Shown here: piece after piece, positions 1 to 64,000 of the stretch | Numbering within the stretch: the stretch's first letter is position 1 | Layout of the letters: each line of letters begins with the position of its first letter | DNA from: Candidatus Culexmicrobium cathedralense | GTDB taxonomy: Archaea > Thermoproteota > Methanomethylicia > Culexarchaeales > Culexmicrobiaceae | Reading direction: 5' to 3' | Assembly (NCBI GenBank): GCA_025061115.1 | Contig: JANZKC010000001.1 | Coordinates: forward strand, 384,001-448,000 | Length of the DNA: 64,000 bases | The notes under the pieces: generated by a model | Database searches by the model: none | What the model was told of the DNA's origin: nothing | Seen by the model: only the letters and a program-made list of their open reading frames with translations | Program-made: the position numbers and the translations under genes

Positions 1-176
1 TGGGATCCACAGTTGACAACTATCAGGGAGCCATACTCGGGAGTAGCTTCATAACCATACTTGTAGGCTCTGACCTTAAATCCAGTATGATTAGATTCAT
101 AAACTTCACCAAAAGCTGCTTCAGGGCTGGAGAAAAACTTCATCCAATCAATCCGCTCAACAACTGTTCCAACCAA
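1..176 (-). CDS. N-terminus of a probable HAS-barrel domain protein (HerA-associated), runs off the window start
   Basis: Manual translation from TTG at 176 after a GGAGGA RBS: MVGTVVERIDWMKFFSSPEAAFGEVYESNHTGFKVRAYKYGYEATPEYGSLIVVN. The GEV.ES...GF...P.YGSL.V pattern resembles HAS-barrel proteins. Lies directly downstream of the NurA-like gene. Confidence 0.55.
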   Translation of the reverse strand, partial: MVGTVVERIDWMKFFSSPEAAFGEVYESNHTGFKVRAYKYGYEATPEYGSLIVVNCGS

Positions 177-213
177 AGCAACTCCTCCAATAACCTCTAA
201 ATCCAGGAACTAA

Positions 214-1425
214 TTAAACCACGCCCCTAAGCTTACGCCTAAACTTACCGGACAAGCTCAACCTAGCCTCACCAGAACTTCTAAGCAACCTGTCAATGTA
301 AGTTAGCACCCAAGCTCTTTCGCGAGAGCTAATGTAAGCCCGCTCATGAGCCCTCTCCAAAATGTAAGGATAACCCCTACCAATAATCGACTGGGCAAGC
401 ACACCCTTATGAATGAAGTCAACATGATCAGCACACCAACTTGGAAATTCAACCCTAAACACGTTAGAAGCACCAACCTTAAGGTAAAAGCCAACAACCT
501 TCAATTCACTGAACTCGCTAGTCAATTGACTTTTAACCTCAAATAGTGGAGATCTCCATCCAAGCTCCAAGGCCTTATCAAACAAAATTAAATCCCTAAT
601 TGAAGCAAGCCTCCTGCACTCAAGCTCCTCACCACTACTAATGCACTCAGAACAAACTTTAGATCCACAAACAACCGACCTAATAACAGAGAAGGTAAAT
701 GCCCTAGACCTAGTGTAGAAAACTCCAACAGGAATTACATTCAAATTCTTTAGCTCCTCATGAAGACTCAACATTGCGCTAACAACCTTACTTCTAAATT
801 CCTTAGACCTAGCCATAAGGTAGCCCATCGAAAAACTTTCATCAAAAAGTGCAAGAGTTGCTTCGCCCTTAGGAGCCTTGCCCACCAAATCCCTAATTAC
901 CCTAAGCTCATCCTCAATCCTTTTAACCTCAAGTATCCAAGCTGGAACCCGCCTACGTCCCTTAAACTCCTCAACAATCTCCTTAGAAGCATAGAAAAAA
1001 GGAGTGCTTCCCTCCAAGTAAATTGACTTCCTGCCATAGAGAACAGCTTGATACCCAACATTAACCAAGAGAAATACTGGTGAAATATGAGGCGTAGGAG
1101 TGATTTCACTAGTATCAACACCAATAATTAAAGTTCTCGAGAGAGCTTCATCAGCCCACCTCTCATCAATTGGTCTAAGTGGACTCCAATTTGGAGGTGG
1201 CTTAGGATTAAACTCCAAGGGATAAGCAATCTCCCTAAACCGCCTAATAAGCTTGGACTCCTCACTTGCAAGCAATTTCAAATTGCCAAAGCTCAGCTTC
1301 CTAAAGGCATCCACCATTACTTCAGAAAGTTCTGGAAAACGATTAGCCTCATCAATTAACAACTGAAGCTTCTCCCTAATTTGAACTTGAACTTTAGGTG
1401 CATCCAGCACGTTCTCAACCCACAT
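214..1425 (-). CDS. nurA: NurA-family nuclease
   Basis: Motifs IIGVDTSE, LFDESF, RVEFPSW and GYPYILERAHERAYIS are typical of NurA. Confidence 0.8.
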   Translation of the reverse strand: MWVENVLDAPKVQVQIREKLQLLIDEANRFPELSEVMVDAFRKLSFGNLKLLASEESKLIRRFREIAYPLEFNPKPPPNWSPLRPIDERWADEALSRTLIIGVDTSEITPTPHISPVFLLVNVGYQAVLYGRKSIYLEGSTPFFYASKEIVEEFKGRRRVPAWILEVKRIEDELRVIRDLVGKAPKGEATLALFDESFSMGYLMARSKEFRSKVVSAMLSLHEELKNLNVIPVGVFYTRSRAFTFSVIRSVVCGSKVCSECISSGEELECRRLASIRDLILFDKALELGWRSPLFEVKSQLTSEFSELKVVGFYLKVGASNVFRVEFPSWCADHVDFIHKGVLAQSIIGRGYPYILERAHERAYISSRERAWVLTYIDRLLRSSGEARLSLSGKFRRKLRGVV

Positions 1426-1542
1426 TAATAGTTATGATAGCATCTATAAAGATTCTAGCTACAAAAATCTTGAATACATCATGCATATCGAAATACGGGC
1501 AATACTATAGATAACTTAATAATAGATTTACATAAAAGTAAA

Positions 1543-3153
1543 TTAAAGGTCTTTTAGAGCCAAATATTTTAGCTTCACTTGTTTAAAATTAGTATATATT
1601 TTATCTTTATCTAGCCTAATTACAATTCTCTTTAGCCAAGTGTCATCTCTTTGGTTTGGAAAGTCACTTCTATAGTGTGCACCTCGGCTTTCTTCTCGCA
1701 GTAAAGCTGACATTCCGACTACTTCGGCAATTAGAATCATGTTTTGAAGCTCTAGTGCCTCCATAACTTCAATTTTATTTGAAGCTCTTATTTCCCTAGC
1801 TTCACTTTTAACTTCAGCAATGAATTTTAGTAGCTCATTTAAATCATCCTTATTTCTAATTACTCCGCACTTATGCCACATTGCGCTTTTGAGCTTTAAT
1901 TTCAACTCTTTTGGATTAATTCGTCCAACTTTGAAAGCACTTATTTGGGCTTCATACTTCTTAATTATACCTTGGTCAATGCCTATTTCTTTGCAAGTCT
2001 TTGCCCACTCAGCTGCTGCCCTTCCAGCTCTAGCTCCAAAAACTATTGCCTCTGTTAGTGCATTGCCCCCCAGCCTGTTTGCTCCATGAACTCCGCCAGC
2101 AACTTCCCCGCAGGCATAAAGTCCTGGAACCTTTGTTTCGCCATTAACGCCTATCTCGACGCCGCCCATGGTGAAGTGCGCTAGTGGAGCTACCTTCACT
2201 CTACTCTTAGTTATCTTTAGTATTCTAATTAGCGATTGAGCTATTCTCGATAATATTTTCGATTTTCCTCCAGCTTCGCTGGTTAAATCTAGAATTAACG
2301 CTTCATCAACTCCTCTTCCCTCTTTAATTTCGATCCACATAGCCCTTGATAGTAGGTCTCTAAATTGAATTGCAGCTACCGAAAGTGGAGCATCGATATG
2401 ATACTTCTCGAGTATATCTTCATTTATTGAGTTAACTAGTTTTCCCGATACTGCTGGGAAAAGCCATGTAGGCATTCCCTTCTCAGCTAGACCTAGAGGG
2501 AAGAACTGCGTGAACTCCATGTCAATTAAGTTTGCACCTGCTTTAAGGGCCATTGCACATCCATCGCCAGTTACTCTAACAGGATTGTCGTTTCTGAGAA
2601 AAAGTTGACTGTAGCCTCCAGTAGCTAAGATCACTGCCTTAGCGGAAACTGCTCGAACCTTACCGGAATTTACATCATAGAGTATTACTCCATAAACGCG
2701 ATCCTCAACCAATATGTCGATTGCCATTACGCCCTCAATAAATTTAACTCCAATGCTAGATGTGTAGTTGGCCAGCGGTTTTACCAAACCAAGTCCACTT
2801 GCCGGTGGAGTTCCATGAACATATGTACCTCCAGGCCGCACTTTAATTTCAACACCGAAATTCTTCAATTCTAATAGCCGTTCAGGAGCTTCGAGAACCA
2901 TCAACCGCACTAATTCCTGATCATTAAGGAACTTGCCACCAACAATTGTCTCCTCAAAGTGTCTCTCAAGACTGTAGCCCTCAAAAGCAGCTTTAAATCC
3001 ACCTCCAGCATACATGGTTGAAGAAGCATATCCAATTGGAGCTTTGGAAGCTATAGCAACCTTTGCGCCCTCCTTGGCAGCTGCAATAGCAGCTCTTAAT
3101 CCAGCTGCACCACCGCCAATAACCAAAACGTCAGTGGATGACAAGCAGGACAC
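1543..3153 (-). CDS. Succinate dehydrogenase/fumarate reductase/L-aspartate oxidase family flavoprotein
   Basis: IGGGAAG FAD motif, AHFTMGG, GVHGANRLGGNAL, REESRGAHYRSDFP. Confidence 0.85.
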   Translation of the reverse strand: MSCLSSTDVLVIGGGAAGLRAAIAAAKEGAKVAIASKAPIGYASSTMYAGGGFKAAFEGYSLERHFEETIVGGKFLNDQELVRLMVLEAPERLLELKNFGVEIKVRPGGTYVHGTPPASGLGLVKPLANYTSSIGVKFIEGVMAIDILVEDRVYGVILYDVNSGKVRAVSAKAVILATGGYSQLFLRNDNPVRVTGDGCAMALKAGANLIDMEFTQFFPLGLAEKGMPTWLFPAVSGKLVNSINEDILEKYHIDAPLSVAAIQFRDLLSRAMWIEIKEGRGVDEALILDLTSEAGGKSKILSRIAQSLIRILKITKSRVKVAPLAHFTMGGVEIGVNGETKVPGLYACGEVAGGVHGANRLGGNALTEAIVFGARAGRAAAEWAKTCKEIGIDQGIIKKYEAQISAFKVGRINPKELKLKLKSAMWHKCGVIRNKDDLNELLKFIAEVKSEAREIRASNKIEVMEALELQNMILIAEVVGMSALLREESRGAHYRSDFPNQRDDTWLKRIVIRLDKDKIYTNFKQVKLKYLALKDL

Positions 3154-3250
3154 CTAGCTAAAATCGATTTCAAAACTTAAAAGCATTAAGAAAAGACATC
3201 CAACATATTATGAAAATAATTATGAATAAATTTAGCATAAATTAAAAGTG

Positions 3251-3808
3251 CTAGAGACCCAGTTCCTCAGCTATTCCCTTCAATGCCTCTAAGCTTAATT
3301 CCAGAAAAGTTCTAAGATCCAAGCCTATATCTTCGCATAGTAGGATTCTCGAGCGATTAACACCTCTTGCGAAGTCTTTCTGCTTAAACTTCTTAAGTAG
3401 ACTTCTAACTTTAACTTCCTCAAGCTTCTTATTGGGCATTACGAGCGCAGTGGCCACTATTAATCCTGAAGCGTGATCTGCAGCTTTAAGTGCTATTGCA
3501 AGCTTCGAGGTAGCTTTGAAGCCCAAAGCATCATTATGACACTTGATGGCATCTAGAGCTTCATCGGGAAGTACATCCTTCAACAACTCAACAGTCTTCA
3601 ATCCATGGACATTCATGTCTCCACCTGTGAGCTCGTAGTCCAGGTCATGAAGAAGTCCCGTTAAACCCCAAAGCTCCGCATTCTCGTTGAAATGTTCAGC
3701 CAATTTCCTCATTATCGCCTCTACAGCAAGCATGTGCTTAATCAACTTACCATTTTTCACGTACTTTCCAATTAACTTAAGGGCTTCATCACGACTAATT
3801 TCCTGCAA
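3251..3808 (-). CDS. HD/HDIG domain metal-dependent phosphohydrolase
   Basis: KHMLAVE...GLLHDLDYE...HG...CHN...AAD pattern. Confidence 0.85.
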   Translation of the reverse strand: MQEISRDEALKLIGKYVKNGKLIKHMLAVEAIMRKLAEHFNENAELWGLTGLLHDLDYELTGGDMNVHGLKTVELLKDVLPDEALDAIKCHNDALGFKATSKLAIALKAADHASGLIVATALVMPNKKLEEVKVRSLLKKFKQKDFARGVNRSRILLCEDIGLDLRTFLELSLEALKGIAEELGL

Positions 3809-4055
3809 TCTACCTCACCCGATACAAAGTATGCCAATAATGTGATTATTAACTCTTGCAGTGTAGGATTTCAAATAGAAAGCTCATAATAAATCATCAT
3901 ATTTTGAAAACACGTTTGATCATATCTAACTATACTACCTAAACTAGATATATGATAATTACATCAATCTGATTATACAAGTAGAAAATTATGCATAATC
4001 TTATTAGGATTATATGGAGAGGATGTGTTTCACTACTTTAAATATAAAATTATTA

Positions 4056-4863
4056 TTAAATTTTGTTAATGCTTAGCAAACTAGTGTATAAGTCCACTCT
4101 TCTATCCTTCATAATGTGATTGTATTTTGTAATCCATTTGTTTCTTGCTTGAGAAATGTCAATGTCCACCACTCCAACATCTCCTTCCTCACTTCCTGCT
4201 TGAATGAGAACTTCCATTTTTGGGCTTGTCGCTTGGCTTAAACCTATGAACTTAAGTTTTTCACCTCCACGCTCATCAACTCCCACTCTATTAGCGGTAA
4301 TTGTGAAAACTATATTTTCAATGAATCTTGCCAGCATTACTTTAGGAGCGTAAGGTAAGACTAGATTTGCTGGGTGGCAAATTATGTCGGCACATTTAAT
4401 TGCCAAAATCCTCGCAGCATCTGGAAAACACCAATCAAAGCATATTATTACTCCAATTTTAGCTAAACTTATATCAAACACTTTAAAGCTTGAATCGCCT
4501 TGAGCGAATATGAATTTCTCCTTATAAAATAGGTGGGATTTTCGGTAAGCTCCAATGAAACCATTGGGACCAACTATAACTGCAGAGTTGAAACTTTCTT
4601 TTCAGCGCGTTCAGCTATTCCAGCAACTATATATGTCTTAGTTTTCTCGGCAATCTCAATTAACTTCTTGGTGGTAAACCCGTTTGGAATTGGTTCGGAA
4701 AGCTCTAGAGCTTCTTCTTCACTTAAAAAAGATATCCAGTGTTAAATAGCTCTGGAAGTATGAGTAGGTCTGCATCGGCTTCTTCAATTAAGCTGATGGC
4801 CTTCTCAACGTTTTCCTTTATCATTCCAAATTTTGGTGCTAGTTGAACATACCCTATTTTCAC
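4056..4863 (-). pseudogene. Carbon-nitrogen hydrolase (nitrilase family), two frameshifts
   Basis: GTG at 4863 gives MKIGYVQLAPKFG...LILPELFNTGYLF* (break in a T6 run near 4725). A second shift lies near 4595, then FNSAV...YRKSHLF...ICFDWCFP. The E-K-C triad is split across three frames. Confidence 0.85.
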
Positions 4864-4896
4864 TTACTAACCTCTAAAAATGGATGTGAAGCGATG

Positions 4897-6102
4897 TTAT
4901 GCTGGAATTATTAGGTCCTCCAAGTTTCTAGGGTAGTAAGTTACGACTTCAGCTCCATCCTCAGTTATTATGACTGTATCTGAGTGCCTGAAACCTGCGA
5001 AGCCAGGTATGTATATTCCCGGCTCACAGCTGAAGACCATTCCCGGCTTTAGAATGGTATTATCACCATCTTCAATCCAAGGAGGCTCATGTCCTTCCAA
5101 TCCAATTCCATGTCCAACTCTGTGAAGAATGTACTCTGCTGGAACGCCTTCCTCCTTAAATACTTTGAATGCCGCCTTATTAACTTCACACGCCTTTATT
5201 CCGGGCTTGAAAGCATCTAAAGCTGCTTGCTGAGCTTTAACCATTATGTTGAAGTACTTCTCCTGCTTCTTCGTTGGCTTTCCAACGATCATTGTCCTCT
5301 CAAGCTCAGCACTATATCCTCCAATTTTAGCTCCAGCTCCAGTGACCAGCACGTCTCCTTCCTTCACAATCATGCTTCCAGCAAGCATGTGTGGATAAGC
5401 TGAATACTCACCTATTTGACCCCTAAATCCAGCTCTAGCCGGTAGAGAATTTCCAGGATCAAATTCTGGGCCTAGAGTTTTAATCATGGCTACTGAAGCC
5501 TCATAACTTGCTCTCATTGCAATCTCAGTTTCAATGAGGCCTGGAGAAGTGTAGTCCTGCAGTAGTCTATGAGCCAAATTGGCCCACTTAGCGCTTTCCC
5601 TAATCAAGTTTAACTCCTCTTCGCATTTGATTAGCCTCATATCATCAATTATGTCCGGCGCAAGTACAACTTTCATTTTTGGAAGAACTTCATTGAGCTT
5701 CGGCCCCTTATACCCCATAATTCCAGGATATCCTGGAGCGTCCGCAGCAACACTCTTGTCGTGAAGCTTCATTTCCTCTAAAGCTTTAGCCAAAACTTTC
5801 ATTGGATGCTCGACGCCAGGATACTCGAAGTAAACTATTCTCTTCCTAATATATGGAATTCTAAATTTAGAGTGATCCTCCTCAAGTTTTGGTATGAAGA
5901 GTGCAGGCTCATCAGCTACTGGAAGTATTAGTGCTATTGGCCTCTCAGTTGGTATAACAGTATATCCAGTCAGGTAAAATATTCTCAGTGGACTGAAAAG
6001 TATTAGTGCATGCAAATCCTTTTTCTCAAGCGTCTTCCTTACAGAATCCATTCTCTTCATGTAGGTCGAATTACTAATTGAGAATCGAGACACACCTATC
6101 AC
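4897..6102 (-). CDS. Xaa-Pro aminopeptidase/prolidase (M24)
   Basis: HRVGHGIGLEGHEPP, CEPGIY, RHSDT; creatinase-like N-terminal domain. Confidence 0.9.
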   Translation of the reverse strand: MIGVSRFSISNSTYMKRMDSVRKTLEKKDLHALILFSPLRIFYLTGYTVIPTERPIALILPVADEPALFIPKLEEDHSKFRIPYIRKRIVYFEYPGVEHPMKVLAKALEEMKLHDKSVAADAPGYPGIMGYKGPKLNEVLPKMKVVLAPDIIDDMRLIKCEEELNLIRESAKWANLAHRLLQDYTSPGLIETEIAMRASYEASVAMIKTLGPEFDPGNSLPARAGFRGQIGEYSAYPHMLAGSMIVKEGDVLVTGAGAKIGGYSAELERTMIVGKPTKKQEKYFNIMVKAQQAALDAFKPGIKACEVNKAAFKVFKEEGVPAEYILHRVGHGIGLEGHEPPWIEDGDNTILKPGMVFSCEPGIYIPGFAGFRHSDTVIITEDGAEVVTYYPRNLEDLIIPA

Positions 6103-6142
6103 CAGTAAAATAATTGGGTATAAAGGTTTAAAGCCTATTTGG

Positions 6143-7102
6143 TTAAAGAATTATAGAGCGCAGAATGCTAATAGCTTCAACCATGACTTTCATCTTTCCA
6201 ACCGCTAATTTCTGAGCTTCATCTTCATCTCCTAAAACTTGCCTAAAAGCTCTAAAGCCGCAGTCTGGAGCTAAAAATAGGCGTTCATAGCCAAATCTCT
6301 CTCCAGCACTCTCAATGAAATCAATGACCTCAGCTACGCTTTCCAATTTAATTCTACTATCGTCAGGAGCCGTTTGCACGCACCCCAACCCTAGAATTTT
6401 ATCATACATTTCAAGGTCACGCCTAGAATATGCGGAGAGATTCTGCGGGAAACCCTTAAACTCGTGATGCAGTATTTGAGCAGATGTTTGAAGAAGTATT
6501 TGGGTTAACCCCCTAACATCTCCACAGACGTGAACTCCAGTTAGCTTCCCCTTACTTCTAGCTACCTTCAGAGGGCGGCTTATAGACTTAATTAAAAGCT
6601 CATCATCCAATCCCAGCCATGAAGCATAGGATAGGGATGGCTCATCAATAAAAACTACTTTAACCCCGCCAACCGAAGATAATTGCTCAACTATCTTAGC
6701 CATAGCTTCAATAAACTCCTCAACTATGCTTGGATAACTCAAAGCAACCTTATTTTCGGTAACTTTCGTTACTGAAGCCAGCGTTAAAGGACCAGTAACT
6801 TGAATCTTCAAATCCGCACGCCCTCTAATTTCTGAAATAATTTTTAACGCTTCCTCGATTTGATCAATTAAGTTGCGTGCATTGGGAGCTTTAAGTGATG
6901 AAGTTAACCATGGAGTTTCATCAACGATATCTATTCCACATTTCTGAGATGCAAACTCCTTAAGGTATATTAGGCAGAAATCCTCCAGCTGCGGCAATGC
7001 AGGGTAGTCTATGCCTACTTCAACCTGATCAATAACAGCTCTTCTAAAATTATCTTTTGAAGAAGATAGCGGGAAGCTACCAATAGTCGTAGTTGGCAGC
7101 AT
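6143..7102 (-). CDS. Cobalamin-independent methionine synthase catalytic-domain (core MetE-like) protein
   Basis: TTTIGSFP start, IDEPSL, HVC zinc motif, LAPDCG. Confidence 0.75.
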   Translation of the reverse strand: MLPTTTIGSFPLSSSKDNFRRAVIDQVEVGIDYPALPQLEDFCLIYLKEFASQKCGIDIVDETPWLTSSLKAPNARNLIDQIEEALKIISEIRGRADLKIQVTGPLTLASVTKVTENKVALSYPSIVEEFIEAMAKIVEQLSSVGGVKVVFIDEPSLSYASWLGLDDELLIKSISRPLKVARSKGKLTGVHVCGDVRGLTQILLQTSAQILHHEFKGFPQNLSAYSRRDLEMYDKILGLGCVQTAPDDSRIKLESVAEVIDFIESAGERFGYERLFLAPDCGFRAFRQVLGDEDEAQKLAVGKMKVMVEAISILRSIIL

Positions 7103-7147
7103 AATTAAAATTGAATGAACATTTAGCTTAATAATTTATTTGCAGCT

Positions 7148-7732
7148 TCACCCCTCCAATTCGGTTTTTGGCGCTGAAGCCATTTCTTCCAGCTCCTCAA
7201 TGCTGTCTTTATAGCCGCTAACCATGAGGAGGTCATCTGCATCAACTATGAAGTCGTTTGGCGGATTTCTATTCCACCTACCTCCAAGCTTCTTAACTGC
7301 TAAAACTTTAATTCCCATTTCATCTAAGGCAAGCTCCTCAAGGCTTTTTCCATCGAGCTCGCTTCCCTCCTCAACCCTAACTATAGCTACGCTCTCCTCA
7401 ACCTCATGGAAAACAACGCGAAGTATTGGATGCGGCGGAAGGCCTCTTGCAACAACATCTGCTATAGAGGCAGCTGCGTCGGATATAGCTTCAGCCGACA
7501 AGCCAAGCCTTATTAGTCCTAAAACTCCTCTCTCTTGACCCTCCCTCTCCTTAAGCTTTAAAACTTCAAGCTCAAACTCCGTGTGAAGCTCGTCAACCTC
7601 CTCCTCCAGGCGCAGTACCTCTTCAGCAAAGACTTTATCATTGTAAAGGAGCGCCGAATAAGCGAGATCTATCATGGTTCTAGACGTGTCCAACAGCCTT
7701 AACAGCAGATTCTCGATTCGCTCTAAGCTCAC
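7148..7732 (-). CDS. PhoU-like + TrkA-C domain protein
   Basis: MIDLAYSALL helical domain plus a C-terminal RCK-C domain; paralogous to the upstream gene. Confidence 0.8.
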   Translation of the reverse strand: MSLERIENLLLRLLDTSRTMIDLAYSALLYNDKVFAEEVLRLEEEVDELHTEFELEVLKLKEREGQERGVLGLIRLGLSAEAISDAAASIADVVARGLPPHPILRVVFHEVEESVAIVRVEEGSELDGKSLEELALDEMGIKVLAVKKLGGRWNRNPPNDFIVDADDLLMVSGYKDSIEELEEMASAPKTELEG

Positions 7733-8382
7733 TATTCAATCACCTCATTCCAATCCTTAATTTCGCCAGAAGCAACTTTAGCGAAATCCTCAAGGCAGTC
7801 AGCAGGCCCCTTCACCAAAACTACATCTCCAACCTGGAATTTCTCGAAGTCCTCTGGATCTATGATAAGCTCCTTACCCCTCCTTATTGCAATGACGTAA
7901 ATTCCAAGTTCAACATCTAAGTCCAGTTCACCAATAGACTTACCCACTAAGTATGAGTCCTTAGCAATTACAACTCTCTTATAATGAGGCTCAATTTTCT
8001 CCAAAACCTCTCTAACAGCAGGATGAATGCCCAGCTTCCTAAGAACTACATGAGTTATATCCGAAACGGCATTCGAAATCTCATCCATGGCTATGGCAAC
8101 CTTAACGACGCTCGACATCGACTCAGCATCCGCCCTATCTCTAACCGCAATTGCAGCGCTCATCCAAAGCTGGTAAAGCAAAGAATCGATTTCCCGCTCA
8201 AGCTCGAGAACCTCATTAGCCAAATCTTCATCGTTAAGTAGCACTGAAGCATAAGCTAAATCTATCATCAAGCCGCAGATGTCCTTCATTTCCTTCAAGA
8301 CTTCCCTAACGGACATCGGCTTCAAGTGAAATCCAAATTCATCAGAATACTTGCGCCTCATATGAAATCTATAAACCCCCAA
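7732..8382 (-). CDS. PhoU-like + TrkA-C domain protein
   Basis: MIDLAYASVL; SYLVGKSIGEL...VIAIRRG...GDVVLVKG RCK-C motif. Confidence 0.8.
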   Translation of the reverse strand: MGVYRFHMRRKYSDEFGFHLKPMSVREVLKEMKDICGLMIDLAYASVLLNDEDLANEVLELEREIDSLLYQLWMSAAIAVRDRADAESMSSVVKVAIAMDEISNAVSDITHVVLRKLGIHPAVREVLEKIEPHYKRVVIAKDSYLVGKSIGELDLDVELGIYVIAIRRGKELIIDPEDFEKFQVGDVVLVKGPADCLEDFAKVASGEIKDWNEVIE

Positions 8383-8424
8383 TTCTCACTAACAAATACA
8401 ACATATGATACTTAAAAATTTAAG

Positions 8425-9642
8425 CTAAATGCTTGCAAGCAAAAACCTAACGACAAGCACAATAATGGTCGTTCCAAGAATATCAGCAATTGAGCTCTCA
8501 AGAGGAATAACCAAATTGTCAGGATCCCAACCCTTGTTGTAGGCAATCACTCCAATTGCAAATGAAAGCACTGAAATGAGGGCGGAGCCCAGCAAGCTTA
8601 CCAACAGGCATAAAATAATTAATGAAGGCAAACTAGCAGGAATGCCCGTAGCAATGCATAGAGAATAGCTAGACAAACCATATATAAGGTGAAGTAGAAG
8701 CGATGAAATCTGCATGCTAACAACATCCAGCGCTACCTCCCTAAATGAAGAAAGTCTAGGCATAATTAAGCCCAATGCAAGCTTAGTTGTAGTTGTGGAA
8801 CCCACCATCGATCCAAAGCCGCCAAGCGCATTCAATAGAACTGGATAAACAACTATTATTTCAGGCCTAGCCTCCAATGCGTACTTAAAGCTAGCCAATA
8901 TAACTCCACCAATAACGCCGCCAAAACTAGTTAACAATATAACTGGCGAAGCCTCTCTGATAGTTGAAGCGTAAACTCTCAACTTCAAATCCTGCCTAGA
9001 AAAATAGATTAAAGTCGAAAGCGCTATTAAAGCTAAAGCTGCAATCACGATGATTGAGGCGGGATAGTGATTCAGCGTGAAGTGCACCGTAACCGCATAG
9101 CACGCTGCAACGAGAACGTCACTAATAATTGCAACTACAGGGTATACGATGATGTCGGGGTCTAAGCCCCTCTTAAAGCTTAGAAAAGCCGTAAAAATCG
9201 TGATGGGCATGGATATGATGGTGGCCAATGCACATGAAGCTAATGGAGTCACTATAAAATATGGAAGGTCAGCAGCGGAAGCATGGCCAGCAGGCAGGTT
9301 AACTATGAAAGTTAAAATCCCCATGCCTATCGAGTCAATGAAGGTCAGCATGAAAATAGCTCGAAGTAGAGCGTAAAATTCGGAAGTATTCTTCATAAAG
9401 CTGACTTTAATTTGACCAGTATGAATCATTGTTCCAAGCTTACCAGACAAAACCCCGCTAATATCGCCCCTTAAAGTCAAAATTGAAGGATATAAAGCTA
9501 TAATCCAAGGAATGGCTACAAATAGGTGGCTAAAGGATGAAATTATGCGGCCGGAAAACATTCCGCCGATGCTAAATGTCAAGGCTATTGTTGACTGAAT
9601 AAAAGTTCTAAGAAAACGCTGCCGACTATTGTAAAGCCTCAT
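8425..9642 (-). CDS. MgtE-type divalent cation transporter (duplicated membrane domain)
   Basis: Two repeats with GLDPDIIVYP and GWDPDNLVIP...ADILG motifs. Confidence 0.85.
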   Translation of the reverse strand: MRLYNSRQRFLRTFIQSTIALTFSIGGMFSGRIISSFSHLFVAIPWIIALYPSILTLRGDISGVLSGKLGTMIHTGQIKVSFMKNTSEFYALLRAIFMLTFIDSIGMGILTFIVNLPAGHASAADLPYFIVTPLASCALATIISMPITIFTAFLSFKRGLDPDIIVYPVVAIISDVLVAACYAVTVHFTLNHYPASIIVIAALALIALSTLIYFSRQDLKLRVYASTIREASPVILLTSFGGVIGGVILASFKYALEARPEIIVVYPVLLNALGGFGSMVGSTTTTKLALGLIMPRLSSFREVALDVVSMQISSLLLHLIYGLSSYSLCIATGIPASLPSLIILCLLVSLLGSALISVLSFAIGVIAYNKGWDPDNLVIPLESSIADILGTTIIVLVVRFLLASI

Positions 9643-9779
9643 TGCCCCATCGCTAACAACCTCACTCCGCTGTGGCTTTACGATTAAATAGCACTATAAT
9701 ATTTAGTTTTTCATTCATATGAAATAGCTTCCGACAATACTATTTAGTCACCTCCCCAATAAGGTGTAGTGGTGAGAAC

Positions 9780-10802
9780 TTGAAAGTCAAAATAAGTGCT
9801 GACTTGCTTGAGGAAGCTAAGCAAATACATGCAGAGAGCATAATAATTGATGCACATTGCGACACAGCTCTACACATAATCGATAGACTAGGGAGACCAG
9901 GCTGGAAACCGAGAAGCATAGTGGAGAGAAGCGAGCAGGGCCACGTAGATATTCCAAGATTATTTGAGGCAGGAGTGACCTGTCAATTCTTCGCAATATA
10001 CGTTGACGCCATATATAAACCCGAAAAAGCAACGGCAAGAGCACTTGAGTTAATAAGCGCGCTTTATAGCGAATTCGAAAAAGCAGAAGGTAAAGTAGTG
10101 GTCGCTAAAAGTACTGAAGACATTTTAAAAGCTAAAAATCAAGGCAAGATTTCAGCATTGATCTCGCTTGAGGGAGGAGAACCCATTCAATTTAGCCCAC
10201 TTCTTCTAAAGGCATTCCACATGCTAGGCATGAGAGCAATGTCACTAACTTGGAATGAGAGAAACATGCTTGCAGATGGTATATCAGAATCAATAACCAA
10301 AGGCGGGCTAACTACACTAGGATTGAAAGTCATTGAGAAAATGGAGGATCTCGGAATAATAGTAGATGTCTCCCACATAAGTGAAGCTGGATTCTGGGAC
10401 ATAGTTGAAAATTGCAGTAAGCCAATCATAGCCTCGCACTCGGATTGCAGAGAGCTATGCAACCACCCTAGAAATTTAACTGACGAGCAGTTGAAAGCAA
10501 TAGCTGAAAAGAATGGAGTTGTAGGAGTGAACTTCTACCCGAAATTCCTAGTTAAAGATGGCGAAGCGACAATTGATGACGTAGTAAGGCACATAGACCA
10601 CATAGTTAATGTAGCCGGCATAAACCATGTAGGACTTGGATCCGACTTTGACGGAATATCTTCAACTCCAAAGGGGCTTGAAGACGTTAGCAAGCTTCCA
10701 AACTTAACAGCCAAACTCATAGAAAGAGGCTATTCAAAAAGTGAAATTAAGAAAATTCTGGGAGAAAACTTCCTCAGAGTTATTAGGGAAGTAGTTGGGT
10801 GA
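9780..10802 (+). CDS. Membrane dipeptidase family (M19)
   Basis: DAHCD, SLEG, DVSH, ASHS, HPRN, GLGSDFDG, GENFLRV. Confidence 0.92.
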   Translation: MKVKISADLLEEAKQIHAESIIIDAHCDTALHIIDRLGRPGWKPRSIVERSEQGHVDIPRLFEAGVTCQFFAIYVDAIYKPEKATARALELISALYSEFEKAEGKVVVAKSTEDILKAKNQGKISALISLEGGEPIQFSPLLLKAFHMLGMRAMSLTWNERNMLADGISESITKGGLTTLGLKVIEKMEDLGIIVDVSHISEAGFWDIVENCSKPIIASHSDCRELCNHPRNLTDEQLKAIAEKNGVVGVNFYPKFLVKDGEATIDDVVRHIDHIVNVAGINHVGLGSDFDGISSTPKGLEDVSKLPNLTAKLIERGYSKSEIKKILGENFLRVIREVVG

Positions 10803-10812
10803 ATGAAAAGCC

Positions 10813-11952
10813 ATGGAAAAACCACCTAAATTCACCATAAAATGCAGTGAATGCGGCATAGAACTACCCGAAAACTACTGGTACTGGAACTGCAGAAACT
10901 GCGGAGCCCCACTTGAAATCAAAATCGAAAAACCCAACGTTACGCGGAGAGAGCTATCAATAAGAGAGGGAAGCATTTGGAGATACAAGGAGTTCATACC
11001 CCTAAATGAGAAATCCAAAGTAACGCTTGGAGAAGGATTCACCCCAATGATTAAGAGAAAGATAGCAAACATAAACGTTCTCTTAAAACTCGAATTTCTA
11101 AATCCAACAGGCTCATTCAAGGATAGAGGGGCAAGCACAGCAATAACGCGAGCAATCAGCTTAAAAGCAAAAAGAGTAGTTGAAGATTCATCTGGAAATG
11201 CTGGAGCATCGATAGCAGCCTACGCAACAGCAGCTGGAATACAAGCAAAAATATACATTCCAAAAAGCGCTCCAAAAGCGAAGAAGGAAATTATAATGAT
11301 ATATGGAGGACAGCTTACAGAAGCGAAGAGTAGAAGTGAAGCAGCTGAAAGAGCAGTTAAAGAGCTTAACGAAGGCGACTACTACATCGGCCACGCGTGG
11401 AATCCATTTTTCATTGAGGGAGTAAAGACGATGGCATATGAATTAGCCGAACAACTGAAATGGAATCCTCCAGACAACATAATTGTACCAACAGGAAATG
11501 GAACCCTACTACTTGGATTGTATAAGGGGTTTAATGAGCTGATCAATATTGGTTGGATTAAGCACAGGCCAAAGTTAATTGCAGTTCAACCTGTAGGGTG
11601 CGCCCCATTATATGAGGCAATTTACGGAAAAAGCGCTGGGAAAAGAAAGGCAGTGCTTGCAGATGCAATGAGAGTAGCAAATCCACCTCGAATAAAGCAG
11701 ATGATAGAAGCCATTAGGAATACTGAAGGCAAAGTTATACTTGTAGACGACGCGGAGATAGTATGTGGGCTCAAGCACCTGCTGAAGCTTGGACTACTGG
11801 TTGAGCCTACATCAGCATCAGCCGTATCAGCACTAATAAAGTTGAAGAATGAAGGCACAATTGAAGGCGAAACTTGCATACCATTAACTGGGTGCGGAGT
11901 TAAAATGGCAAGCAAGATTTTGAGAATAGTGCAGAAACTAGATAAGTGTTAA
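10813..11952 (+). CDS. Threonine synthase-like PLP enzyme with N-terminal Zn ribbon
   Basis: CxxC..CxxC; NPTGSFKDRG; DSSGNAG; PTGNG; EPTSA. Confidence 0.85.
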   Translation: MEKPPKFTIKCSECGIELPENYWYWNCRNCGAPLEIKIEKPNVTRRELSIREGSIWRYKEFIPLNEKSKVTLGEGFTPMIKRKIANINVLLKLEFLNPTGSFKDRGASTAITRAISLKAKRVVEDSSGNAGASIAAYATAAGIQAKIYIPKSAPKAKKEIIMIYGGQLTEAKSRSEAAERAVKELNEGDYYIGHAWNPFFIEGVKTMAYELAEQLKWNPPDNIIVPTGNGTLLLGLYKGFNELINIGWIKHRPKLIAVQPVGCAPLYEAIYGKSAGKRKAVLADAMRVANPPRIKQMIEAIRNTEGKVILVDDAEIVCGLKHLLKLGLLVEPTSASAVSALIKLKNEGTIEGETCIPLTGCGVKMASKILRIVQKLDKC

Positions 11953-11968
11953 AAGGTTAGTAGCTAAG

Positions 11969-13582
11969 TTGAAAATGGAGATTAAAATGGAATTCGACAC
12001 GATAATCATTGGTGGAAAAATTATTGATGGAACTGGAAATCCGTGGTTCAAAGCGGACTTGGGAATAAAAGATGGAAAAATAGCTGCAATGGGAAAATTG
12101 AGAAGTGCTGAAGCCAATCGAATCATAACTGCTGAAGGACTAATAGTGTGCCCAGGATTCATCGACATCCACAGCCACTCAGACTACACGTTGCTTGTAA
12201 ATCCAAAAGCTGAAAGTAAAATTAGGCAAGGAGTAACCACGGAAATTGTCGGAAATTGCGGAAGCTCAGCAGCTCCTCTAATAGGTGAGATGAAGGAGAG
12301 AGCAACTGAAATAGCTGAGCGATACGGCTTAAAAGTTGACTGGACATACATGGACGGGTATTTGAAGAAGCTTGAAGAAAATGGAGTAGCAGTTAACGTA
12401 GCAACATACGTTGGATTTGCAAACATAAGAATAGCAGTTCTTGGCTATGAGGATCGCAGCCCTACTAGAGATGAACTTGAAGAAATGAAGAAGCTTGCAG
12501 CTAGGTCAATTGATGAGGGAGCCATAGGATTATCAACAGGGCTTCGCTATGACCCGCAATCATATGCTAAAACCGAAGAGGTTATCGAAATAGCAAAAGT
12601 AGTGGCTGAGAAAGGAGGAATCTATGCTTCACATATTAGAGATGAGGGAGATAGAGGCAAGCTATTAGAGGCTATTAAAGAGGCAATAGAAATTGGAGAA
12701 AAGGCTAGAATTCCAGTTGAAATATCACACCTAAAAATACTGGCAAAACCACTCTGGAGCAAATGCGATGAAATGCTAAAATTAATTGAGAATGCAAGAT
12801 CGCGTGGAGTTGAAGTGACGGCTGACCAATACCCATACAAGGCAAGCGGAACATCACTATTAGCTTGGATACCAAAATGGGCATTTGAAGGAGGTAGAGA
12901 TAAGCTTCTAGAGAGGCTCACAAATCCAGAAACCAAAGCTAAAATAAAGGAGGAATTAGCCAGAGTAATGGAATTGAGGGGAGGGCCTGAAAGAGCACTA
13001 ATATCCAGATTTGAAGCAGACCCAACACTCGAAGGATTAACCGTTAAACAAGTAGCTGAAAAGTGGAAAGTCCAGCCAGATGAAGCAGCAATAAAGCTAG
13101 TTGAAATAGCAACAAGGGAGAAGTCTTCGCTTGGAATAATAAACTTCAATCAAAGCGAAGAAAACATAATAAAGATAATGAAGAAGCCTTGGGTTATGGT
13201 AGCAACAGACGGATATGCACTAGCTCCCTACGGACTTCTTGCAAAGGGAGTGCCGCACCCAAGAAGCTACGGAACCTACACTAGAGTACTAGGAGCATAT
13301 GTTAGGGAAAAGAAAGTGCTCAGGCTCGAAGAAGCTATAAGGAAGATGACTTCACTACCAGCTAGAAAAGTAGGCTTCATGGATAGAGGAATTCTAAGAC
13401 CTGGATTCTGGGCTGACATAGTTATATTCGATCCAGATGAAATAATTGATAAGGCAACATACTTGAAGCCAGCGCAGTACCCAGAGGGAATCAAATTCGT
13501 ACTAGTTAATGGAGAAGTAGTAATTGAAGAAGGAGAGCACACAGGAAAACTTGCAGGAAAAATATTAAGGAAAAAATGTTGA
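11969..13582 (+). CDS. N-acyl-D-amino-acid deacylase (D-aminoacylase)
   Basis: PGFIDIHSHSD, GNCG, SHIRDE, ISHLK, PHPRSYGT. Confidence 0.9.
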   Translation: MKMEIKMEFDTIIIGGKIIDGTGNPWFKADLGIKDGKIAAMGKLRSAEANRIITAEGLIVCPGFIDIHSHSDYTLLVNPKAESKIRQGVTTEIVGNCGSSAAPLIGEMKERATEIAERYGLKVDWTYMDGYLKKLEENGVAVNVATYVGFANIRIAVLGYEDRSPTRDELEEMKKLAARSIDEGAIGLSTGLRYDPQSYAKTEEVIEIAKVVAEKGGIYASHIRDEGDRGKLLEAIKEAIEIGEKARIPVEISHLKILAKPLWSKCDEMLKLIENARSRGVEVTADQYPYKASGTSLLAWIPKWAFEGGRDKLLERLTNPETKAKIKEELARVMELRGGPERALISRFEADPTLEGLTVKQVAEKWKVQPDEAAIKLVEIATREKSSLGIINFNQSEENIIKIMKKPWVMVATDGYALAPYGLLAKGVPHPRSYGTYTRVLGAYVREKKVLRLEEAIRKMTSLPARKVGFMDRGILRPGFWADIVIFDPDEIIDKATYLKPAQYPEGIKFVLVNGEVVIEEGEHTGKLAGKILRKKC

Positions 13583-13583
13583 G

Positions 13584-15602
13584 TTAAGAGCCGGCCTCTT
13601 TTTTCTCCTTTAAATACTTGTCAAGCCATTTAATCACTTGCTTTAATCTCTCGATGCGATGCTTAGGCTTCCCCGATCTCGATAGGTCGTGATTTTCTTT
13701 GGGAACAAGAACCAATTCAACCTCCTTACCAAGCCATTTTAGAGCTGTAAAGAACTGTAGCGCCTGCTCGTAATAGCACCTCAAGTCCTCAATGCTATGA
13801 AGTATTAGCAGTGGAGTACTGACATTTTCAGCGTAAGTTATCGGAGACTTCTCAATCATTTTCATAATGTTCTCCCTAGTTAGAGGTTTTTTCTCCAAGC
13901 CTCCAAGTATGTGATCCAAAGTAAACCAATATCCTATGTCGCTTACCCCGTAGAAGCTGAACCAATTGGATATGCCTCTCATGCTTACTGCAGCTTTAAA
14001 CCTGCTGGTTTGACCCACAATCCAGTTCACCATGAAGCCTCCGTAAGAGCCGCCAATAACGCCTAGGCGATCTCCATCTATGAAATTGAAATTCGCAATA
14101 GCGTATTCCAATCCTTCCATGATGTCCTTATAATCCCTCTCCCCGTAATGCCCTCTAATGTCAGCAAACTCTTCACTGTAACCGTCACTTCCCCTAGGAT
14201 TCATGTAGATTAGCGCATAGCCCTTTGCTGCAATTAAGTGAAATTCGTGAATAAATGAGTAGCCGTATGCAGTTTTCGGTCCGCCATGAATGTATAATAC
14301 TGTTGGAGCCTTATCACTCTTCATTTCCGGCGGCTTCAAAACCCAACCTTCAATCCAAGCTCCATCGCTAGCTTTACACTTGAAGTTGATCGGCTTAGTC
14401 AGCTTTAGCTTGGATAGCAAAGCTTCATTAAAGCTAGTTAACTTAACTTCACCCAAGCCGCTTCTCCAAACATAAAGTTCGGGAGGCTCCAACTCGTTCA
14501 TTGAAGTAAAAGCAACGACATGTTCGCCATCATTATCTGCCACAGTAAATGCTTCAACGCTCCTTTTACCTTTGGTGACTGCTTCAACTTCACCAGTATC
14601 AATATTAATCCTATGAAGATTAACCGATCCACTATCGTGAACTATGAAATATATGTAGTTTCCCAGCCATCTAGGACCATTAGTTCCTCCAGGGCCTCGC
14701 ACATCGCTATTTAAAGTGTTAATCGTATTCCTATCGATATTGGCAGTTAAATCTACGATTTCCCCTCCATCAGTAGGCACCACGTAAATGTGCCTATGAG
14801 ATATCGTTCCCCTCCTAAAGTTGTGCCCTCTGAAGACCAGCTTCTTATCGTTCGGACTCCATGAGACGAAGTCTATGAACATGTTGGAGTTCGTTAGCTT
14901 AATTTGCTCTCCATTCTTCAAATCATAAACGAACAAGTCCGTTACGTACGGCTTAGCATCATCGAGCTTAGCTATGTAAGCTAACTTATCTCCCATATTG
15001 CTTACAGCTATGTAATTTACATCCAATTCACCGCTAGTAACCTGAGCGACCTCTCCAGTTTGCACATCAACCAGATATAGGTGCTGCCTGAAAGTGTGTA
15101 TGAAGCCCTTTCCATTAAACCAGAACAATAACCTGTCAATTACTTTAACATCCTCCTGAAATTCTCCAGCCATAGATATCATTGCAATGCGTTTATCGCC
15201 GGGAAGCCAATCAATCTGCACTATCGGAGCCTTCCTCTTAATAATTAGCCTCGGCTCGCCGCCATCTAATCGCAGAACCCACAGCTCGCTGCCCTTCTCC
15301 TCCTTCTTCAAAGTCCTGCGGGAAGTGAATGCAAGGTATTTGCCCGAGCGGCTCCAACGAGCATTTGTATCTTTAGGGCCATTAGTTAGACTATAGAGCT
15401 CTTCGCTCCTTAAGTCATAAACCCAAATTCTACTGATGTATTCATCCTCATCTAAGCTCATTTTAGTAACATTGAAGGCAATTTTATCAGCAGCAGGCGA
15501 CACCTGTGGATCGGACACTAGCGTAAGCCTAGTTAAATCCTCAATTTCAATAACCCTATTCCTCATCATCACTAGCTGTTTTCCGCCAAATCTATAAAAC
15601 AA
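13584..15602 (-). CDS. S9 family peptidase (acylaminoacyl/dipeptidyl aminopeptidase)
   Basis: Beta-propeller repeats, IHGGP, GGSYGG nucleophile, ENH. Confidence 0.92.
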   Translation of the reverse strand: MFYRFGGKQLVMMRNRVIEIEDLTRLTLVSDPQVSPAADKIAFNVTKMSLDEDEYISRIWVYDLRSEELYSLTNGPKDTNARWSRSGKYLAFTSRRTLKKEEKGSELWVLRLDGGEPRLIIKRKAPIVQIDWLPGDKRIAMISMAGEFQEDVKVIDRLLFWFNGKGFIHTFRQHLYLVDVQTGEVAQVTSGELDVNYIAVSNMGDKLAYIAKLDDAKPYVTDLFVYDLKNGEQIKLTNSNMFIDFVSWSPNDKKLVFRGHNFRRGTISHRHIYVVPTDGGEIVDLTANIDRNTINTLNSDVRGPGGTNGPRWLGNYIYFIVHDSGSVNLHRINIDTGEVEAVTKGKRSVEAFTVADNDGEHVVAFTSMNELEPPELYVWRSGLGEVKLTSFNEALLSKLKLTKPINFKCKASDGAWIEGWVLKPPEMKSDKAPTVLYIHGGPKTAYGYSFIHEFHLIAAKGYALIYMNPRGSDGYSEEFADIRGHYGERDYKDIMEGLEYAIANFNFIDGDRLGVIGGSYGGFMVNWIVGQTSRFKAAVSMRGISNWFSFYGVSDIGYWFTLDHILGGLEKKPLTRENIMKMIEKSPITYAENVSTPLLILHSIEDLRCYYEQALQFFTALKWLGKEVELVLVPKENHDLSRSGKPKHRIERLKQVIKWLDKYLKEKKEAGS

Positions 15603-15673
15603 TTGTGGCTTAACTTAGCGAAGTTGAAGCTAATTAATTATCGAGAAGCATTTCAACATTTAAATTAAATTAC

Positions 15674-18649
15674 CTATTTCCAACCCAATGCATATCCCCT
15701 AACAATCTTAGCCACATGATACGCATGCACTTTGGGATTACTACCATAACTCTTAACCTTCAACATTACCCGGCAATCATGGTTAGCCCGAATTTCCAGA
15801 AAGCATCTACTCGAATTCTTTGAAAACGATCCTGAGCCAGTATCATAAGTGAAGACTATCTTCCAGACCCTCTCACCATCAATCTCCTCAGAGGTGAACT
15901 TCCTCACCCGCAGACTCTCATCAGCTCTAGATGGATACGAGCAAAGCCTGCTATACATGTATTTAGCAAAGTCTTGCGCACTAGAAGCTTCTAACTTAAT
16001 TGGAACCTCAAAAATCCAAAAATCCTCTCTACCCCTAGCCTCTCTGACCGCCTTAATTCTCCAAAGCTTCGAAGGAACAACAATTAAAGTTGATCTCAAG
16101 GTTAACAATGAAGCAACTAGCATTCCAATAGTAGCAGTAAGAGAAGTCACCAGAACCCACACGAATGATATTTTGGGCTTAACTTCAATATTTGAAGTCA
16201 AGCGCATAAGCTCATACAAGGATAATCCTAAAGCATAGCCAAGCGAGCCGCCTATGAACCCCAACACTATGGATTCAAACAGAAAGATTGATAGCAACTT
16301 CGACGGAGTAGCACCCACTGCAGATATAGTTGCAGTCTCCCTCCTCCTTTCATGGAGAGCTGCCAGCGAAGAAATGGCAGCGTTAAATACAACAAGAACC
16401 ATTGGAATTACAGCTTCAAAACCCCTCATCTCAAAATACCTTGCAAGAAGCATGTTAACCACTTGATCGCTCATAAACACGGTTACTACGTGCTCTCCAC
16501 CCCTAAATGCAATTAGCTTACCAATCGAAATCAACTCATCTTCACTGCAGTTCAAATAGATAAAGTACCTCGTAGCAAAAAGACCCAAACCTTCTGCCTC
16601 ATCACCATGCAATATGATTACTTCCCTAGCCCTGCAAACTCTCGAAGCATAAATTGAGGGGTTACCATCCTCGCCCTTCAACTCCAAAACCATTTTAAAT
16701 GGAAGAAAAGGCCTCCCACTCAATTCCCTCAACGACTCAAGCTTCGCATCATCAAAAATTCCAGATAAAACATAAGCTCTACCTCTGAAAATTAGCTTTC
16801 TTCCAACATCTACACCCAGTTTTTGAGCTGCTTGAAGACTTATTGCTATTTCTCCAGGTCCAGCTGGCAAATCCCCCTTAACTAAGCAGTTTTTCAACGG
16901 AACATACATTGGATCCAAATCGCTTGACAAACATACTATACCACAAATATTAATTTTGAGAGGGGGATTACCAAGCGGAACCAAATAGCCTAGACCCCTC
17001 ACCTTAGCTCTAGATTCGGCCCTCCAAGTTACAAGTGTAATTTTTCCGGTCAAGTTAGCCATTTCAAGAAGCTTAATATTGGGCGGCAATCCGTACGGGT
17101 TCTGCTCAGCATCAAAGTCGCTGAAGCCAAGAACCGTGAAACCCATTGGAACATACCGCTCAAAGCTTATTCCCAAAGCTCCAATTTCATTCGGCCTACT
17201 GCTACTTAGAATTCCAAGCTCGAAGGAGATAGAGGTGAGTGCAACTCCACCAGCTGTAAACGCTATAAGCGAAATAAGTATTAGAAGTGTCCGCAATTTT
17301 CTACGCCTAAGATTTCTCTTAGCAACTGAAATCAAGTCAACTAAATTTGCTAAGCCTGAAGCCACTGCATATTTAAATGTAAACTTATCGAAAAGCACCA
17401 ATATCAATACGAGAACTAGCGAAGCAGCAACAGCAAAAATCATGCTAAAAATATTTTTAGATCCAGGAAAGAACCTATATAAAAATGCCATCAAACCAGC
17501 TGAAAATATGGGCGAGAAAACCACCTTAAATACAGCTTTTTCAGTTAAAACAAGTGACAAGATTACCGAAGCAAGACAGAAAAATAAGATTAGAAATGTT
17601 AGTGAATGCCCAGCCTCCTTAATCATCCAATCCACATATGAAACAACATTCTCCAGAAGCAAGTTCGCCTCCTTAGCATCACTATATGCTTGCAAATAAA
17701 AACCTTCCTTAAAGAAATCTCTAGCCCTTGAAATTAAATCTTCAGCGCGATTTACCTGACCAATTAAGTAGGATGTGTAATAGCCCCCTTCACCAGCAGC
17801 CTCCACCTTATCTTTAGCTAAAGACAATGTGGATTCAACGCACTGAAGCGCGTAGCGAGCTGAAGCAAAAAGTAAGGATGCATTGACCACATCCCCTTGA
17901 TTAAGAGTTAAATCATCTTCAAATAGGGGAATTGTAATTTTTCTATAAACAACCCTTTCAACCTCTCTACTCCACCACAAATACATACCAGGCACAATTA
18001 AAGTTTCAACGAAAAAGCCCACCGCAAAAATTTTAACGCGCATCTCCGCCGGGACTATTATAACATTTCGCGGTAAACCCAAGTATTTAAGAAGCAAACG
18101 CAAGTCAGAGTCCTCAGCATCCCCGTAAACTGTTAAAGAGTTATTCAACCTTAACGGCATCCCTCTCTCATCAACGATCATAAACATAACCTTACTCGCA
18201 GGTTCACTGTAATTCACGTAAAGTAAACTGCCATCGCAAACTATCGTTGCGCCAGGATGCAGAGAGAAATTAACTTCAAAAGTTTTAAGCTCACTGAATC
18301 GAACACTTAACATCACGTATTGGGGCACATAATCTGCTCCAGGAGTTTTCGGATCATCATAATAAGCAGTAACGAAGAAATTTTCCCAAAGATATAAATC
18401 CCAAATTGAAATCGTCAAGTTCAAATAGTACATTCCATTCTCATCAGTCGTAGATTCAAAAATTGACTTCTTCCCAATCCGATTAAATGCGAATACCCTA
18501 GCTCCACGAATAGGCTCACCACTTTCCAGACAAGTAACTTGGCCTCTAACTACAATATTAACGTATTCCCAGCATAACGAACTATCGACATTAATTATAA
18601 GATTAATAGTAAGGACTATTAGCAGCAGCGCAAGAGCCGTTTTTCTCAT
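15674..18649 (-). CDS. Large FtsX/MacB-like ABC permease with extracellular domains
   Basis: Signal peptide, carboxypeptidase-regulatory-like GQV..GEPI.GA...TTDENG.Y, AKRNLRRRKLRT, and ERRRETATISAVGA..ESIVLG FtsX motif. Confidence 0.75.
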   Translation of the reverse strand: MRKTALALLLIVLTINLIINVDSSLCWEYVNIVVRGQVTCLESGEPIRGARVFAFNRIGKKSIFESTTDENGMYYLNLTISIWDLYLWENFFVTAYYDDPKTPGADYVPQYVMLSVRFSELKTFEVNFSLHPGATIVCDGSLLYVNYSEPASKVMFMIVDERGMPLRLNNSLTVYGDAEDSDLRLLLKYLGLPRNVIIVPAEMRVKIFAVGFFVETLIVPGMYLWWSREVERVVYRKITIPLFEDDLTLNQGDVVNASLLFASARYALQCVESTLSLAKDKVEAAGEGGYYTSYLIGQVNRAEDLISRARDFFKEGFYLQAYSDAKEANLLLENVVSYVDWMIKEAGHSLTFLILFFCLASVILSLVLTEKAVFKVVFSPIFSAGLMAFLYRFFPGSKNIFSMIFAVAASLVLVLILVLFDKFTFKYAVASGLANLVDLISVAKRNLRRRKLRTLLILISLIAFTAGGVALTSISFELGILSSSRPNEIGALGISFERYVPMGFTVLGFSDFDAEQNPYGLPPNIKLLEMANLTGKITLVTWRAESRAKVRGLGYLVPLGNPPLKINICGIVCLSSDLDPMYVPLKNCLVKGDLPAGPGEIAISLQAAQKLGVDVGRKLIFRGRAYVLSGIFDDAKLESLRELSGRPFLPFKMVLELKGEDGNPSIYASRVCRAREVIILHGDEAEGLGLFATRYFIYLNCSEDELISIGKLIAFRGGEHVVTVFMSDQVVNMLLARYFEMRGFEAVIPMVLVVFNAAISSLAALHERRRETATISAVGATPSKLLSIFLFESIVLGFIGGSLGYALGLSLYELMRLTSNIEVKPKISFVWVLVTSLTATIGMLVASLLTLRSTLIVVPSKLWRIKAVREARGREDFWIFEVPIKLEASSAQDFAKYMYSRLCSYPSRADESLRVRKFTSEEIDGERVWKIVFTYDTGSGSFSKNSSRCFLEIRANHDCRVMLKVKSYGSNPKVHAYHVAKIVRGYALGWK

Positions 18650-18817
18650 ACAATAATTTTAGATAAAGGATGCTTTAATAAAGCTAACGCTGAGCACTTA
18701 CCAGTATAATGGGAAATTTTAACCGTAACCAATTTGAAATGTAATTTGAAAAGCATTTAACTATTAAATGGCGAAATAAATGGTTCAATTCGAAAGGTTA
18801 TTTTATTTCACCTGGAG

Positions 18818-19684
18818 ATGAGCTCATTGAAGCTTAAAGGAAAAGCAATAAAAACGAAATACTGGCTGCCAGGGGAAGAGTATCTGAAATACATTATAGC
18901 AGTTGCCAAGAAAGTTGCAAAGGATGGAGATATTATAGTAATTTCCGAAAAAGCACTATCAATAGCTCATGGAAAACTAATCGACGAGTCCAAAGTTAAT
19001 CCAAACATTTTATCTATAATATTCACGTTCCTTTGGATGCGAATCGTATGGGCGTACGTGCTTGGACCACTATGCAAATTTAAATTGAAAACAATTAACT
19101 TCTTGAGGAAATATCCTTTAAGGGAAGGCGCAGCCCACAAGCAAATATGCCTCAGACTTGCAGGACCACTTCAAGCATTAAAGCACTACTCTGAAGGTGG
19201 AATAGATTTAAGCAACGTACCCTACAGCTATGCATGCCTACCACTCGAAAACCCTCAAGAAGTAGCAGAGAAAATCAAGCGGGAAATCCTAATGAAAACC
19301 GGTAAAAAAGTAGGCATACTAATTGTTGACAGCGATAAGACATACTCGCTGGGCAGACTGCATATAACATCAAGACCCACAGCAGTAAAAGGCATTAAAC
19401 CATTCATGGGGCTTATAGCTCTAATAATAGGTAGAGCCGCTGGGTGGAAGATCCGCGCAACCCCAATCGCATCTGCAGGAATAGAAATGGGCCCAGAGGA
19501 CCTACTTAAAATAGCTGATTTCGCAGACAAGGTGAGGGGAAGCGGAGCTGGAGCAACCGCATGGGAGGTAGCTGAAAGATTTAAAGTAAAGCCCAGCGAA
19601 GTCACTTGGAGCATGCTACTCTCAATAAAACATAAGCCAATAGTGGTTGTGAGAGTGATTAGAAATGAAAAGCGCGTGCGATGA
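18818..19684 (+). CDS. CofE-like (F420-0:gamma-glutamyl ligase family) protein
   Basis: GDIIVISEKALS, GGIDLSNVP, IVDSD, RGSGAG. Confidence 0.75.
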   Translation: MSSLKLKGKAIKTKYWLPGEEYLKYIIAVAKKVAKDGDIIVISEKALSIAHGKLIDESKVNPNILSIIFTFLWMRIVWAYVLGPLCKFKLKTINFLRKYPLREGAAHKQICLRLAGPLQALKHYSEGGIDLSNVPYSYACLPLENPQEVAEKIKREILMKTGKKVGILIVDSDKTYSLGRLHITSRPTAVKGIKPFMGLIALIIGRAAGWKIRATPIASAGIEMGPEDLLKIADFADKVRGSGAGATAWEVAERFKVKPSEVTWSMLLSIKHKPIVVVRVIRNEKRVR

Positions 19685-19802
19685 AGCTGTTGAAATTGCC
19701 AATGCAATAGCTGCAATATCAACAACGAAAGTAGGAGCTAAAAACAGCTTGCCCAAATTAAGTGAAGTTAGAGAGGTACTGGCTAAGCTAAACTTAATTT
19801 AA
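19665..19802 (+). pseudogene. Remnant of a PfkB/ribokinase-family kinase (C-terminus only)
   Basis: 45-aa ORF MKSACDEAVEIANAIAAISTTKVGAKNSLPKLSEVREVLAKLNLI matches the PfkB C-terminal ANAxAAxSxxxxGAxxSxP motif. Confidence 0.7.
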
Positions 19803-20960
19803 CTTATCAACTCGCTTCACGGGCATGAATATTGCTAAGAGACACGTAAGTGAATATGCACCAAAAATAAATGTCATAAGTTGATCGTATCCAAATAAAT
19901 CTACAACTACACCTCCAATAGCAGAGCCAATCGAAGCACCTAAAAAGCCAGTCGTATTGCCGATCCCTAAAGACAACCCCTTAATGCTTTCAGGAGAAGA
20001 CTCAACTGTATAGGTGATTATCGGTGCAGCTCCACCAGCACTTATAAAGCCAAAGAAAATGGCCGGTAAAACAACATGCGCGGGAGGAGAAACATGAAGC
20101 ATAAATATTGAAGCCAAAGTTAAACTAGTTATCAATACCATAGCCTTCTTACAGCCAATTCTATCCGTTAGAAAGCCGCCGAAAATCTGACCAGCAAATC
20201 CAGCCAAAGAGGATATAGACACCATCAAAGCTGCATCATCAATGCTGAGACCTTTACTTGACATGAAATACGATGGGAGAAAAGTGGCCAAGCCCATAGA
20301 ACCCATCATTAAAATTGCAGGAATCAAATATGCAAATAACAATGCTCCAAAATTATCCCTAATTAATTTAAATGAATAAGATGACGCACTACCCCTAAAT
20401 GGTTCAGAAACAAAGAGATGGAAAGCCAGAGCCAATATGAATCCCGGAATAGCACATACAATGAAGGCAGCTCTCCAGCCATAAGCAATTGCAATTTGAA
20501 CACCTATCAACGGTGCTACCGCCGACCCCAACCTTGAACCCGACATGAAAAAGCCGACGGCCCTACCTCTAAATTTCGGCTCAAAAGCGTCCGATAACAT
20601 CGATATCATTGGAGAGTAATAAGCTCCAGCAGCTAAGCCAAACAATGCCCTTGCCAGAACAAGTTGATTGTAATTGAGCACAAGAGCTGAAAGAAGCGTA
20701 GCGAGAGAAGAGAAGGCTATGCAAATTGAAATCATGGATTTCCTACTGACCTTATCAGTTAAAAGGCCAGCTGGAACCTGCATTAAAGCGTAGGTTGCGA
20801 AAAAAGCGGACATAAGCACTCCAGCCTCAAATCCACTCAACCTCAATTCTTCAACTATTAATAGAAGAAGGGGAGGAATCATCATCCTTAAAATGTAACT
20901 TAAGGTCCACCCAGCAAATCCCATGCCAAGCAGCACGAAGCCCCTGCGCGTAGCTGCCAC
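19794..20960 (-). CDS. MFS transporter
   Basis: About 12 TM helices, GLLTDKVSRK and GFLTDRIG loops, RGRAVG. Confidence 0.9.
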   Translation of the reverse strand: MAATRRGFVLLGMGFAGWTLSYILRMMIPPLLLLIVEELRLSGFEAGVLMSAFFATYALMQVPAGLLTDKVSRKSMISICIAFSSLATLLSALVLNYNQLVLARALFGLAAGAYYSPMISMLSDAFEPKFRGRAVGFFMSGSRLGSAVAPLIGVQIAIAYGWRAAFIVCAIPGFILALAFHLFVSEPFRGSASSYSFKLIRDNFGALLFAYLIPAILMMGSMGLATFLPSYFMSSKGLSIDDAALMVSISSLAGFAGQIFGGFLTDRIGCKKAMVLITSLTLASIFMLHVSPPAHVVLPAIFFGFISAGGAAPIITYTVESSPESIKGLSLGIGNTTGFLGASIGSAIGGVVVDLFGYDQLMTFIFGAYSLTCLLAIFMPVKRVDKLN

Positions 20961-21083
20961 CCCTCAAGTTCAATGAGCCATTGAATAAACTAAGTTAAAA
21001 TTAGGCGAAATAAGCGTTTGGAAGAATATTACTAATAAAGGAGAAGAAAATGAGTAAGCTACTCGATTTACAACTAATTGACT

Positions 21084-22001
21084 CTACAACCCACTTTTTA
21101 TCAAGTTTACTGCTTCCGTAGTGTAAAGCTTATACTTTCCAAGCTTTCCACCATAATTTGCAGCAGTAATCTTCTTGACGCCTTTAACTGAGGCAGCTGC
21201 TAAAATAGCTACACCCATAGCTCTAAGCACTCTCTTAACGTCAAGGCCGTTGATAACTATTTCATATACAGAGTTCACGTCGGGTGGAACCTTGCTGTCT
21301 GCAACTTTATCCTTAAGAGTTGGACAGTAGTAGTGATTCGTTGTTGCTATAAGCTTAAGATACTTTAATGAGCCAACTTTCGACCCGGACCTCACAATCC
21401 CCCCTGGGAAGGGCATTATAACTCCCTTAACATTACTTCTAACTGCTTCAACAGCCTTTTCAGCAGCTTCTAAAGCAGCGCTTTGATTCTCAGCTAAAAT
21501 CAGCAGATTTCCCCCTGCTACAGCCTTGACAACGCCAATTTTATCTTCAATTAGAAACTCCCCTTCCATTACGGGTATTCGCCACATGGTTTTCCCATAA
21601 ATTTCATCTTTCACTTCAAATCCATCACCGAACTTCGATAGAGGGCCGCCAACAGTCATGAAGCGCTTGGCTTTTGGCAGTCCATTGAAAACCGCTGTAG
21701 TTGGGCAAGTTAGCACACATTGACCAATTCTGCTCAGCACTTGAAACTTCAGCTTAGGTATGGATCTATGATATATTTGAATTAGCGCGCCGGGCCTACC
21801 ATCAGGGGTTTCATCTGGCGGCACTAGCCCTTCAACTCCTGCTTCTGCAGGCGCGGCAATAATTGAAGTTGCAAATCCCGTTGCCACTTGAGCTGCAGTT
21901 AAAGCCCACTTTTCATTTACAGCTGTAATAAGTATCCTTGTAGCATACATTGGAAAAGCTTCAGCAAAAGTCTCTACCACTTCAACGCCATTTACTTCCA
22001 C
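21084..22001 (-). CDS. ftr: Formylmethanofuran:H4MPT formyltransferase
   Basis: ETFAEAF, TGFATSII, TPDGRPG, RIGQCVLTCPTT, PFPGGIVRSGSK, NYGGKLG. Confidence 0.95.
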   Translation of the reverse strand: MEVNGVEVVETFAEAFPMYATRILITAVNEKWALTAAQVATGFATSIIAAPAEAGVEGLVPPDETPDGRPGALIQIYHRSIPKLKFQVLSRIGQCVLTCPTTAVFNGLPKAKRFMTVGGPLSKFGDGFEVKDEIYGKTMWRIPVMEGEFLIEDKIGVVKAVAGGNLLILAENQSAALEAAEKAVEAVRSNVKGVIMPFPGGIVRSGSKVGSLKYLKLIATTNHYYCPTLKDKVADSKVPPDVNSVYEIVINGLDVKRVLRAMGVAILAAASVKGVKKITAANYGGKLGKYKLYTTEAVNLIKSGL

Positions 22002-22068
22002 AAAACCACCTCCAAGTGCGATATAAATTCAAAACGCATTCATATTTATACGCTGCACTTTGTACGGA

Positions 22069-22097
22069 AATGAATTTACTTAAAGCTTAAATTCATT
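22069..22097. promoter_or_regulatory. Perfect 10-bp inverted repeat (putative operator) in the divergent ftr/mtd promoter
   Basis: AATGAATTTA-N9-TAAATTCATT surrounding a TATA-like TTAAAG. Confidence 0.4.
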
Positions 22098-22130
22098 CTA
22101 CAGATATAAAAGATGCCGTTGGTGTTTGAC

Positions 22131-22970
22131 ATGGAGAATAGAGTAGTGAAGACAAGCATTGTAAAAATTGGATGTATAGGATGCAGCCCGCAACTCGAGT
22201 ACCTACTTGATGAGCGAGCTGACAGAAAGGATATTGACGTTCGAGTTTTCAGGTCATGATCAAAGCTCGACGAGGAGAGAGCGACTGATGTGGCAAAAAG
22301 AGCACTGGAATTCGAACCTAACATAGTAATCATATCAACCCCAAATGCAGCTCTCCCTGGGCCAACCAAGGCTAGAGAACTCATTGCCAACAAAGGAATT
22401 CCTATAATAATCATAGCGGATGCTCCTACAAAGAAGATTGCTGACAAGCTAAAGGAGGGAGGATTCGGCTACATTATTGTAGAGGCAGATTCCATGCTAG
22501 GAGCTAGAAGAGAATTTCTAGACCCAGTTGAAATGGCAGTATATGATTCAGACTTAATTAAAGTTTTAGCTATAACCGGAGCATTCTCCATCATATATGA
22601 GGCAGTTGATAAGGTCATAATATCCATAAAGAAAGGCGAAAAGCCTGATCTCCCAACAATAATTGTTAATCGAAAAGTAGCTGCAGAGGCAGCTAAATTC
22701 AATAATCCATATGCAAAGGCAAAAGCGATGGCGGCATTCGAAATGTCAAAGCGAGTTGCAGATCTAACGACAAGAGCCTGCTTCGTAATTAAAGAATGGG
22801 AAGAGTACACCACACTATATGCAGCAGCTCACGAATTAATGAGGCATGCATCACGACTAGCAGATGAAACTAGAGAAATCGAAAAGTACGGAGACCACCT
22901 AGTCAGAAAGCCTCATTACAAGGATGGAAGAATAATGATGAAGTCAAAATTAATTGAAAAGCCGGTTAGG
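22131..22970 (+). pseudogene. mtd: F420-dependent methylene-H4MPT dehydrogenase with an in-frame TGA and a lost stop codon
   Basis: ATG at 22131: MENRVVKTSIVKIGCIGCSPQLEYLLDERADRKDIDVRVFRS*SKL. TGA at 22257-22259 sits where Mtd has GSGAK. Followed by PNAALPGP, DSMLGARREFLDPVEMA, FNNPYAKAKA, RKPH; reads through into fwdDB. Confidence 0.85.
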
Positions 22971-22988
22971 ATGGAGGAGGTAAAAAAC

Positions 22989-24737
22989 ATGAGTTGCAGC
23001 AAAATCGAAGTAACCTTAATAACAGGCAGAAGCATTGACCAGGGAGTTGCACTGGATAAAGGTAAACTGACAAACGAATACTATGAGAAAGTCGCCATAA
23101 TTGAGCTAGACGCAGAAGACCTAGCTAAGCTAGGAATCTTAGAAGGCTCAAACGTCGAGGTAACCACGAAGTTCGGCATCGTAGTCGTCAAAGCTGTAAA
23201 ATCGAGGTTTAAACATCCGGGAATAGCATTCATGCCCATGAGTCCATGGGCAAATCTAGTCATAGACTCAAGCACATATGGATCTGGAATGCCAACCTTT
23301 AAGGGCATCTTAGCAGAAGTGAGATCTACGGATAAAAAGCCACTATCCCCAAGTGAATTAATAAGTCATGTCCATGGCGTAAAAGTTCCCAATGTAGAAA
23401 TAAGTGAATTTAAAGTTCAAAAATCAGGTGAAGAAAAAGTTTACACATCAGTTATATGTAGCTTCTGCGGCTGCCTATGCGATGACCTAGAAGTCAAAGT
23501 TAAGGACGGAAGAATAATTGAAGTTAAGCGAGCGTGCCCACTTGGAAGATCTAAGATACTCCATTACCTGGAAAACAGAGTCTTGAAACCAATGATAAAA
23601 GTTGATGGAAAATTTGCGGAGACAAGCCTTGAACATGCAATAAGGAAAGCAGCTGAAATACTCGTAAATGCATCATATCCGCTCCTATACGGATGGAGCT
23701 CAACTTCAACTGAAGCCATCAGAATAGGAGTAGAGCTAGCTGAACTGCTAGGCGCAGCATTCGACAACACAAGCGTCATGTGCCACGGCCCAACAATACT
23801 GGGAGTTCAAGAAGCTGGAACCGTAGCGGCAACTCTAGGACAAATAAGAAACTACGCAGACTTAATTATCTACTGGGGCTGCAATCCATTCCATGCACAT
23901 CCAAAACACCCAGCAAGGTATAGCGCGATGGCCAAAGGAGTATACGTGAAAACGCGCAAAGAAAGGAAGGTTGTAGTTGTCGATGTGAGAGAAACACCAA
24001 CAGCCAAAGTAGCAGACATATTCATCAAAGTTAAGCCGGGAGGAGATTACGAGCTAATTAAAGCGCTTAGAATGGCAGTAAATGACTTAGATATTGAAGC
24101 CGAAGAAGTCTCAGGAGTTCCCACTGACAAGATATATGAGCTCGCAGACATGATGAGGTCAGCTAAGTTCGGAGCACTATTCTTTGGTCTTGGAGTGACA
24201 ATGACTAGAGGTAAAGGCAGAAACATAGAGGAAGTAATAAAGCTAGTTCAGGAGCTAAACAGCTGGACAAAGTTCGTCCTGCTTCCAATGAGGGGGCACT
24301 ACAACGTTGTAGGTGCAAACATGGCAACACTATGGGCAACTGGATTCCCCTACGCCGTAGACTTTAGCAGAGGATATCCAAGGCACAACCCCGGAGTAAC
24401 CTCAGCTTCAGATCTATTATTAAATGGAGATGTAGATGCAGCATTAATAGTTGCCTCCGACCCAGTAGCTCACTTCCCAGCTCAAGCAGTTAAAAACCTA
24501 ACTAAAATACCAGTCATAACTGTAGATCCAAAATGGAATTTGACAAGCCTAATATCACAAGTCGTAATACCATCAGCAATCGTAGGAATAGAATGCGAAG
24601 GATCAGCCTACAGGATGGACAAAGTCGTGTTAAGATTAAAGAAGCTCGTGGAACCCCCGCCAGGAGTTCTGAGCGATGAAGAAATCCTGAAAATGCTGCT
24701 CCATGAAGTTAAAAAGCTTAAGGGGGTTGAGGCATGA
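22989..24737 (+). CDS. fwdB: Formylmethanofuran dehydrogenase fused subunits D+B
   Basis: Own RBS GGAGGAGG before ATG 22989. FwdD part (TGRSIDQG, MSPWAN, GMPTFKG), then FwdB (CSFCGCLCDD, YGWSSTS, SVMCHGP, RGHYNV). Confidence 0.88.
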   Translation: MSCSKIEVTLITGRSIDQGVALDKGKLTNEYYEKVAIIELDAEDLAKLGILEGSNVEVTTKFGIVVVKAVKSRFKHPGIAFMPMSPWANLVIDSSTYGSGMPTFKGILAEVRSTDKKPLSPSELISHVHGVKVPNVEISEFKVQKSGEEKVYTSVICSFCGCLCDDLEVKVKDGRIIEVKRACPLGRSKILHYLENRVLKPMIKVDGKFAETSLEHAIRKAAEILVNASYPLLYGWSSTSTEAIRIGVELAELLGAAFDNTSVMCHGPTILGVQEAGTVAATLGQIRNYADLIIYWGCNPFHAHPKHPARYSAMAKGVYVKTRKERKVVVVDVRETPTAKVADIFIKVKPGGDYELIKALRMAVNDLDIEAEEVSGVPTDKIYELADMMRSAKFGALFFGLGVTMTRGKGRNIEEVIKLVQELNSWTKFVLLPMRGHYNVVGANMATLWATGFPYAVDFSRGYPRHNPGVTSASDLLLNGDVDAALIVASDPVAHFPAQAVKNLTKIPVITVDPKWNLTSLISQVVIPSAIVGIECEGSAYRMDKVVLRLKKLVEPPPGVLSDEEILKMLLHEVKKLKGVEA

Positions 24738-26446
24738 AACATCAAATACTAATTAAAAATGGGTACGTTTACGACCCAATCAATAAAATTAATGGAGAAA
24801 AAATGGACTTAGCCATTAAGAATGGCAAAATAGTCCCAGCAAATGAAATTGACGAATCCAAAGCAAAAATAATAGATGCTTCCGGCAAAGTAGTCATGCC
24901 AGGCGGAATAGACCTGCACACGCACATTGCAGGACCAAAAGTAAACCTTGGAAGGCTCATGCGCCCCGAAGACCACTACAACAGCATTGTAAAGCTAATA
25001 CCAGGAATTAGAAGATCGGGCACGGGATTAACCACACCTTCAACAACAGTAACAGGCTACAAGTACGCTAAGATGGGTTGGACCACAGTTATCGACCCAG
25101 CATCACCTCCACTCAAGAATAGGCACACCCACGAAGAACTGGACGATACGCCAATACTCGATAAGGCAGTATTCATATTAATGGACTCAAACTGGATTGT
25201 CCTAAGCTACTTAGAAAAAGGCGAAATTGAAAAATGCGCAGCATTTGTTGCATGGCTCCTCAAAGCAACTAAAGGCTATGCAATTAAAATCGTGGATCCG
25301 GGAGTAGCTATACCATGGAGCAGAGGCAAAGGATATGGGCTTGACTTGGACGATCAAATACCGCCATTCAACCTAACCCCAAGAGAAATAATTAGAGGAC
25401 TATGCAAAGTCAATAAAATGTTAAAGCTCCCCCATCCAATTCACGTACACTGCAACAGGCTTGGAATTCCAGGAAACTACCACACCACACTTAATACTAT
25501 GAAGGCAGTTTCAGACCTCGCCAATGAAGAAGTAAACATCCACATAACCCACGTGCAATTCAACAGCTATGGAGGAGTTGGATGGGCAAACCTGAAGAGC
25601 AAAGCAGAGGAAATCGCAAAATACGTCAACTCAACTAGCCACGCCAGTCTAGACATGGGCCAAATAATATTCGGAGAAGCAACTACGATGACAGCCGACG
25701 CCCCCTTCGAATACGCACTATACCACACGACAAAGTGGAAGTGGGGTGGAGCGGAAGTAGAAGCTGAAGCAGCGGCAGGAATAGTTCCATTCACCTATAA
25801 GAGAAGAAACTACGTAAATGCAATTCAATGGTGCATAGGACTTGAAGTAGCACTCTTAGTAGAAGATCCATGGAAAGTGGTTCTAACGACAGACCACCCA
25901 AATGGAGGACCCTTCACGAGCTACCCCCAAGTAATTGCTTGGTTAATGAGCAAAAAAGCAAGAGAAAAAGTCATCAACAAACTGAATAAAAGAGCATTAA
26001 GAGAAGTAGTTTTACCATCAATAGATAAGGAATACGGTCTATACGAGATAGCAGTAATAACCAGGGCAGGCCCAGCAAAGCTGCTAGGCCTAGAAAGCAT
26101 TAAAGGACATCTAGGCCCAGGAGCAGATGCAGACATAGCAATCTACGACCTGAATCCAGACGAAATGGACTTCTCAGAAAACTATGAAGCAATAGAGAGG
26201 GCATTTAGCAGCGCAGCATACACCATCAAAGGCGGAGAGATAGTAGTGAAGGAAGGAGAACTCGTAAAGTACAATTACGGAAAGACGTATTATGTGGAAG
26301 CAAAAGTCGAAAATGCACTACTAAATGAAGTCATGGAAGAAGTTAAGAAGAAATTCCAAGATTGGTACACAGTCAGCTTCGAAAACTACGAAATTAAAGA
26401 TCATGAAATTAGGCATCTAAAACCAATAAAAGTTGGAGGTACATAA
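24734..26446 (+). CDS. fwdA: Formylmethanofuran dehydrogenase subunit A
   Basis: GGIDLHTHIAG, HVHCNRLG, HITHVQF, LTTDHPNGGPF. Confidence 0.95.
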   Translation: MKHQILIKNGYVYDPINKINGEKMDLAIKNGKIVPANEIDESKAKIIDASGKVVMPGGIDLHTHIAGPKVNLGRLMRPEDHYNSIVKLIPGIRRSGTGLTTPSTTVTGYKYAKMGWTTVIDPASPPLKNRHTHEELDDTPILDKAVFILMDSNWIVLSYLEKGEIEKCAAFVAWLLKATKGYAIKIVDPGVAIPWSRGKGYGLDLDDQIPPFNLTPREIIRGLCKVNKMLKLPHPIHVHCNRLGIPGNYHTTLNTMKAVSDLANEEVNIHITHVQFNSYGGVGWANLKSKAEEIAKYVNSTSHASLDMGQIIFGEATTMTADAPFEYALYHTTKWKWGGAEVEAEAAAGIVPFTYKRRNYVNAIQWCIGLEVALLVEDPWKVVLTTDHPNGGPFTSYPQVIAWLMSKKAREKVINKLNKRALREVVLPSIDKEYGLYEIAVITRAGPAKLLGLESIKGHLGPGADADIAIYDLNPDEMDFSENYEAIERAFSSAAYTIKGGEIVVKEGELVKYNYGKTYYVEAKVENALLNEVMEEVKKKFQDWYTVSFENYEIKDHEIRHLKPIKVGGT

Positions 26447-26447
26447 T

Positions 26448-27317
26448 ATGGATAAAATGTATGAAATAATTCTAAAACCAAAAAAGGAGTTTCATGTGCC
26501 AGTTGAAGTAGAAGTCATTAGCCCAGACAAGCTAGCCGGAAAGTCAATCAGCGAAATAAAAAACGAAATAGTCTACGAAGGAAATAGAATGAAGAGGCTT
26601 GAAGAACTTTTTGAAGTAACTGGAGAAGTGGGAGAAGCTCCCGACAAAATAAGAATCATAATTGAAAATAGTAGCAAAAAGCTTTGGAGAATAGGAGAAG
26701 GAATGACAGCCGGAGAAATTATCGTCAAAGGAAATGCAGGAAATTACCTCGGGAAAAACATGGCAGGAGGAAAAATAACAGTCCACGGAAATACAGGCTC
26801 ATGGATAGGAGCCGAAATGATAGATGGCACCATTGAAATCCACGGAAACGCAGGAAATTACGTTGGAGCCAGATTCAGAGGTGAAACGCAAAAGAAGGGA
26901 ATGAAGGGAGGCAAAATAATAATCCACGGAAAAGCAGGAGTTGAAGTAGGCTATGGAATGTTGAAAGGAGCCATAATAATAGACGGCAACTGCCTAGAAT
27001 TTCCAGGAATAAAAATGAAAGGAGGAAGCATACTAATAAAAGGAAATTGCCCAGGAAGAGCTGGAGCAGAAATGACTGGAGGCAAAATAGTAATTTGCGG
27101 ACGAGTAGAATCAATACTACCCTCATTCTACATTGAAAGCATCGAGAAAGCCGCAAAAGTTAAAGGAATAAAGGTTGAAGGGCCATTCTACATGTTCCTA
27201 GGAGACTACCTAGCAAGCAGAAGACCATATGGAAGATTATACGTGTCAATATCCAATAACCCTCACCTAAAGAATTATGCTAAATTGATAGAGGAGGGAG
27301 GTGAGCAAAATGATTAG
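26448..27317 (+). CDS. fwdC: Formylmethanofuran dehydrogenase subunit C
   Basis: GXGXXM.GG beta-helix repeats; ATG 26448 after GGAGG. Confidence 0.93.
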   Translation: MDKMYEIILKPKKEFHVPVEVEVISPDKLAGKSISEIKNEIVYEGNRMKRLEELFEVTGEVGEAPDKIRIIIENSSKKLWRIGEGMTAGEIIVKGNAGNYLGKNMAGGKITVHGNTGSWIGAEMIDGTIEIHGNAGNYVGARFRGETQKKGMKGGKIIIHGKAGVEVGYGMLKGAIIIDGNCLEFPGIKMKGGSILIKGNCPGRAGAEMTGGKIVICGRVESILPSFYIESIEKAAKVKGIKVEGPFYMFLGDYLASRRPYGRLYVSISNNPHLKNYAKLIEEGGEQND

Positions 27318-28177
27318 CGCCAATAAGAAAGCCCTTAAAATAGTTGACGAAATTCCTCGCAGGAGTATATGCATCAAAAGTCTGTCTCGGCGGACTAGCT
27401 GAAGTAAACCTATCCCACAACAATTATGGAGAAATGCTGCTACCAGTCGTGAATGTCTACACAGATCATCCAGTAATAGCCTGCATGGCATCACAATACG
27501 CAGGATGGAGAATAAGCGTTGGAAAATACTTTGCAATGGGCTCCGGTCCAGCCAGAGCACTATCCAAAAAGCCCAAAAGCCTATATCAGGAACTGGGATA
27601 CGAAGATACTTCGGATGAAGAGTGATTGTCCTGGAGTCATCAAAGCTCCCACCAGACGAAGCCATAAGCTTAATAGCTGAAAAGTGCAACGTAAAGCCTC
27701 AAGATCTATACATCCTAGTAACGCCTACAAATAGTATTGCAGGATCAGCGCAAATAAGCGCTAGAATAGTTGAAACTGGAATACACAAACTTCACGAACT
27801 AAAATTCAAAATAAAGAGCATAATAAGCGGGTCGGGCATCTGCCCAATAGCTCCAGTGCACCCAGATCCAACAAAATGATGGATAGAACAAACGACATGA
27901 TACTATATGGAGGAGAAACAACATACCTAGTAGACTTCGAAGATGAAGAAGAGCTAAAACAAATAGTGAAAAAGTGCCCTCATCAACTTCAAGAGATTAT
28001 GGAAGGCCATTCTACGAAATATTCAAGAGCTATAACTTTGACTTCTATCAGGTTGACCCAGGACTATTTGCACCAGCAACAATTACGGTAACAAATAGAA
28101 GAACAGGATCAACATACAGAAGCGGCTACATCAACAATGAAGTGCCCAGGAAGTCAGTCAAATTTGAAATTCTTTAA
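27310..28177 (+). pseudogene. mch: Methenyl-H4MPT cyclohydrolase, internal deletion plus several frameshifts
   Basis: [15 protein letters not shown] jumps to [63 protein letters not shown] and DPGLFAPA lie in different frames. Confidence 0.9.
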
Positions 28178-28184
28178 ACATAGT

Positions 28185-29244
28185 ATGAGGAAAATCAGAG
28201 ATAGAGACTTCATTGAAAGCAAAAAAGGGATGCTATTCTGCGTAGTCGGTAATGTACATCCAAAAGACAGAGCAATATCCTACTTAAAATACATTCCATG
28301 GAAAGAAGAAAACGCAGCAAGATTAGGCTGGAAAAGAGAGGAACAAGAATATTACCATATTACGGAGCGCCATGAGTACTAAAAGTTAAAGGATACTTAA
28401 AAAGCCACTACCCAGATTACGTGTACTTCGATCCCCACCTAAACATAGAAATCATAGGAGTACCGCTGGAACGCATAAAGAAACACTACAAGCCGGAGGA
28501 GAGAGTTATAGAAATACTGGAAATGCCTCGAGACAGTTTCGAAGTAATGGTTGCGGAAATGATTCAAGAAATATCCAGCACAAGCAGAATATCAACAAAC
28601 CATTTTGGCGTTACAGGGTCAATTCTGGTTAAAATACATAATCCAAGCTTCTCCGATATAGACCTAACAGTATATGGATATGAAAATGCACTAAAAGCTA
28701 AGCACGCACTAATCGAGCTACTTAAAAGCAGCAAAAACTTTAGGCGACTAAACAAAGATGAAATAGAAAAGTACGCCAAAGAAATATCGAGAATACACGC
28801 TTTAAACTTCACAGAAGCATCAATGCTATTTAAGGAAAGATGGTATGCAGGCATTTTAAAAACAAGTTCTTCTCACTTCATCCAGTTAAAACTGAAGGCG
28901 AAGTACATGAAGAATACGAATCAAGAATCTACAAGCCTAAGGGGCTAATCCTAATAAAATGCACCGTAAGCGACGCAAAAGACGCAATTTTCCTACCATC
29001 CAAATACATCGTCAATGAAGTTGAAATAATAGAAGGACCGAAAGTAAACGATATAAGAGAAGTAGTTAGCTTTGAGGGACTATTCTGCGACATTGCATCA
29101 GCAGGAGAGAAGATTTACGTTAAAGGTAAACTAGAAGAAGTTATAGATTTGAGCAGCGGCGATAAATATCACAGAGTTCAGGTAGGCTCATTTGAAGCTA
29201 AGGGGCAAGACCACATTAAGCCTAGCAGATGGCTTAAAATGTAA
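28185..29244 (+). pseudogene. Archaeal nucleotidyltransferase-domain protein (COG1665-like), disrupted
   Basis: RDRDFIES..FCVVGNVHP..YLKY; frameshift near 28346; in-frame TGA at 28373; GVTGSILV..SDIDLTVYG NTase motif; frameshift near 28853. Confidence 0.75.
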
Positions 29245-29271
29245 GTTCTCAAATGAATAGTTGATAGCAAT

Positions 29272-30162
29272 ATGATAATTGGAGTTGCTACTAGAAATCC
29301 AAAATCTTGGTGTTCAATACGCCTCGGAGAAGCCATCAAGAGGAAAGGCCACCAGGTAAAGTACATCAACCTTTCAAAAGTAGCAGCGAGAATAGGAGCT
29401 AATCCAACTTTAGAGTATAGGGGTTTAAACCTAGCTAAAGACATAGCGGCACTAATCGTAAGACCAATAGGAAGAGGCTCACTTGACGAGGTAATATTTA
29501 GGCTTGATCTACTTCATAGACTGGAAATGGCTGGAATACCAGTAATCAATAGCCCAAAATCAATAGAGTTGTGCGTCGACAAATACCATGCACTCATGAC
29601 GTTAAGTAAAAAAGGCTTGCCAGTCCCCAAGACAGCAGTAACCGAAGATGTGGAAAATGCGATGAAACTATTCCACGAGTTAGGTGGAGACGTAATAGTA
29701 AAACCCCTCTTTGGCTCCAGAGGCTTCGGAATAGTTAGAGTTAGCGACCCCGACATGGCATTTAGAGTTTTTAGAGCACTAGAAATCATTAGAAGCGTAA
29801 TATACATTCAAGAATTTATCCCCCATGGAACGAAGGATATAAGAGCATTCGTAATTGGAGACAATGTCATAGCCTCAATGTATAGAGAGGCAACAGGCTG
29901 GAAAACCAACATAGCTCAAGGAGCAAAACCAAAGCCAGCCAAGCTTAAAGAAGAAGTACGCGAGTTGGCAATAAAAGCCGCAAGAGCAACAGGGTGTGAA
30001 ATCGCAGGAGTAGACATACTTGAAAGCCCGAATGGCTACTATATAGTTGAAATAAATAGCATGCCAGGCTGGGAGGGACTTCAAAAGGTCTCAAAAGTAA
30101 ATATAGCTGAGGAAATAGTTAGTCATGTTTTAAATAGAGTTAAAAAATCTAAAAAACCTTAG
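29272..30162 (+). CDS. RimK-family ATP-grasp ligase, probable H4MPT:alpha-L-glutamate ligase (MptN-like)
   Basis: DKY, KPLFGSRG, QEFI, DIRAFV, WKTNIAQG, EINSMPGW; context beside mch/fwd. Confidence 0.8.
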   Translation: MIIGVATRNPKSWCSIRLGEAIKRKGHQVKYINLSKVAARIGANPTLEYRGLNLAKDIAALIVRPIGRGSLDEVIFRLDLLHRLEMAGIPVINSPKSIELCVDKYHALMTLSKKGLPVPKTAVTEDVENAMKLFHELGGDVIVKPLFGSRGFGIVRVSDPDMAFRVFRALEIIRSVIYIQEFIPHGTKDIRAFVIGDNVIASMYREATGWKTNIAQGAKPKPAKLKEEVRELAIKAARATGCEIAGVDILESPNGYYIVEINSMPGWEGLQKVSKVNIAEEIVSHVLNRVKKSKKP

Positions 30163-31546
30163 CGTACCTAGCCCATCTATAGTATGCTCCAAGTGAAGAT
30201 GCAGCTCTATCAGGAGATGGATAAGCAGGTATTCCAACATCATTTAACAACTTTAAACCCTCATTACACTCCACTCCTCCAATGAAGCTTACCATAATAG
30301 GCTTAGGAGCTCTAGACTCAACATAACTTTTAATTATGGCTTTTGCGATCATTCTTGGATCCGTTATTGCAGTATGGCAGTAAATCACCAATATTGCACC
30401 AACTCTAGGATCTTCAAGAGCAACCTTAATCGCCCCTCTATATGACTCCTCAGTTGCTTGGCCAGTTAAGTCAACAGGATTTCTCGTACTTCCAAATGGA
30501 GGCATGTGCTCTCTAAACTTATCAGCTAAGTCCTCGGGAAGATCCATCAACTTCAGCTTATACTCTTCACATGCATCTGCAGCTATAACTCCAGCGCCAC
30601 CACCATTAGTAATTACAACCACGTTTTCATTTATTGGAGGGGGCTGAAACACAATTGCTCTAGCCCAATCAAATGCCTCCTGAATGGAGCTAGCTCTCAA
30701 AACTCCAGACTGCCTAAATGCAGCACTATAAACTTCATCTGAGCCAGCCAAAGAGCCAGTGTGAGAAGCGGCTGCAATTGCACCTCTCCTAGATCTACCA
30801 GCCTTTAAAACAATTATAGGCTTAACCTTACTAACCCTCCTTGCAACCTTTAGGAAGCGCCTCCCATTCTTCAACCCTTCCATGTAAATTAATATCACCT
30901 TGGAATTTTCATCATCAACAAAGAACTCGAGCAGATCTGAATCCTCAATATCAGCTTTATTCCCAACGCTGACAACCGATGACAAACCTATTCTCTCCAG
31001 GAAAGTCCATCCCATTAAAGCTATGCCTAAAGCCCCGCTCTGAGAAATGAATGCAATGTTCCCCTTTAAAACCTTCATCGGCCCAAAGGTTGCATTCAAC
31101 TTTGAAGGAGTATAGAGAAGACCGAAAACATTTGGACCTAAAATTCGCATGCCATATCGCTTGGCAATCCTGACCAACTCTTCCTCCGCCTCGACATTAC
31201 CCACTTCTGAAAAGCCCGAACTAATGATAATTGCAACCTTCACTCCCTTTCGACCGCATTCGTCCAATGCCTTAGGGACAATGCGCGCAGGTATGGAAAT
31301 CACAGCCAAGTCAACTTCATCAGGTACATCCAGAATTGATGGATAAGCCTTTAAACCCATGATTTCATCAGCATTAGGATTTACAGGATATATTTTTCCT
31401 TCATATCCAAAACCAATGATGTTACGGAGAATTTCATGTCCAATCTTTCCAGGGCTTCTCGAGGCGCCAATGACGGCTACTGATCTAGGATAAAATAGGT
31501 ACCTTAACTGCTGTGCCACATATGTTAAGGCCGAATTGCCATTCAA
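30149..31546 (-). CDS. acdA: Acetate-CoA ligase (ADP-forming) alpha subunit
   Basis: PRSVAVIGAS, GPN, SQSGALG, ASHTGSLAG, TNGGGAG, NPVDLTG; probable TTG start at 31546 after GGAGAGG. Confidence 0.9.
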   Translation of the reverse strand: MNGNSALTYVAQQLRYLFYPRSVAVIGASRSPGKIGHEILRNIIGFGYEGKIYPVNPNADEIMGLKAYPSILDVPDEVDLAVISIPARIVPKALDECGRKGVKVAIIISSGFSEVGNVEAEEELVRIAKRYGMRILGPNVFGLLYTPSKLNATFGPMKVLKGNIAFISQSGALGIALMGWTFLERIGLSSVVSVGNKADIEDSDLLEFFVDDENSKVILIYMEGLKNGRRFLKVARRVSKVKPIIVLKAGRSRRGAIAAASHTGSLAGSDEVYSAAFRQSGVLRASSIQEAFDWARAIVFQPPPINENVVVITNGGGAGVIAADACEEYKLKLMDLPEDLADKFREHMPPFGSTRNPVDLTGQATEESYRGAIKVALEDPRVGAILVIYCHTAITDPRMIAKAIIKSYVESRAPKPIMVSFIGGVECNEGLKLLNDVGIPAYPSPDRAASSLGAYYRWARYAKVF

Positions 31547-31746
31547 ATAGAATCCTCTCCGATGAGCGTGATGATAATGTGAGTGATAAAATAAATATTT
31601 TACCTTTTTCTGAAGAATAAAAACCTCTATACTCAAGTAAAAAAAGAATTATCATAAATGAAAAGAAAACCACGAAAAACGTGCAATCTAACTTTATATA
31701 GACGACTAACAAATCACTTTATAAGCAGCAAAGCAACTGTGAGAAC

Positions 31747-33306
31747 ATGTCCATCGAGAAAGTCGTAGTTATAGATTTCGGATCCCAATACACCCACCTA
31801 ATTGCAAGAAGGGTTAGAGAATTAAGAATATACAGCGAAGTCATTCCATGTACAGCCAGCATCAAGGAAATAGAGATGCATAAGCCTAAAGCGCTCATCC
31901 TATCAGGAGGGCCCAAAAGCGTTTATGAAAAAGACGCATTAAAAATCGATAAAAGCATATTGAAATGGGCAATGGATTCGAAAATACCGGTGCTAGGAAT
32001 ATGCTATGGCCATCAACTCATAGCCTACATTCTTGGAGGAAAAGTTGAAAGAGGATTAGAGGGAGAATATGGAATAAGCCTACTCGCAGTTCACAAAGAA
32101 AATCAAATATTCGCAGGCACGCCTAAGCAGCAGAAAGTATGGATGTCCCACAGAGATCAAGTAGTAGAGCTTCCAGAAAACTTCGAAATCCTCGCCTCAA
32201 CTCAATACACTCAAATAGCTGCATACAGGTGCATCGACTCGCCAATATATGGACTTCAATTCCACCCGGAAGTTAGACACACAAAATATGGTAAAAGAAT
32301 ACTGAAAAACTTCCTATACCAGATCTGCAAGTGCAAACCTTCATGGAGGTTAAGCGACTTCATAAAGAGGAAGGTGGAGGAAATCAAGCAAATTGCAGCC
32401 AACAGCAACGTAATTATGGCTGCCAGTGGAGGAGTAGATTCGACAACAGCAGCCTACCTAATAAAGTTGGCCGTAGGAGATAGGCTACACCTAGTTTACG
32501 TCAACACTGGATTAATGCGGGAAGGCGAAGGCGAAAGCGTAATAAGGACGCTCAAGAAGCTGGGCTTCAAAAATGTGCACTACATCGAAGCAGAGAAAAT
32601 CTTCCTAGAAAAATTAAGGGGAGTCATAGACCCAGAAATGAAAAGGAGAATTATCGCTAAAACGTTTATCGAACTATTTGAGGAAAAAGCTAGAGAACTC
32701 GAAAAACAATATGGGAAATTCGAGTTTCTAGGTCAAGGAACCATATACCCCGACAGAATAGAAAGCGGGCAAGCCAGTCCTCTTGCAGATAGAATAAAAA
32801 GCCACCACAACGTCGTACTTCCAAAAGGAATGAAATTGAAGCTAATCGAACCAATAGCAGACCTATATAAAGATGAAGTTAAAAGACTCGCCTTAAAACT
32901 TGGGCTTCCAAGAGAAGTAGTTAAAAGACACCCCTTCCCAGGCCCAGGATTAGCAATAAGAATCATCGGGGAAGTTACCAAAGATAAGTTGAAGATATTA
33001 AGAGAAGCAGATAAAATTGTTGAAGAAGAAATGAAGAAAAGCGGATGGTACTGGAAAGTCTGGCAGGCGTTTCCAGCGCTTCTCTCAATAAAAACCGTGG
33101 GAGTCATGGGAGACCAAAGAGCCTACGAATATGCAATTGCACTGAGAGTCGTATGGAGCGAAGATGGAATGACGGCCGACTTCGTCAAGCTACCCTGGAA
33201 GCTACTTGAAAGAATAGCAAGTAGAATAGTTAATGAAGTCGAAGGAGTAAATAGGGTACTCTACGACGTAACTAATAAACCGCCATCAACAATAGAATAC
33301 GAGTAA
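31747..33306 (+). CDS. guaA: GMP synthase (glutamine-hydrolysing, fused)
   Basis: DFGSQY, GICYGHQ, QFHPEV, SGGVDS, KSHHNV, KPPSTIEYE. Confidence 0.97.
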   Translation: MSIEKVVVIDFGSQYTHLIARRVRELRIYSEVIPCTASIKEIEMHKPKALILSGGPKSVYEKDALKIDKSILKWAMDSKIPVLGICYGHQLIAYILGGKVERGLEGEYGISLLAVHKENQIFAGTPKQQKVWMSHRDQVVELPENFEILASTQYTQIAAYRCIDSPIYGLQFHPEVRHTKYGKRILKNFLYQICKCKPSWRLSDFIKRKVEEIKQIAANSNVIMAASGGVDSTTAAYLIKLAVGDRLHLVYVNTGLMREGEGESVIRTLKKLGFKNVHYIEAEKIFLEKLRGVIDPEMKRRIIAKTFIELFEEKARELEKQYGKFEFLGQGTIYPDRIESGQASPLADRIKSHHNVVLPKGMKLKLIEPIADLYKDEVKRLALKLGLPREVVKRHPFPGPGLAIRIIGEVTKDKLKILREADKIVEEEMKKSGWYWKVWQAFPALLSIKTVGVMGDQRAYEYAIALRVVWSEDGMTADFVKLPWKLLERIASRIVNEVEGVNRVLYDVTNKPPSTIEYE

Positions 33307-33369
33307 CAACAAATCATCAGCAACAAGAATTTTAAGTAAAAACATAGCGTAATTGCAAGCGGTGAAACC

Positions 33370-34137
33370 ATGATTCCAACGGGAGCCGCACCACCCAGAA
33401 GAACACCAGTAATAACTTGGACACTAATATCTTTAAACGTAATAATATTCTTCTACCTAATCTTTAAAGGCGGAAGAGCATTTGAAATTGCAACCATGAA
33501 GTACGGCATGATACCATCTCAAATACTCAATGGAAAAAAGCTCTACACCATAATCACATCAATGTTCCTTCATGGAGACGTCTTTCACTTACTTGGAAAC
33601 ATGATATACCTCCACGTCTTTGGAAGCGGAGTAGAATCTAGAATGGGAAGAATCAAGTTCATAATATTTTACTTCGCCAGCGGAATATGCGCATCACTAG
33701 TCCACATAATAATTCAAGTGCTATTCGCATATCCAATAATCATCTACGGCCCATATCACATACCAATAAAGGTTGTAAATCCACTTAACATCCCATGCAT
33801 TGGAGCTAGCGGAGCAATATCTGGAGTGCTCGGAGCATACCTCTTAATGTTTCCATACTCGAAAGTAAGCATAATGACTTACACCATCTTCGGACTTCCC
33901 ATAGTGATTTCACTTCCTGCAGTGATGTTCATTGGATTTTGGTTCCTATATCAGCTCTACATGGGATTTCTAAGTCTAGCAGCGCCATTCATCTACTACT
34001 CGGGCGTAGCATTCTGGGCGCACATTGGGGGATTCATAAGCGGAATGATGCTATGCCTAATTCTCGGGCGCCAAGCTAGAAGGAGAAGGATAATATACTA
34101 CAGAGGTAGAAGGTGGTACGAAGTACCAGTAAGCTAA
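33370..34137 (+). CDS. Rhomboid intramembrane serine protease
   Basis: HLLGNM, GASGAISG, AHIGG. Confidence 0.92.
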   Translation: MIPTGAAPPRRTPVITWTLISLNVIIFFYLIFKGGRAFEIATMKYGMIPSQILNGKKLYTIITSMFLHGDVFHLLGNMIYLHVFGSGVESRMGRIKFIIFYFASGICASLVHIIIQVLFAYPIIIYGPYHIPIKVVNPLNIPCIGASGAISGVLGAYLLMFPYSKVSIMTYTIFGLPIVISLPAVMFIGFWFLYQLYMGFLSLAAPFIYYSGVAFWAHIGGFISGMMLCLILGRQARRRRIIYYRGRRWYEVPVS

Positions 34138-34760
34138 TCTTCAACATAACCCCTATACTTCTCAAATATTGTTGGAGCAACCTTTAAAACCTCCTTGAGC
34201 ATAAGCTTAGCCATCATTCTAATTTCCCACTGCGCATCTTTGGCCAACCTCAAGCTGAAGAAGTGGAGGAGCTCCCTAGCATTCATGGTAACTACAATTG
34301 AAGTCTCAATGGCTTGGGGTATAAGGTATCTAGCATCCTCCCTAGGAATACCAAGCTTCAATAGAGTTTCATACCCTCGCTTAGCCGCCTCAATCACTTC
34401 ATCGAAAATCCGCTTGGCCTTATCATTCACCTCTATTGAAGGTGGAACAACGTAGTTTGCATCCACAAGACTAATAGCCCTCTGACTCTGCTGACTATAA
34501 GAAGCAATTCTATGCCTCACGAGCTGATGCGAAGTCACCCTCGAAATACCTTCAATTAAAAAGGTAAAGGAAGCATGTTCAATGGGGCTTAGATGACCCA
34601 TTTTAATGCAGTGCCTAATCAGCCTCTTAATATCATTGTCGCCTAACTCCCGATAAATTTGATCTGCACCTTTACTGCTTCTGCATTGCCTAATAGCAGC
34701 GGCAACAACTCTCTCAGGCTCAGGAGTGTAAGCAAGCAAGACGACTCGCATCAAGTCCAC
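34134..34760 (-). CDS. thyX: FAD-dependent thymidylate synthase
   Basis: GHLSPIEH, RHRIASYSQQSQR, EDARY, AQWEIR. Confidence 0.95.
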   Translation of the reverse strand: MDLMRVVLLAYTPEPERVVAAAIRQCRSSKGADQIYRELGDNDIKRLIRHCIKMGHLSPIEHASFTFLIEGISRVTSHQLVRHRIASYSQQSQRAISLVDANYVVPPSIEVNDKAKRIFDEVIEAAKRGYETLLKLGIPREDARYLIPQAIETSIVVTMNARELLHFFSLRLAKDAQWEIRMMAKLMLKEVLKVAPTIFEKYRGYVED

Positions 34761-34814
34761 CGAGAATACTTACATCAGAAAAAACTTAACATTAACGAAT
34801 CATTATTTGTTTGT

Positions 34815-35054
34815 GTGAAAAAAGTCAAAGTCAAGATAAAAGCCGAAAACTGCCTAGGATGCGCAGGATGCATAATACTAGCACCAAAGCTATTCGAATA
34901 CGATGAGAAAGCCAAAGCTAGAATCAAAAAAGCCTATAGAGCCGACGAAAATGAAAGGATAGGCGTCATCTCAGACGAAGACCTCATAAAGCTCGTCAAG
35001 CAGATAGCATCCCTATGCCCGACATACTCAATCGAAATTGAGGAGCAAAACTAA
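34815..35054 (+). CDS. Single-cluster ferredoxin
   Basis: CLGCAGC...CP; GTG start at 34815. Confidence 0.8.
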   Translation: MKKVKVKIKAENCLGCAGCIILAPKLFEYDEKAKARIKKAYRADENERIGVISDEDLIKLVKQIASLCPTYSIEIEEQN

Positions 35055-35108
35055 AGCAATATAAAGCATTTTGTGCTCACACAAACAAGGGAATTGGAGG
35101 ATATTGAT

Positions 35109-36404
35109 GTGGCGACCCAGCTGATAAGTGCTCGAAATGGAAAGATAAGTGAAGAAGTGAAAAAGGTAGCTAAAATAGAGGGAATTGAAGCAGAAAAAAT
35201 AGCTAGAAGAGTTGCTAGAGGATTAATAATTATTCCTAAAAACGTCAAAAGAGAAAACATAAAGATTGTTGGAGTAGGACTTGGCCTCAAAACCAAGGTT
35301 AATGTGAATATAGGAACCTCAACATTTCAAGCTGACATAAATATGGAAATCGAGAAAGCCAAGATAGCCATCAAATATGGAACAGACACAATTATGGACT
35401 TAAGCACAGGAGGAGATCTAAACGCCATCAGAAGAAAGCTCATGGAAGTAGCTCCAGTCCCATTCGGTACAGTTCCAATATATCAAGCATTCATAGAAGC
35501 AACAAGAAAAAGGGGAGCAGGAATATACATGAATGAAGACGACATATTCGATACCATTGAACTTCACATGAAAGACGGCGTGGACTTCATGACAATCCAC
35601 GCAGGAATAACAAAAGAAATAGCTAAAAAGACGGTAAAAAGCAATAGGGTTGCAGGAATAGTTAGTAGAGGAGGAGCAATACTAACTGCATGGATGCTAT
35701 ACAACGATAAGGAAAATCCACTATACAAAAACTACGACTACCTATTAGAGCTATGCAGAGAGTATGACGTAGTAATAAGCTTAGGAGACGCCCTAAGACC
35801 CGGAGCAATAACAGACGCACACGACTACCCTCAAATGGCTGAAATGCTTACAGTAGCCAAGCTTGTTGAAAAATCCTGGGAAAAAGGAGTACAAGTCATG
35901 GTGGAAGGCCCAGGCCATGTACCTCTCAATCAAGTTGCAGCAAACATCAAGCTAGAAAAAGCATTATGCAAAGGAGCGCCATACTACGTCCTCGGACCAC
36001 TAGTAACAGATATAGCTGCAGGCTACGACCACATTGCAGCTGCAATTGGAGCAGCCATGGCGGCAGCTGAGGGCGCAGACCTAATATGCTACCTAACACC
36101 CGCGGAACACCTATCACTCCCAACCCCCGAAGACGTAAAAGAAGGACTAATTGCAGCTAAAATAGCTGCCCACGCAGGAGACATAGTTAAATTAGGGGAA
36201 AGAGCATTAAAAGAGGACCTCGAAATGTCAACTGCGAGAGCAAATCTAGACTGGAACAAAATTTACAAATTATCCCTAGACCCTACAAAGGCCAGATCAA
36301 TGCACGAGCGATTCGGCCTGGCCAAGGGAGCATGTACGATGTGCGGAGAGCTCTGCGTATACATACTCTTATCAAAGCTTAAGGGTGAGCGTCTTGAAAG
36401 CTAA
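35109..36404 (+). CDS. thiC: Phosphomethylpyrimidine synthase
   Basis: [38 protein letters not shown]; GTG 35109 after GGAGG. Confidence 0.95.
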
Positions 36405-36873
36405 GTTAATGAGAATTTGGGTTAAAACACCCATACTAAAAAATTCAGACCTGCTAATTATCGGCGAGTGCACTCAAGTAGTAAACCCGAAGGCAGTTGA
36501 AGAGCTAGGCGAAGGAAAGGTCATCCTAACATACTGCCCTGAAGGAGAAGGAGCGCTAGCCTATGGAAAAATCGCATCAATAATTAGAGCTTCAAAGCCC
36601 TCCAGCATAACTGTCCTAACAGTAGACGGATCACCTCACTGCCTACTAATACATGCAGCAGTTAACGAAGCAATATTCGAAGTAGGCGAAAAAGTTGAAC
36701 AGCACCACTACGTGTTAGTCAATGGGAAGAAGCTAGTTAAAGTAAGTCCAGACGCAATAAGAGTAGCCAGGTATCTAAGCTTAGTCCAAAAACTAATCAA
36801 TGAAAAACCCGAAATTCTCACTGAACTAGAAAAATTAAGCCTAGAGTACAAGTACTATAAAAGGCTGAAGTAA
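36385..36873 (+). CDS. Conserved hypothetical, probable Fe-S-binding protein
   Basis: LLIIGEC, YCPE and VDGSPHC Cys motifs; overlaps the thiC stop. Confidence 0.6.
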
Positions 36874-36930
36874 GTGAACGGGCAAAACCCAATAGGGTAG
36901 AAGCTGGCAGTGCATAAGCAATCATCAAAA

Positions 36931-37611
36931 CTAAGATTCCACAAACACCTCAACCTCAACTTCATCTCCATCTTTCAATTTCAATTCATCCCTAAGCTTC
37001 TTAGACGAAATAACCTCTATAACATCCTCCCCATAATGAGTTCGCTCAATCAAGATAACAGCGCCATCAACTCCACGTATTTTAGCCTTAAAGCATTTAG
37101 CTCCACCATAAGTTCTACGCCCATTTGAAAAGCCCTTAATTTTAATTCCAGGAAGGCTACTCAGCAGCTTTTTAACCTCAAGATCATGAATACCCTTCAA
37201 CTTCAAATTCAAAGTTCCTAAATATGGCTTAAACCCAAGCTTCTTCACAAACTGCTCATAGTAATATGGAATTGACATGTAGTAAGCTCCTTCACCAAAA
37301 CCACTAAAAACATAACCCCTAACCCTAAATGACCTCGGAACTTCGGAAAACACTCTCTTCAAATTCATGTAGACTTCACGAAGAACTTTCAAACCTTCAT
37401 CAGTTATCCTCACAAATTGCCCACGCTTAGAAACCTCCCTATCAATCAACTTTAATTCCTCAAGCTCCTTAAGCCACCTTGAAGCAGACTGTTGAGAAAT
37501 ACCCATAAGCTTACCAAAATCCTTCGTTACAATGAAAACCGGCTTCCAGCAACCTCCTAGCAAGGCAAGCCTATAAAGAGCAATAAAAAGCCTTTCCTTC
37601 AACATCAACAC
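36931..37611 (-). CDS. ribK: CTP-dependent riboflavin kinase with N-terminal HTH (RbkR-type)
   Basis: SQQSASR wHTH; SGFGEGAYY, PYLGTLN, RTHY, LRDELKLKDGD. Confidence 0.9.
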   Translation of the reverse strand: MLMLKERLFIALYRLALLGGCWKPVFIVTKDFGKLMGISQQSASRWLKELEELKLIDREVSKRGQFVRITDEGLKVLREVYMNLKRVFSEVPRSFRVRGYVFSGFGEGAYYMSIPYYYEQFVKKLGFKPYLGTLNLKLKGIHDLEVKKLLSSLPGIKIKGFSNGRRTYGGAKCFKAKIRGVDGAVILIERTHYGEDVIEVISSKKLRDELKLKDGDEVEVEVFVES

Positions 37612-37664
37612 CTACAATGATCGCTCTCAAAATTTAGTTTTATGGTTGAATTTAAAACCATACT

Positions 37665-38891
37665 TCACTCAGCCTTCACCTCAGGCTCCTCAACGAAAAG
37701 AAAAGTCAGCATTGAAGCAAAAATCAAGGAAAAGAAGGCCAAGTAAAATGGATAAGATTTTGAAATATTTTGATAGGTGTAACCGCCAACTATAGACCCA
37801 AGCATAAAAGCTACTTGATTTAATGTACCTTGAAAAGCAGCAGCCCTACCTCTCATGTCTCTAGGAATAAAGTCGGTAAGAAGAGCAGACAGCGTTATTG
37901 AAGACACACCTATGCAAACCGCATAAAGCATAAGCGAAATAATTGTCTGCTCAAAAGAGCTACTTAAAGTGAAAAACACTGGTGCAAAAGCAGAAATGAA
38001 AAGCGAAGAAATCAGAAGCTTAACTCTTCCAAATCTATCAGAAACATATGCTAAAATAGGTGTCAACGTCAACTTTGAAGCAGTTTGAATTATTAAAATT
38101 AAACCCCACTGAGCGGCAGTTAAACCAATAACATCTCTAGTAGCATACGTAATCCAAAACGGGTCAGCTAACCCAAAAACAAGATAAGACAAAGCGGAAA
38201 CAGCAAAAAGAGTTAAAATTTTACCAGGAAACTTCAAGACTATAAGCAGTCCATCACGTATGATGGACGTCAACGCCATCCTCTTAACGCCACTTGAAAT
38301 AAGCGTCTCCTTTAAGAAAAAAAGCCTCAAAAGACATGCAGTAAATGAAAAGACGAATAAAATTAAGTAAAGCAACCTCATCGAGGCAACGATTCCCATT
38401 TCATCCAAAAGTCTACCAGCAATGTATGGTGAAAACATTCCAAATAGAACTGGCCCGAAATTCCAAATCGCAAAACCCAAAGCCCTAACTTCAGGCTTCG
38501 TCGAATCCGCAATTATAGCTGAAAAAGCAGGATCTCTCAATCCTGAAATAAAACCATCCAAAGCCATTATTGGAATCAAATACTCCCAACTTGGAACTAC
38601 AGCCAAAAACAAATTTATAAGCGAAAGCCCAAAACTGAGCGACACCACAAGCTTCTTCCTTCCAAATCTATCAGTCATGTAGCCTCCAATAATAAGCGGA
38701 AACACACTACATGCACTCCAAATAGCAGACAATAATCCAAGATCAAGATAAGAAGCCCCCAAAGCCAAGTAGTATAAAGATGAAAATGGCCAAACCATTT
38801 GTCCAGCAAAATTCCAAAGACCACTGGTAATAGTCATTAATCCCAAATTACCTCTCAACAGTGAAATGGCGCTTCTAAGCCTCCGTAACAT
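37665..38891 (-). CDS. MFS transporter
   Basis: GYMTDRFGRK, SDRFGR, about 12 TM; probable ATG at 38891. Confidence 0.85.
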   Translation of the reverse strand: MLRRLRSAISLLRGNLGLMTITSGLWNFAGQMVWPFSSLYYLALGASYLDLGLLSAIWSACSVFPLIIGGYMTDRFGRKKLVVSLSFGLSLINLFLAVVPSWEYLIPIMALDGFISGLRDPAFSAIIADSTKPEVRALGFAIWNFGPVLFGMFSPYIAGRLLDEMGIVASMRLLYLILFVFSFTACLLRLFFLKETLISSGVKRMALTSIIRDGLLIVLKFPGKILTLFAVSALSYLVFGLADPFWITYATRDVIGLTAAQWGLILIIQTASKLTLTPILAYVSDRFGRVKLLISSLFISAFAPVFFTLSSSFEQTIISLMLYAVCIGVSSITLSALLTDFIPRDMRGRAAAFQGTLNQVAFMLGSIVGGYTYQNISKSYPFYLAFFSLIFASMLTFLFVEEPEVKAE

Positions 38892-39354
38892 CACCGACTC
38901 TCCCGTACATAGATTAAAATACGTGTTAGTCATGATCTGATAAGCGTTACGGTTACGCGATGCCTTTAATCCAAAATCAAAATAACAAGAACCACACCAT
39001 CTCATCGAGAAAATATCCTTTTAAATATAAGAAACAATAAATGAAATTTAAGGTCTTCTTTAAATCCCTAACTTTAAAAATTAGAATATCTAATTAAAGT
39101 AAATTACAAATCTCAGAATAATTACAATAATATTATCAGCAATTATAACAATGCCTATTGGCACTGGATACCATTTTTCTGCAATCATAGCTATGCTAAC
39201 AATGTTAATAGCAATGCGGCTAAACGCTCAATCAAACGCGCACTGGTAATTCTTGCGTAATATTCAATTGAATATATTAAGTTCATTGGAATCAAAAATA
39301 AATAGGTAAAAGTTCCTTCAACACTCATCCATTCAATTAAATGGTAAGAACTGT

Positions 39355-39449
39355 TGGTAGCCGGGGGGAGATTCGAACTCCCGTCGGCGGGGCTCTCCGG
39401 CTTTGAAGCCTCCAGAGCCCGCCATGCTTGGCCGCTACACCACCCGGCT
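39355..39449 (-). tRNA. tRNA-Gln(CTG) with a 19-nt intron at 37/38 (39393-39411) and encoded CCA
   Basis: Cloverleaf AGCCGGG/CCCGGCT-ACCA, T-loop GGGAG-TTCGAAT-CTCCC, anticodon CTG, bulge-helix-bulge around the intron; upstream AAAAAATTTATA BRE/TATA. Confidence 0.95.
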
Positions 39450-39562
39450 TCAATATGATTGATGGCTAAGGGTGCAGTATAAATTTTTTGACTCGAAAAC
39501 AGAAATACTATTGATAACTAAGTCTTACTCCTAAAATTAAGGTAAAGAAAGAGTGCGTAGGC

Positions 39563-39883
39563 TTACCAAGTTATTAGGTTGTTTTCTGCCAGCGTTGTTA
39601 ATATTGCATAGACAATTGCTTCCATTCGATCTGCAGGTATTTCTGTTTGTTGGCTGAGTTGTACAGCCATTTTCTTTACTGTTGTTTCGCCATTGCACCT
39701 TGACCATATAGCGTATATTGCTGGTGGAAGCTGATATGTAAACTCTGTTCCTGGCACGTGAATGAGCACTCCTTGAGGAGTAACTCCTAATTCTTCACCT
39801 TGCCTTAACGGTGTTTTCTCAAGCTCTTCTGGAGAAGGCTGAGGAAGCTCAGGCATCGATTTTTCAGGTTCACTCATGCACAC
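39563..39883 (-). CDS. PqqD-like (RRE/winged-helix) small protein
   Basis: YQL...YAIWSRCNGETTVKKMA.QL......V..IL..LAENNLI fits the PqqD pattern. Confidence 0.65.
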   Translation of the reverse strand: MCMSEPEKSMPELPQPSPEELEKTPLRQGEELGVTPQGVLIHVPGTEFTYQLPPAIYAIWSRCNGETTVKKMAVQLSQQTEIPADRMEAIVYAILTTLAENNLITW

Positions 39884-39890
39884 AATCCTC

Positions 39891-40241
39891 CTATAAACTA
39901 AATTCTCTACTTTTCTTTCCAGACGTTTTCGTGAACTTGTTTAACTGCTCAATTTTGCCAAATCGCCCGATGCTCAACCTAGGCTCGCCTCTAAATGACG
40001 TAACATAGCCATTTTTTATGCGAATAATATCCCCCTGCTTTACTAGTCCAACATTTTCTTCCCATAAAGTGAGAATTATAGTTCCAGTATCGTCCCCAAC
40101 AGTGAATTCAGCTAATTTTAATCTTCTGCCATCGCTCGTGCGAACCACTCTCGGCTCAAAGGCTTTAAGCACTTTTACTTCAACGTTTACTCGACTCATT
40201 CCAGGCCTCAAATCCTTAACGTTCACCACGGATCTACACAC
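39891..40241 (-). CDS. ssb: Single-stranded DNA-binding protein, single OB fold
   Basis: VKDLRPG..VN..VKV, VGDDTGTIILTLW, IKNGYVTSFRGEPRLSIGRFG. Confidence 0.88.
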   Translation of the reverse strand: MCRSVVNVKDLRPGMSRVNVEVKVLKAFEPRVVRTSDGRRLKLAEFTVGDDTGTIILTLWEENVGLVKQGDIIRIKNGYVTSFRGEPRLSIGRFGKIEQLNKFTKTSGKKSREFSL

Positions 40242-40486
40242 CTTATATTACTAGCAAGTTGCGAAGTAGAACTCCGCAACTTTCAGTGGCTTGACTATTA
40301 GAATTCAATTATTTAAGCGTTTTGCACCTAAGAAATTCAAAAATAAACTTAGCGAAAAATTTATATAATACTTTTTAAGGATGTTGTTATCTGCCGAATG
40401 AAGTATAAATTGCCAGGTATGTGAAATATGCTTAATTTCCCTGACGGCTTCTCATGCTTAAATTAAATAATGGGAGGTGAATAAGC

Positions 40487-41452
40487 ATGATTGCGGATGC
40501 AAGTGGAGTTGAAGTTAAGAAAGATATCAAGCTAGCTTCTGCAATAATTGATAAATGCCCTGAATGTGGAAGTACTCGTCTTCTTCGCAATTATGAGCGC
40601 GGCGAGGTTGTTTGCGCAGATTGTGGTTTAGTTATAACTGAGAAAATTATTGATATGGGTCCTGAATGGAGAGCATTCACTCCAGAAGAGAAGCAGAAGA
40701 GAAGCAGAGTCGGCTCGCCGATAACCATGACCGTTCACGACAAGGGCTTGTCAACCGTCATAGACTGGAGAGATAAGGATGCGCTAGGCAAAAAGCTTGA
40801 GCCCAAGAGAAGAATTGAAGTTATCAGGTGGAGGAAGTGGCAAATTAGAACTAGAGTTCACAGCTCAATAGATAGGAATTTAGCTCAGGCAATGAGCGAA
40901 CTTGACAGAATAAGTTCTCAGCTTGGACTTCCAAAGAGTATCAAGGAAGATGCAGCTGTAATTTATAGGAAAGCCGTTGAGAAAGGTCTTGTTAGAGGCA
41001 GAAGCATTGAAGCAGTAATGGCCGCATCAATATATGCTGCATGCAGAACGCAGAAGATTCCTAGAACGCTAGATGAAATATCTAAGTTTACGAGGTCGGG
41101 TAGAAAGGATGTAGCTAGGTGCTACAGGCTGCTTCTAAGAGAAATTGATGTTAGAGTTCCATTGGCAGATCCGGAGGCATTCATTCCTAGAATTGCAAGT
41201 GACTTGAGGTTGAGCGGCACAGTTCAGAGAAGAGCAGCTGAAATTATTAGAAGAGCCAAGCTCATGGGAATTACAGCCGGCAAGGACCCATCCGGCCTAG
41301 CTGCAGCAGCCATTTATATTGCTTCGCTACTTGAGAATGAGAGGAGAACTCAAAAAGAGATAGCTCATGCAGCCAGAGTCACTGAAGTTACCGTAAGAAA
41401 CAGGTATAAGGAGCTAGTGAAAAAGCTTAAGATCGAGCTTCCCCCTCAGTAG
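40487..41452 (+). CDS. tfb: Transcription initiation factor IIB
   Basis: CPECGS..CADCG Zn ribbon, GPEWRAF, two cyclin repeats, TEVTVRNRY. Confidence 0.97.
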
Positions 41453-42482
41453 CACTTTTCTTTTTAATTCTCGCCAATTTCTTCGCTATCTTTAAGTCCT
41501 TTAAAGTTAGAGGCTTAACTTTCAGGTATCCAGCATCAACAGCAGCTTTCAACAGCTCTTCGCCAACTGCAGTTCTAACTATAATTGTAGACCAGCCGCT
41601 TGGGGAGTCTACTCCACCAACAGATAAGTCAGCAAGCTCGGCTGTAAAGTCGCTGCACCTCTCGCAGCCGCTCCTCGCATACTTCTTTACCTCCTTCACT
41701 GGAACATCAACAAGGACTTTGTCGCCAGCTTTAACAATGAAGCGCCCACCAGCTATTTCAAACTTCGTAACGCTAGCTAGATCGACGTTCATGCTCGCAA
41801 GAAACTCCTTTACAAGCTTGCTATAATAGAAGCTTTCAGAGCAGAACAACCCAATTAGAAATTTAACTCTAGTTCCAAACTTCGTATACCCGTAGTCTGA
41901 ATACTGCATTTTCCTCACAGCCCTAATTTGGCAGCCCACACCTACAACACCTATCTTATCAGCGCCATACTCCTCAACAGCTGAAGCAAGAGCAATCAAG
42001 GATGGGCTAGACGTATACTTTGACCCTGCAGCCTTCAGTAGATCTTCCTTGCTGAAAGCCACCATGGGCTTAGGCTTCCAAGGCTCATCCTCGCTAATGC
42101 CAGTCACAACAGCACAGTCTATTAAGCCCTTATCAATCGCATAATTCAATATCGCAGTTACTGCACCACCATCTTGAGCAACCTTTACAACATCTTCATC
42201 AACAGCCCTAGCAGCATAAACCGACTTAACAAACCCCAAAACATCACTTGGCACTTCATTGAAAAGTGCTTTTTCAACGACGCTCCAATCAAATGGAGTT
42301 TTAGGACATTGATTATAACAGTATCCGCATGCAACGCATCTACCAATCAATGACGGCGCTTCATCTTTAACACCAATAGCTACCACTGGACATGAAGCTA
42401 TACAAGCACCGCAAAAAGTGCAAATTCCGGGCCTTATAACCTCACCTATCAGATGACCGAAAATCTTAGCCCTCACTCTCAA
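41427..42482 (-). CDS. FrhB/FdhB family F420-binding subunit with N-terminal 2x[4Fe-4S] ferredoxin
   Basis: Two CxxCxxCxxxCP motifs, [27 protein letters not shown]. Confidence 0.88.
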
Positions 42483-42613
42483 TTGAGATCACCGCGCAAT
42501 TCAGTTTCACTTCTAAATATTAATAAGAGTTACTACAAATTAATGAGGAAAGCTAATAAGTCTCTATATGCGAGTTTTATAGTACGTCGAGACATGCTCA
42601 TTGGAGGATTCCA

Positions 42614-44398
42614 ATGCAATTAGATTTCGAAACTAGAGCTGCAAGATACATAATGGAGTGGGGCGAGTGGATAGAGAAGCTCCAGCTTCTAGCATTACTT
42701 GGATTTAAATTTGAAAGAGCAAAAATTTACGTCGAGAAACTAATAAAGCTTCAAAATCAAGACGGAGGATTCCCAAGAAACTGGATTAAAGGCAGGGCAT
42801 CCAGCCTACTTGAAACAGCGACGGCACTCGAACTACTTGCAAAGATGAACTTTAGAGAGGAAGTGCTTGAAAAGGCAGCTAAATACCTAGTTGAAAAACA
42901 ACTTGCAAATGGAAGCTGGAGAGAGGAAAAAGAAGAGTATGGAGAAAGAAGAGCTGAGAAGCACAGAGTCACCCTCGAAACCGCTAGAATTTTAAGGGCA
43001 TTAGCATCCTTTGACGCTAAAAATGCAGGCATTGAGAAAGCAATCGCATACTTGGCATATGCCCAGAGGGAAGATGGATTATGGCTGACTTCACACTTAG
43101 ATGAAAGCGTAGACATGGAAGCTTCAAGCGAAGCTATTTTAGCGCTACTCGAAGTAGGCAGCGAAAAAGCAAAACAACTAGCCAGAATAGGAGTTGAAGC
43201 ACTATGGAGATGGTTCGTTGAAAAAGCCACTGAAGATTGGAGTGAAATGCCAAAAGAAGCACTAAGCATCGCTGAAGCACTTATAGAAGCGGGTCATGGT
43301 GAAGCCGAAGCTGTAAGAAGGATTTTAAAGGCATATGTTAAAGCTGAAAAGTGGCGATTTGGCGATAAAAGAAGCATCAGCACGAGCGAAGCAGTTAAAG
43401 CGCTAAAAGTACTGCTGTTAGCCAAGGCTATAGACGAGGAAAAAGTTAGACGAGAAGTTGAAAGGCTAATTTATGTGAGAGAGGAATTAAAGAGGAAAAT
43501 TGAAGCTAAGGAAGAAGAAACTAGAAACTACTTCCTAATCAGATTTGAGGAAATAGGTATTAGGCCGAGCGATAAACCAAGTAAGATACTTTTAGGAAGC
43601 TACTTATATGCAATGATGGATCAATTCTTCTGGACATCAGAAGCATTCGATCCACAGAAAGAGTATAGAGAAATAGTTGGGCTGATAGGCTCAGTTGACC
43701 AAATAGACAAATACATGGATTTTGAAAACGTGAAAAAAGCATTTTTCAAGAGCAGAGCCTTGAGAGGAATAGCTAGAAGGAGGAAATTGGAAGTAGCTAA
43801 AAGCATAAGCCTCTTCGCTAAGTTCATTAAGGAGTATGGGAATTTCAAGGACTTTAAGGAATTCGCTGAAAAGTTAAGGGCATATACGCTTTTCAAGGTT
43901 GCACCTCAAGTATCAGGATGGAATACAGCTTACAACTTAGGACTTCTCCTACGCTCATTCTCGAAAGCAGAAAACGATTTAGGCAAGCTAATCAAGTCCT
44001 TTGAACTATCATTAAAGTGCTTTCCAGCTGTAGGAGCCAAAATAGCACTACTATTCCCATTCTACGCGCTATGGGTATTCAGACTATGGCCGGAAGCAAG
44101 CACCTACATCAAATGCCCCATTGACTGGAACATCGTAAAGCCATATGGAAACCTGGGGCTAAGCTGCATGACCCTAAAAGAGCTAAGAAAAGACCCTAAA
44201 AGAGCTGCTGAAGCAATTCACAGACTTGCTGAAGAGCTCTTCCCAGAGGATCCTGCAAAAATTGTTTTTCTATGGATTGTTGGTCACGAATGGTGCACAA
44301 AGCCCTACAAGTGCTATGGAATTGCAGGAAGAAAATGCTGGATATTTGACTTATGCGCAAGGGGGCGAACAGGTGAGGGAAAGAAGAATATGGGATAA
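42614..44398 (+). CDS. Prenyltransferase/squalene-cyclase (QW) repeat domain fused to a divergent HhH-GPD/EndoIII-like domain with a 4-Cys cluster motif
   Basis: LIKLQNQDGGF, LVEKQLANGSW, LAYAQREDGLW; C-terminal LKCFPAVGAKIA (HhH), CPID, C-X5-C-X7-C-X5-C. Confidence 0.7.
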   Translation: MQLDFETRAARYIMEWGEWIEKLQLLALLGFKFERAKIYVEKLIKLQNQDGGFPRNWIKGRASSLLETATALELLAKMNFREEVLEKAAKYLVEKQLANGSWREEKEEYGERRAEKHRVTLETARILRALASFDAKNAGIEKAIAYLAYAQREDGLWLTSHLDESVDMEASSEAILALLEVGSEKAKQLARIGVEALWRWFVEKATEDWSEMPKEALSIAEALIEAGHGEAEAVRRILKAYVKAEKWRFGDKRSISTSEAVKALKVLLLAKAIDEEKVRREVERLIYVREELKRKIEAKEEETRNYFLIRFEEIGIRPSDKPSKILLGSYLYAMMDQFFWTSEAFDPQKEYREIVGLIGSVDQIDKYMDFENVKKAFFKSRALRGIARRRKLEVAKSISLFAKFIKEYGNFKDFKEFAEKLRAYTLFKVAPQVSGWNTAYNLGLLLRSFSKAENDLGKLIKSFELSLKCFPAVGAKIALLFPFYALWVFRLWPEASTYIKCPIDWNIVKPYGNLGLSCMTLKELRKDPKRAAEAIHRLAEELFPEDPAKIVFLWIVGHEWCTKPYKCYGIAGRKCWIFDLCARGRTGEGKKNMG

Positions 44399-45317
44399 CT
44401 ACTTAACAAAATTCACTGCAAGACTTGAAGGAGGAAGACTTGAAGAATTAAAGGAAATCATAAAATCTAAAGATAGAATTGTTGCAAAACACTTTTACAG
44501 AAGAATAAGTAAAGCAGGAGTTTCCAAGAGAAATTTCAAAAAAATAATTATGGACATATTCGCTTACAGCATTTTTGACACATATTATTGGAAATTAAGA
44601 TCCAAGGGCACAACCCCAACAATCGAGTTTAGGAGATTTAAGAGAGCAATAAGGAGCTTAAACGACTACTTGGATGAAGATTTAATGTACTACGCGTTAA
44701 TGGATGAGTGCAAAAGCATGAGCAAGCTGAGAAGAGGTGAACTGGAAAAAATAATTGCAACACTAAAGTACGCTGCTCAAGCATTTACAAGAATTCGCAA
44801 GAGAAGCTTAATTGAGGTAGCTGAAAAATTGAGGCTAAACACCATGTTCAACGTCTCCCGCAGCCTACCAGAAGCAATATTTCAGCGTAAAGCAAGGTTC
44901 TTCGGCCTCCTAGTATCAACACCGGTTGAAGATATAGTAACAGCCATTGAAGCTATAAGGCTCTCCTTAGCATGCCTGCCAAGAGGAGGACAGCACGCCG
45001 CCAACCTCTTCCTCTACATCACAAGCAAAGTAGCAAACATTTGGAAGCTTAAGATAAGCAGCCAACTCCACCCACCACTCGACAGCGGAACCTCAGAAGT
45101 CTGCTTAAGCCTAGGTTTAACGGATAAAAAGTTGGAGAACACCGAGTACCTATCACTGCACTACGAAGTTTTCCAAAAAATTGCTGAAACGCTGTTCCCA
45201 GAAGACCCACTAAAAATGATTGTACTTAGAGCTGTAGCTGAGCGCTGGTGCTATGGCAAAGAATGGAAGCTATGCGAGCAATGCTGGTTCAGCAAAGTAT
45301 GCCCTAGGGAATACTGA
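44373..45317 (+). CDS. Divergent HhH-GPD/EndoIII-like Fe-S protein, paralog of the C-terminal half of the upstream gene
   Basis: Probable GTG start at 44373; LACLPRGGQHAA, PPLD, LFPEDP, C-X7-C-X2-C-X5-C. Confidence 0.7.
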   Translation: MRERRIWDNYLTKFTARLEGGRLEELKEIIKSKDRIVAKHFYRRISKAGVSKRNFKKIIMDIFAYSIFDTYYWKLRSKGTTPTIEFRRFKRAIRSLNDYLDEDLMYYALMDECKSMSKLRRGELEKIIATLKYAAQAFTRIRKRSLIEVAEKLRLNTMFNVSRSLPEAIFQRKARFFGLLVSTPVEDIVTAIEAIRLSLACLPRGGQHAANLFLYITSKVANIWKLKISSQLHPPLDSGTSEVCLSLGLTDKKLENTEYLSLHYEVFQKIAETLFPEDPLKMIVLRAVAERWCYGKEWKLCEQCWFSKVCPREY

Positions 45318-46571
45318 TCATTCCCCGAATTTCTTGCCCCTCAAAGAGTAGTTTAGCATTATTGGCATTAAATTAACTCCCCTAATTCTTCCCAACCCAC
45401 CTTTCAATGAAGCTCTCTCACTAAACGATGAAACCTCGTCGGGAACTACCGTTGGAGCTAAAATTGCAACTGGAACGGGATCGCCAACATGATTCCTAAC
45501 GCTTATAGGAGATGCATGATCGGCGGTTATGGCAATGCAAATCGATTCAACATCAACTTCATCAAGAATTAATCCCACCATCTCATCAATTCTCTCGATC
45601 ATCCTAATTTTCTCATCAAGCAATCCATCATGGCTAGCGGCGTCCGTACCCTTAACGCTAATTAAAATAAAGTCATGGTCTTCCAAGGCTTTGATTGCAG
45701 CTCTAGCTTTAGCATGCAAATCGGAATTCAAGCCGCCAGTAGCACCAGGCACATCTATAATTTTAAATCCAAGCGCCTTGCAAACACCTTTTATCAGCGC
45801 AACTCCAGCAATGCATGCAGATTTAATGTTAAACTTCTCTTCGACCGACATGACCTTGGGGAGAGTCCCAGCACCTCTACATAAAACTATGTTTGCTGGT
45901 GGGAGGCCTCTACTCGTTCTGCGCTTGTTCGCAGGATGCCTCATCAATATCTCGTGCGACTTCATGGTGAATTCATTGAGCGCTTTAGCAGTCCTAATCG
46001 CTGAAGGATCATTAGTTAGTGGCTTAGCTTCCAAAACTCTTACTCCAGTTCTGCCGGGATCAGTGCTAGACACCATTCTCGACAGATTCTTGCCTCGAAA
46101 TACTAGAACTGCCCTATGCTCAATCGAATGCCTAAATAGCACTTTAACATCAGGAGTCGACGAAAGCACCAGCCCGCTTATGGCTTTAGCGAGCTCATCG
46201 CCTTCATGGATATATCTGCCGGCTCGCCTATCAATAACTACGAATTCATCATTAACAGTAGCGAAGTTACACCTAAATGCAACGTCATCTGCACTTAAAT
46301 TCAATCCTATTCCAAGAGCCTCAAAAGCACCTCTACCAGTATAATTATTGTAAGGGTCATATCCTAGAATCGCTAGATGAGCCGGAGCACTTCCAGGCGG
46401 CACACCTGGCTCCAATACATCCATTAAGCCAGTAATGCCTCGCCTAGCTATTTCATCCATGTTTGGGGTATTAGCAACTTCAAGTGGAGTTTTGAATGTC
46501 AGCTCCCTAACAGGCCTATCGGCCATGCCATCGCCTATTATTAGTATCATTTTAAGTGGCTCGACGGCCAT
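45318..46571 (-). CDS. apgM: 2,3-bisphosphoglycerate-independent phosphoglycerate mutase (archaeal)
   Basis: IGDGMADRP, PGSAPAHL, GRGAFEA, KGTDAASHDG, TADHASP. Confidence 0.93.
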   Translation of the reverse strand: MAVEPLKMILIIGDGMADRPVRELTFKTPLEVANTPNMDEIARRGITGLMDVLEPGVPPGSAPAHLAILGYDPYNNYTGRGAFEALGIGLNLSADDVAFRCNFATVNDEFVVIDRRAGRYIHEGDELAKAISGLVLSSTPDVKVLFRHSIEHRAVLVFRGKNLSRMVSSTDPGRTGVRVLEAKPLTNDPSAIRTAKALNEFTMKSHEILMRHPANKRRTSRGLPPANIVLCRGAGTLPKVMSVEEKFNIKSACIAGVALIKGVCKALGFKIIDVPGATGGLNSDLHAKARAAIKALEDHDFILISVKGTDAASHDGLLDEKIRMIERIDEMVGLILDEVDVESICIAITADHASPISVRNHVGDPVPVAILAPTVVPDEVSSFSERASLKGGLGRIRGVNLMPIMLNYSLRGKKFGE

Positions 46572-46575
46572 TCAC

Positions 46576-47895
46576 CTACCTCTTAAACCTGCTTAAGAAG
46601 TCCTTCAATATATCCTCAAGCGTAGGCTTGCCCACTTCCTTCAATTCAAACGTTACCTTTGCAACTGGCTTGTCAATCTTGATAAAGCGCCTTAAGTCTG
46701 TTGGGGTAGCCATCACAATACCATCGCAATCAGCTCTAGCAAGCGTTTCTTCAAGCTCTCTCAACTGCTCAGCACCATATCCCAAAGCTGGAACTGCAAG
46801 GCACCCTCTCTCCTCAACAACCTTCCTAATAGAGCCTACAGCACACGTTAATGGTGAAACTATTTCAGCTGCGCCAAACTTCTTCGCTGCAACATAGCCA
46901 GCTCCATAAGTTAAATCGCCATGAAGCAGCGTCGGCCCATCCTCAATGACCAGCACTCTCTTACCTCTAATTACTTCAGGATCATCCACGCTAATGGCGG
47001 ACTCAGCCTTAACTATCAACGCTTTAGGATTAATCTTCTTGATGTTCTCCACAACAGCCTCAACAGCTTCAGGGCTGGCTGAATCCACTTTGTTGATAAT
47101 TATAACATCAGCCATCCTAGCATTAACCTCTCCCGGAAAGTACTTTAACTCGTGGCCCGGCCTCATCGGGTCAGCAACCACTATCAGCAGGTCCGGCTTA
47201 TAAAATGGATAATCATTGTTACCTCCATCCCATAAAATCACATCTGCCTCCTTCTCAGCTTCCCTAAGTATTTTTTCATAATCCACTCCAGCATACACTA
47301 TTAAACCCATGTTTAAATGAGGCTCATACTCCTCCTTTTCCTCAATTGTACACTCATACTTCTCCAAATCTTCAATCTTCTCAAATCTCTGGCAAATCTG
47401 CTTCCTCAAATCTCCATAAGGCATTGGATGCCTAACAACTGCAACTTTATAATTCCAGCTTTTCAGAATCCTAGCTACTTTCCTGCTAACGGTGCTTTTG
47501 CCAGCACCAGTCCTAACCGCGCAAACAGCAATTACCGGCTTAGTTGACTCCAACATTGTATCTTTAGGTCCAAGAAGCTTGAAGCTAGCTCCACTGGCCA
47601 ATGCAATTGAAGCCCTATGCATTACATACTCATGCGAAACATCACTATAGGAGAAAACAACTTCATCAACGTTTAAGTCCCTAATTAGCTCAGGCAGCTT
47701 CTCCTCAGGGTATATTGGGATTCCATCGGGATACCTTGGCCCAGCAAGTTCAGGAGGATAAATCCTCTTTTCAATTCCAGGTATTTGAGCCGCCGTGAAA
47801 GCAACAACCTCATAATCTGGATTTTCTCGGAAGTAGACATTGAAGTTGTGGAAGTCTCTGCCCGCTGCCCCCATAATAATAACTCGACGCACCAT
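46576..47895 (-). CDS. COG2403 P-loop ligase (cDPG synthetase superfamily; arginine synthetase ArcE-like subgroup)
   Basis: GAAGRDFHNFN, AVRTGAGKS, RHPMPYG, WDGGNND, EDGPT; probable ATG at 47895. Confidence 0.8.
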   Translation of the reverse strand: MVRRVIIMGAAGRDFHNFNVYFRENPDYEVVAFTAAQIPGIEKRIYPPELAGPRYPDGIPIYPEEKLPELIRDLNVDEVVFSYSDVSHEYVMHRASIALASGASFKLLGPKDTMLESTKPVIAVCAVRTGAGKSTVSRKVARILKSWNYKVAVVRHPMPYGDLRKQICQRFEKIEDLEKYECTIEEKEEYEPHLNMGLIVYAGVDYEKILREAEKEADVILWDGGNNDYPFYKPDLLIVVADPMRPGHELKYFPGEVNARMADVIIINKVDSASPEAVEAVVENIKKINPKALIVKAESAISVDDPEVIRGKRVLVIEDGPTLLHGDLTYGAGYVAAKKFGAAEIVSPLTCAVGSIRKVVEERGCLAVPALGYGAEQLRELEETLARADCDGIVMATPTDLRRFIKIDKPVAKVTFELKEVGKPTLEDILKDFLSRFKR

Positions 47896-48113
47896 AACAT
47901 CACCGGTAGTCACATATGTGCAAGATAGATAAAAGGTTAGCCATCCAAATTCAAGAAACTCATTAAACGTCAAATAAAAGTAAAAGCTAAAATAAGTGCA
48001 AAACAGATTTCAATAACTTAAAAATTGAACTAACAACCATTCAAGTTGAGTTTTAATTTAGCAACATAACCTTACAAATGCAAATCATCTATAATGCATA
48101 CCAAACTAAGTCC

Positions 48114-48680
48114 TTACACCATAGATTTCTCCAGCCGAGACTTGAAATAACCAATGAAAATGAGGACAATCCCCAGGACTCCCGTCCAAATGGCAAAATT
48201 AAATCTACAGAAATCAAAGCTAACCTGCTTAGTAACAATAATGCCATAGAAAGGCGAAGTGCCGATATTGCGAACCACCAGCACGTAATAATTGGAAATG
48301 GGAATTGAAAAATCAAATTCAACAATCTTATTATAAGAATTTAAAAGGATAGTTCTATTAATTAATGGTTCAGCTTCTTCCACTCTAAGCCACTTCTCAA
48401 AATTAGCTGCATCAAATAGCATATAATTAATTATTGAACTCTCGTTCCCCATGTACTCAATGTTAATTTCGTAGTTGGCAGACTCCCAAAGCGAAATTTT
48501 ATTGTAAGTTTTATTTACATCAAGTGGAGCTCTATAAGGTGAAAAAGGATCATCCTTAACGCCAAAGCGTAATCTTCCAACAGGTAAGCCAAATACATTA
48601 GCATATCCAATTGACAGCATTATGAAGAAGGATGTTATCAGCATTAAACTTCCAACTCTCCTAAGCATCATTAAGCTCAC
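48114..48680 (-). CDS. Hypothetical membrane protein (N- and C-terminal TM)
   Basis: Two hydrophobic segments around a beta-rich domain; overlaps the permease gene. Confidence 0.6.
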   Translation of the reverse strand: MSLMMLRRVGSLMLITSFFIMLSIGYANVFGLPVGRLRFGVKDDPFSPYRAPLDVNKTYNKISLWESANYEINIEYMGNESSIINYMLFDAANFEKWLRVEEAEPLINRTILLNSYNKIVEFDFSIPISNYYVLVVRNIGTSPFYGIIVTKQVSFDFCRFNFAIWTGVLGIVLIFIGYFKSRLEKSMV

Positions 48681-49510
48681 CTTTCAAACTCAATAAACTT
48701 ACAGAAAGTCACAAATGACAGTGCCAAAGCCATTACAATTATGGTTATTGAGGAAGTTAAAATGAAGTTAATTGGCATGTCTACAAATGGCTTATCATAA
48801 TGAAATATTGTTGTCGCCAATAACTCCTTATTCACATTTAAGCGCAATATTATATCAAATAACAAGGTCGTCAAGCGACTTGGGAAGATGTAGTTAAGAG
48901 GAAAAGGTAAATAGCCGACCTCATCCATAAACCTAATAATAAGCCAAAAGAACACCGAAACCAAAGTTGAAGAAATCCAGCTTCTCCAAATTAATATTGA
49001 TATTAACAACGATATTGAACCGACAAATACAATGTTTATAAATGAACATGCTAAAATGCCGTACCAATTTATAACGGTGACTAATGCTGGAACTTCTAAA
49101 CATGTAATTAATATTATTGGAAATGTAAGAATTGAATAGCTGAAAATTAAAATTGCAAGAAACCTTCCTGCTAGAAAGTCGAATCGACTTAAAGGTTCAA
49201 CCAGCATCGTCTCAGCCTCACCACTACTTATGGCTCTTCCAATACTCATTGACACTATTAAAGGCACTAATAGACTTGAAAGCCCAAATTGATATTTCAA
49301 CGCAAGATCGCATTCTCGAACAACTAAACCGAAAATGCAAGGAAGTACTCCAAAACGCTTATACGCACCAAAAGTAGCTCCAAAAAATCCATCAAAATTT
49401 AATGGCAATATAATGAAAAAAGTAACAGAAATAACGATCTCCAGAAATGGAAAACTACATAGTTTTTTCAACTCTAAAATTAAGGATAAATACGTGTTCC
49501 TTAACCCCAT
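48677..49510 (-). CDS. ABC-2 type exporter permease
   Basis: Multi-TM; SG....MLVEPLSR..FL.GRF motif. Confidence 0.75.
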   Translation of the reverse strand: MGLRNTYLSLILELKKLCSFPFLEIVISVTFFIILPLNFDGFFGATFGAYKRFGVLPCIFGLVVRECDLALKYQFGLSSLLVPLIVSMSIGRAISSGEAETMLVEPLSRFDFLAGRFLAILIFSYSILTFPIILITCLEVPALVTVINWYGILACSFINIVFVGSISLLISILIWRSWISSTLVSVFFWLIIRFMDEVGYLPFPLNYIFPSRLTTLLFDIILRLNVNKELLATTIFHYDKPFVDMPINFILTSSITIIVMALALSFVTFCKFIEFER

Positions 49511-50268
49511 CGCGATCTCCTCGTCAAATGTAAGTAAAGGGCTTCAACTCTCCCATATGCATCAACTCCACCAATGCCATACTTCCCCATCAACTCATCA
49601 ATCCGACCATAATCCAGCACTTCCCCATTCTTCATTAAAACCACGTTATCACAAACCCTGTCCAACTCTGGCAAAATATGAGAGGAAATAATTATGCTGA
49701 CATTTCTTTCATGATATATACCTTTAATCATACTTAACATCTTTAATCTTCCTTCCACATCCATATTTGCTGTAGGCTCATCTAGGATGAGAAGCTCAGG
49801 CTCACCTATCAGTGCACAAGCAAGTGAAAATCTCCTCTGCATACCTGCAGATAAAGTACTTATGCGTCTATCTGCAAGGTCCTCTAACTCTACGAAAGTT
49901 AATACTCTCCTCACCTCATTTGCTGCATCACGAGCACTTAAACCCTTTAATCTAGCTACAAATAGCAAATAATCCTTACATGAAATTGAATTAGGATAAA
50001 CGGGCTTCTCAAGCATCACACCAATTTTTTCTCTAATCTTTCTAGATTCCTTCCAACAATCAAAGCCTAAGCAAAAAGCTTTACCAGATGTAGGTTTAAT
50101 TAATCCAAGAAGAATCCTTATAAGCGTAGTTTTGCCCGAACCATTAGGACCAATAAGACCAATAATTCCTCTCTTCAACCTAAAACTAACATTTCTCAAA
50201 GCAACTATATCTTTTCCAAACTCTTTACGCAAATTTTCAACAACCACAATTTCAGACATGATTATCAA
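49501..50268 (-). CDS. ABC exporter ATP-binding subunit
   Basis: GPNGSGKTT, LSAGMQRR, LILDEPT, SSH. Confidence 0.92.
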   Translation of the reverse strand: MIIMSEIVVVENLRKEFGKDIVALRNVSFRLKRGIIGLIGPNGSGKTTLIRILLGLIKPTSGKAFCLGFDCWKESRKIREKIGVMLEKPVYPNSISCKDYLLFVARLKGLSARDAANEVRRVLTFVELEDLADRRISTLSAGMQRRFSLACALIGEPELLILDEPTANMDVEGRLKMLSMIKGIYHERNVSIIISSHILPELDRVCDNVVLMKNGEVLDYGRIDELMGKYGIGGVDAYGRVEALYLHLTRRSRWG

Positions 50269-50339
50269 TCATTATAATTCATTAGAAAAATATTTATATG
50301 TTTTCTTTTTATATTATTTATAGTGATTTATTTTGAAAA

Positions 50340-50551
50340 AATGGTCAAGGACAACCAGAAACGTATACTGATGGTTGGGGCAAAGGTACAGCTACAGGTT
50401 GCTGGGGCGTTTGGGTGGAAGGAAGCCGGAGGAGGAATGGGTAATTAATCTCTCCTATGCATGGTGTAGATGCACAGCACACTTTCTCACTTCATGGGGA
50501 AATGAATGGTGGAGTACGGCATATGCATGGACAGGTGTTTCCTATGACTAG
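50340..50551 (+). pseudogene. Trp/Gly/Cys-rich coding remnant of a probable secreted peptide/protein
   Basis: NGQGQPETYTDGWGKGTATGCWGVWVEGS, then in another frame EEWVINLSYAWCRCTAHFLTSWGNEWWSTAYAWTGVSYD*, whose stop overlaps the next ATG. Confidence 0.35.
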
Positions 50552-51380
50552 ATTATCAAAAAACATGATTATTTTTTCTTTTTTGCTATTCATTTCAATT
50601 TGTTATTCGCCTTTATCAACGTTGTTTGACATTGATAGGATAGTTTTAATTTATGATTTAAAAGTGCTGGTCATTCAATTTGATTCGGTTACGGGATATG
50701 CAATATTCGTTAGAGATAAAGAAGGATTATTTGATGGTGTTCTTAACATTACATTAGTTCGTGCCAGCCAAGATCTTTGGAGAATGTATTTGACTTTAAA
50801 TATAACTAAAAGTGATGAGGTTATTTACTTTAAAAATTCTACTTTCTATTTTAATCCAATAACTAGAGTTTTATATTCTATTAATATGTCTGAGCTTGGT
50901 ATTTCTGGATTTATTCTTAACACTAAATCTGTTAGTGCAAATAATTTTACGGTGGTGTCCTTCTCTAATTACACGTTTCAAGGGAGCGTTATTGGTGAGA
51001 GTAAGCATTATGTGATTGATGGGTATCAGGAATGCGTAGTGGTTAGATCTATTTTAGAAATTGGTAGGAATAGGTTTGGTCCTTTCTACTTATATGATTC
51101 TGATACTGGATGCTTGGTGCACGCTGACGGCATAGTAATTGATCCTGCATTATACTACATGGATAACATTTTCTTTCTGATTGTTGAAACATTAGATTTA
51201 GCTTATTCTAACATTGATTTGGGTCCAACAACTTTACCTTTCTTCATGATTTTAATTTATATTGCAGTAGCCTTAGCTTTAACAGTGACTCTAATTGTCT
51301 CAACATTCATTCTTTGGAGAAGGAAATATAGCAGGTATCGCCAGGATAGGATTAACATTCAGCTTCTTCAAGCTTCTTGA
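50544..51380 (+). CDS. Hypothetical secreted protein with C-terminal membrane anchor
   Basis: Signal-like N-terminus from ATG 50544, YDSDTGCLV motif, C-terminal TM followed by WRRK. Confidence 0.65.
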   Translation: MTRLSKNMIIFSFLLFISICYSPLSTLFDIDRIVLIYDLKVLVIQFDSVTGYAIFVRDKEGLFDGVLNITLVRASQDLWRMYLTLNITKSDEVIYFKNSTFYFNPITRVLYSINMSELGISGFILNTKSVSANNFTVVSFSNYTFQGSVIGESKHYVIDGYQECVVVRSILEIGRNRFGPFYLYDSDTGCLVHADGIVIDPALYYMDNIFFLIVETLDLAYSNIDLGPTTLPFFMILIYIAVALALTVTLIVSTFILWRRKYSRYRQDRINIQLLQAS

Positions 51381-52296
51381 GCCACTTCATAATTAACTTA
51401 TCAATGGGGAGGCTTCTCCTCCTTCTTCCTTTAGGATAGCCAGGGTAGCCTCCAACTAATTCTAGGGCTTTAACTGCAAGCTCATCAGCTTCTCCAACCT
51501 CAAACCTATTCCAGCCATGGAAGTGCTTAAATGAATTAATGCTAGTCCAGCTTAAGTCGAATGAGTCTAAATCGTTGACATCAATACATATGACCACGCA
51601 ATTCAATTTCCTGTGGAGGCTTAAAGGGCAAGTGAAGAGTTGCTGAGAATCATGCTCATTATCAACTTTCAACTTCTCTGCCAAGTATTTAGCTGAAATT
51701 TCTCTAATTCGATGTTCTATCTTCCTAATAACGTACTCAACTAGAGCATAAGCTAAGTCAAGGGGATTGTGTTTTGCTCTAATTTCAGGCGATAAAGCTT
51801 CGTGATGAACGTGAACGTGAGCAGCATTTCCACTCCACTTAACTATTATAGATCTTGAAATGCCATTTCTCTCCAAAAATGAAATTATCTCCCTACACAC
51901 TTCAATTGTTGCCCTCCACTTAGATCTAGAATTATCAATGTCCCAGGTTGGAGTGCAAGCAATTATGTTTTCAAGGTCTATAACATGCTCATCTCGGAAA
52001 AGATACTTGTAGATGTTAGCTGTAGCATAAAACGTTCTAGGCTTAAAACGATTAAAAACTTTAAGTAGAAAATCAACGTCGCTTTCAGACCTAATTGTCA
52101 ATGGAGCTCCCTTCAAGTACCTAATGAGAAGCATTCTACCCTTACTATCAACTTCACTGCAGTGAATTCCAACCCACCTTGGCTTACGGCCATTAGCTCC
52201 AGAAACATTACCATAACACCACTTGGCAATCTCTCCTTTAACGTCCTCCCTAGAGTAGTGTTCAGCAACTACATTCCTATTCAACTTCACCGCCAC
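51352..52296 (-). CDS. Archaeo-eukaryotic primase (AEP) superfamily protein
   Basis: TPTWDID (motif I), KWSGNAAHVH (motif II), KVD, CPLSLH. Confidence 0.7.
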   Translation of the reverse strand: MAVKLNRNVVAEHYSREDVKGEIAKWCYGNVSGANGRKPRWVGIHCSEVDSKGRMLLIRYLKGAPLTIRSESDVDFLLKVFNRFKPRTFYATANIYKYLFRDEHVIDLENIIACTPTWDIDNSRSKWRATIEVCREIISFLERNGISRSIIVKWSGNAAHVHVHHEALSPEIRAKHNPLDLAYALVEYVIRKIEHRIREISAKYLAEKLKVDNEHDSQQLFTCPLSLHRKLNCVVICIDVNDLDSFDLSWTSINSFKHFHGWNRFEVGEADELAVKALELVGGYPGYPKGRRRRSLPIDKLIMKWLKKLEEAEC

Positions 52297-52343
52297 TACT
52301 AATCTTAAAAGGAGGAAGAGGTTAAATTCCTTAGGGGTTTAAT

Positions 52344-52700
52344 TTGCCAAAGAAGCAGCGCATACCATTTAGAGTAAGAATGGCGGATGGAAGCATAGAG
52401 ACAGTTTATGCTTATTCGGAAAAGCAGGCTATGTTTTTAGCTTCAAGGCTCGGCAAAAGGCCAGTAAGAGTTGTTGGAATCTTAAGTGAAGAAGTAGTGG
52501 AGAAGAAGGAAGAGGAAGAAAAAATCGATGAAGATGAATTATTGAATAAGTTGCTCATGAAATTTGAAGAAGCCATGAAGAATGGTAAGTATTTGGAAGC
52601 AGTAAAGTGCCAAGTGGAACTTCATAAAGCAATAGCTGATGGAAAAGTGACATGGAGCAACAAGTTGGAGCAAAAATATGAGCTATTCAAGCACTGGTGA
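52344..52700 (+). CDS. Hypothetical protein
   Basis: 118-aa ORF with genome-like codon usage and an acidic linker. Confidence 0.6.
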   Translation: MPKKQRIPFRVRMADGSIETVYAYSEKQAMFLASRLGKRPVRVVGILSEEVVEKKEEEEKIDEDELLNKLLMKFEEAMKNGKYLEAVKCQVELHKAIADGKVTWSNKLEQKYELFKHW

Positions 52701-52704
52701 TGCA

Positions 52705-54249
52705 ATGAAGAAGTCGCGATTAACAATACTAATATTAATACTAACAATATACCTAAACTCATTCCAACCTGCACTTTCAATTCAAATTCAATTAAATTCA
52801 ATTGATGCAAGACCAGGAATATACACATTGTATGAAGATGAAGCTGCAAGTGTAAAAATAAATGTCACATATAATTCGCTCCCCAACTACACTGAAGAGC
52901 CAGCTGTAAACGTAACAGTTGAAGTAAATGGTATGATCTTATGGTCGGTATTCTCGCTGCAAAATCGGAAGATATTATTTGGAGAGCTCAGCGAGTGGAA
53001 TTACTACCCTCTATGGATACCTAAGGGTCTGAATAGGGGAGATGAAATTGAGCTTTATAATTCAAAATTCAAAGTAATAGCCGCTTCTGAAAATGAAGTT
53101 CTTGTAACTAATGGTTCATTAACGCTAAAGTTCGATGCATTTACTGGAGTTATGATTACAGGAGACCTGATAATCAAAGGAGAAAGCTATCATGTCTATA
53201 TTAAAGCCACCAACATGAAACTTCGAAGAACTGACTTTGAGAAGCTCTACTACGACTGGAAAGCTCTAACTAAACACCTTGAAAAATTAAATGAAACCTA
53301 CAGAAATCACTTAAAGATTTACAGCATAGGAAACAGCTGCCTAGGAAGAAGGATATGGGTCTGCGAAGTACCTGCCAGAAAAGTCGAAGAAGCTGCAATA
53401 GTCATAGATGGAGGCATGCATGGAAGCGAAGTCATAGGCGTGAAAGCAGCCGTCTACATCCTAGATAAAATACTTGAAAACTACTATGCAATCGAAGAGT
53501 TAGACAGATTCACGATAATTGTCATACCCATGCTCAATCCAGATGGCGTTGAAGCTTCAAAATACTTACCTCCACAGCCTCAATTAATGTTAAAGTATGC
53601 AAGATGCAATGCCAGAGGAGTCGACTTAAACAGGAATTTCGCATACGCTTGGGAGAAAGGCGGCTCAGATCAATTTGAAAGCCCAGTATTCAGAGGTTTG
53701 AACCCTGAAAGCGAACCTGAAGTTAAAGCACTACTCTCAATATTTAAAAATAGAAATGTAATTTTCTACGTAAATCTTCACTCAGGAGTCAGTGCAACAT
53801 TAATTCCAGGATATAACTCAAACCCCTACGTTACACTATATGAAAGCGAAATAGCCGCCGGAATATCCAACATATTTGGCCATCAAATCTACAAGGGCAA
53901 AATATATGGCGGAGCAGCTAATTGGGCGCTTTTCGCTTCTGATAAAAAAGCCTTATCAATAATCATAGAGCTCTACGGCGATAAAGCTCAGCTTGAAACT
54001 GACTGGTTCTACTTCTACAACCCCGACAACAATAGAACAGTTGAAGAAATATGCGGCAAAGCATATTACTCAATTCTATTCATACTCAAAAATGCTGAAA
54101 AGTGGATTGAAAAAGCAGAAGAAATCAAATTAAGAAGGGAGTTTCAAAGCAGAATCACATATTTCGCCGTCACAGCTTTAGTAATAATGCTGGCGGCAAT
54201 AACATTCATGAAAGTCAAGAAAGTTAAGCTGCAGCCTATTCGACACTAA
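52705..54249 (+). CDS. Secreted, membrane-anchored M14 zinc carboxypeptidase
   Basis: Signal peptide, GMHGSE, NPDG, NARGVDLNRNF, SEPEV, NLHS, IEL, C-terminal TM. Confidence 0.88.
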   Translation: MKKSRLTILILILTIYLNSFQPALSIQIQLNSIDARPGIYTLYEDEAASVKINVTYNSLPNYTEEPAVNVTVEVNGMILWSVFSLQNRKILFGELSEWNYYPLWIPKGLNRGDEIELYNSKFKVIAASENEVLVTNGSLTLKFDAFTGVMITGDLIIKGESYHVYIKATNMKLRRTDFEKLYYDWKALTKHLEKLNETYRNHLKIYSIGNSCLGRRIWVCEVPARKVEEAAIVIDGGMHGSEVIGVKAAVYILDKILENYYAIEELDRFTIIVIPMLNPDGVEASKYLPPQPQLMLKYARCNARGVDLNRNFAYAWEKGGSDQFESPVFRGLNPESEPEVKALLSIFKNRNVIFYVNLHSGVSATLIPGYNSNPYVTLYESEIAAGISNIFGHQIYKGKIYGGAANWALFASDKKALSIIIELYGDKAQLETDWFYFYNPDNNRTVEEICGKAYYSILFILKNAEKWIEKAEEIKLRREFQSRITYFAVTALVIMLAAITFMKVKKVKLQPIRH

Positions 54250-55078
54250 CATCTTCATCCACATCATATGGGAACTCAAGCTCCTTAAGCCTTTGAACCT
54301 CCCTCATTCTCCTCATAACTCTACTTGGAAGAGATATGTCTTCACGCCTCATTTCCACCGGACCTAAAATAACCAAGCCCCTACCATTAACAATCTCAAT
54401 TTCATGCATTCTCAAATCATGAGGAGTTTGCCTCATCTTCTCAATCAAAATAAATCTTCTCAACCTACCGCCCCTAACAAATCGTCTAAAGCGAAGAATG
54501 CCATCACCAATATGCTCCGTACCCCAACCAAAAGCCTGAGAGGTAGTCACTGCATACTGTGAAGTAGCCATTATGGTGAAATCCCACTTAGAAAGAACCT
54601 TCTTAATGAAGTAGCTATACTTCCTGGCCATAGCAGGCTTGTCAAGCCAAAACGCAGAGAGGGAATCAATGACCAGTCTAGCTCGCCCATAACCCAGCTT
54701 CCTCTTAGCTTCAATAACCTTGCTGACAAGCTCCTCAATGTCAAGGGTTTTCAAGCACCAAGGGTCACTGCTAGCTGAAATCAATGCATCAACTATGATT
54801 AAACTTCCATTAGACAATGCACTTTCGAAACCCATTTTAAACTGAGCCGCCTGACGAATTATGGAATCCCTACTTTCCTCAGTCGTTACGTAAATGCACT
54901 TATCACCATCTTTAACTCCCTGCCAAATGAAGTGTAAGCATAAAATGGTTTTGCCAGTTCCAGGCTCACCAGTTACAGCTACAAAGAAACCTCTAGGAAT
55001 TCCTCCAGACAGCATTTTGTCTAACTCTGGAATTCCAGTAGACAACCTTTCAACACTTGAAATCAAAATGGTCACCAA
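54236..55078 (-). CDS. KaiC-domain RecA-superfamily ATPase
   Basis: STGIPELD, GEPGTGKT, VTTEE, IDSL, EKMRQTPH. Confidence 0.9.
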   Translation of the reverse strand: MVTILISSVERLSTGIPELDKMLSGGIPRGFFVAVTGEPGTGKTILCLHFIWQGVKDGDKCIYVTTEESRDSIIRQAAQFKMGFESALSNGSLIIVDALISASSDPWCLKTLDIEELVSKVIEAKRKLGYGRARLVIDSLSAFWLDKPAMARKYSYFIKKVLSKWDFTIMATSQYAVTTSQAFGWGTEHIGDGILRFRRFVRGGRLRRFILIEKMRQTPHDLRMHEIEIVNGRGLVILGPVEMRREDISLPSRVMRRMREVQRLKELEFPYDVDEDVSVE

Positions 55079-55107
55079 TAGAATCAGCGCTACTAACTAA
55101 TATAAGC

Positions 55108-55923
55108 TTAGAGCATTAAGCTGAGCACTAGCCCAATAAAACCTCCAAGAGCTGTCGACGTGAAGTTAACTACGTGATTATTGATGAACTCAAAACCCCT
55201 AACAAGCTTAGCTTCAGAACCGCAGGAATGATGCTTAACCTCAACAAGCTTCTTGCACGATTCGCACCAGTACTGCGCTTGAACCGTAGCACCTAAAATG
55301 CTATCAATTGTTGAGCCGGCGAAGCCTGAGAGAATTGCTATTAGTAAAATTTTTATTGGCGTAAATGACGGCTCAGCCCCACAAGCCGCTGCAACTAAAC
55401 CGATTACAGTTGATGCAACTAAAATTGCAACTTCACCATAAATTGAAACTCCACCAGAAGTGCCAGGAGGAACCTTCTTCCTCAAATTAGTTATAAGCCT
55501 AGGCTCTCCAGGATACAATAAACCAAGCTCAGTTGCAAGCGTATCGGCAGCCGCAGTGCTCACAGCGCCAATAAATCCTCCAAAAAATGCACCTCCACCA
55601 AATAAACCTTCAGCTAATGCAAATAGAGCTGCAATTCCACCATTCCCAAAAACATTTGTCCAAGCCCTAGCTCCACCTTTAGCCTCAGCAACCCCTAACC
55701 TACGCTTTATATCGTACTTATACTTGGTTAATAGGCTAGACGTCAAGTAAAATGAAAGTAGAATTGCAAACCAGTTCCATCCTCCGAAAATCAGTGTAAT
55801 AAACCCTACAACAAAGGCAGCAGCAGTTCCAGTGTAATCTACTAGCTTAAGCTTTATTGAAGCAATTGCGAGAAGAGTCAATATGGATAGGGCAATTGCC
55901 AAGTCGTTGAAAGCTACATGCAA
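55108..55923 (-). CDS. DUF92 (TMEM19-like) membrane protein
   Basis: NVFGNG, AADTLATELG, PGTSGGVS, DSILGATVQ, NHVVN. Confidence 0.88.
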   Translation of the reverse strand: MHVAFNDLAIALSILTLLAIASIKLKLVDYTGTAAAFVVGFITLIFGGWNWFAILLSFYLTSSLLTKYKYDIKRRLGVAEAKGGARAWTNVFGNGGIAALFALAEGLFGGGAFFGGFIGAVSTAAADTLATELGLLYPGEPRLITNLRKKVPPGTSGGVSIYGEVAILVASTVIGLVAAACGAEPSFTPIKILLIAILSGFAGSTIDSILGATVQAQYWCESCKKLVEVKHHSCGSEAKLVRGFEFINNHVVNFTSTALGGFIGLVLSLML

Positions 55924-56409
55924 TCATAATCACCTACTTCTCAAGCTATTTATTGAAAAACTGGAAGTTTTAAGCTTAACGCACAGATGGAAATTAATTA
56001 TAGGTAATGAGATAAATGTAATTAATCACTTCGGCAAGAGTTTCAGGATGCTGCATCATGGCTTTATCATCGACAACAGCATATTCATTAATAACACATG
56101 CAAAAATCAAAAGCAAGCCAATTAGAGCAGGAAAGCAGAAAAGGAATTCATTCCACCATCGCTAATCTGTGCAACATTAGCCGGATTTCACATAGAACCG
56201 TTCTAATTAATGATAGTAATGCGGAAATCTTTATCGCACTCCTCTCGCCAAGTTAACTAATGTTCTGATCAAGAGCTTAAATCCTTAGAATCAAAACAAT
56301 GTATTCCACACTTAAAATCACATTTGCCTCACAAGAAAAGCCTTAAAGCTCACCGCCAACATCACAATTTATTAGTTTATCATTTCTAAAATGCTTAAGG
56401 TGAAATTAA

Positions 56410-57753
56410 ATGAAGATATGTAAGGCTTTAAGCATAGCTGGCTCAGATTCAGGCGGTGGAGCTGGAATTCAAGCAGATTTGAAGACCTTCGCGGCCTTTG
56501 CAGTTCATGGAATGACAGCTATAACGGCTATAACAGCTCAGAACACCAAGGAAGTTAAAGGGATTCACGTGCTCCCACCAAGAATGGTTGAGCTCCAAAT
56601 AGAAGCCATAGTTGAAGACATAGGCGTAGATGCAGCTAAAACAGGAATGTTATATAGCAGGGAAATAGTGGAAGTTGTAGCCAAGAAAATAGATGAATAT
56701 AAAATTAAAACAGTAGTTGACCCAGTTATGATCGCAAAATCCGGCGCCAAATTGCTTTTGGAAGATGCCATGGAAGCTTTAAAGTCGAAGCTTATTCCAA
56801 AAGCAATGGTAGTAACGCCAAACATTCCAGAAGCTGAAGTTCTAGTTGGTTATGAGATTAGAAGCATTACGGAAATGAAAAAGGCAGCTGAGGACATTCA
56901 CAATTTAGGAGCAGAAGCAGTAATTATTAAGGGAGGACACCTAACAGGAAAGAAGATGGTCGACATCCTATACTATAAAGGGAAAACGTATGAAATCAGC
57001 AAAACAAAAATTGAAACAAAAAACACTCACGGCACCGGCTGCTCCTTCTCAGCTGCAATCGCAGCGCTTATTGCAAAAGGAGCTGAAATTCCTACGGCAT
57101 TTAGAGTTGCAAGCGAATTTATGAGTAAAGCGATAAAGTATGGCTACACCGTAGGCAGAGGGCACGGCCCGGTGAACCCACTAGCGGAACTATATGACAA
57201 ATCATCAAAATATGAAGCGTGGAAAAATGTCGCTGAAGCCATAAAAATTATTGAGGAATCACCCGAACTCGTAAAATTAATTCCCGAAGTGAGGATGAAC
57301 ATTGGAGAAGCATCAATATACGCAGAAAAAATAGATGATGTATGCGCTGTAAGTGGCAGAATAACTGAAGTCAATGGAAAGCTAAGAGCTGCAGGATGCC
57401 CAAAATTCGGATCATCAAAGCACGTTGCGAGAACGATATTAACTATAATGAAATATGATCCTAAAATTAGAGCTGCAATGAACATAAAATATAGTAAAGA
57501 AGCGATTGAAGCGTGTAAGAAGCTAGGGCTTTCAATAGCGTCATTCAGTCGACAAATGGAGCCTCCAAACATAAAAGCCATCGAAGGAGCAAGCTTACCT
57601 TGGGGAATTAAAGAGGCAATAAAGAATCTTGGAAGAGTGCCCGACATAATATACGACGAGGGAGATTTAGGAAAAGAGCCGATGATAAGAATATTAGGAA
57701 AAAATGCAGTTGAAGTAGCTCTCAAAGCAAAGAAGATTGGAAAAATATTATAA
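56410..57753 (+). CDS. thiD: Bifunctional HMP/HMP-P kinase and thiamine-phosphate synthase (ThiD-ThiN)
   Basis: IAGSDSGGGAGIQAD, HGTGC; C-terminal ThiN (IPEVRMN, FGSSKHVAR, GKEPMIR). Confidence 0.93.
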   Translation: MKICKALSIAGSDSGGGAGIQADLKTFAAFAVHGMTAITAITAQNTKEVKGIHVLPPRMVELQIEAIVEDIGVDAAKTGMLYSREIVEVVAKKIDEYKIKTVVDPVMIAKSGAKLLLEDAMEALKSKLIPKAMVVTPNIPEAEVLVGYEIRSITEMKKAAEDIHNLGAEAVIIKGGHLTGKKMVDILYYKGKTYEISKTKIETKNTHGTGCSFSAAIAALIAKGAEIPTAFRVASEFMSKAIKYGYTVGRGHGPVNPLAELYDKSSKYEAWKNVAEAIKIIEESPELVKLIPEVRMNIGEASIYAEKIDDVCAVSGRITEVNGKLRAAGCPKFGSSKHVARTILTIMKYDPKIRAAMNIKYSKEAIEACKKLGLSIASFSRQMEPPNIKAIEGASLPWGIKEAIKNLGRVPDIIYDEGDLGKEPMIRILGKNAVEVALKAKKIGKIL

Positions 57754-57773
57754 AAACTAAGGGAAAATTATGT

Positions 57774-58406
57774 TTATTTCGGCATGTTCAGCCAATCGAA
57801 TAGTAGGAATTCTAATCGCCCTAGCATTAAGTTATATCGCGAGACCACCGTCTTAGCGAATGCATAACCGAATGCAAGCATCATGAACCATCGGCCTACA
57901 TCTGCAATAGTCTTAGCGCTACCAGTGTGTAGTGTGGGGAACGTGAATACGAAGTAATACAATGTCGTTGCAATAGCCGCTAGGAATACTATGTTGCCCA
58001 AGGTAACCAGCGGATCAGCAGACACAATACTTATGTCAGCAGTTGAAGCGATCTGAGCTATGAAGTCAGTGTCAACAGACCTTACGAATGAAGCGGCAAT
58101 ACCTACGCCGACTACTATTGAAATCCCATACCTATAAAGCCAGTACAGCGTCCTGTGGTACCTGAAGTACATGAGAAAGCCGAGGATTACTGGTAAAATG
58201 TAAATCACTTCGCCAGCCATTAAGTGGTCAATTCCGAACCTCTTTACACTTACAATGGCTTGGACGAAGCTATAACCAACTGCAACGCCAACGTAAGTGT
58301 GCTCTGCAAACTTGAATAGGGGACTGTCTCTATAAGCAATGCTGTAAATGAATATTGTCAGTAAAGCCGCAACCCAAATTCCAAATTGAGTCCAAATATC
58401 AGGCAT
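57774..58406 (-). CDS. Uncharacterised multi-pass membrane protein (DUF6754 operon)
   Basis: About 6 TM; YRDSPLFKFAEH, GRWFMMLAFG. Confidence 0.75.
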   Translation of the reverse strand: MPDIWTQFGIWVAALLTIFIYSIAYRDSPLFKFAEHTYVGVAVGYSFVQAIVSVKRFGIDHLMAGEVIYILPVILGFLMYFRYHRTLYWLYRYGISIVVGVGIAASFVRSVDTDFIAQIASTADISIVSADPLVTLGNIVFLAAIATTLYYFVFTFPTLHTGSAKTIADVGRWFMMLAFGYAFAKTVVSRYNLMLGRLEFLLFDWLNMPK

Positions 58407-58409
58407 ACA

Positions 58410-59249
58410 TCATGCACCTCCCTTCTTCTGAGCTTTCAATGCAAAGTACGCTATGTTTCCCATGATAATTGCTGCCATCAACATTATGTGGGCAACGGTA
58501 AATGCGTCTAGCTTTCTTAGACCAGATCCTGGCTTTCCAATTATGAATTCGTACTCCCCAGCTCTGCCACCGTCTGTTAGAGCTTTTACTTGTGCTGGGT
58601 AGTATGGCTCCATTGTTGGCATCATCATTGCCAATACGCAACATAGATATGTAACTCCATATGGACCTACCCATTGCCTAACCCATCCTTGAGACACGTC
58701 TCCTGAAGGTGTTATTGAAATTATCATTGCGAAATTACGCGCTCCAGTGATGCCTTTCATCATAGGTATATCTGTAATTGGAGTTCCCTTATAGTCTGTT
58801 GGAACCGCTCCAGGCAAGTTTTCGGCAATAGCTTTCATTGCAGTTTCAGTGCCAGGAATATACCCTAGGAAAACGTAATCTTCACCATACTTCTTTCCAT
58901 ACGCATCAGGATTTACTTGCGCTATTAGGGAGCGATAACAAATTGGACCGTCACTGTAAAGGGTCATTAACACTACTTTAACATTCTTGGAGAATAAGTC
59001 GTGAAGTGTAGCTACAGCAAATGGTTCAAGTGCTGGAAGTGAGCCGACGCCATAGTCGACGCTGAACAATACATAAGCTCCATCAGGAAGATTTTCAATA
59101 TACTCATGCCACTCAACGACTCTAGGGCTCACAGGGACCGGCAGGAAAAGAGGCTTTACCAATGGTATAGCTAGGCATATGATCAATATGGTGTAGATAA
59201 TTTCTCTAGGAAGCGATTCTATATATTCTAGTGGAGATTTGCCTGCCAC
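58410..59249 (-). CDS. Uncharacterised membrane-anchored protein (DUF6754 operon)
   Basis: N- and C-terminal TMs; KYGEDYVFLGYIPG, GEYE. Confidence 0.75.
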   Translation of the reverse strand: MAGKSPLEYIESLPREIIYTILIICLAIPLVKPLFLPVPVSPRVVEWHEYIENLPDGAYVLFSVDYGVGSLPALEPFAVATLHDLFSKNVKVVLMTLYSDGPICYRSLIAQVNPDAYGKKYGEDYVFLGYIPGTETAMKAIAENLPGAVPTDYKGTPITDIPMMKGITGARNFAMIISITPSGDVSQGWVRQWVGPYGVTYLCCVLAMMMPTMEPYYPAQVKALTDGGRAGEYEFIIGKPGSGLRKLDAFTVAHIMLMAAIIMGNIAYFALKAQKKGGA

Positions 59250-59250
59250 G

Positions 59251-59928
59251 CTAATCCCTCCTTCCTAGATAGCCAGTTTCCATGCCCATTAGCGTTCTTA
59301 TGCCTAGAAGTATTGCTCCTAAAGCTCCGCCAATCAATATACCTCTAAACGAAGACCTAACTATGTAGTTATTGATCCAATCTGCCGCTTCAATGGCTTG
59401 AGGAATGAAGACTTGGAACGCTGGAGTTCTAGACATTAAGGTTATAAAGCCAACTATTAGTAGAGCTGTTGCTTCCATTGTTCTAGCTCTAAAAGCCCTG
59501 AAACAAGCTGATGTGATGTAGAATGCCAATGATGAGTACATCGTGCCGCTACATGCAGCTAACACGTAAGTCGTCATCCATTCGTATTGAGCAGGGCTCA
59601 CATTAATTCTAAGCGAAGGTTCTCCACCTAAACCTACAATCACCATTATTACAGCTACGAATATCAGCCAAGCACTATAATACCACTGCCCTGGAGTCCG
59701 CCTGCTTAAATGCCTGCTGTGAATTAAAGTGACGTTTACCATACCGAAGCCGATTGTAAATCCAGCTAAAAGATTTGCCCAGTTAGTTAGCACTTCGCCC
59801 AATGATTGAATGTATTCCTGATATGGCTCAACTGGAGTTTCTGGAACCAAGAAGTATTGCACTATCATTATTAAGCCCATTATGAAAGTTAGGATTAACG
59901 GCAAATGCCTCCTAAAGACCAGGGACAT
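59251..59928 (-). CDS. Uncharacterised multi-pass membrane protein (DUF6754 operon)
   Basis: TMYSSLAFYITSACFRAFRAR, RGILIG, G.ETGYL. Confidence 0.75.
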   Translation of the reverse strand: MSLVFRRHLPLILTFIMGLIMIVQYFLVPETPVEPYQEYIQSLGEVLTNWANLLAGFTIGFGMVNVTLIHSRHLSRRTPGQWYYSAWLIFVAVIMVIVGLGGEPSLRINVSPAQYEWMTTYVLAACSGTMYSSLAFYITSACFRAFRARTMEATALLIVGFITLMSRTPAFQVFIPQAIEAADWINNYIVRSSFRGILIGGALGAILLGIRTLMGMETGYLGRRD

Positions 59929-59941
59929 GATATTTCCCCTC

Positions 59942-60721
59942 CTACAAGCTTAAAAGATCTACTATTGCCTTTGACCCAGCAGATGTCAGTAGCGCCCCTA
60001 TAACTCCAAGTACTATTGCAACTAACTTACCAAGATCCTGAACGAATAAGCTTCCGGTGTGTGACGGATCCTTAGTTAAATATGCACCAGCAGCGTAGCA
60101 TTCCTCCCCGATTAACACGTAGTCACAAACTATAGCGAAGAATGGTATCTGATATAGCCTAGCAGTACCAGCAATTTGGATAGCTCCAACTCTGAAGAAC
60201 GTTTCTGCGAAAATCAGCGACTCTGCGTAGAATGGTCCTACCATTATGTTTGCTGCAGGTCTTTCTCGCTCTGCAATGCCTTGCACTGCAGCTGCATAAG
60301 CGAACTGATCGCTGGAGAGATAGCGTATTGCTTCTTCGGGCTTAGCTTCCTCAGGTCTTCCTTCTGCTAAATAGGCTTGCTTATATAATTCGTGAGCAAT
60401 CGGTATAACTTCGGTTCCATATACAGAATAGATCACCGGAACCCTATACTTAGCGCAGAGCCTAGCTACTTCACCGAATACGGCTAGTCCTGCAACTGTC
60501 AATGGAGCCCAGGTTCCAGTTAGCGAATTTAATCCAGAAGTGAAGTGGACTGGCCTGCCCATCTCGGCAGCTCTACCAACAGCCTCTTCGAGCGCGTCTA
60601 GACCAGCTATTCTCCTGAAGGACACTGTCCAACCTTTCCTTATTTTGTCTATGGCTATCAATGCGATGGCCCATATTAGTATTAATGCAACAAAATCGAC
60701 TATGCGTCCCTCTACTATCAT
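59942..60721 (-). CDS. DUF6754-like membrane protein
   Basis: RRIAGLDALEEAVGRAAEMGRPV, QFAY, FYAESL, GAIQIAGT, DYVLIGEE.YAAGAYL; ATG 60721 after AGGAGAGG. Confidence 0.75.
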   Translation of the reverse strand: MIVEGRIVDFVALILIWAIALIAIDKIRKGWTVSFRRIAGLDALEEAVGRAAEMGRPVHFTSGLNSLTGTWAPLTVAGLAVFGEVARLCAKYRVPVIYSVYGTEVIPIAHELYKQAYLAEGRPEEAKPEEAIRYLSSDQFAYAAAVQGIAERERPAANIMVGPFYAESLIFAETFFRVGAIQIAGTARLYQIPFFAIVCDYVLIGEECYAAGAYLTKDPSHTGSLFVQDLGKLVAIVLGVIGALLTSAGSKAIVDLLSL

Positions 60722-60926
60722 ATATTTCCTCTCCTGTAATTTGGAAAGGCTGTAAAATAGTCTCGACCGGAGCATATATAACTTTTACCGAAAAGTGACA
60801 TGAAAATCATTATAACAGATTTATCCAATTATAAAGACTTTGAATAGGTTAAGAATATAATATGAAATATATAATATGAGGTTTAAGGCATAATACTTAA
60901 GTCCGATAATTTTACTATTAAATCAA

Positions 60927-60988
60927 GAGGATGATTGAGCTCGAAAGGGATGACCCCGTGGGATGATTGCCCCGCGCAGGGCTGACTC
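60927..60988 (+). ncRNA. Box C/D methylation-guide sRNA
   Basis: C-like AGGATGA 60928-34, 15-nt guide, D' ATGA 60950-53, C' GGGATGA 60960-66, 15-nt guide, D CTGA 60982-85. GC-rich patch in an AT-rich intergenic region. Confidence 0.75.
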
Positions 60989-61034
60989 AAAACTATGCTA
61001 ATAAAAGTCGATTACTAAATCGTAGTGACAAAAA

Positions 61035-61832
61035 TTGCGGAGCATAGCCATAATCATCATTATTGGAGCAATACAAGGCCTTATAGAGTGGATACCAATC
61101 AGTAGCAGCGGTCAAATTATAGTACTGCTAGCTCAAATCATTGGCGCTAACCCAAGCACAGCATACGATTACTCATTAGCTCTACACCTTGGAACAGCAC
61201 TTTCAGCATTAGTAGCATATAGACACAAGATCTACCGCACATTAAAAAGCATGCCGAGAAAAATTAAAAGTAAAGAGCACGTAGCACTACTACTTACATT
61301 AACGCCATCTTGCTCATTTTTAATCGGCATTCCAATATATCTTATACTAAAAATTCAACTATCAAAAATAAGTGCAAATGAAGTAAACGCTTTAATCGGC
61401 TTAGCTTTAATAGCAACCGGACTAATAAGCTACAAATCCAAGAAAAATAGCAAATTTAAAGAAATTTCAAACTTCAAAGTAAAAGAAGCCATTCTACTAG
61501 GAGCAGCGCAAGGATTATCGGTAATACCTGGAATTTCTAGAAGCGCAATAACCATAGCTCTCTTGCTCATTCTAGGATTTAAGTCCGAAGATGCATTTGA
61601 AGCATCATTCATAGCCGCAATACCCGTAACTTTTGCAGCGGGACTCGCTGAAATATTTAGAGCCCCCTCACTAAGCATTCTTGCAGGCATCTTTTCAGCA
61701 TTTGCATGTGGACTAATAGCCATGAATTTTATGCTTATGATTTCCAGGAAAGTGAAGTTCCATAAGCTCCTAATAATGCTAGGACTCATCATGATCGCGT
61801 CCTACACATTCGCCCTGATACAAAAAATTTAA
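61035..61832 (+). CDS. uppP: Undecaprenyl-diphosphate phosphatase (BacA/UppP family)
   Basis: QGLIEWIPISSSG, LHLGT, QGLSVIPGISRS. Confidence 0.88.
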   Translation: MRSIAIIIIIGAIQGLIEWIPISSSGQIIVLLAQIIGANPSTAYDYSLALHLGTALSALVAYRHKIYRTLKSMPRKIKSKEHVALLLTLTPSCSFLIGIPIYLILKIQLSKISANEVNALIGLALIATGLISYKSKKNSKFKEISNFKVKEAILLGAAQGLSVIPGISRSAITIALLLILGFKSEDAFEASFIAAIPVTFAAGLAEIFRAPSLSILAGIFSAFACGLIAMNFMLMISRKVKFHKLLIMLGLIMIASYTFALIQKI

Positions 61833-61880
61833 GTAGAAGTAATTGCGAGTGCTGTGCACAAATATGTAGGAGGTTGACGC

Positions 61881-62183
61881 TTGGGGGGACCTAAAAAGAA
61901 AAAGCCGCTCACCCGAAGAGCACCAAGAAGAAAATTTGAAGCAAAAAAACCCGAAGTCCAAAAAGTCATTAGAAGCATAGTTGCAGATGAAAATCTAGTT
62001 AAGCAAATAGAGAGGGATGTTTCAAGAATGAAGTACGTAACGCCCTACATAATTGCAACAAAATTTAACTTACGATTAAGTTTAGCTAAAAACATTCTAA
62101 AAGAGTTAACCGGAAATGGAACGCTCACGCTAATTGCTCCAAACAAAAGAGCGCCGCTCTATGCACCTGCCGCCAACAAATAG
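61881..62183 (+). CDS. rps25e: 30S ribosomal protein S25e
   Basis: MGGPKKKK, YVTPY.IA.KFNLRLSLAK.IL.EL. Confidence 0.85.
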   Translation: MGGPKKKKPLTRRAPRRKFEAKKPEVQKVIRSIVADENLVKQIERDVSRMKYVTPYIIATKFNLRLSLAKNILKELTGNGTLTLIAPNKRAPLYAPAANK

Positions 62184-62260
62184 TTTTAAATCGTTAAACA
62201 ATTGAATAAAATAAATACGCAGTATGCCATATAAATTACACGCAAGAGTTTTAAGATCTG

Positions 62261-62971
62261 TTGGAGGCCAATAAGGTGGTCTCCTTCTATGACCTAACAC
62301 TAGTTTCAGCCGTATACACTTTAGTCATAGGCATGATAGCTTTAACCGAAATTGCTAGGAAAAGGCTAAATCTAAGCACGAATTCCACAAGAAGAATTAT
62401 ACATCTATTCGCGGGAGACACAATATTACTTCTGCCGCTCTTCACCGACAGAATTTATCCCGCGCTAATACCTATTGGGCTTGCAGCCATGTTAGCGGTA
62501 GCATTTAAAACTAAAAAGAGCTTTCTAACTACAACAATGATTGAAGCAGAAGATACTTCGCTACACACTTATGGTCCAGTTTACTATATCACTTCCATTC
62601 TAATTCTCGTCCTAACTTCATGGGAAAAGAAGTATATTGCAATGGCAGCAACAATGGTGATGGCTTGGGGAGATGGAATGGCACCAATCATAGCTAGAAA
62701 GGTTAAATTCCCACATAAACACATTAACGACAGAACCTTTGAAGGCTCGCTCGCAATGCTAGCCTTCGGATTTTTAGGTGCGATCTTAGCAGTATTAATT
62801 GAAATGCAAATTGAGCACCGCTATATTGACATGCAACTAGCGCTTTTAAGAGCAGCAATAGCAAGCTTGGTCGGCACTTTAGCTGAGGCACTCTCAGTAG
62901 GGGCACTTAAGCCCTTCGACAACTTCACAGTCCCTCTCCTATCAGCTCTGGCATTGCACTTCATCAGTTAA
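62261..62971 (+). CDS. Phytol/dolichol kinase-like CTP-dependent polyprenol kinase
   Basis: RRIIH, WGDGMAPII, RTFEGS, DNFTVP. Confidence 0.8.
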   Translation: MEANKVVSFYDLTLVSAVYTLVIGMIALTEIARKRLNLSTNSTRRIIHLFAGDTILLLPLFTDRIYPALIPIGLAAMLAVAFKTKKSFLTTTMIEAEDTSLHTYGPVYYITSILILVLTSWEKKYIAMAATMVMAWGDGMAPIIARKVKFPHKHINDRTFEGSLAMLAFGFLGAILAVLIEMQIEHRYIDMQLALLRAAIASLVGTLAEALSVGALKPFDNFTVPLLSALALHFIS

Positions 62972-63027
62972 CGAAAAGCTTTTATTCAATCTCCAATTGT
63001 TCATACTTTGAAAGGTGATGTCATATT

Positions 63028-64000
63028 GTGTTGCATGTATATAACACCTTAACTAGGGAAAAGGAGATTTTCAAGCCTCTAGAACCAAATATTGTAAAAT
63101 TTTATGTGTGTGGACCAACAGTCTACGACAAGACTCACATAGGTCACGCAAGAACCTACGTGGCATTCGACGTGATAAGAAGATACTTGGAGTTCAAGGG
63201 ATTTAACGTCTTCTACGTAGTTAACATAACCGACGTCGAAGACAAAATAATAGCCAAATCCATGAAGACAGGAAAAACCTGGAGAGAAGTAGCCGACGAA
63301 TACATAGCGGACTTCTTTCAGGCTATAGATGCGCTAAACATCAAAAGAGCACACATATACCCCAGAGTTAGCGAGCACATTCAAGACATAATAAAATTCA
63401 TAGAAAAACTAATAGAAAAGGGACATGCCTACGAAGCAGAGGGAAACGTATACTTTGACGTAGACTCATTCAGCGACTATGGAAAGCTATCCAACATCAG
63501 TAGGGAGCAACTCAAAACCCAAGAGGAAGGACCTGGAAAGAAAAAGCCATATGACTTTGCGCTATGGAAAAAAGCTAAACCAGGAGAGCCCTACTGGCAA
63601 AGCCCATGGGGCCCGGGAAGACCTGGTTGGCACATAGAGTGCTCAGTCATGTCCTCCAAGTATCTGGGATCGCAATTCGACATCCACGGCGGAGGTCAAG
63701 ACTTAATATTCCCACATCACGAAAACGAAATTGCTCAAAGCGAAGCATACTTTGGAAAAAATCCTTGGGTTAAGTATTGGCTCCACACGGGAATGCTCAT
63801 AATGGGAAAGGAAAAAATGTCAAAATCGATGGGAAACGTAATAACAGTTGAAGAAATCCTTAGAAGCTATAAGCCAATGGAGCTCCGCTTCTACCTACTA
63901 AGCTGCCACTACAGAAGCCAACTAGCATACAGCGATGAGGCCATGCGCCACTCCAAAGCATCTTACATGAGAATGCTAAATGCAATATCAAGCTTACAAT
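63028..64000 (+). CDS. cysS: Cysteinyl-tRNA synthetase (runs off the window end)
   Basis: [63 protein letters not shown]. Confidence 0.96.

Follow-up and report, generated by a model that had tools for sequence, protein, structure and literature searches.

Known HhH-GPD enzymes and the layout of the gene pair

The HhH-GPD enzymes known so far normally act as monomers, as single chains. Endonuclease III (Nth; 1orn, 2abk) is a bifunctional glycosylase/AP lyase with a [4Fe-4S] loop; MutY and MIG (5kn9, 1rrq, 1kea) are monofunctional and have Ser (MutY) or Tyr (MIG) at the position of the catalytic Lys, so that a missing Lys is usual in monofunctional enzymes of this kind that are active. QNG1 (DUF2419; 7u07, 7ugk) is a queuosine-nucleotide hydrolase, the substrate of which is not DNA. 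Squalene-hopene cyclases consist of two barrels, and class II cyclases use the DxDD motif as their catalytic acid.

The window analyzed here (the whole stretch of 64,000 nucleotides) carries two genes whose products probably assemble into a heteromeric protein of two subunits, a very divergent representative of the HhH-GPD/iron-sulfur-cluster-loop superfamily. The predicted heterodimer is unusual, because the enzymes of this family are normally single-chain, and no published description of such a pair was found in our literature search. The genes, their domains and the upstream signals are:

42574..42581, + strand: TATA-box-like TTTTATAG, about 33 nt 5ʹ of the gene 1 ATG, read from the sequence
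42604..42608, + strand: GGAGG, Shine-Dalgarno-like, 6-10 nt 5ʹ of the gene 1 ATG, from the sequence
42614..44398, + strand: gene 1 (putative long subunit), 594 amino acids, ATG start, from the open reading frame and its translation
42614..43465, + strand: gene 1 residues 1-284, alpha/alpha-toroid of the squalene-cyclase/prenyltransferase type
43466..44395, + strand: gene 1 residues 285-594, divergent HhH-GPD/iron-sulfur-cluster-loop domain, from BLASTP against gene 2 and hhalign to Nth
44360..44365, + strand: AGGGGG, Shine-Dalgarno-like, within the 3ʹ end of gene 1, 8-13 nt 5ʹ of the gene 2 GTG
44373..45317, + strand: gene 2 (putative short subunit), 314 amino acids, GTG start, from the translation; a stand-alone divergent HhH-GPD/Fe-S-loop protein

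The TATA-box-like element may serve the two-gene unit as an archaeal promoter element. The two reading frames overlap by 26 nt (44373-44398), exactly as the original prediction had it. The GTG start that it had assigned to gene 2 is supported by the orthologues, which start at the same MRERR..W peptide, and by the AGGGGG upstream; a comparable purine run precedes the ATG in genome G302. Position 43480, from which the pair had been taken to start, is the beginning of the paralogous half, but gene 1 itself begins at 42614. When the start codon at the conserved N-terminus is taken, overlaps of -1 to 32 nt are found in nine of ten genomes, and the two genes are probably transcribed as a single bicistronic unit with coupled translation.

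The C-terminal half of gene 1 and gene 2 resemble each other far beyond chance: BLASTP aligned gene 1 residues 290-583 with gene 2 residues 24-312 at 83/305 identities (27%) and 45% positives (E 7e-23). The parallel between them had been proposed from short motif pairs, all of which are present in the translations. The tree of 19 long and 22 short rows splits the two forms by one branch (support 97/98), and the subunits would be products of one old duplication. The gene 1 orthologues (582-608 amino acids, 49-71% identity) are named 'terpene cyclase/mutase family protein' in their source records, and the seven gene 2 orthologues (48-89% identity) 'hypothetical protein'.

Purifying selection on gene 2 is strong, with dN/dS of about 0.07 (0.068, 0.076, 0.078 and 0.079 in four pairs with dS below 1). 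These values are not above those of the gene 1 C-terminal domain (0.045-0.103 in unsaturated pairs), and the relaxed selection on gene 2 that would have spoken against a two-subunit machine is absent. Taken with the 27% identity and the recurrent overlaps, this supports the notion of an old, retained duplication with coupled translation. Gene 2 is also basic, as had been noticed (pI 9.65), a property which it shares with the gene 1 C-terminal domain (pI 9.42).

Superfamily placement and active-site residues

The domain shared by the two proteins is a very divergent member of the HhH-GPD/iron-sulfur-loop superfamily of endonuclease III and MutY. A profile of 36 family members found endonuclease III (1orn) at E 3e-5, in an alignment that runs through hairpin, Asp and Cys loop; MutY, MIG and ROS1 came next. 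When compared by hhalign with a canonical Nth set of eight genes from the host genome and related genomes, the short family matched with a probability of 98.3% (E 1.8e-14) and the long family with 95.1% (E 2.9e-8). The AlphaFold2 model of gene 2 alone reached a pLDDT of 94.2 and a pTM of 0.93; the gene 1 C-terminal domain was placed by its homology to gene 2. VIA-align of this model against 48,161 chains gave HhH-GPD-fold proteins throughout the top 21 rows (Z 13.4 to 8.0, model residues ~14-314), with MutY first (Z 13.4, 204 residues, rmsd 3.4), endonuclease III at Z 13.1 (198 of 211 residues, rmsd 3.2), EndoIII-3 at Z 13.0 (226 residues, rmsd 3.9) and MIG at Z 12.3. QNG1 was a nearly equal match (Z 12.2 over 230-232 residues). 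The HhH-GPD assignment, originally made from motifs alone, is thus upheld by the profile searches, by hhalign and by the gene 2 model.

Foldseek of the same model against the PDB gave nothing at E <= 0.001; its top rows were the same families as those of VIA-align at E >= 0.059, the best being EndoIII-1 (E 0.059). PF00730 was not reported for gene 1 or gene 2 at E <= 1, nor was it among the 25 of 35 Pfam families listed for the 36 family members, and the same PF00730 model detected four other, canonical genes in the host genome. NCBIfam gave zero matches for gene 2 and cyclase-type models only, with no Nth model, for gene 1. The placement therefore goes no further than the superfamily, because neither protein is reported by an HhH-GPD or Nth model of Pfam or NCBIfam. 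DUF2400 (PF09674), an uncharacterized family for which no paper was found in our literature search, was the only one of the listed Pfam families touched by the C-terminal part of several members (7/36, best E 3.9e-4); membership was rejected, as all matches were under the curated cut-off (12.8 bits vs 25 for gene 2). DUF2400 also occurs in 33% of the members of a neighbour cluster in the ESM Atlas named 'Iron-sulfur cluster loop'.

The residues that correspond to the active site and the Cys loop of Nth are:

44024..44041, + strand: gene 1 hairpin P471-A-V-G474-A-K476 with a catalytic-type Lys, aligned to LPGVGRKTA of Nth
44123..44125, + strand: gene 1 Asp504, catalytic Asp position, on the column of the invariant Nth Asp
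44294..44356, + strand: gene 1 C561-x5-C567-x7-C575-x5-C581, presumed [4Fe-4S] loop of non-canonical spacing
44979..44996, + strand: gene 2 hairpin P203-R-G-G206-Q-H208, degenerate, with His at the Lys position, from hhalign to LPGVGRKTA
45081..45083, + strand: gene 2 Asp237, catalytic Asp position, from hhalign to Nth
45249..45302, + strand: gene 2 C293-x7-C301-x2-C304-x5-C310, near-canonical endonuclease III spacing

From the hairpin to the Asp, LPRGGQHAAN...PPLD of gene 2 and FPAVGAKIA...PID of gene 1 fall on LPGVGRKTAD...PVD of Nth, with an insertion between the two elements of 11 residues in the short family and 8 in the long family. Gene 2 His208 lies on the column of the invariant catalytic Lys and Asp237 on that of the invariant Asp; the same two columns are occupied by Lys476 and Asp504 of gene 1. 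Gene 2 had been described as keeping the Asp and four Cys with His in place of Lys, and the alignment together with its C-x7-C-x2-C-x5-C loop agrees with this in full.

Long forms of the near clade, from the host's order, have the Lys in 9/10 cases and the Gln, the hairpin Gly and the Asp in 10/10, and the putative long subunit in this order keeps the full bifunctional-type active-site set (Gln337 column, Gly474, Lys476, Asp504). Far-clade long forms have the Lys in 2/5, the Asp in 3/5 and the hairpin Gly in 1/5. The catalytic residues are thus not kept family-wide, and a simple rule of an active long form and a dead short form fails outside the host's order. Among the six short forms of that order, the Lys column holds His, Tyr and Gln twice each and never Lys, and the Asp column holds five Asp and one Glu; the Gln that is invariant in the long form is missing and the hairpin Gly is degenerate in four of the six. 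The putative short subunit has thus kept the fold, the four Cys and Asp237 and lost the Lys (to His208), the Gln and mostly the hairpin Gly. Because of these losses it may be a monofunctional or a non-catalytic, nucleic-acid-binding partner. The suggestion that gene 2 is a pseudo-enzyme fits the missing residues but is not established, as the Asp is retained.

The four Cys are invariant in 20 long and in 23 short forms, and an Fe-S cluster would be bound at these loops in both subunits, judging from the sequences. Relative to the C-x6-C-x2-C-x5-C of Nth, the spacing is exactly x6-x2-x5 in 9/21 short forms, whereas the long form has C-x5-C-x7-C-x5-C, with the second gap widened in 20/20 cases. 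The pair is otherwise like Nth in fold, in the LP.VG.K hairpin, in the Asp and in the C-terminal four-Cys loop, with the Lys and Asp together in the long subunit and the near-canonical loop in the short one. It differs from Nth in that its HhH-GPD domains are larger by ~100 residues, in that the long form is fused to a toroid, and in having two paralogous subunits with a predicted interface, where Nth is a monomer. MutY is the best structural match to the gene 2 model, and the short subunit resembles MutY and MIG in keeping the Asp and four Cys with another residue at the Lys position; the Tyr of MIG is even found there in 2/6 short forms of the host's order. Unlike MutY and MIG, it is also devoid of the conserved Gln and mostly of the hairpin Gly and is predicted to need a partner, and the C-terminal domain of MutY is missing from it.

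Co-occurrence and the predicted heterodimer

Both forms are present in 16 of the 18 genomes with a clear family member, and they are adjacent and in the same order in 14. Within the host's order, the long gene is directly followed by the short one on one strand in 11/12 genomes, the twelfth genome being 45% complete, and the same side-by-side arrangement recurs in three distant genomes (G292, G316, G340). The genes lie 2 kb apart in G346 and on different contigs in G388. The long form was found without the short form in none of the 18 genomes, and the short form alone in one clade only, where it lacks both the interface Gly described below and the Asp. Independent occurrence of the two genes, which would have argued against a two-subunit machine, is therefore confined to this lone short form.

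The old, diverged copies are predicted to pair as a heterodimer. The complex prediction for gene 1 and gene 2 gave a score of 0.85 (0.84, 0.86 and 0.85 in the individual runs), compared to 0.01 for the best of three controls, although such a score does not tell a heterodimer from two homodimers with the same interface. Agreement between the runs was at least 100% of contacts, with a partner pLDDT of at least 86. The mark used was met by 116/157 solved complexes and 2/215 mismatched pairs in the calibration of the predictor, counts which apply here only roughly, because custom alignments were used. A missing interface would have spoken against the pairing; what the prediction returned instead is the following pair of helical segments:

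43889..43966, + strand: gene 1 residues 426-451, predicted interface helices with A439-x3-G443 at the pseudo-dyad, from the complex prediction
44844..44924, + strand: gene 2 residues 158-184, predicted interface helices with A174-x3-G178, from the complex prediction

The two segments are homologous, the listed contacts are symmetric when one chain is mapped onto the other by homology, and the closest predicted contact is that of gene 1 G443 with gene 2 G178. The subunits would thus associate via the same helix pair in each, packed on small-xxx-Gly motifs (A439..G443 with A174..G178), and this packing would give a pseudo-two-fold dimer of the kind expected from a homodimeric ancestor, from which we infer that the pair descends. 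G443 is invariant in 20 long forms (Gly in 15/15 long-form rows of the column count), and the Gly is found in 17/17 short forms outside the partner-less clade, which together with the long forms makes 32/32 rows. The partner-less clade has the interface Gly in 0/4 rows and the interface helix deleted in 2/4, and Thr replaces the Asp in 4/4 rows (6/6 in a separate count).

These observations bear on two other explanations. The proteins could be independent monomeric glycosylases from a tandem duplication, one bifunctional and one monofunctional and each with its own specificity, kept adjacent via co-regulation only. The monomeric state of the known enzymes, the several paralogues that genomes often hold (the host has its four canonical PF00730 genes), the separated genes in G346 and G388 and the existence of a short-only clade would all agree with this. 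We nevertheless regard it as quite improbable in view of the interface score against its controls, of a Gly that is invariant in both families and gone exactly in the partner-less clade, of a long form that is never alone, and of a stop/start overlap kept in 9/10 genomes despite divergence to 27% identity.

Alternatively, the interface could be real but homotypic, joining long with long and short with short, so that the score of the mixed pair mirrors the likeness of the two proteins. The helices are indeed homologous and carry the same small-xxx-Gly motif, and by the calibration of the predictor close cousins of a true partner pass too. However, paralogues with 27% identity are not close cousins, a self-pairing short form would give the partner-less clade no cause to drop the motif, and strict co-occurrence with translational coupling would be left unexplained; thus, we consider two homodimers highly improbable.

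If the heterodimer holds, it would be a conserved two-gene glycosylase in which an old duplicate turned into a dedicated partner, giving a new architecture to enzymes that textbooks present as single chains. It would also offer a natural system for the role of a Lys-less, Asp-bearing HhH-GPD protein, be it monofunctional catalysis, strand discrimination or scaffolding.

Toroid domain, presumed substrate and possible strand recognition

The N-terminal toroid of gene 1 had been missed by the original prediction. Pfam reported SQHop_cyclase_C (32.4 bits, cut-off 26.1) and Prenyltrans (27.9, cut-off 26.5) for this region, with SQHop_cyclase_N also just over its cut-off, and a squalene-hopene cyclase from the PDB matched residues 40-158 at E 4e-6. 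Three repeats of the type Q..DG(G/S/L)(F/W) were located by motif scan at residues 47, 96 and 151; the same type of scan found DxDD in 0/20 long forms. The toroid thus shares with squalene-hopene cyclases and prenyltransferases the Q..DG.W-type repeats and narrowly passed Pfam scores, but in comparison to the two barrels of squalene-hopene cyclases it is one barrel of ~280 residues, fused to a DNA-repair-type domain. Identity as a terpene cyclase/mutase was rejected, the NCBIfam scores being 21.9 vs 431.1 (TIGR01507), 30.9 vs 322.7 (TIGR01787) and 35.4 vs 851 (TIGR03463). The single barrel, the far-sub-cut-off scores, the lack of DxDD and the DNA-repair-type fusion make the database name of the long subunit misleading, and the present analysis corrects it. 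The only close relatives of the toroid are the long-form orthologues; it is present throughout the long clade, and dN/dS values of 0.07-0.12 in unsaturated pairs show that purifying selection acts on it.

The substrate of the pair is presumably DNA and its chemistry that of a glycosylase/lyase. A heteromer with a role other than DNA base excision, acting instead on a nucleoside, nucleotide or RNA, or serving as an Fe-S protein that binds DNA without catalysis while the toroid provides the main function, is rather unlikely. It would accord with the QNG1 match, the alignment of which is as long as that of any DNA glycosylase, with the incomplete conservation of Lys and Asp across the family, with a toroid that is constant in the long clade and under selection, and with the ordinary HhH-GPD genes of the host. 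Also, no DNA-repair genes were seen among the neighbours of the pair. On the other hand, a four-Cys loop together with such a hairpin is characteristic of the branch of Nth and MutY, which binds DNA, the HhH-GPD domains of both proteins have a basic pI, and the near-clade retention of Gln, hairpin Gly and Asp in 10/10 and of Lys in 9/10 long forms would be hard to explain without Nth-like chemistry. We therefore keep to base excision as the presumed activity of the heterodimer, which would then have an architecture new to base excision repair, with one complete active site, one trimmed active site and a fused toroid.

The geometry of the predicted interface may bear on how DNA is held. In the 1orn profile alignment, the interface helices fall on the endonuclease III helix that comes after the loop which acts as a wedge in DNA. 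The predicted contacts are like-with-like, as the residues four positions ahead of the Gly meet, and likewise those three positions past it; this suggests that in the model the helices cross near-parallel along the dyad. In that case the two subunits would turn their DNA-binding faces to one side, like dimeric restriction enzymes. It is tempting, but on balance unlikely, that the two proteins build a heterodimeric base-excision machine of pseudo-two-fold symmetry which grips both strands of one duplex at once. Such a machine would place a Lys-bearing lyase subunit opposite a Lys-less one, allowing an asymmetric handling of symmetric or clustered lesions or of modified bases in which one strand is cut and the other merely read or deglycosylated, and the toroid would be a third module for binding a ligand or a protein. 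It would be the first HhH-GPD enzyme known to require two subunits.

As the host has four canonical PF00730 genes, no repair gap calls for the pair. The source names of the family members are those of thermophilic archaea (Methanomethylicota/Verstraetearchaeota and other Thermoproteota lineages), and because of this distribution the pair could reflect a need of these organisms for repair or DNA modification. The family is rare: a search of 1.84 billion cluster representatives gave 29 at E <= 0.001.

Gene pair and its neighbourhood

The two genes under study lie on the plus strand and, by their coordinates, overlap by 26 nt:

42614..44398 (+), gene 1, ATG start, 594 aa, long subunit (N-terminal alpha/alpha toroid and C-terminal divergent HhH-GPD / Fe-S-loop domain)
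44373..45317 (+), gene 2, GTG start, 314 aa, short subunit (stand-alone HhH-GPD / Fe-S-loop protein)

Gene 1 is preceded by TTTTATAG and GGAGG, and an AGGGGG run is located 8-13 nt 5' of the gene 2 GTG. A longer gene 2 beginning at TTG 44226 (363 aa) was discarded because the orthologues start at MRERR. A single gene split by a frameshift was also ruled out: orthologues begin with an ATG or GTG of their own at this peptide, and their overlaps range from -1 to 32 nt and fall in differing frames. A length-unrestricted HMMER search of cluster representatives did not turn up any protein in which the domain occurs twice. The sources name the long subunit a terpene cyclase and the short one hypothetical, and they assign the close orthologues to Candidatus Methanomethylicota / Verstraetearchaeota archaea. 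Metagenome runs with near-identical DNA come from hydrothermal vents and sediment; no RNA runs are listed for the locus.

The pair is flanked by minus-strand genes, FrhB-like upstream and phosphoglycerate mutase downstream, and the annotation of the neighbourhood within the window revealed no repair or defence genes near it. We ruled out a defence island or a repair operon, the neighbours being TFB, the FrhB-like protein, phosphoglycerate mutase, an MFS transporter and an ABC ATPase. PADLOC gave no match for gene 1, and its sole match for gene 2, DruH, was weak (E 0.014) and taken as chance. Further features of the surroundings were:

39563-40241 (-), adjacent small genes, PqqD-like (106 aa) and Ssb-like OB-fold protein (116 aa)
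45318-46571 (-), phosphoglycerate mutase gene, convergent
46576-47973 (-), ORF of 465 aa
48114-48680 (-), ORF of 188 aa
48677-49510 (-), ORF of 277 aa
50457-51380 (+), ORF of 307 aa

The phosphoglycerate mutase gene ends one base past the gene 2 stop, and there is thus zero intergenic space; an ORF with a similar C-terminal peptide was seen at 10/10 loci of the order. The four ORFs have no Pfam family at E <= 1e-5, and the 465-aa one may resemble cyclic 2,3-diphosphoglycerate synthetase.

Shared domain and toroid

The original prediction, that gene 2 is a paralogue of the C-terminal half of gene 1, was borne out by BLASTP, which aligned gene 1 residues 290-583 with gene 2 residues 24-312 (27% identity, 305 columns, E 7e-23); every motif pair that it had listed was found. 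These two are the only copies of the domain in the source genome (1.98 Mb, 25 contigs; the window is G000:C1:384001-448000). No curated Pfam or NCBIfam model names the shared domain. Pfam matches of gene 1 are restricted to toroid families, gene 2 reaches 12.8 bits with DUF2400 (cut-off 25) and has no NCBIfam match, and in single-sequence phmmer searches of the PDB gene 1 hit only cyclases while gene 2 had no match. In word-indexed searches gene 2 had 7 relatives and the C-terminal half of gene 1 had 15, all named hypothetical or 'terpene cyclase/mutase'. The family is rare: when 1.84 billion cluster representatives were searched in full with HMMER, 29 proteins reached E <= 0.001. From the alignments we excluded P0045 (1868 aa) and P0051 (1036 aa), whose matches were confined to short repeated stretches, and the fragments P0025 and P0026.

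A 36-member profile matched endonuclease III (1orn) with E 3e-5 in an alignment spanning LPGVGRKTAN, the catalytic Asp and the four-Cys loop; the next matches were MutY, MIG and ROS1. Against a reference profile of eight canonical Nth genes from the source and related genomes, hhalign gave 98.3% probability (E 1.8e-14) for the short family and 95.1% (E 2.9e-8) for the long one. The AlphaFold2 model of gene 2 from a 36-row alignment had pLDDT 94.2 and pTM 0.93; a model from nine rows (pLDDT 46.8) was discarded. Foldseek of the gene 2 model against the PDB gave no match at E <= 0.001, its best-ranked rows being HhH-GPD enzymes, and the fold assignment is therefore based on VIA-align and the profile searches. 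Among 48,161 chains, VIA-align matched MutY (Z 13.4, 204 residues), endonuclease III (Z 13.1, 198) and EndoIII-3 (Z 13.0, 226), scores to be read with the caveat that Z of about 13 is attainable by chance for helical models. NTHL1, MUTYH, MIG, QNG1/DUF2419 (Z 12.2, 232 residues), AGOG, OGG, Mag1, MagIII and AlkA also matched; the HhH-GPD fold is common to the top 21/21 rows, and the matches form one coherent family that covers nearly the whole chain and is consistent with the sequence profiles.

Four further HhH-GPD genes of the source genome are canonical PF00730 members (C1:263345-263782, C1:14790-15164, C2:340729-341124 and C1:80022-80435, in frames of 220-322 aa), so the gene pair comes on top of its usual base-excision genes. 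Two loci matched the family profile weakly and in part, L019 of genome G148 (E 4.4e-6, 274-aa frame) and L020 of G366 (E 1.9e-4, 418-aa frame). The L019 frame keeps the ELFPEDP motif and both frames lack the C-terminal Cys loop; they may be cluster-less distant relatives.

Residues 1-284 of gene 1, overlooked in the original prediction, form an alpha/alpha-toroid domain, with Pfam scores of 32.4 bits for SQHop_cyclase_C (cut-off 26.1), 27.9 for Prenyltrans (26.5) and 27.1 for SQHop_cyclase_N (26.2). Residues 40-158 match squalene-hopene cyclases in the PDB (E 4e-6), and three Q..DG.(F/W) repeats are present. However, gene 1 scores far under the cut-offs of the NCBIfam cyclase models, and a motif scan of the toroid found no DxDD. 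Its close relatives are long-form orthologues only. The toroid is acidic to neutral (pI 6.1), whereas the HhH-GPD domains are basic, with pI 9.4 in gene 1 and 9.65 in gene 2, the latter as had been proposed.

Co-occurrence, age and selection

At E <= 0.001 the family was matched in 19 genomes of a 401-genome phylum sample. Within this sample, each of the 10 genomes from the window's order (the source genome and nine others) has the adjacent pair, long then short on one strand, as does G401, one further genome of the source's taxonomic family. The search gave no match in a 45%-complete genome of the order or in one genome from a different family of the class; further families of that class also lacked matches (e.g. 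f4 0/32, f6 0/10). In three distant genomes (G292, G316 and G340) a long ORF with the Cys loop lies directly upstream of, and overlaps, the short form; in G346 the short form is 2 kb upstream of the long one, in G388 the two are on separate contigs, and G382 and G274 (completeness 96% or more) have the short form only. When a start was placed at the conserved N-terminus, the overlaps were 26, 4, 29, 4, -1, 32, 32, 32 and 32/17 nt in 9/10 genomes; no start codon was found there in G272.

Thus 16 of the 18 clear-member genomes (G148 and G366, weak matches with no Cys loop, were not counted) hold both forms, adjacent in 14, and none holds the long form alone. This bears on the alternative that the two products are independent enzymes: the two short-only genomes and the separate contigs of G388 would suit it, but the long form never occurs by itself, and we consider it improbable.

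When 41 C-domains, 19 of them long and 22 short, were placed in an unrooted maximum-likelihood tree, one branch with support 97/98 parted long from short forms, which agrees with the old duplication proposed earlier and fits one event predating the divergence of the known members. Cys spacing cleanly tells the same clades apart, being C-x(4-7)-C-x2-C-x5-C in short forms and C-x(4-5)-C-x(6-11)-C-x5-C in 20/20 long forms. Relaxed selection on gene 2, or its decay, was ruled out by dN/dS (Nei-Gojobori) of 0.068, 0.076, 0.078 and 0.079 in four pairs with dS below 1, more distant pairs with saturated dS being left out; the values were 0.045-0.103 for the gene 1 C-domain and 0.069-0.120 for the toroid.

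A RimK-like ATP-grasp gene (Pfam RimK, E 1e-32 to 1e-39) divergently adjoins the long subunit in G346, G388 and G340, cases that are not independent because the lineages may be related:

L036:3023-3967 (-), RimK-like gene
L037:2868-3776 (+), RimK-like gene
L039:2-880 (-), RimK-like gene

In G316 a truncated ORF in the same position has similar sequence and no Pfam hit, and no RimK-like gene stands beside the pair in the window.

Predicted interface and candidate function

The complex of full-length gene 1 (19-20-row alignment) and gene 2 (23-row alignment) was predicted with a score of 0.85 (runs 0.84, 0.86 and 0.85) against 0.01 for the best control, in keeping with the proposed two-subunit machine, although the test does not distinguish a heterodimer from two homodimers. 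Its mark was reached by 116/157 solved complexes and 2/215 mismatched pairs, counts that are only rough here because our own alignments were used. Contact agreement in the runs was at least 100% and partner pLDDT at least 86. No solved HhH-GPD heterodimer is known to us, and it therefore seems unlikely that the predictor passed the pair by reproducing a structure on which it was trained. The confident predicted contacts join gene 1 residues 426-451 to gene 2 residues 158-184 and do not involve the toroid. The two segments are homologous in the BLASTP alignment, and the contact pairs are symmetric under the homology map (e.g. 443-174 with 439-178, and 446-177 with 442-181). There is a small-xxx-Gly motif in each of the two helices (A439..G443 in gene 1, A174..G178 in gene 2), and the tightest predicted contact is that of G443 with G178.

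The interface Gly is conserved in 15/15 long and 17/17 short rows outside one clade of short forms, which includes those of the short-only genomes G382 and G274. In this partner-less clade it is kept in 0/4 rows (helix deleted in two, Asp in one, Lys in one), and Thr occupies the catalytic Asp position in 6/6 sequences. Genomic context covers three of the six; no long form was found within 8 kb of the short gene in two MAGs, one of Thermoprotei and one of Geoarchaeota. The joint loss of partner, interface motif and Asp matches what the heteromer model predicts and counts against short-short dimers. That each protein forms its own homodimer, which the complex score alone would allow, is for this reason very unlikely.

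The catalytic positions were mapped as follows:

gene 1, P471-A-V-G474-A-K476; D504; C561/C567/C575/C581
gene 2, P203-R-G-G206-Q-H208; D237; C293/C301/C304/C310

As had been predicted, gene 2 has His at the Lys position and retains the Asp and four Cys.

Counts of key residues by clade, from the alignment of 36 rows (the Gln column is that of gene 1 Q337)
Near long clade, 10 rows: Gln 10; hairpin Gly 10; Lys 9; Asp 10
Own-order short forms, 6 rows: Gln 0; hairpin Gly 2; Lys 0 (His 2, Tyr 2, Gln 2); Asp 5, Glu 1
Far long clade, 5 rows: Gln 1; hairpin Gly 1; Lys 2; Asp 3
Other short forms, 11 rows: Gln 1; hairpin Gly 1; Lys 2, Arg 5; Asp 10

The pattern is looser in the far clades, and a 'complete'-looking subunit is therefore not fixed family-wide.

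We consider, with moderate confidence, that the gene pair encodes a heteromeric HhH-GPD enzyme. Both cistrons would be co-produced and the products would assemble 1:1 via the pseudo-dyad helices, probably with one [4Fe-4S] cluster per subunit, and the basic HhH-GPD lobes would bind nucleic acid, most likely DNA. In the window's own order, Lys476 and Asp504 would most likely give the long subunit glycosylase/lyase chemistry of the Nth kind. Its short partner would either remove bases without lyase action, as the Lys-less MutY and MIG do, or only bind and position the substrate; the toroid would be a conserved extra module. A heteromer with a non-DNA or non-catalytic role, with which the looser residues of the far clades may be compatible and to which the basic lobes and the Lys-Asp pair of the near long clade are less suited, is unlikely but deserves more weight than the other alternatives. 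The fold and chemistry are of an already known kind; what is new is the arrangement as two subunits, with a fused toroid and a changed Cys loop. In titles and the beginnings of abstracts, we found no heteromeric or toroid-fused HhH-GPD enzyme and no function for DUF2400.

At two loci, in the Thermoprotei and Geoarchaeota MAGs, the partner-less short gene directly adjoins a Vps4/CdvC-type AAA ATPase (MIT, AAA, Vps4_C):

L057:7905-8903 (+), same strand and abutting
L058:7977-8870 (+), convergent

Beyond the ATPase are further ORFs of 209-284 aa, and those of them that were searched gave no Pfam hit. SNF7/ESCRT-III chains also matched family positions 13-132 weakly (E about 0.01); these hits were treated as helical-hairpin noise. 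A link to the cell-division cluster would be a possibility.
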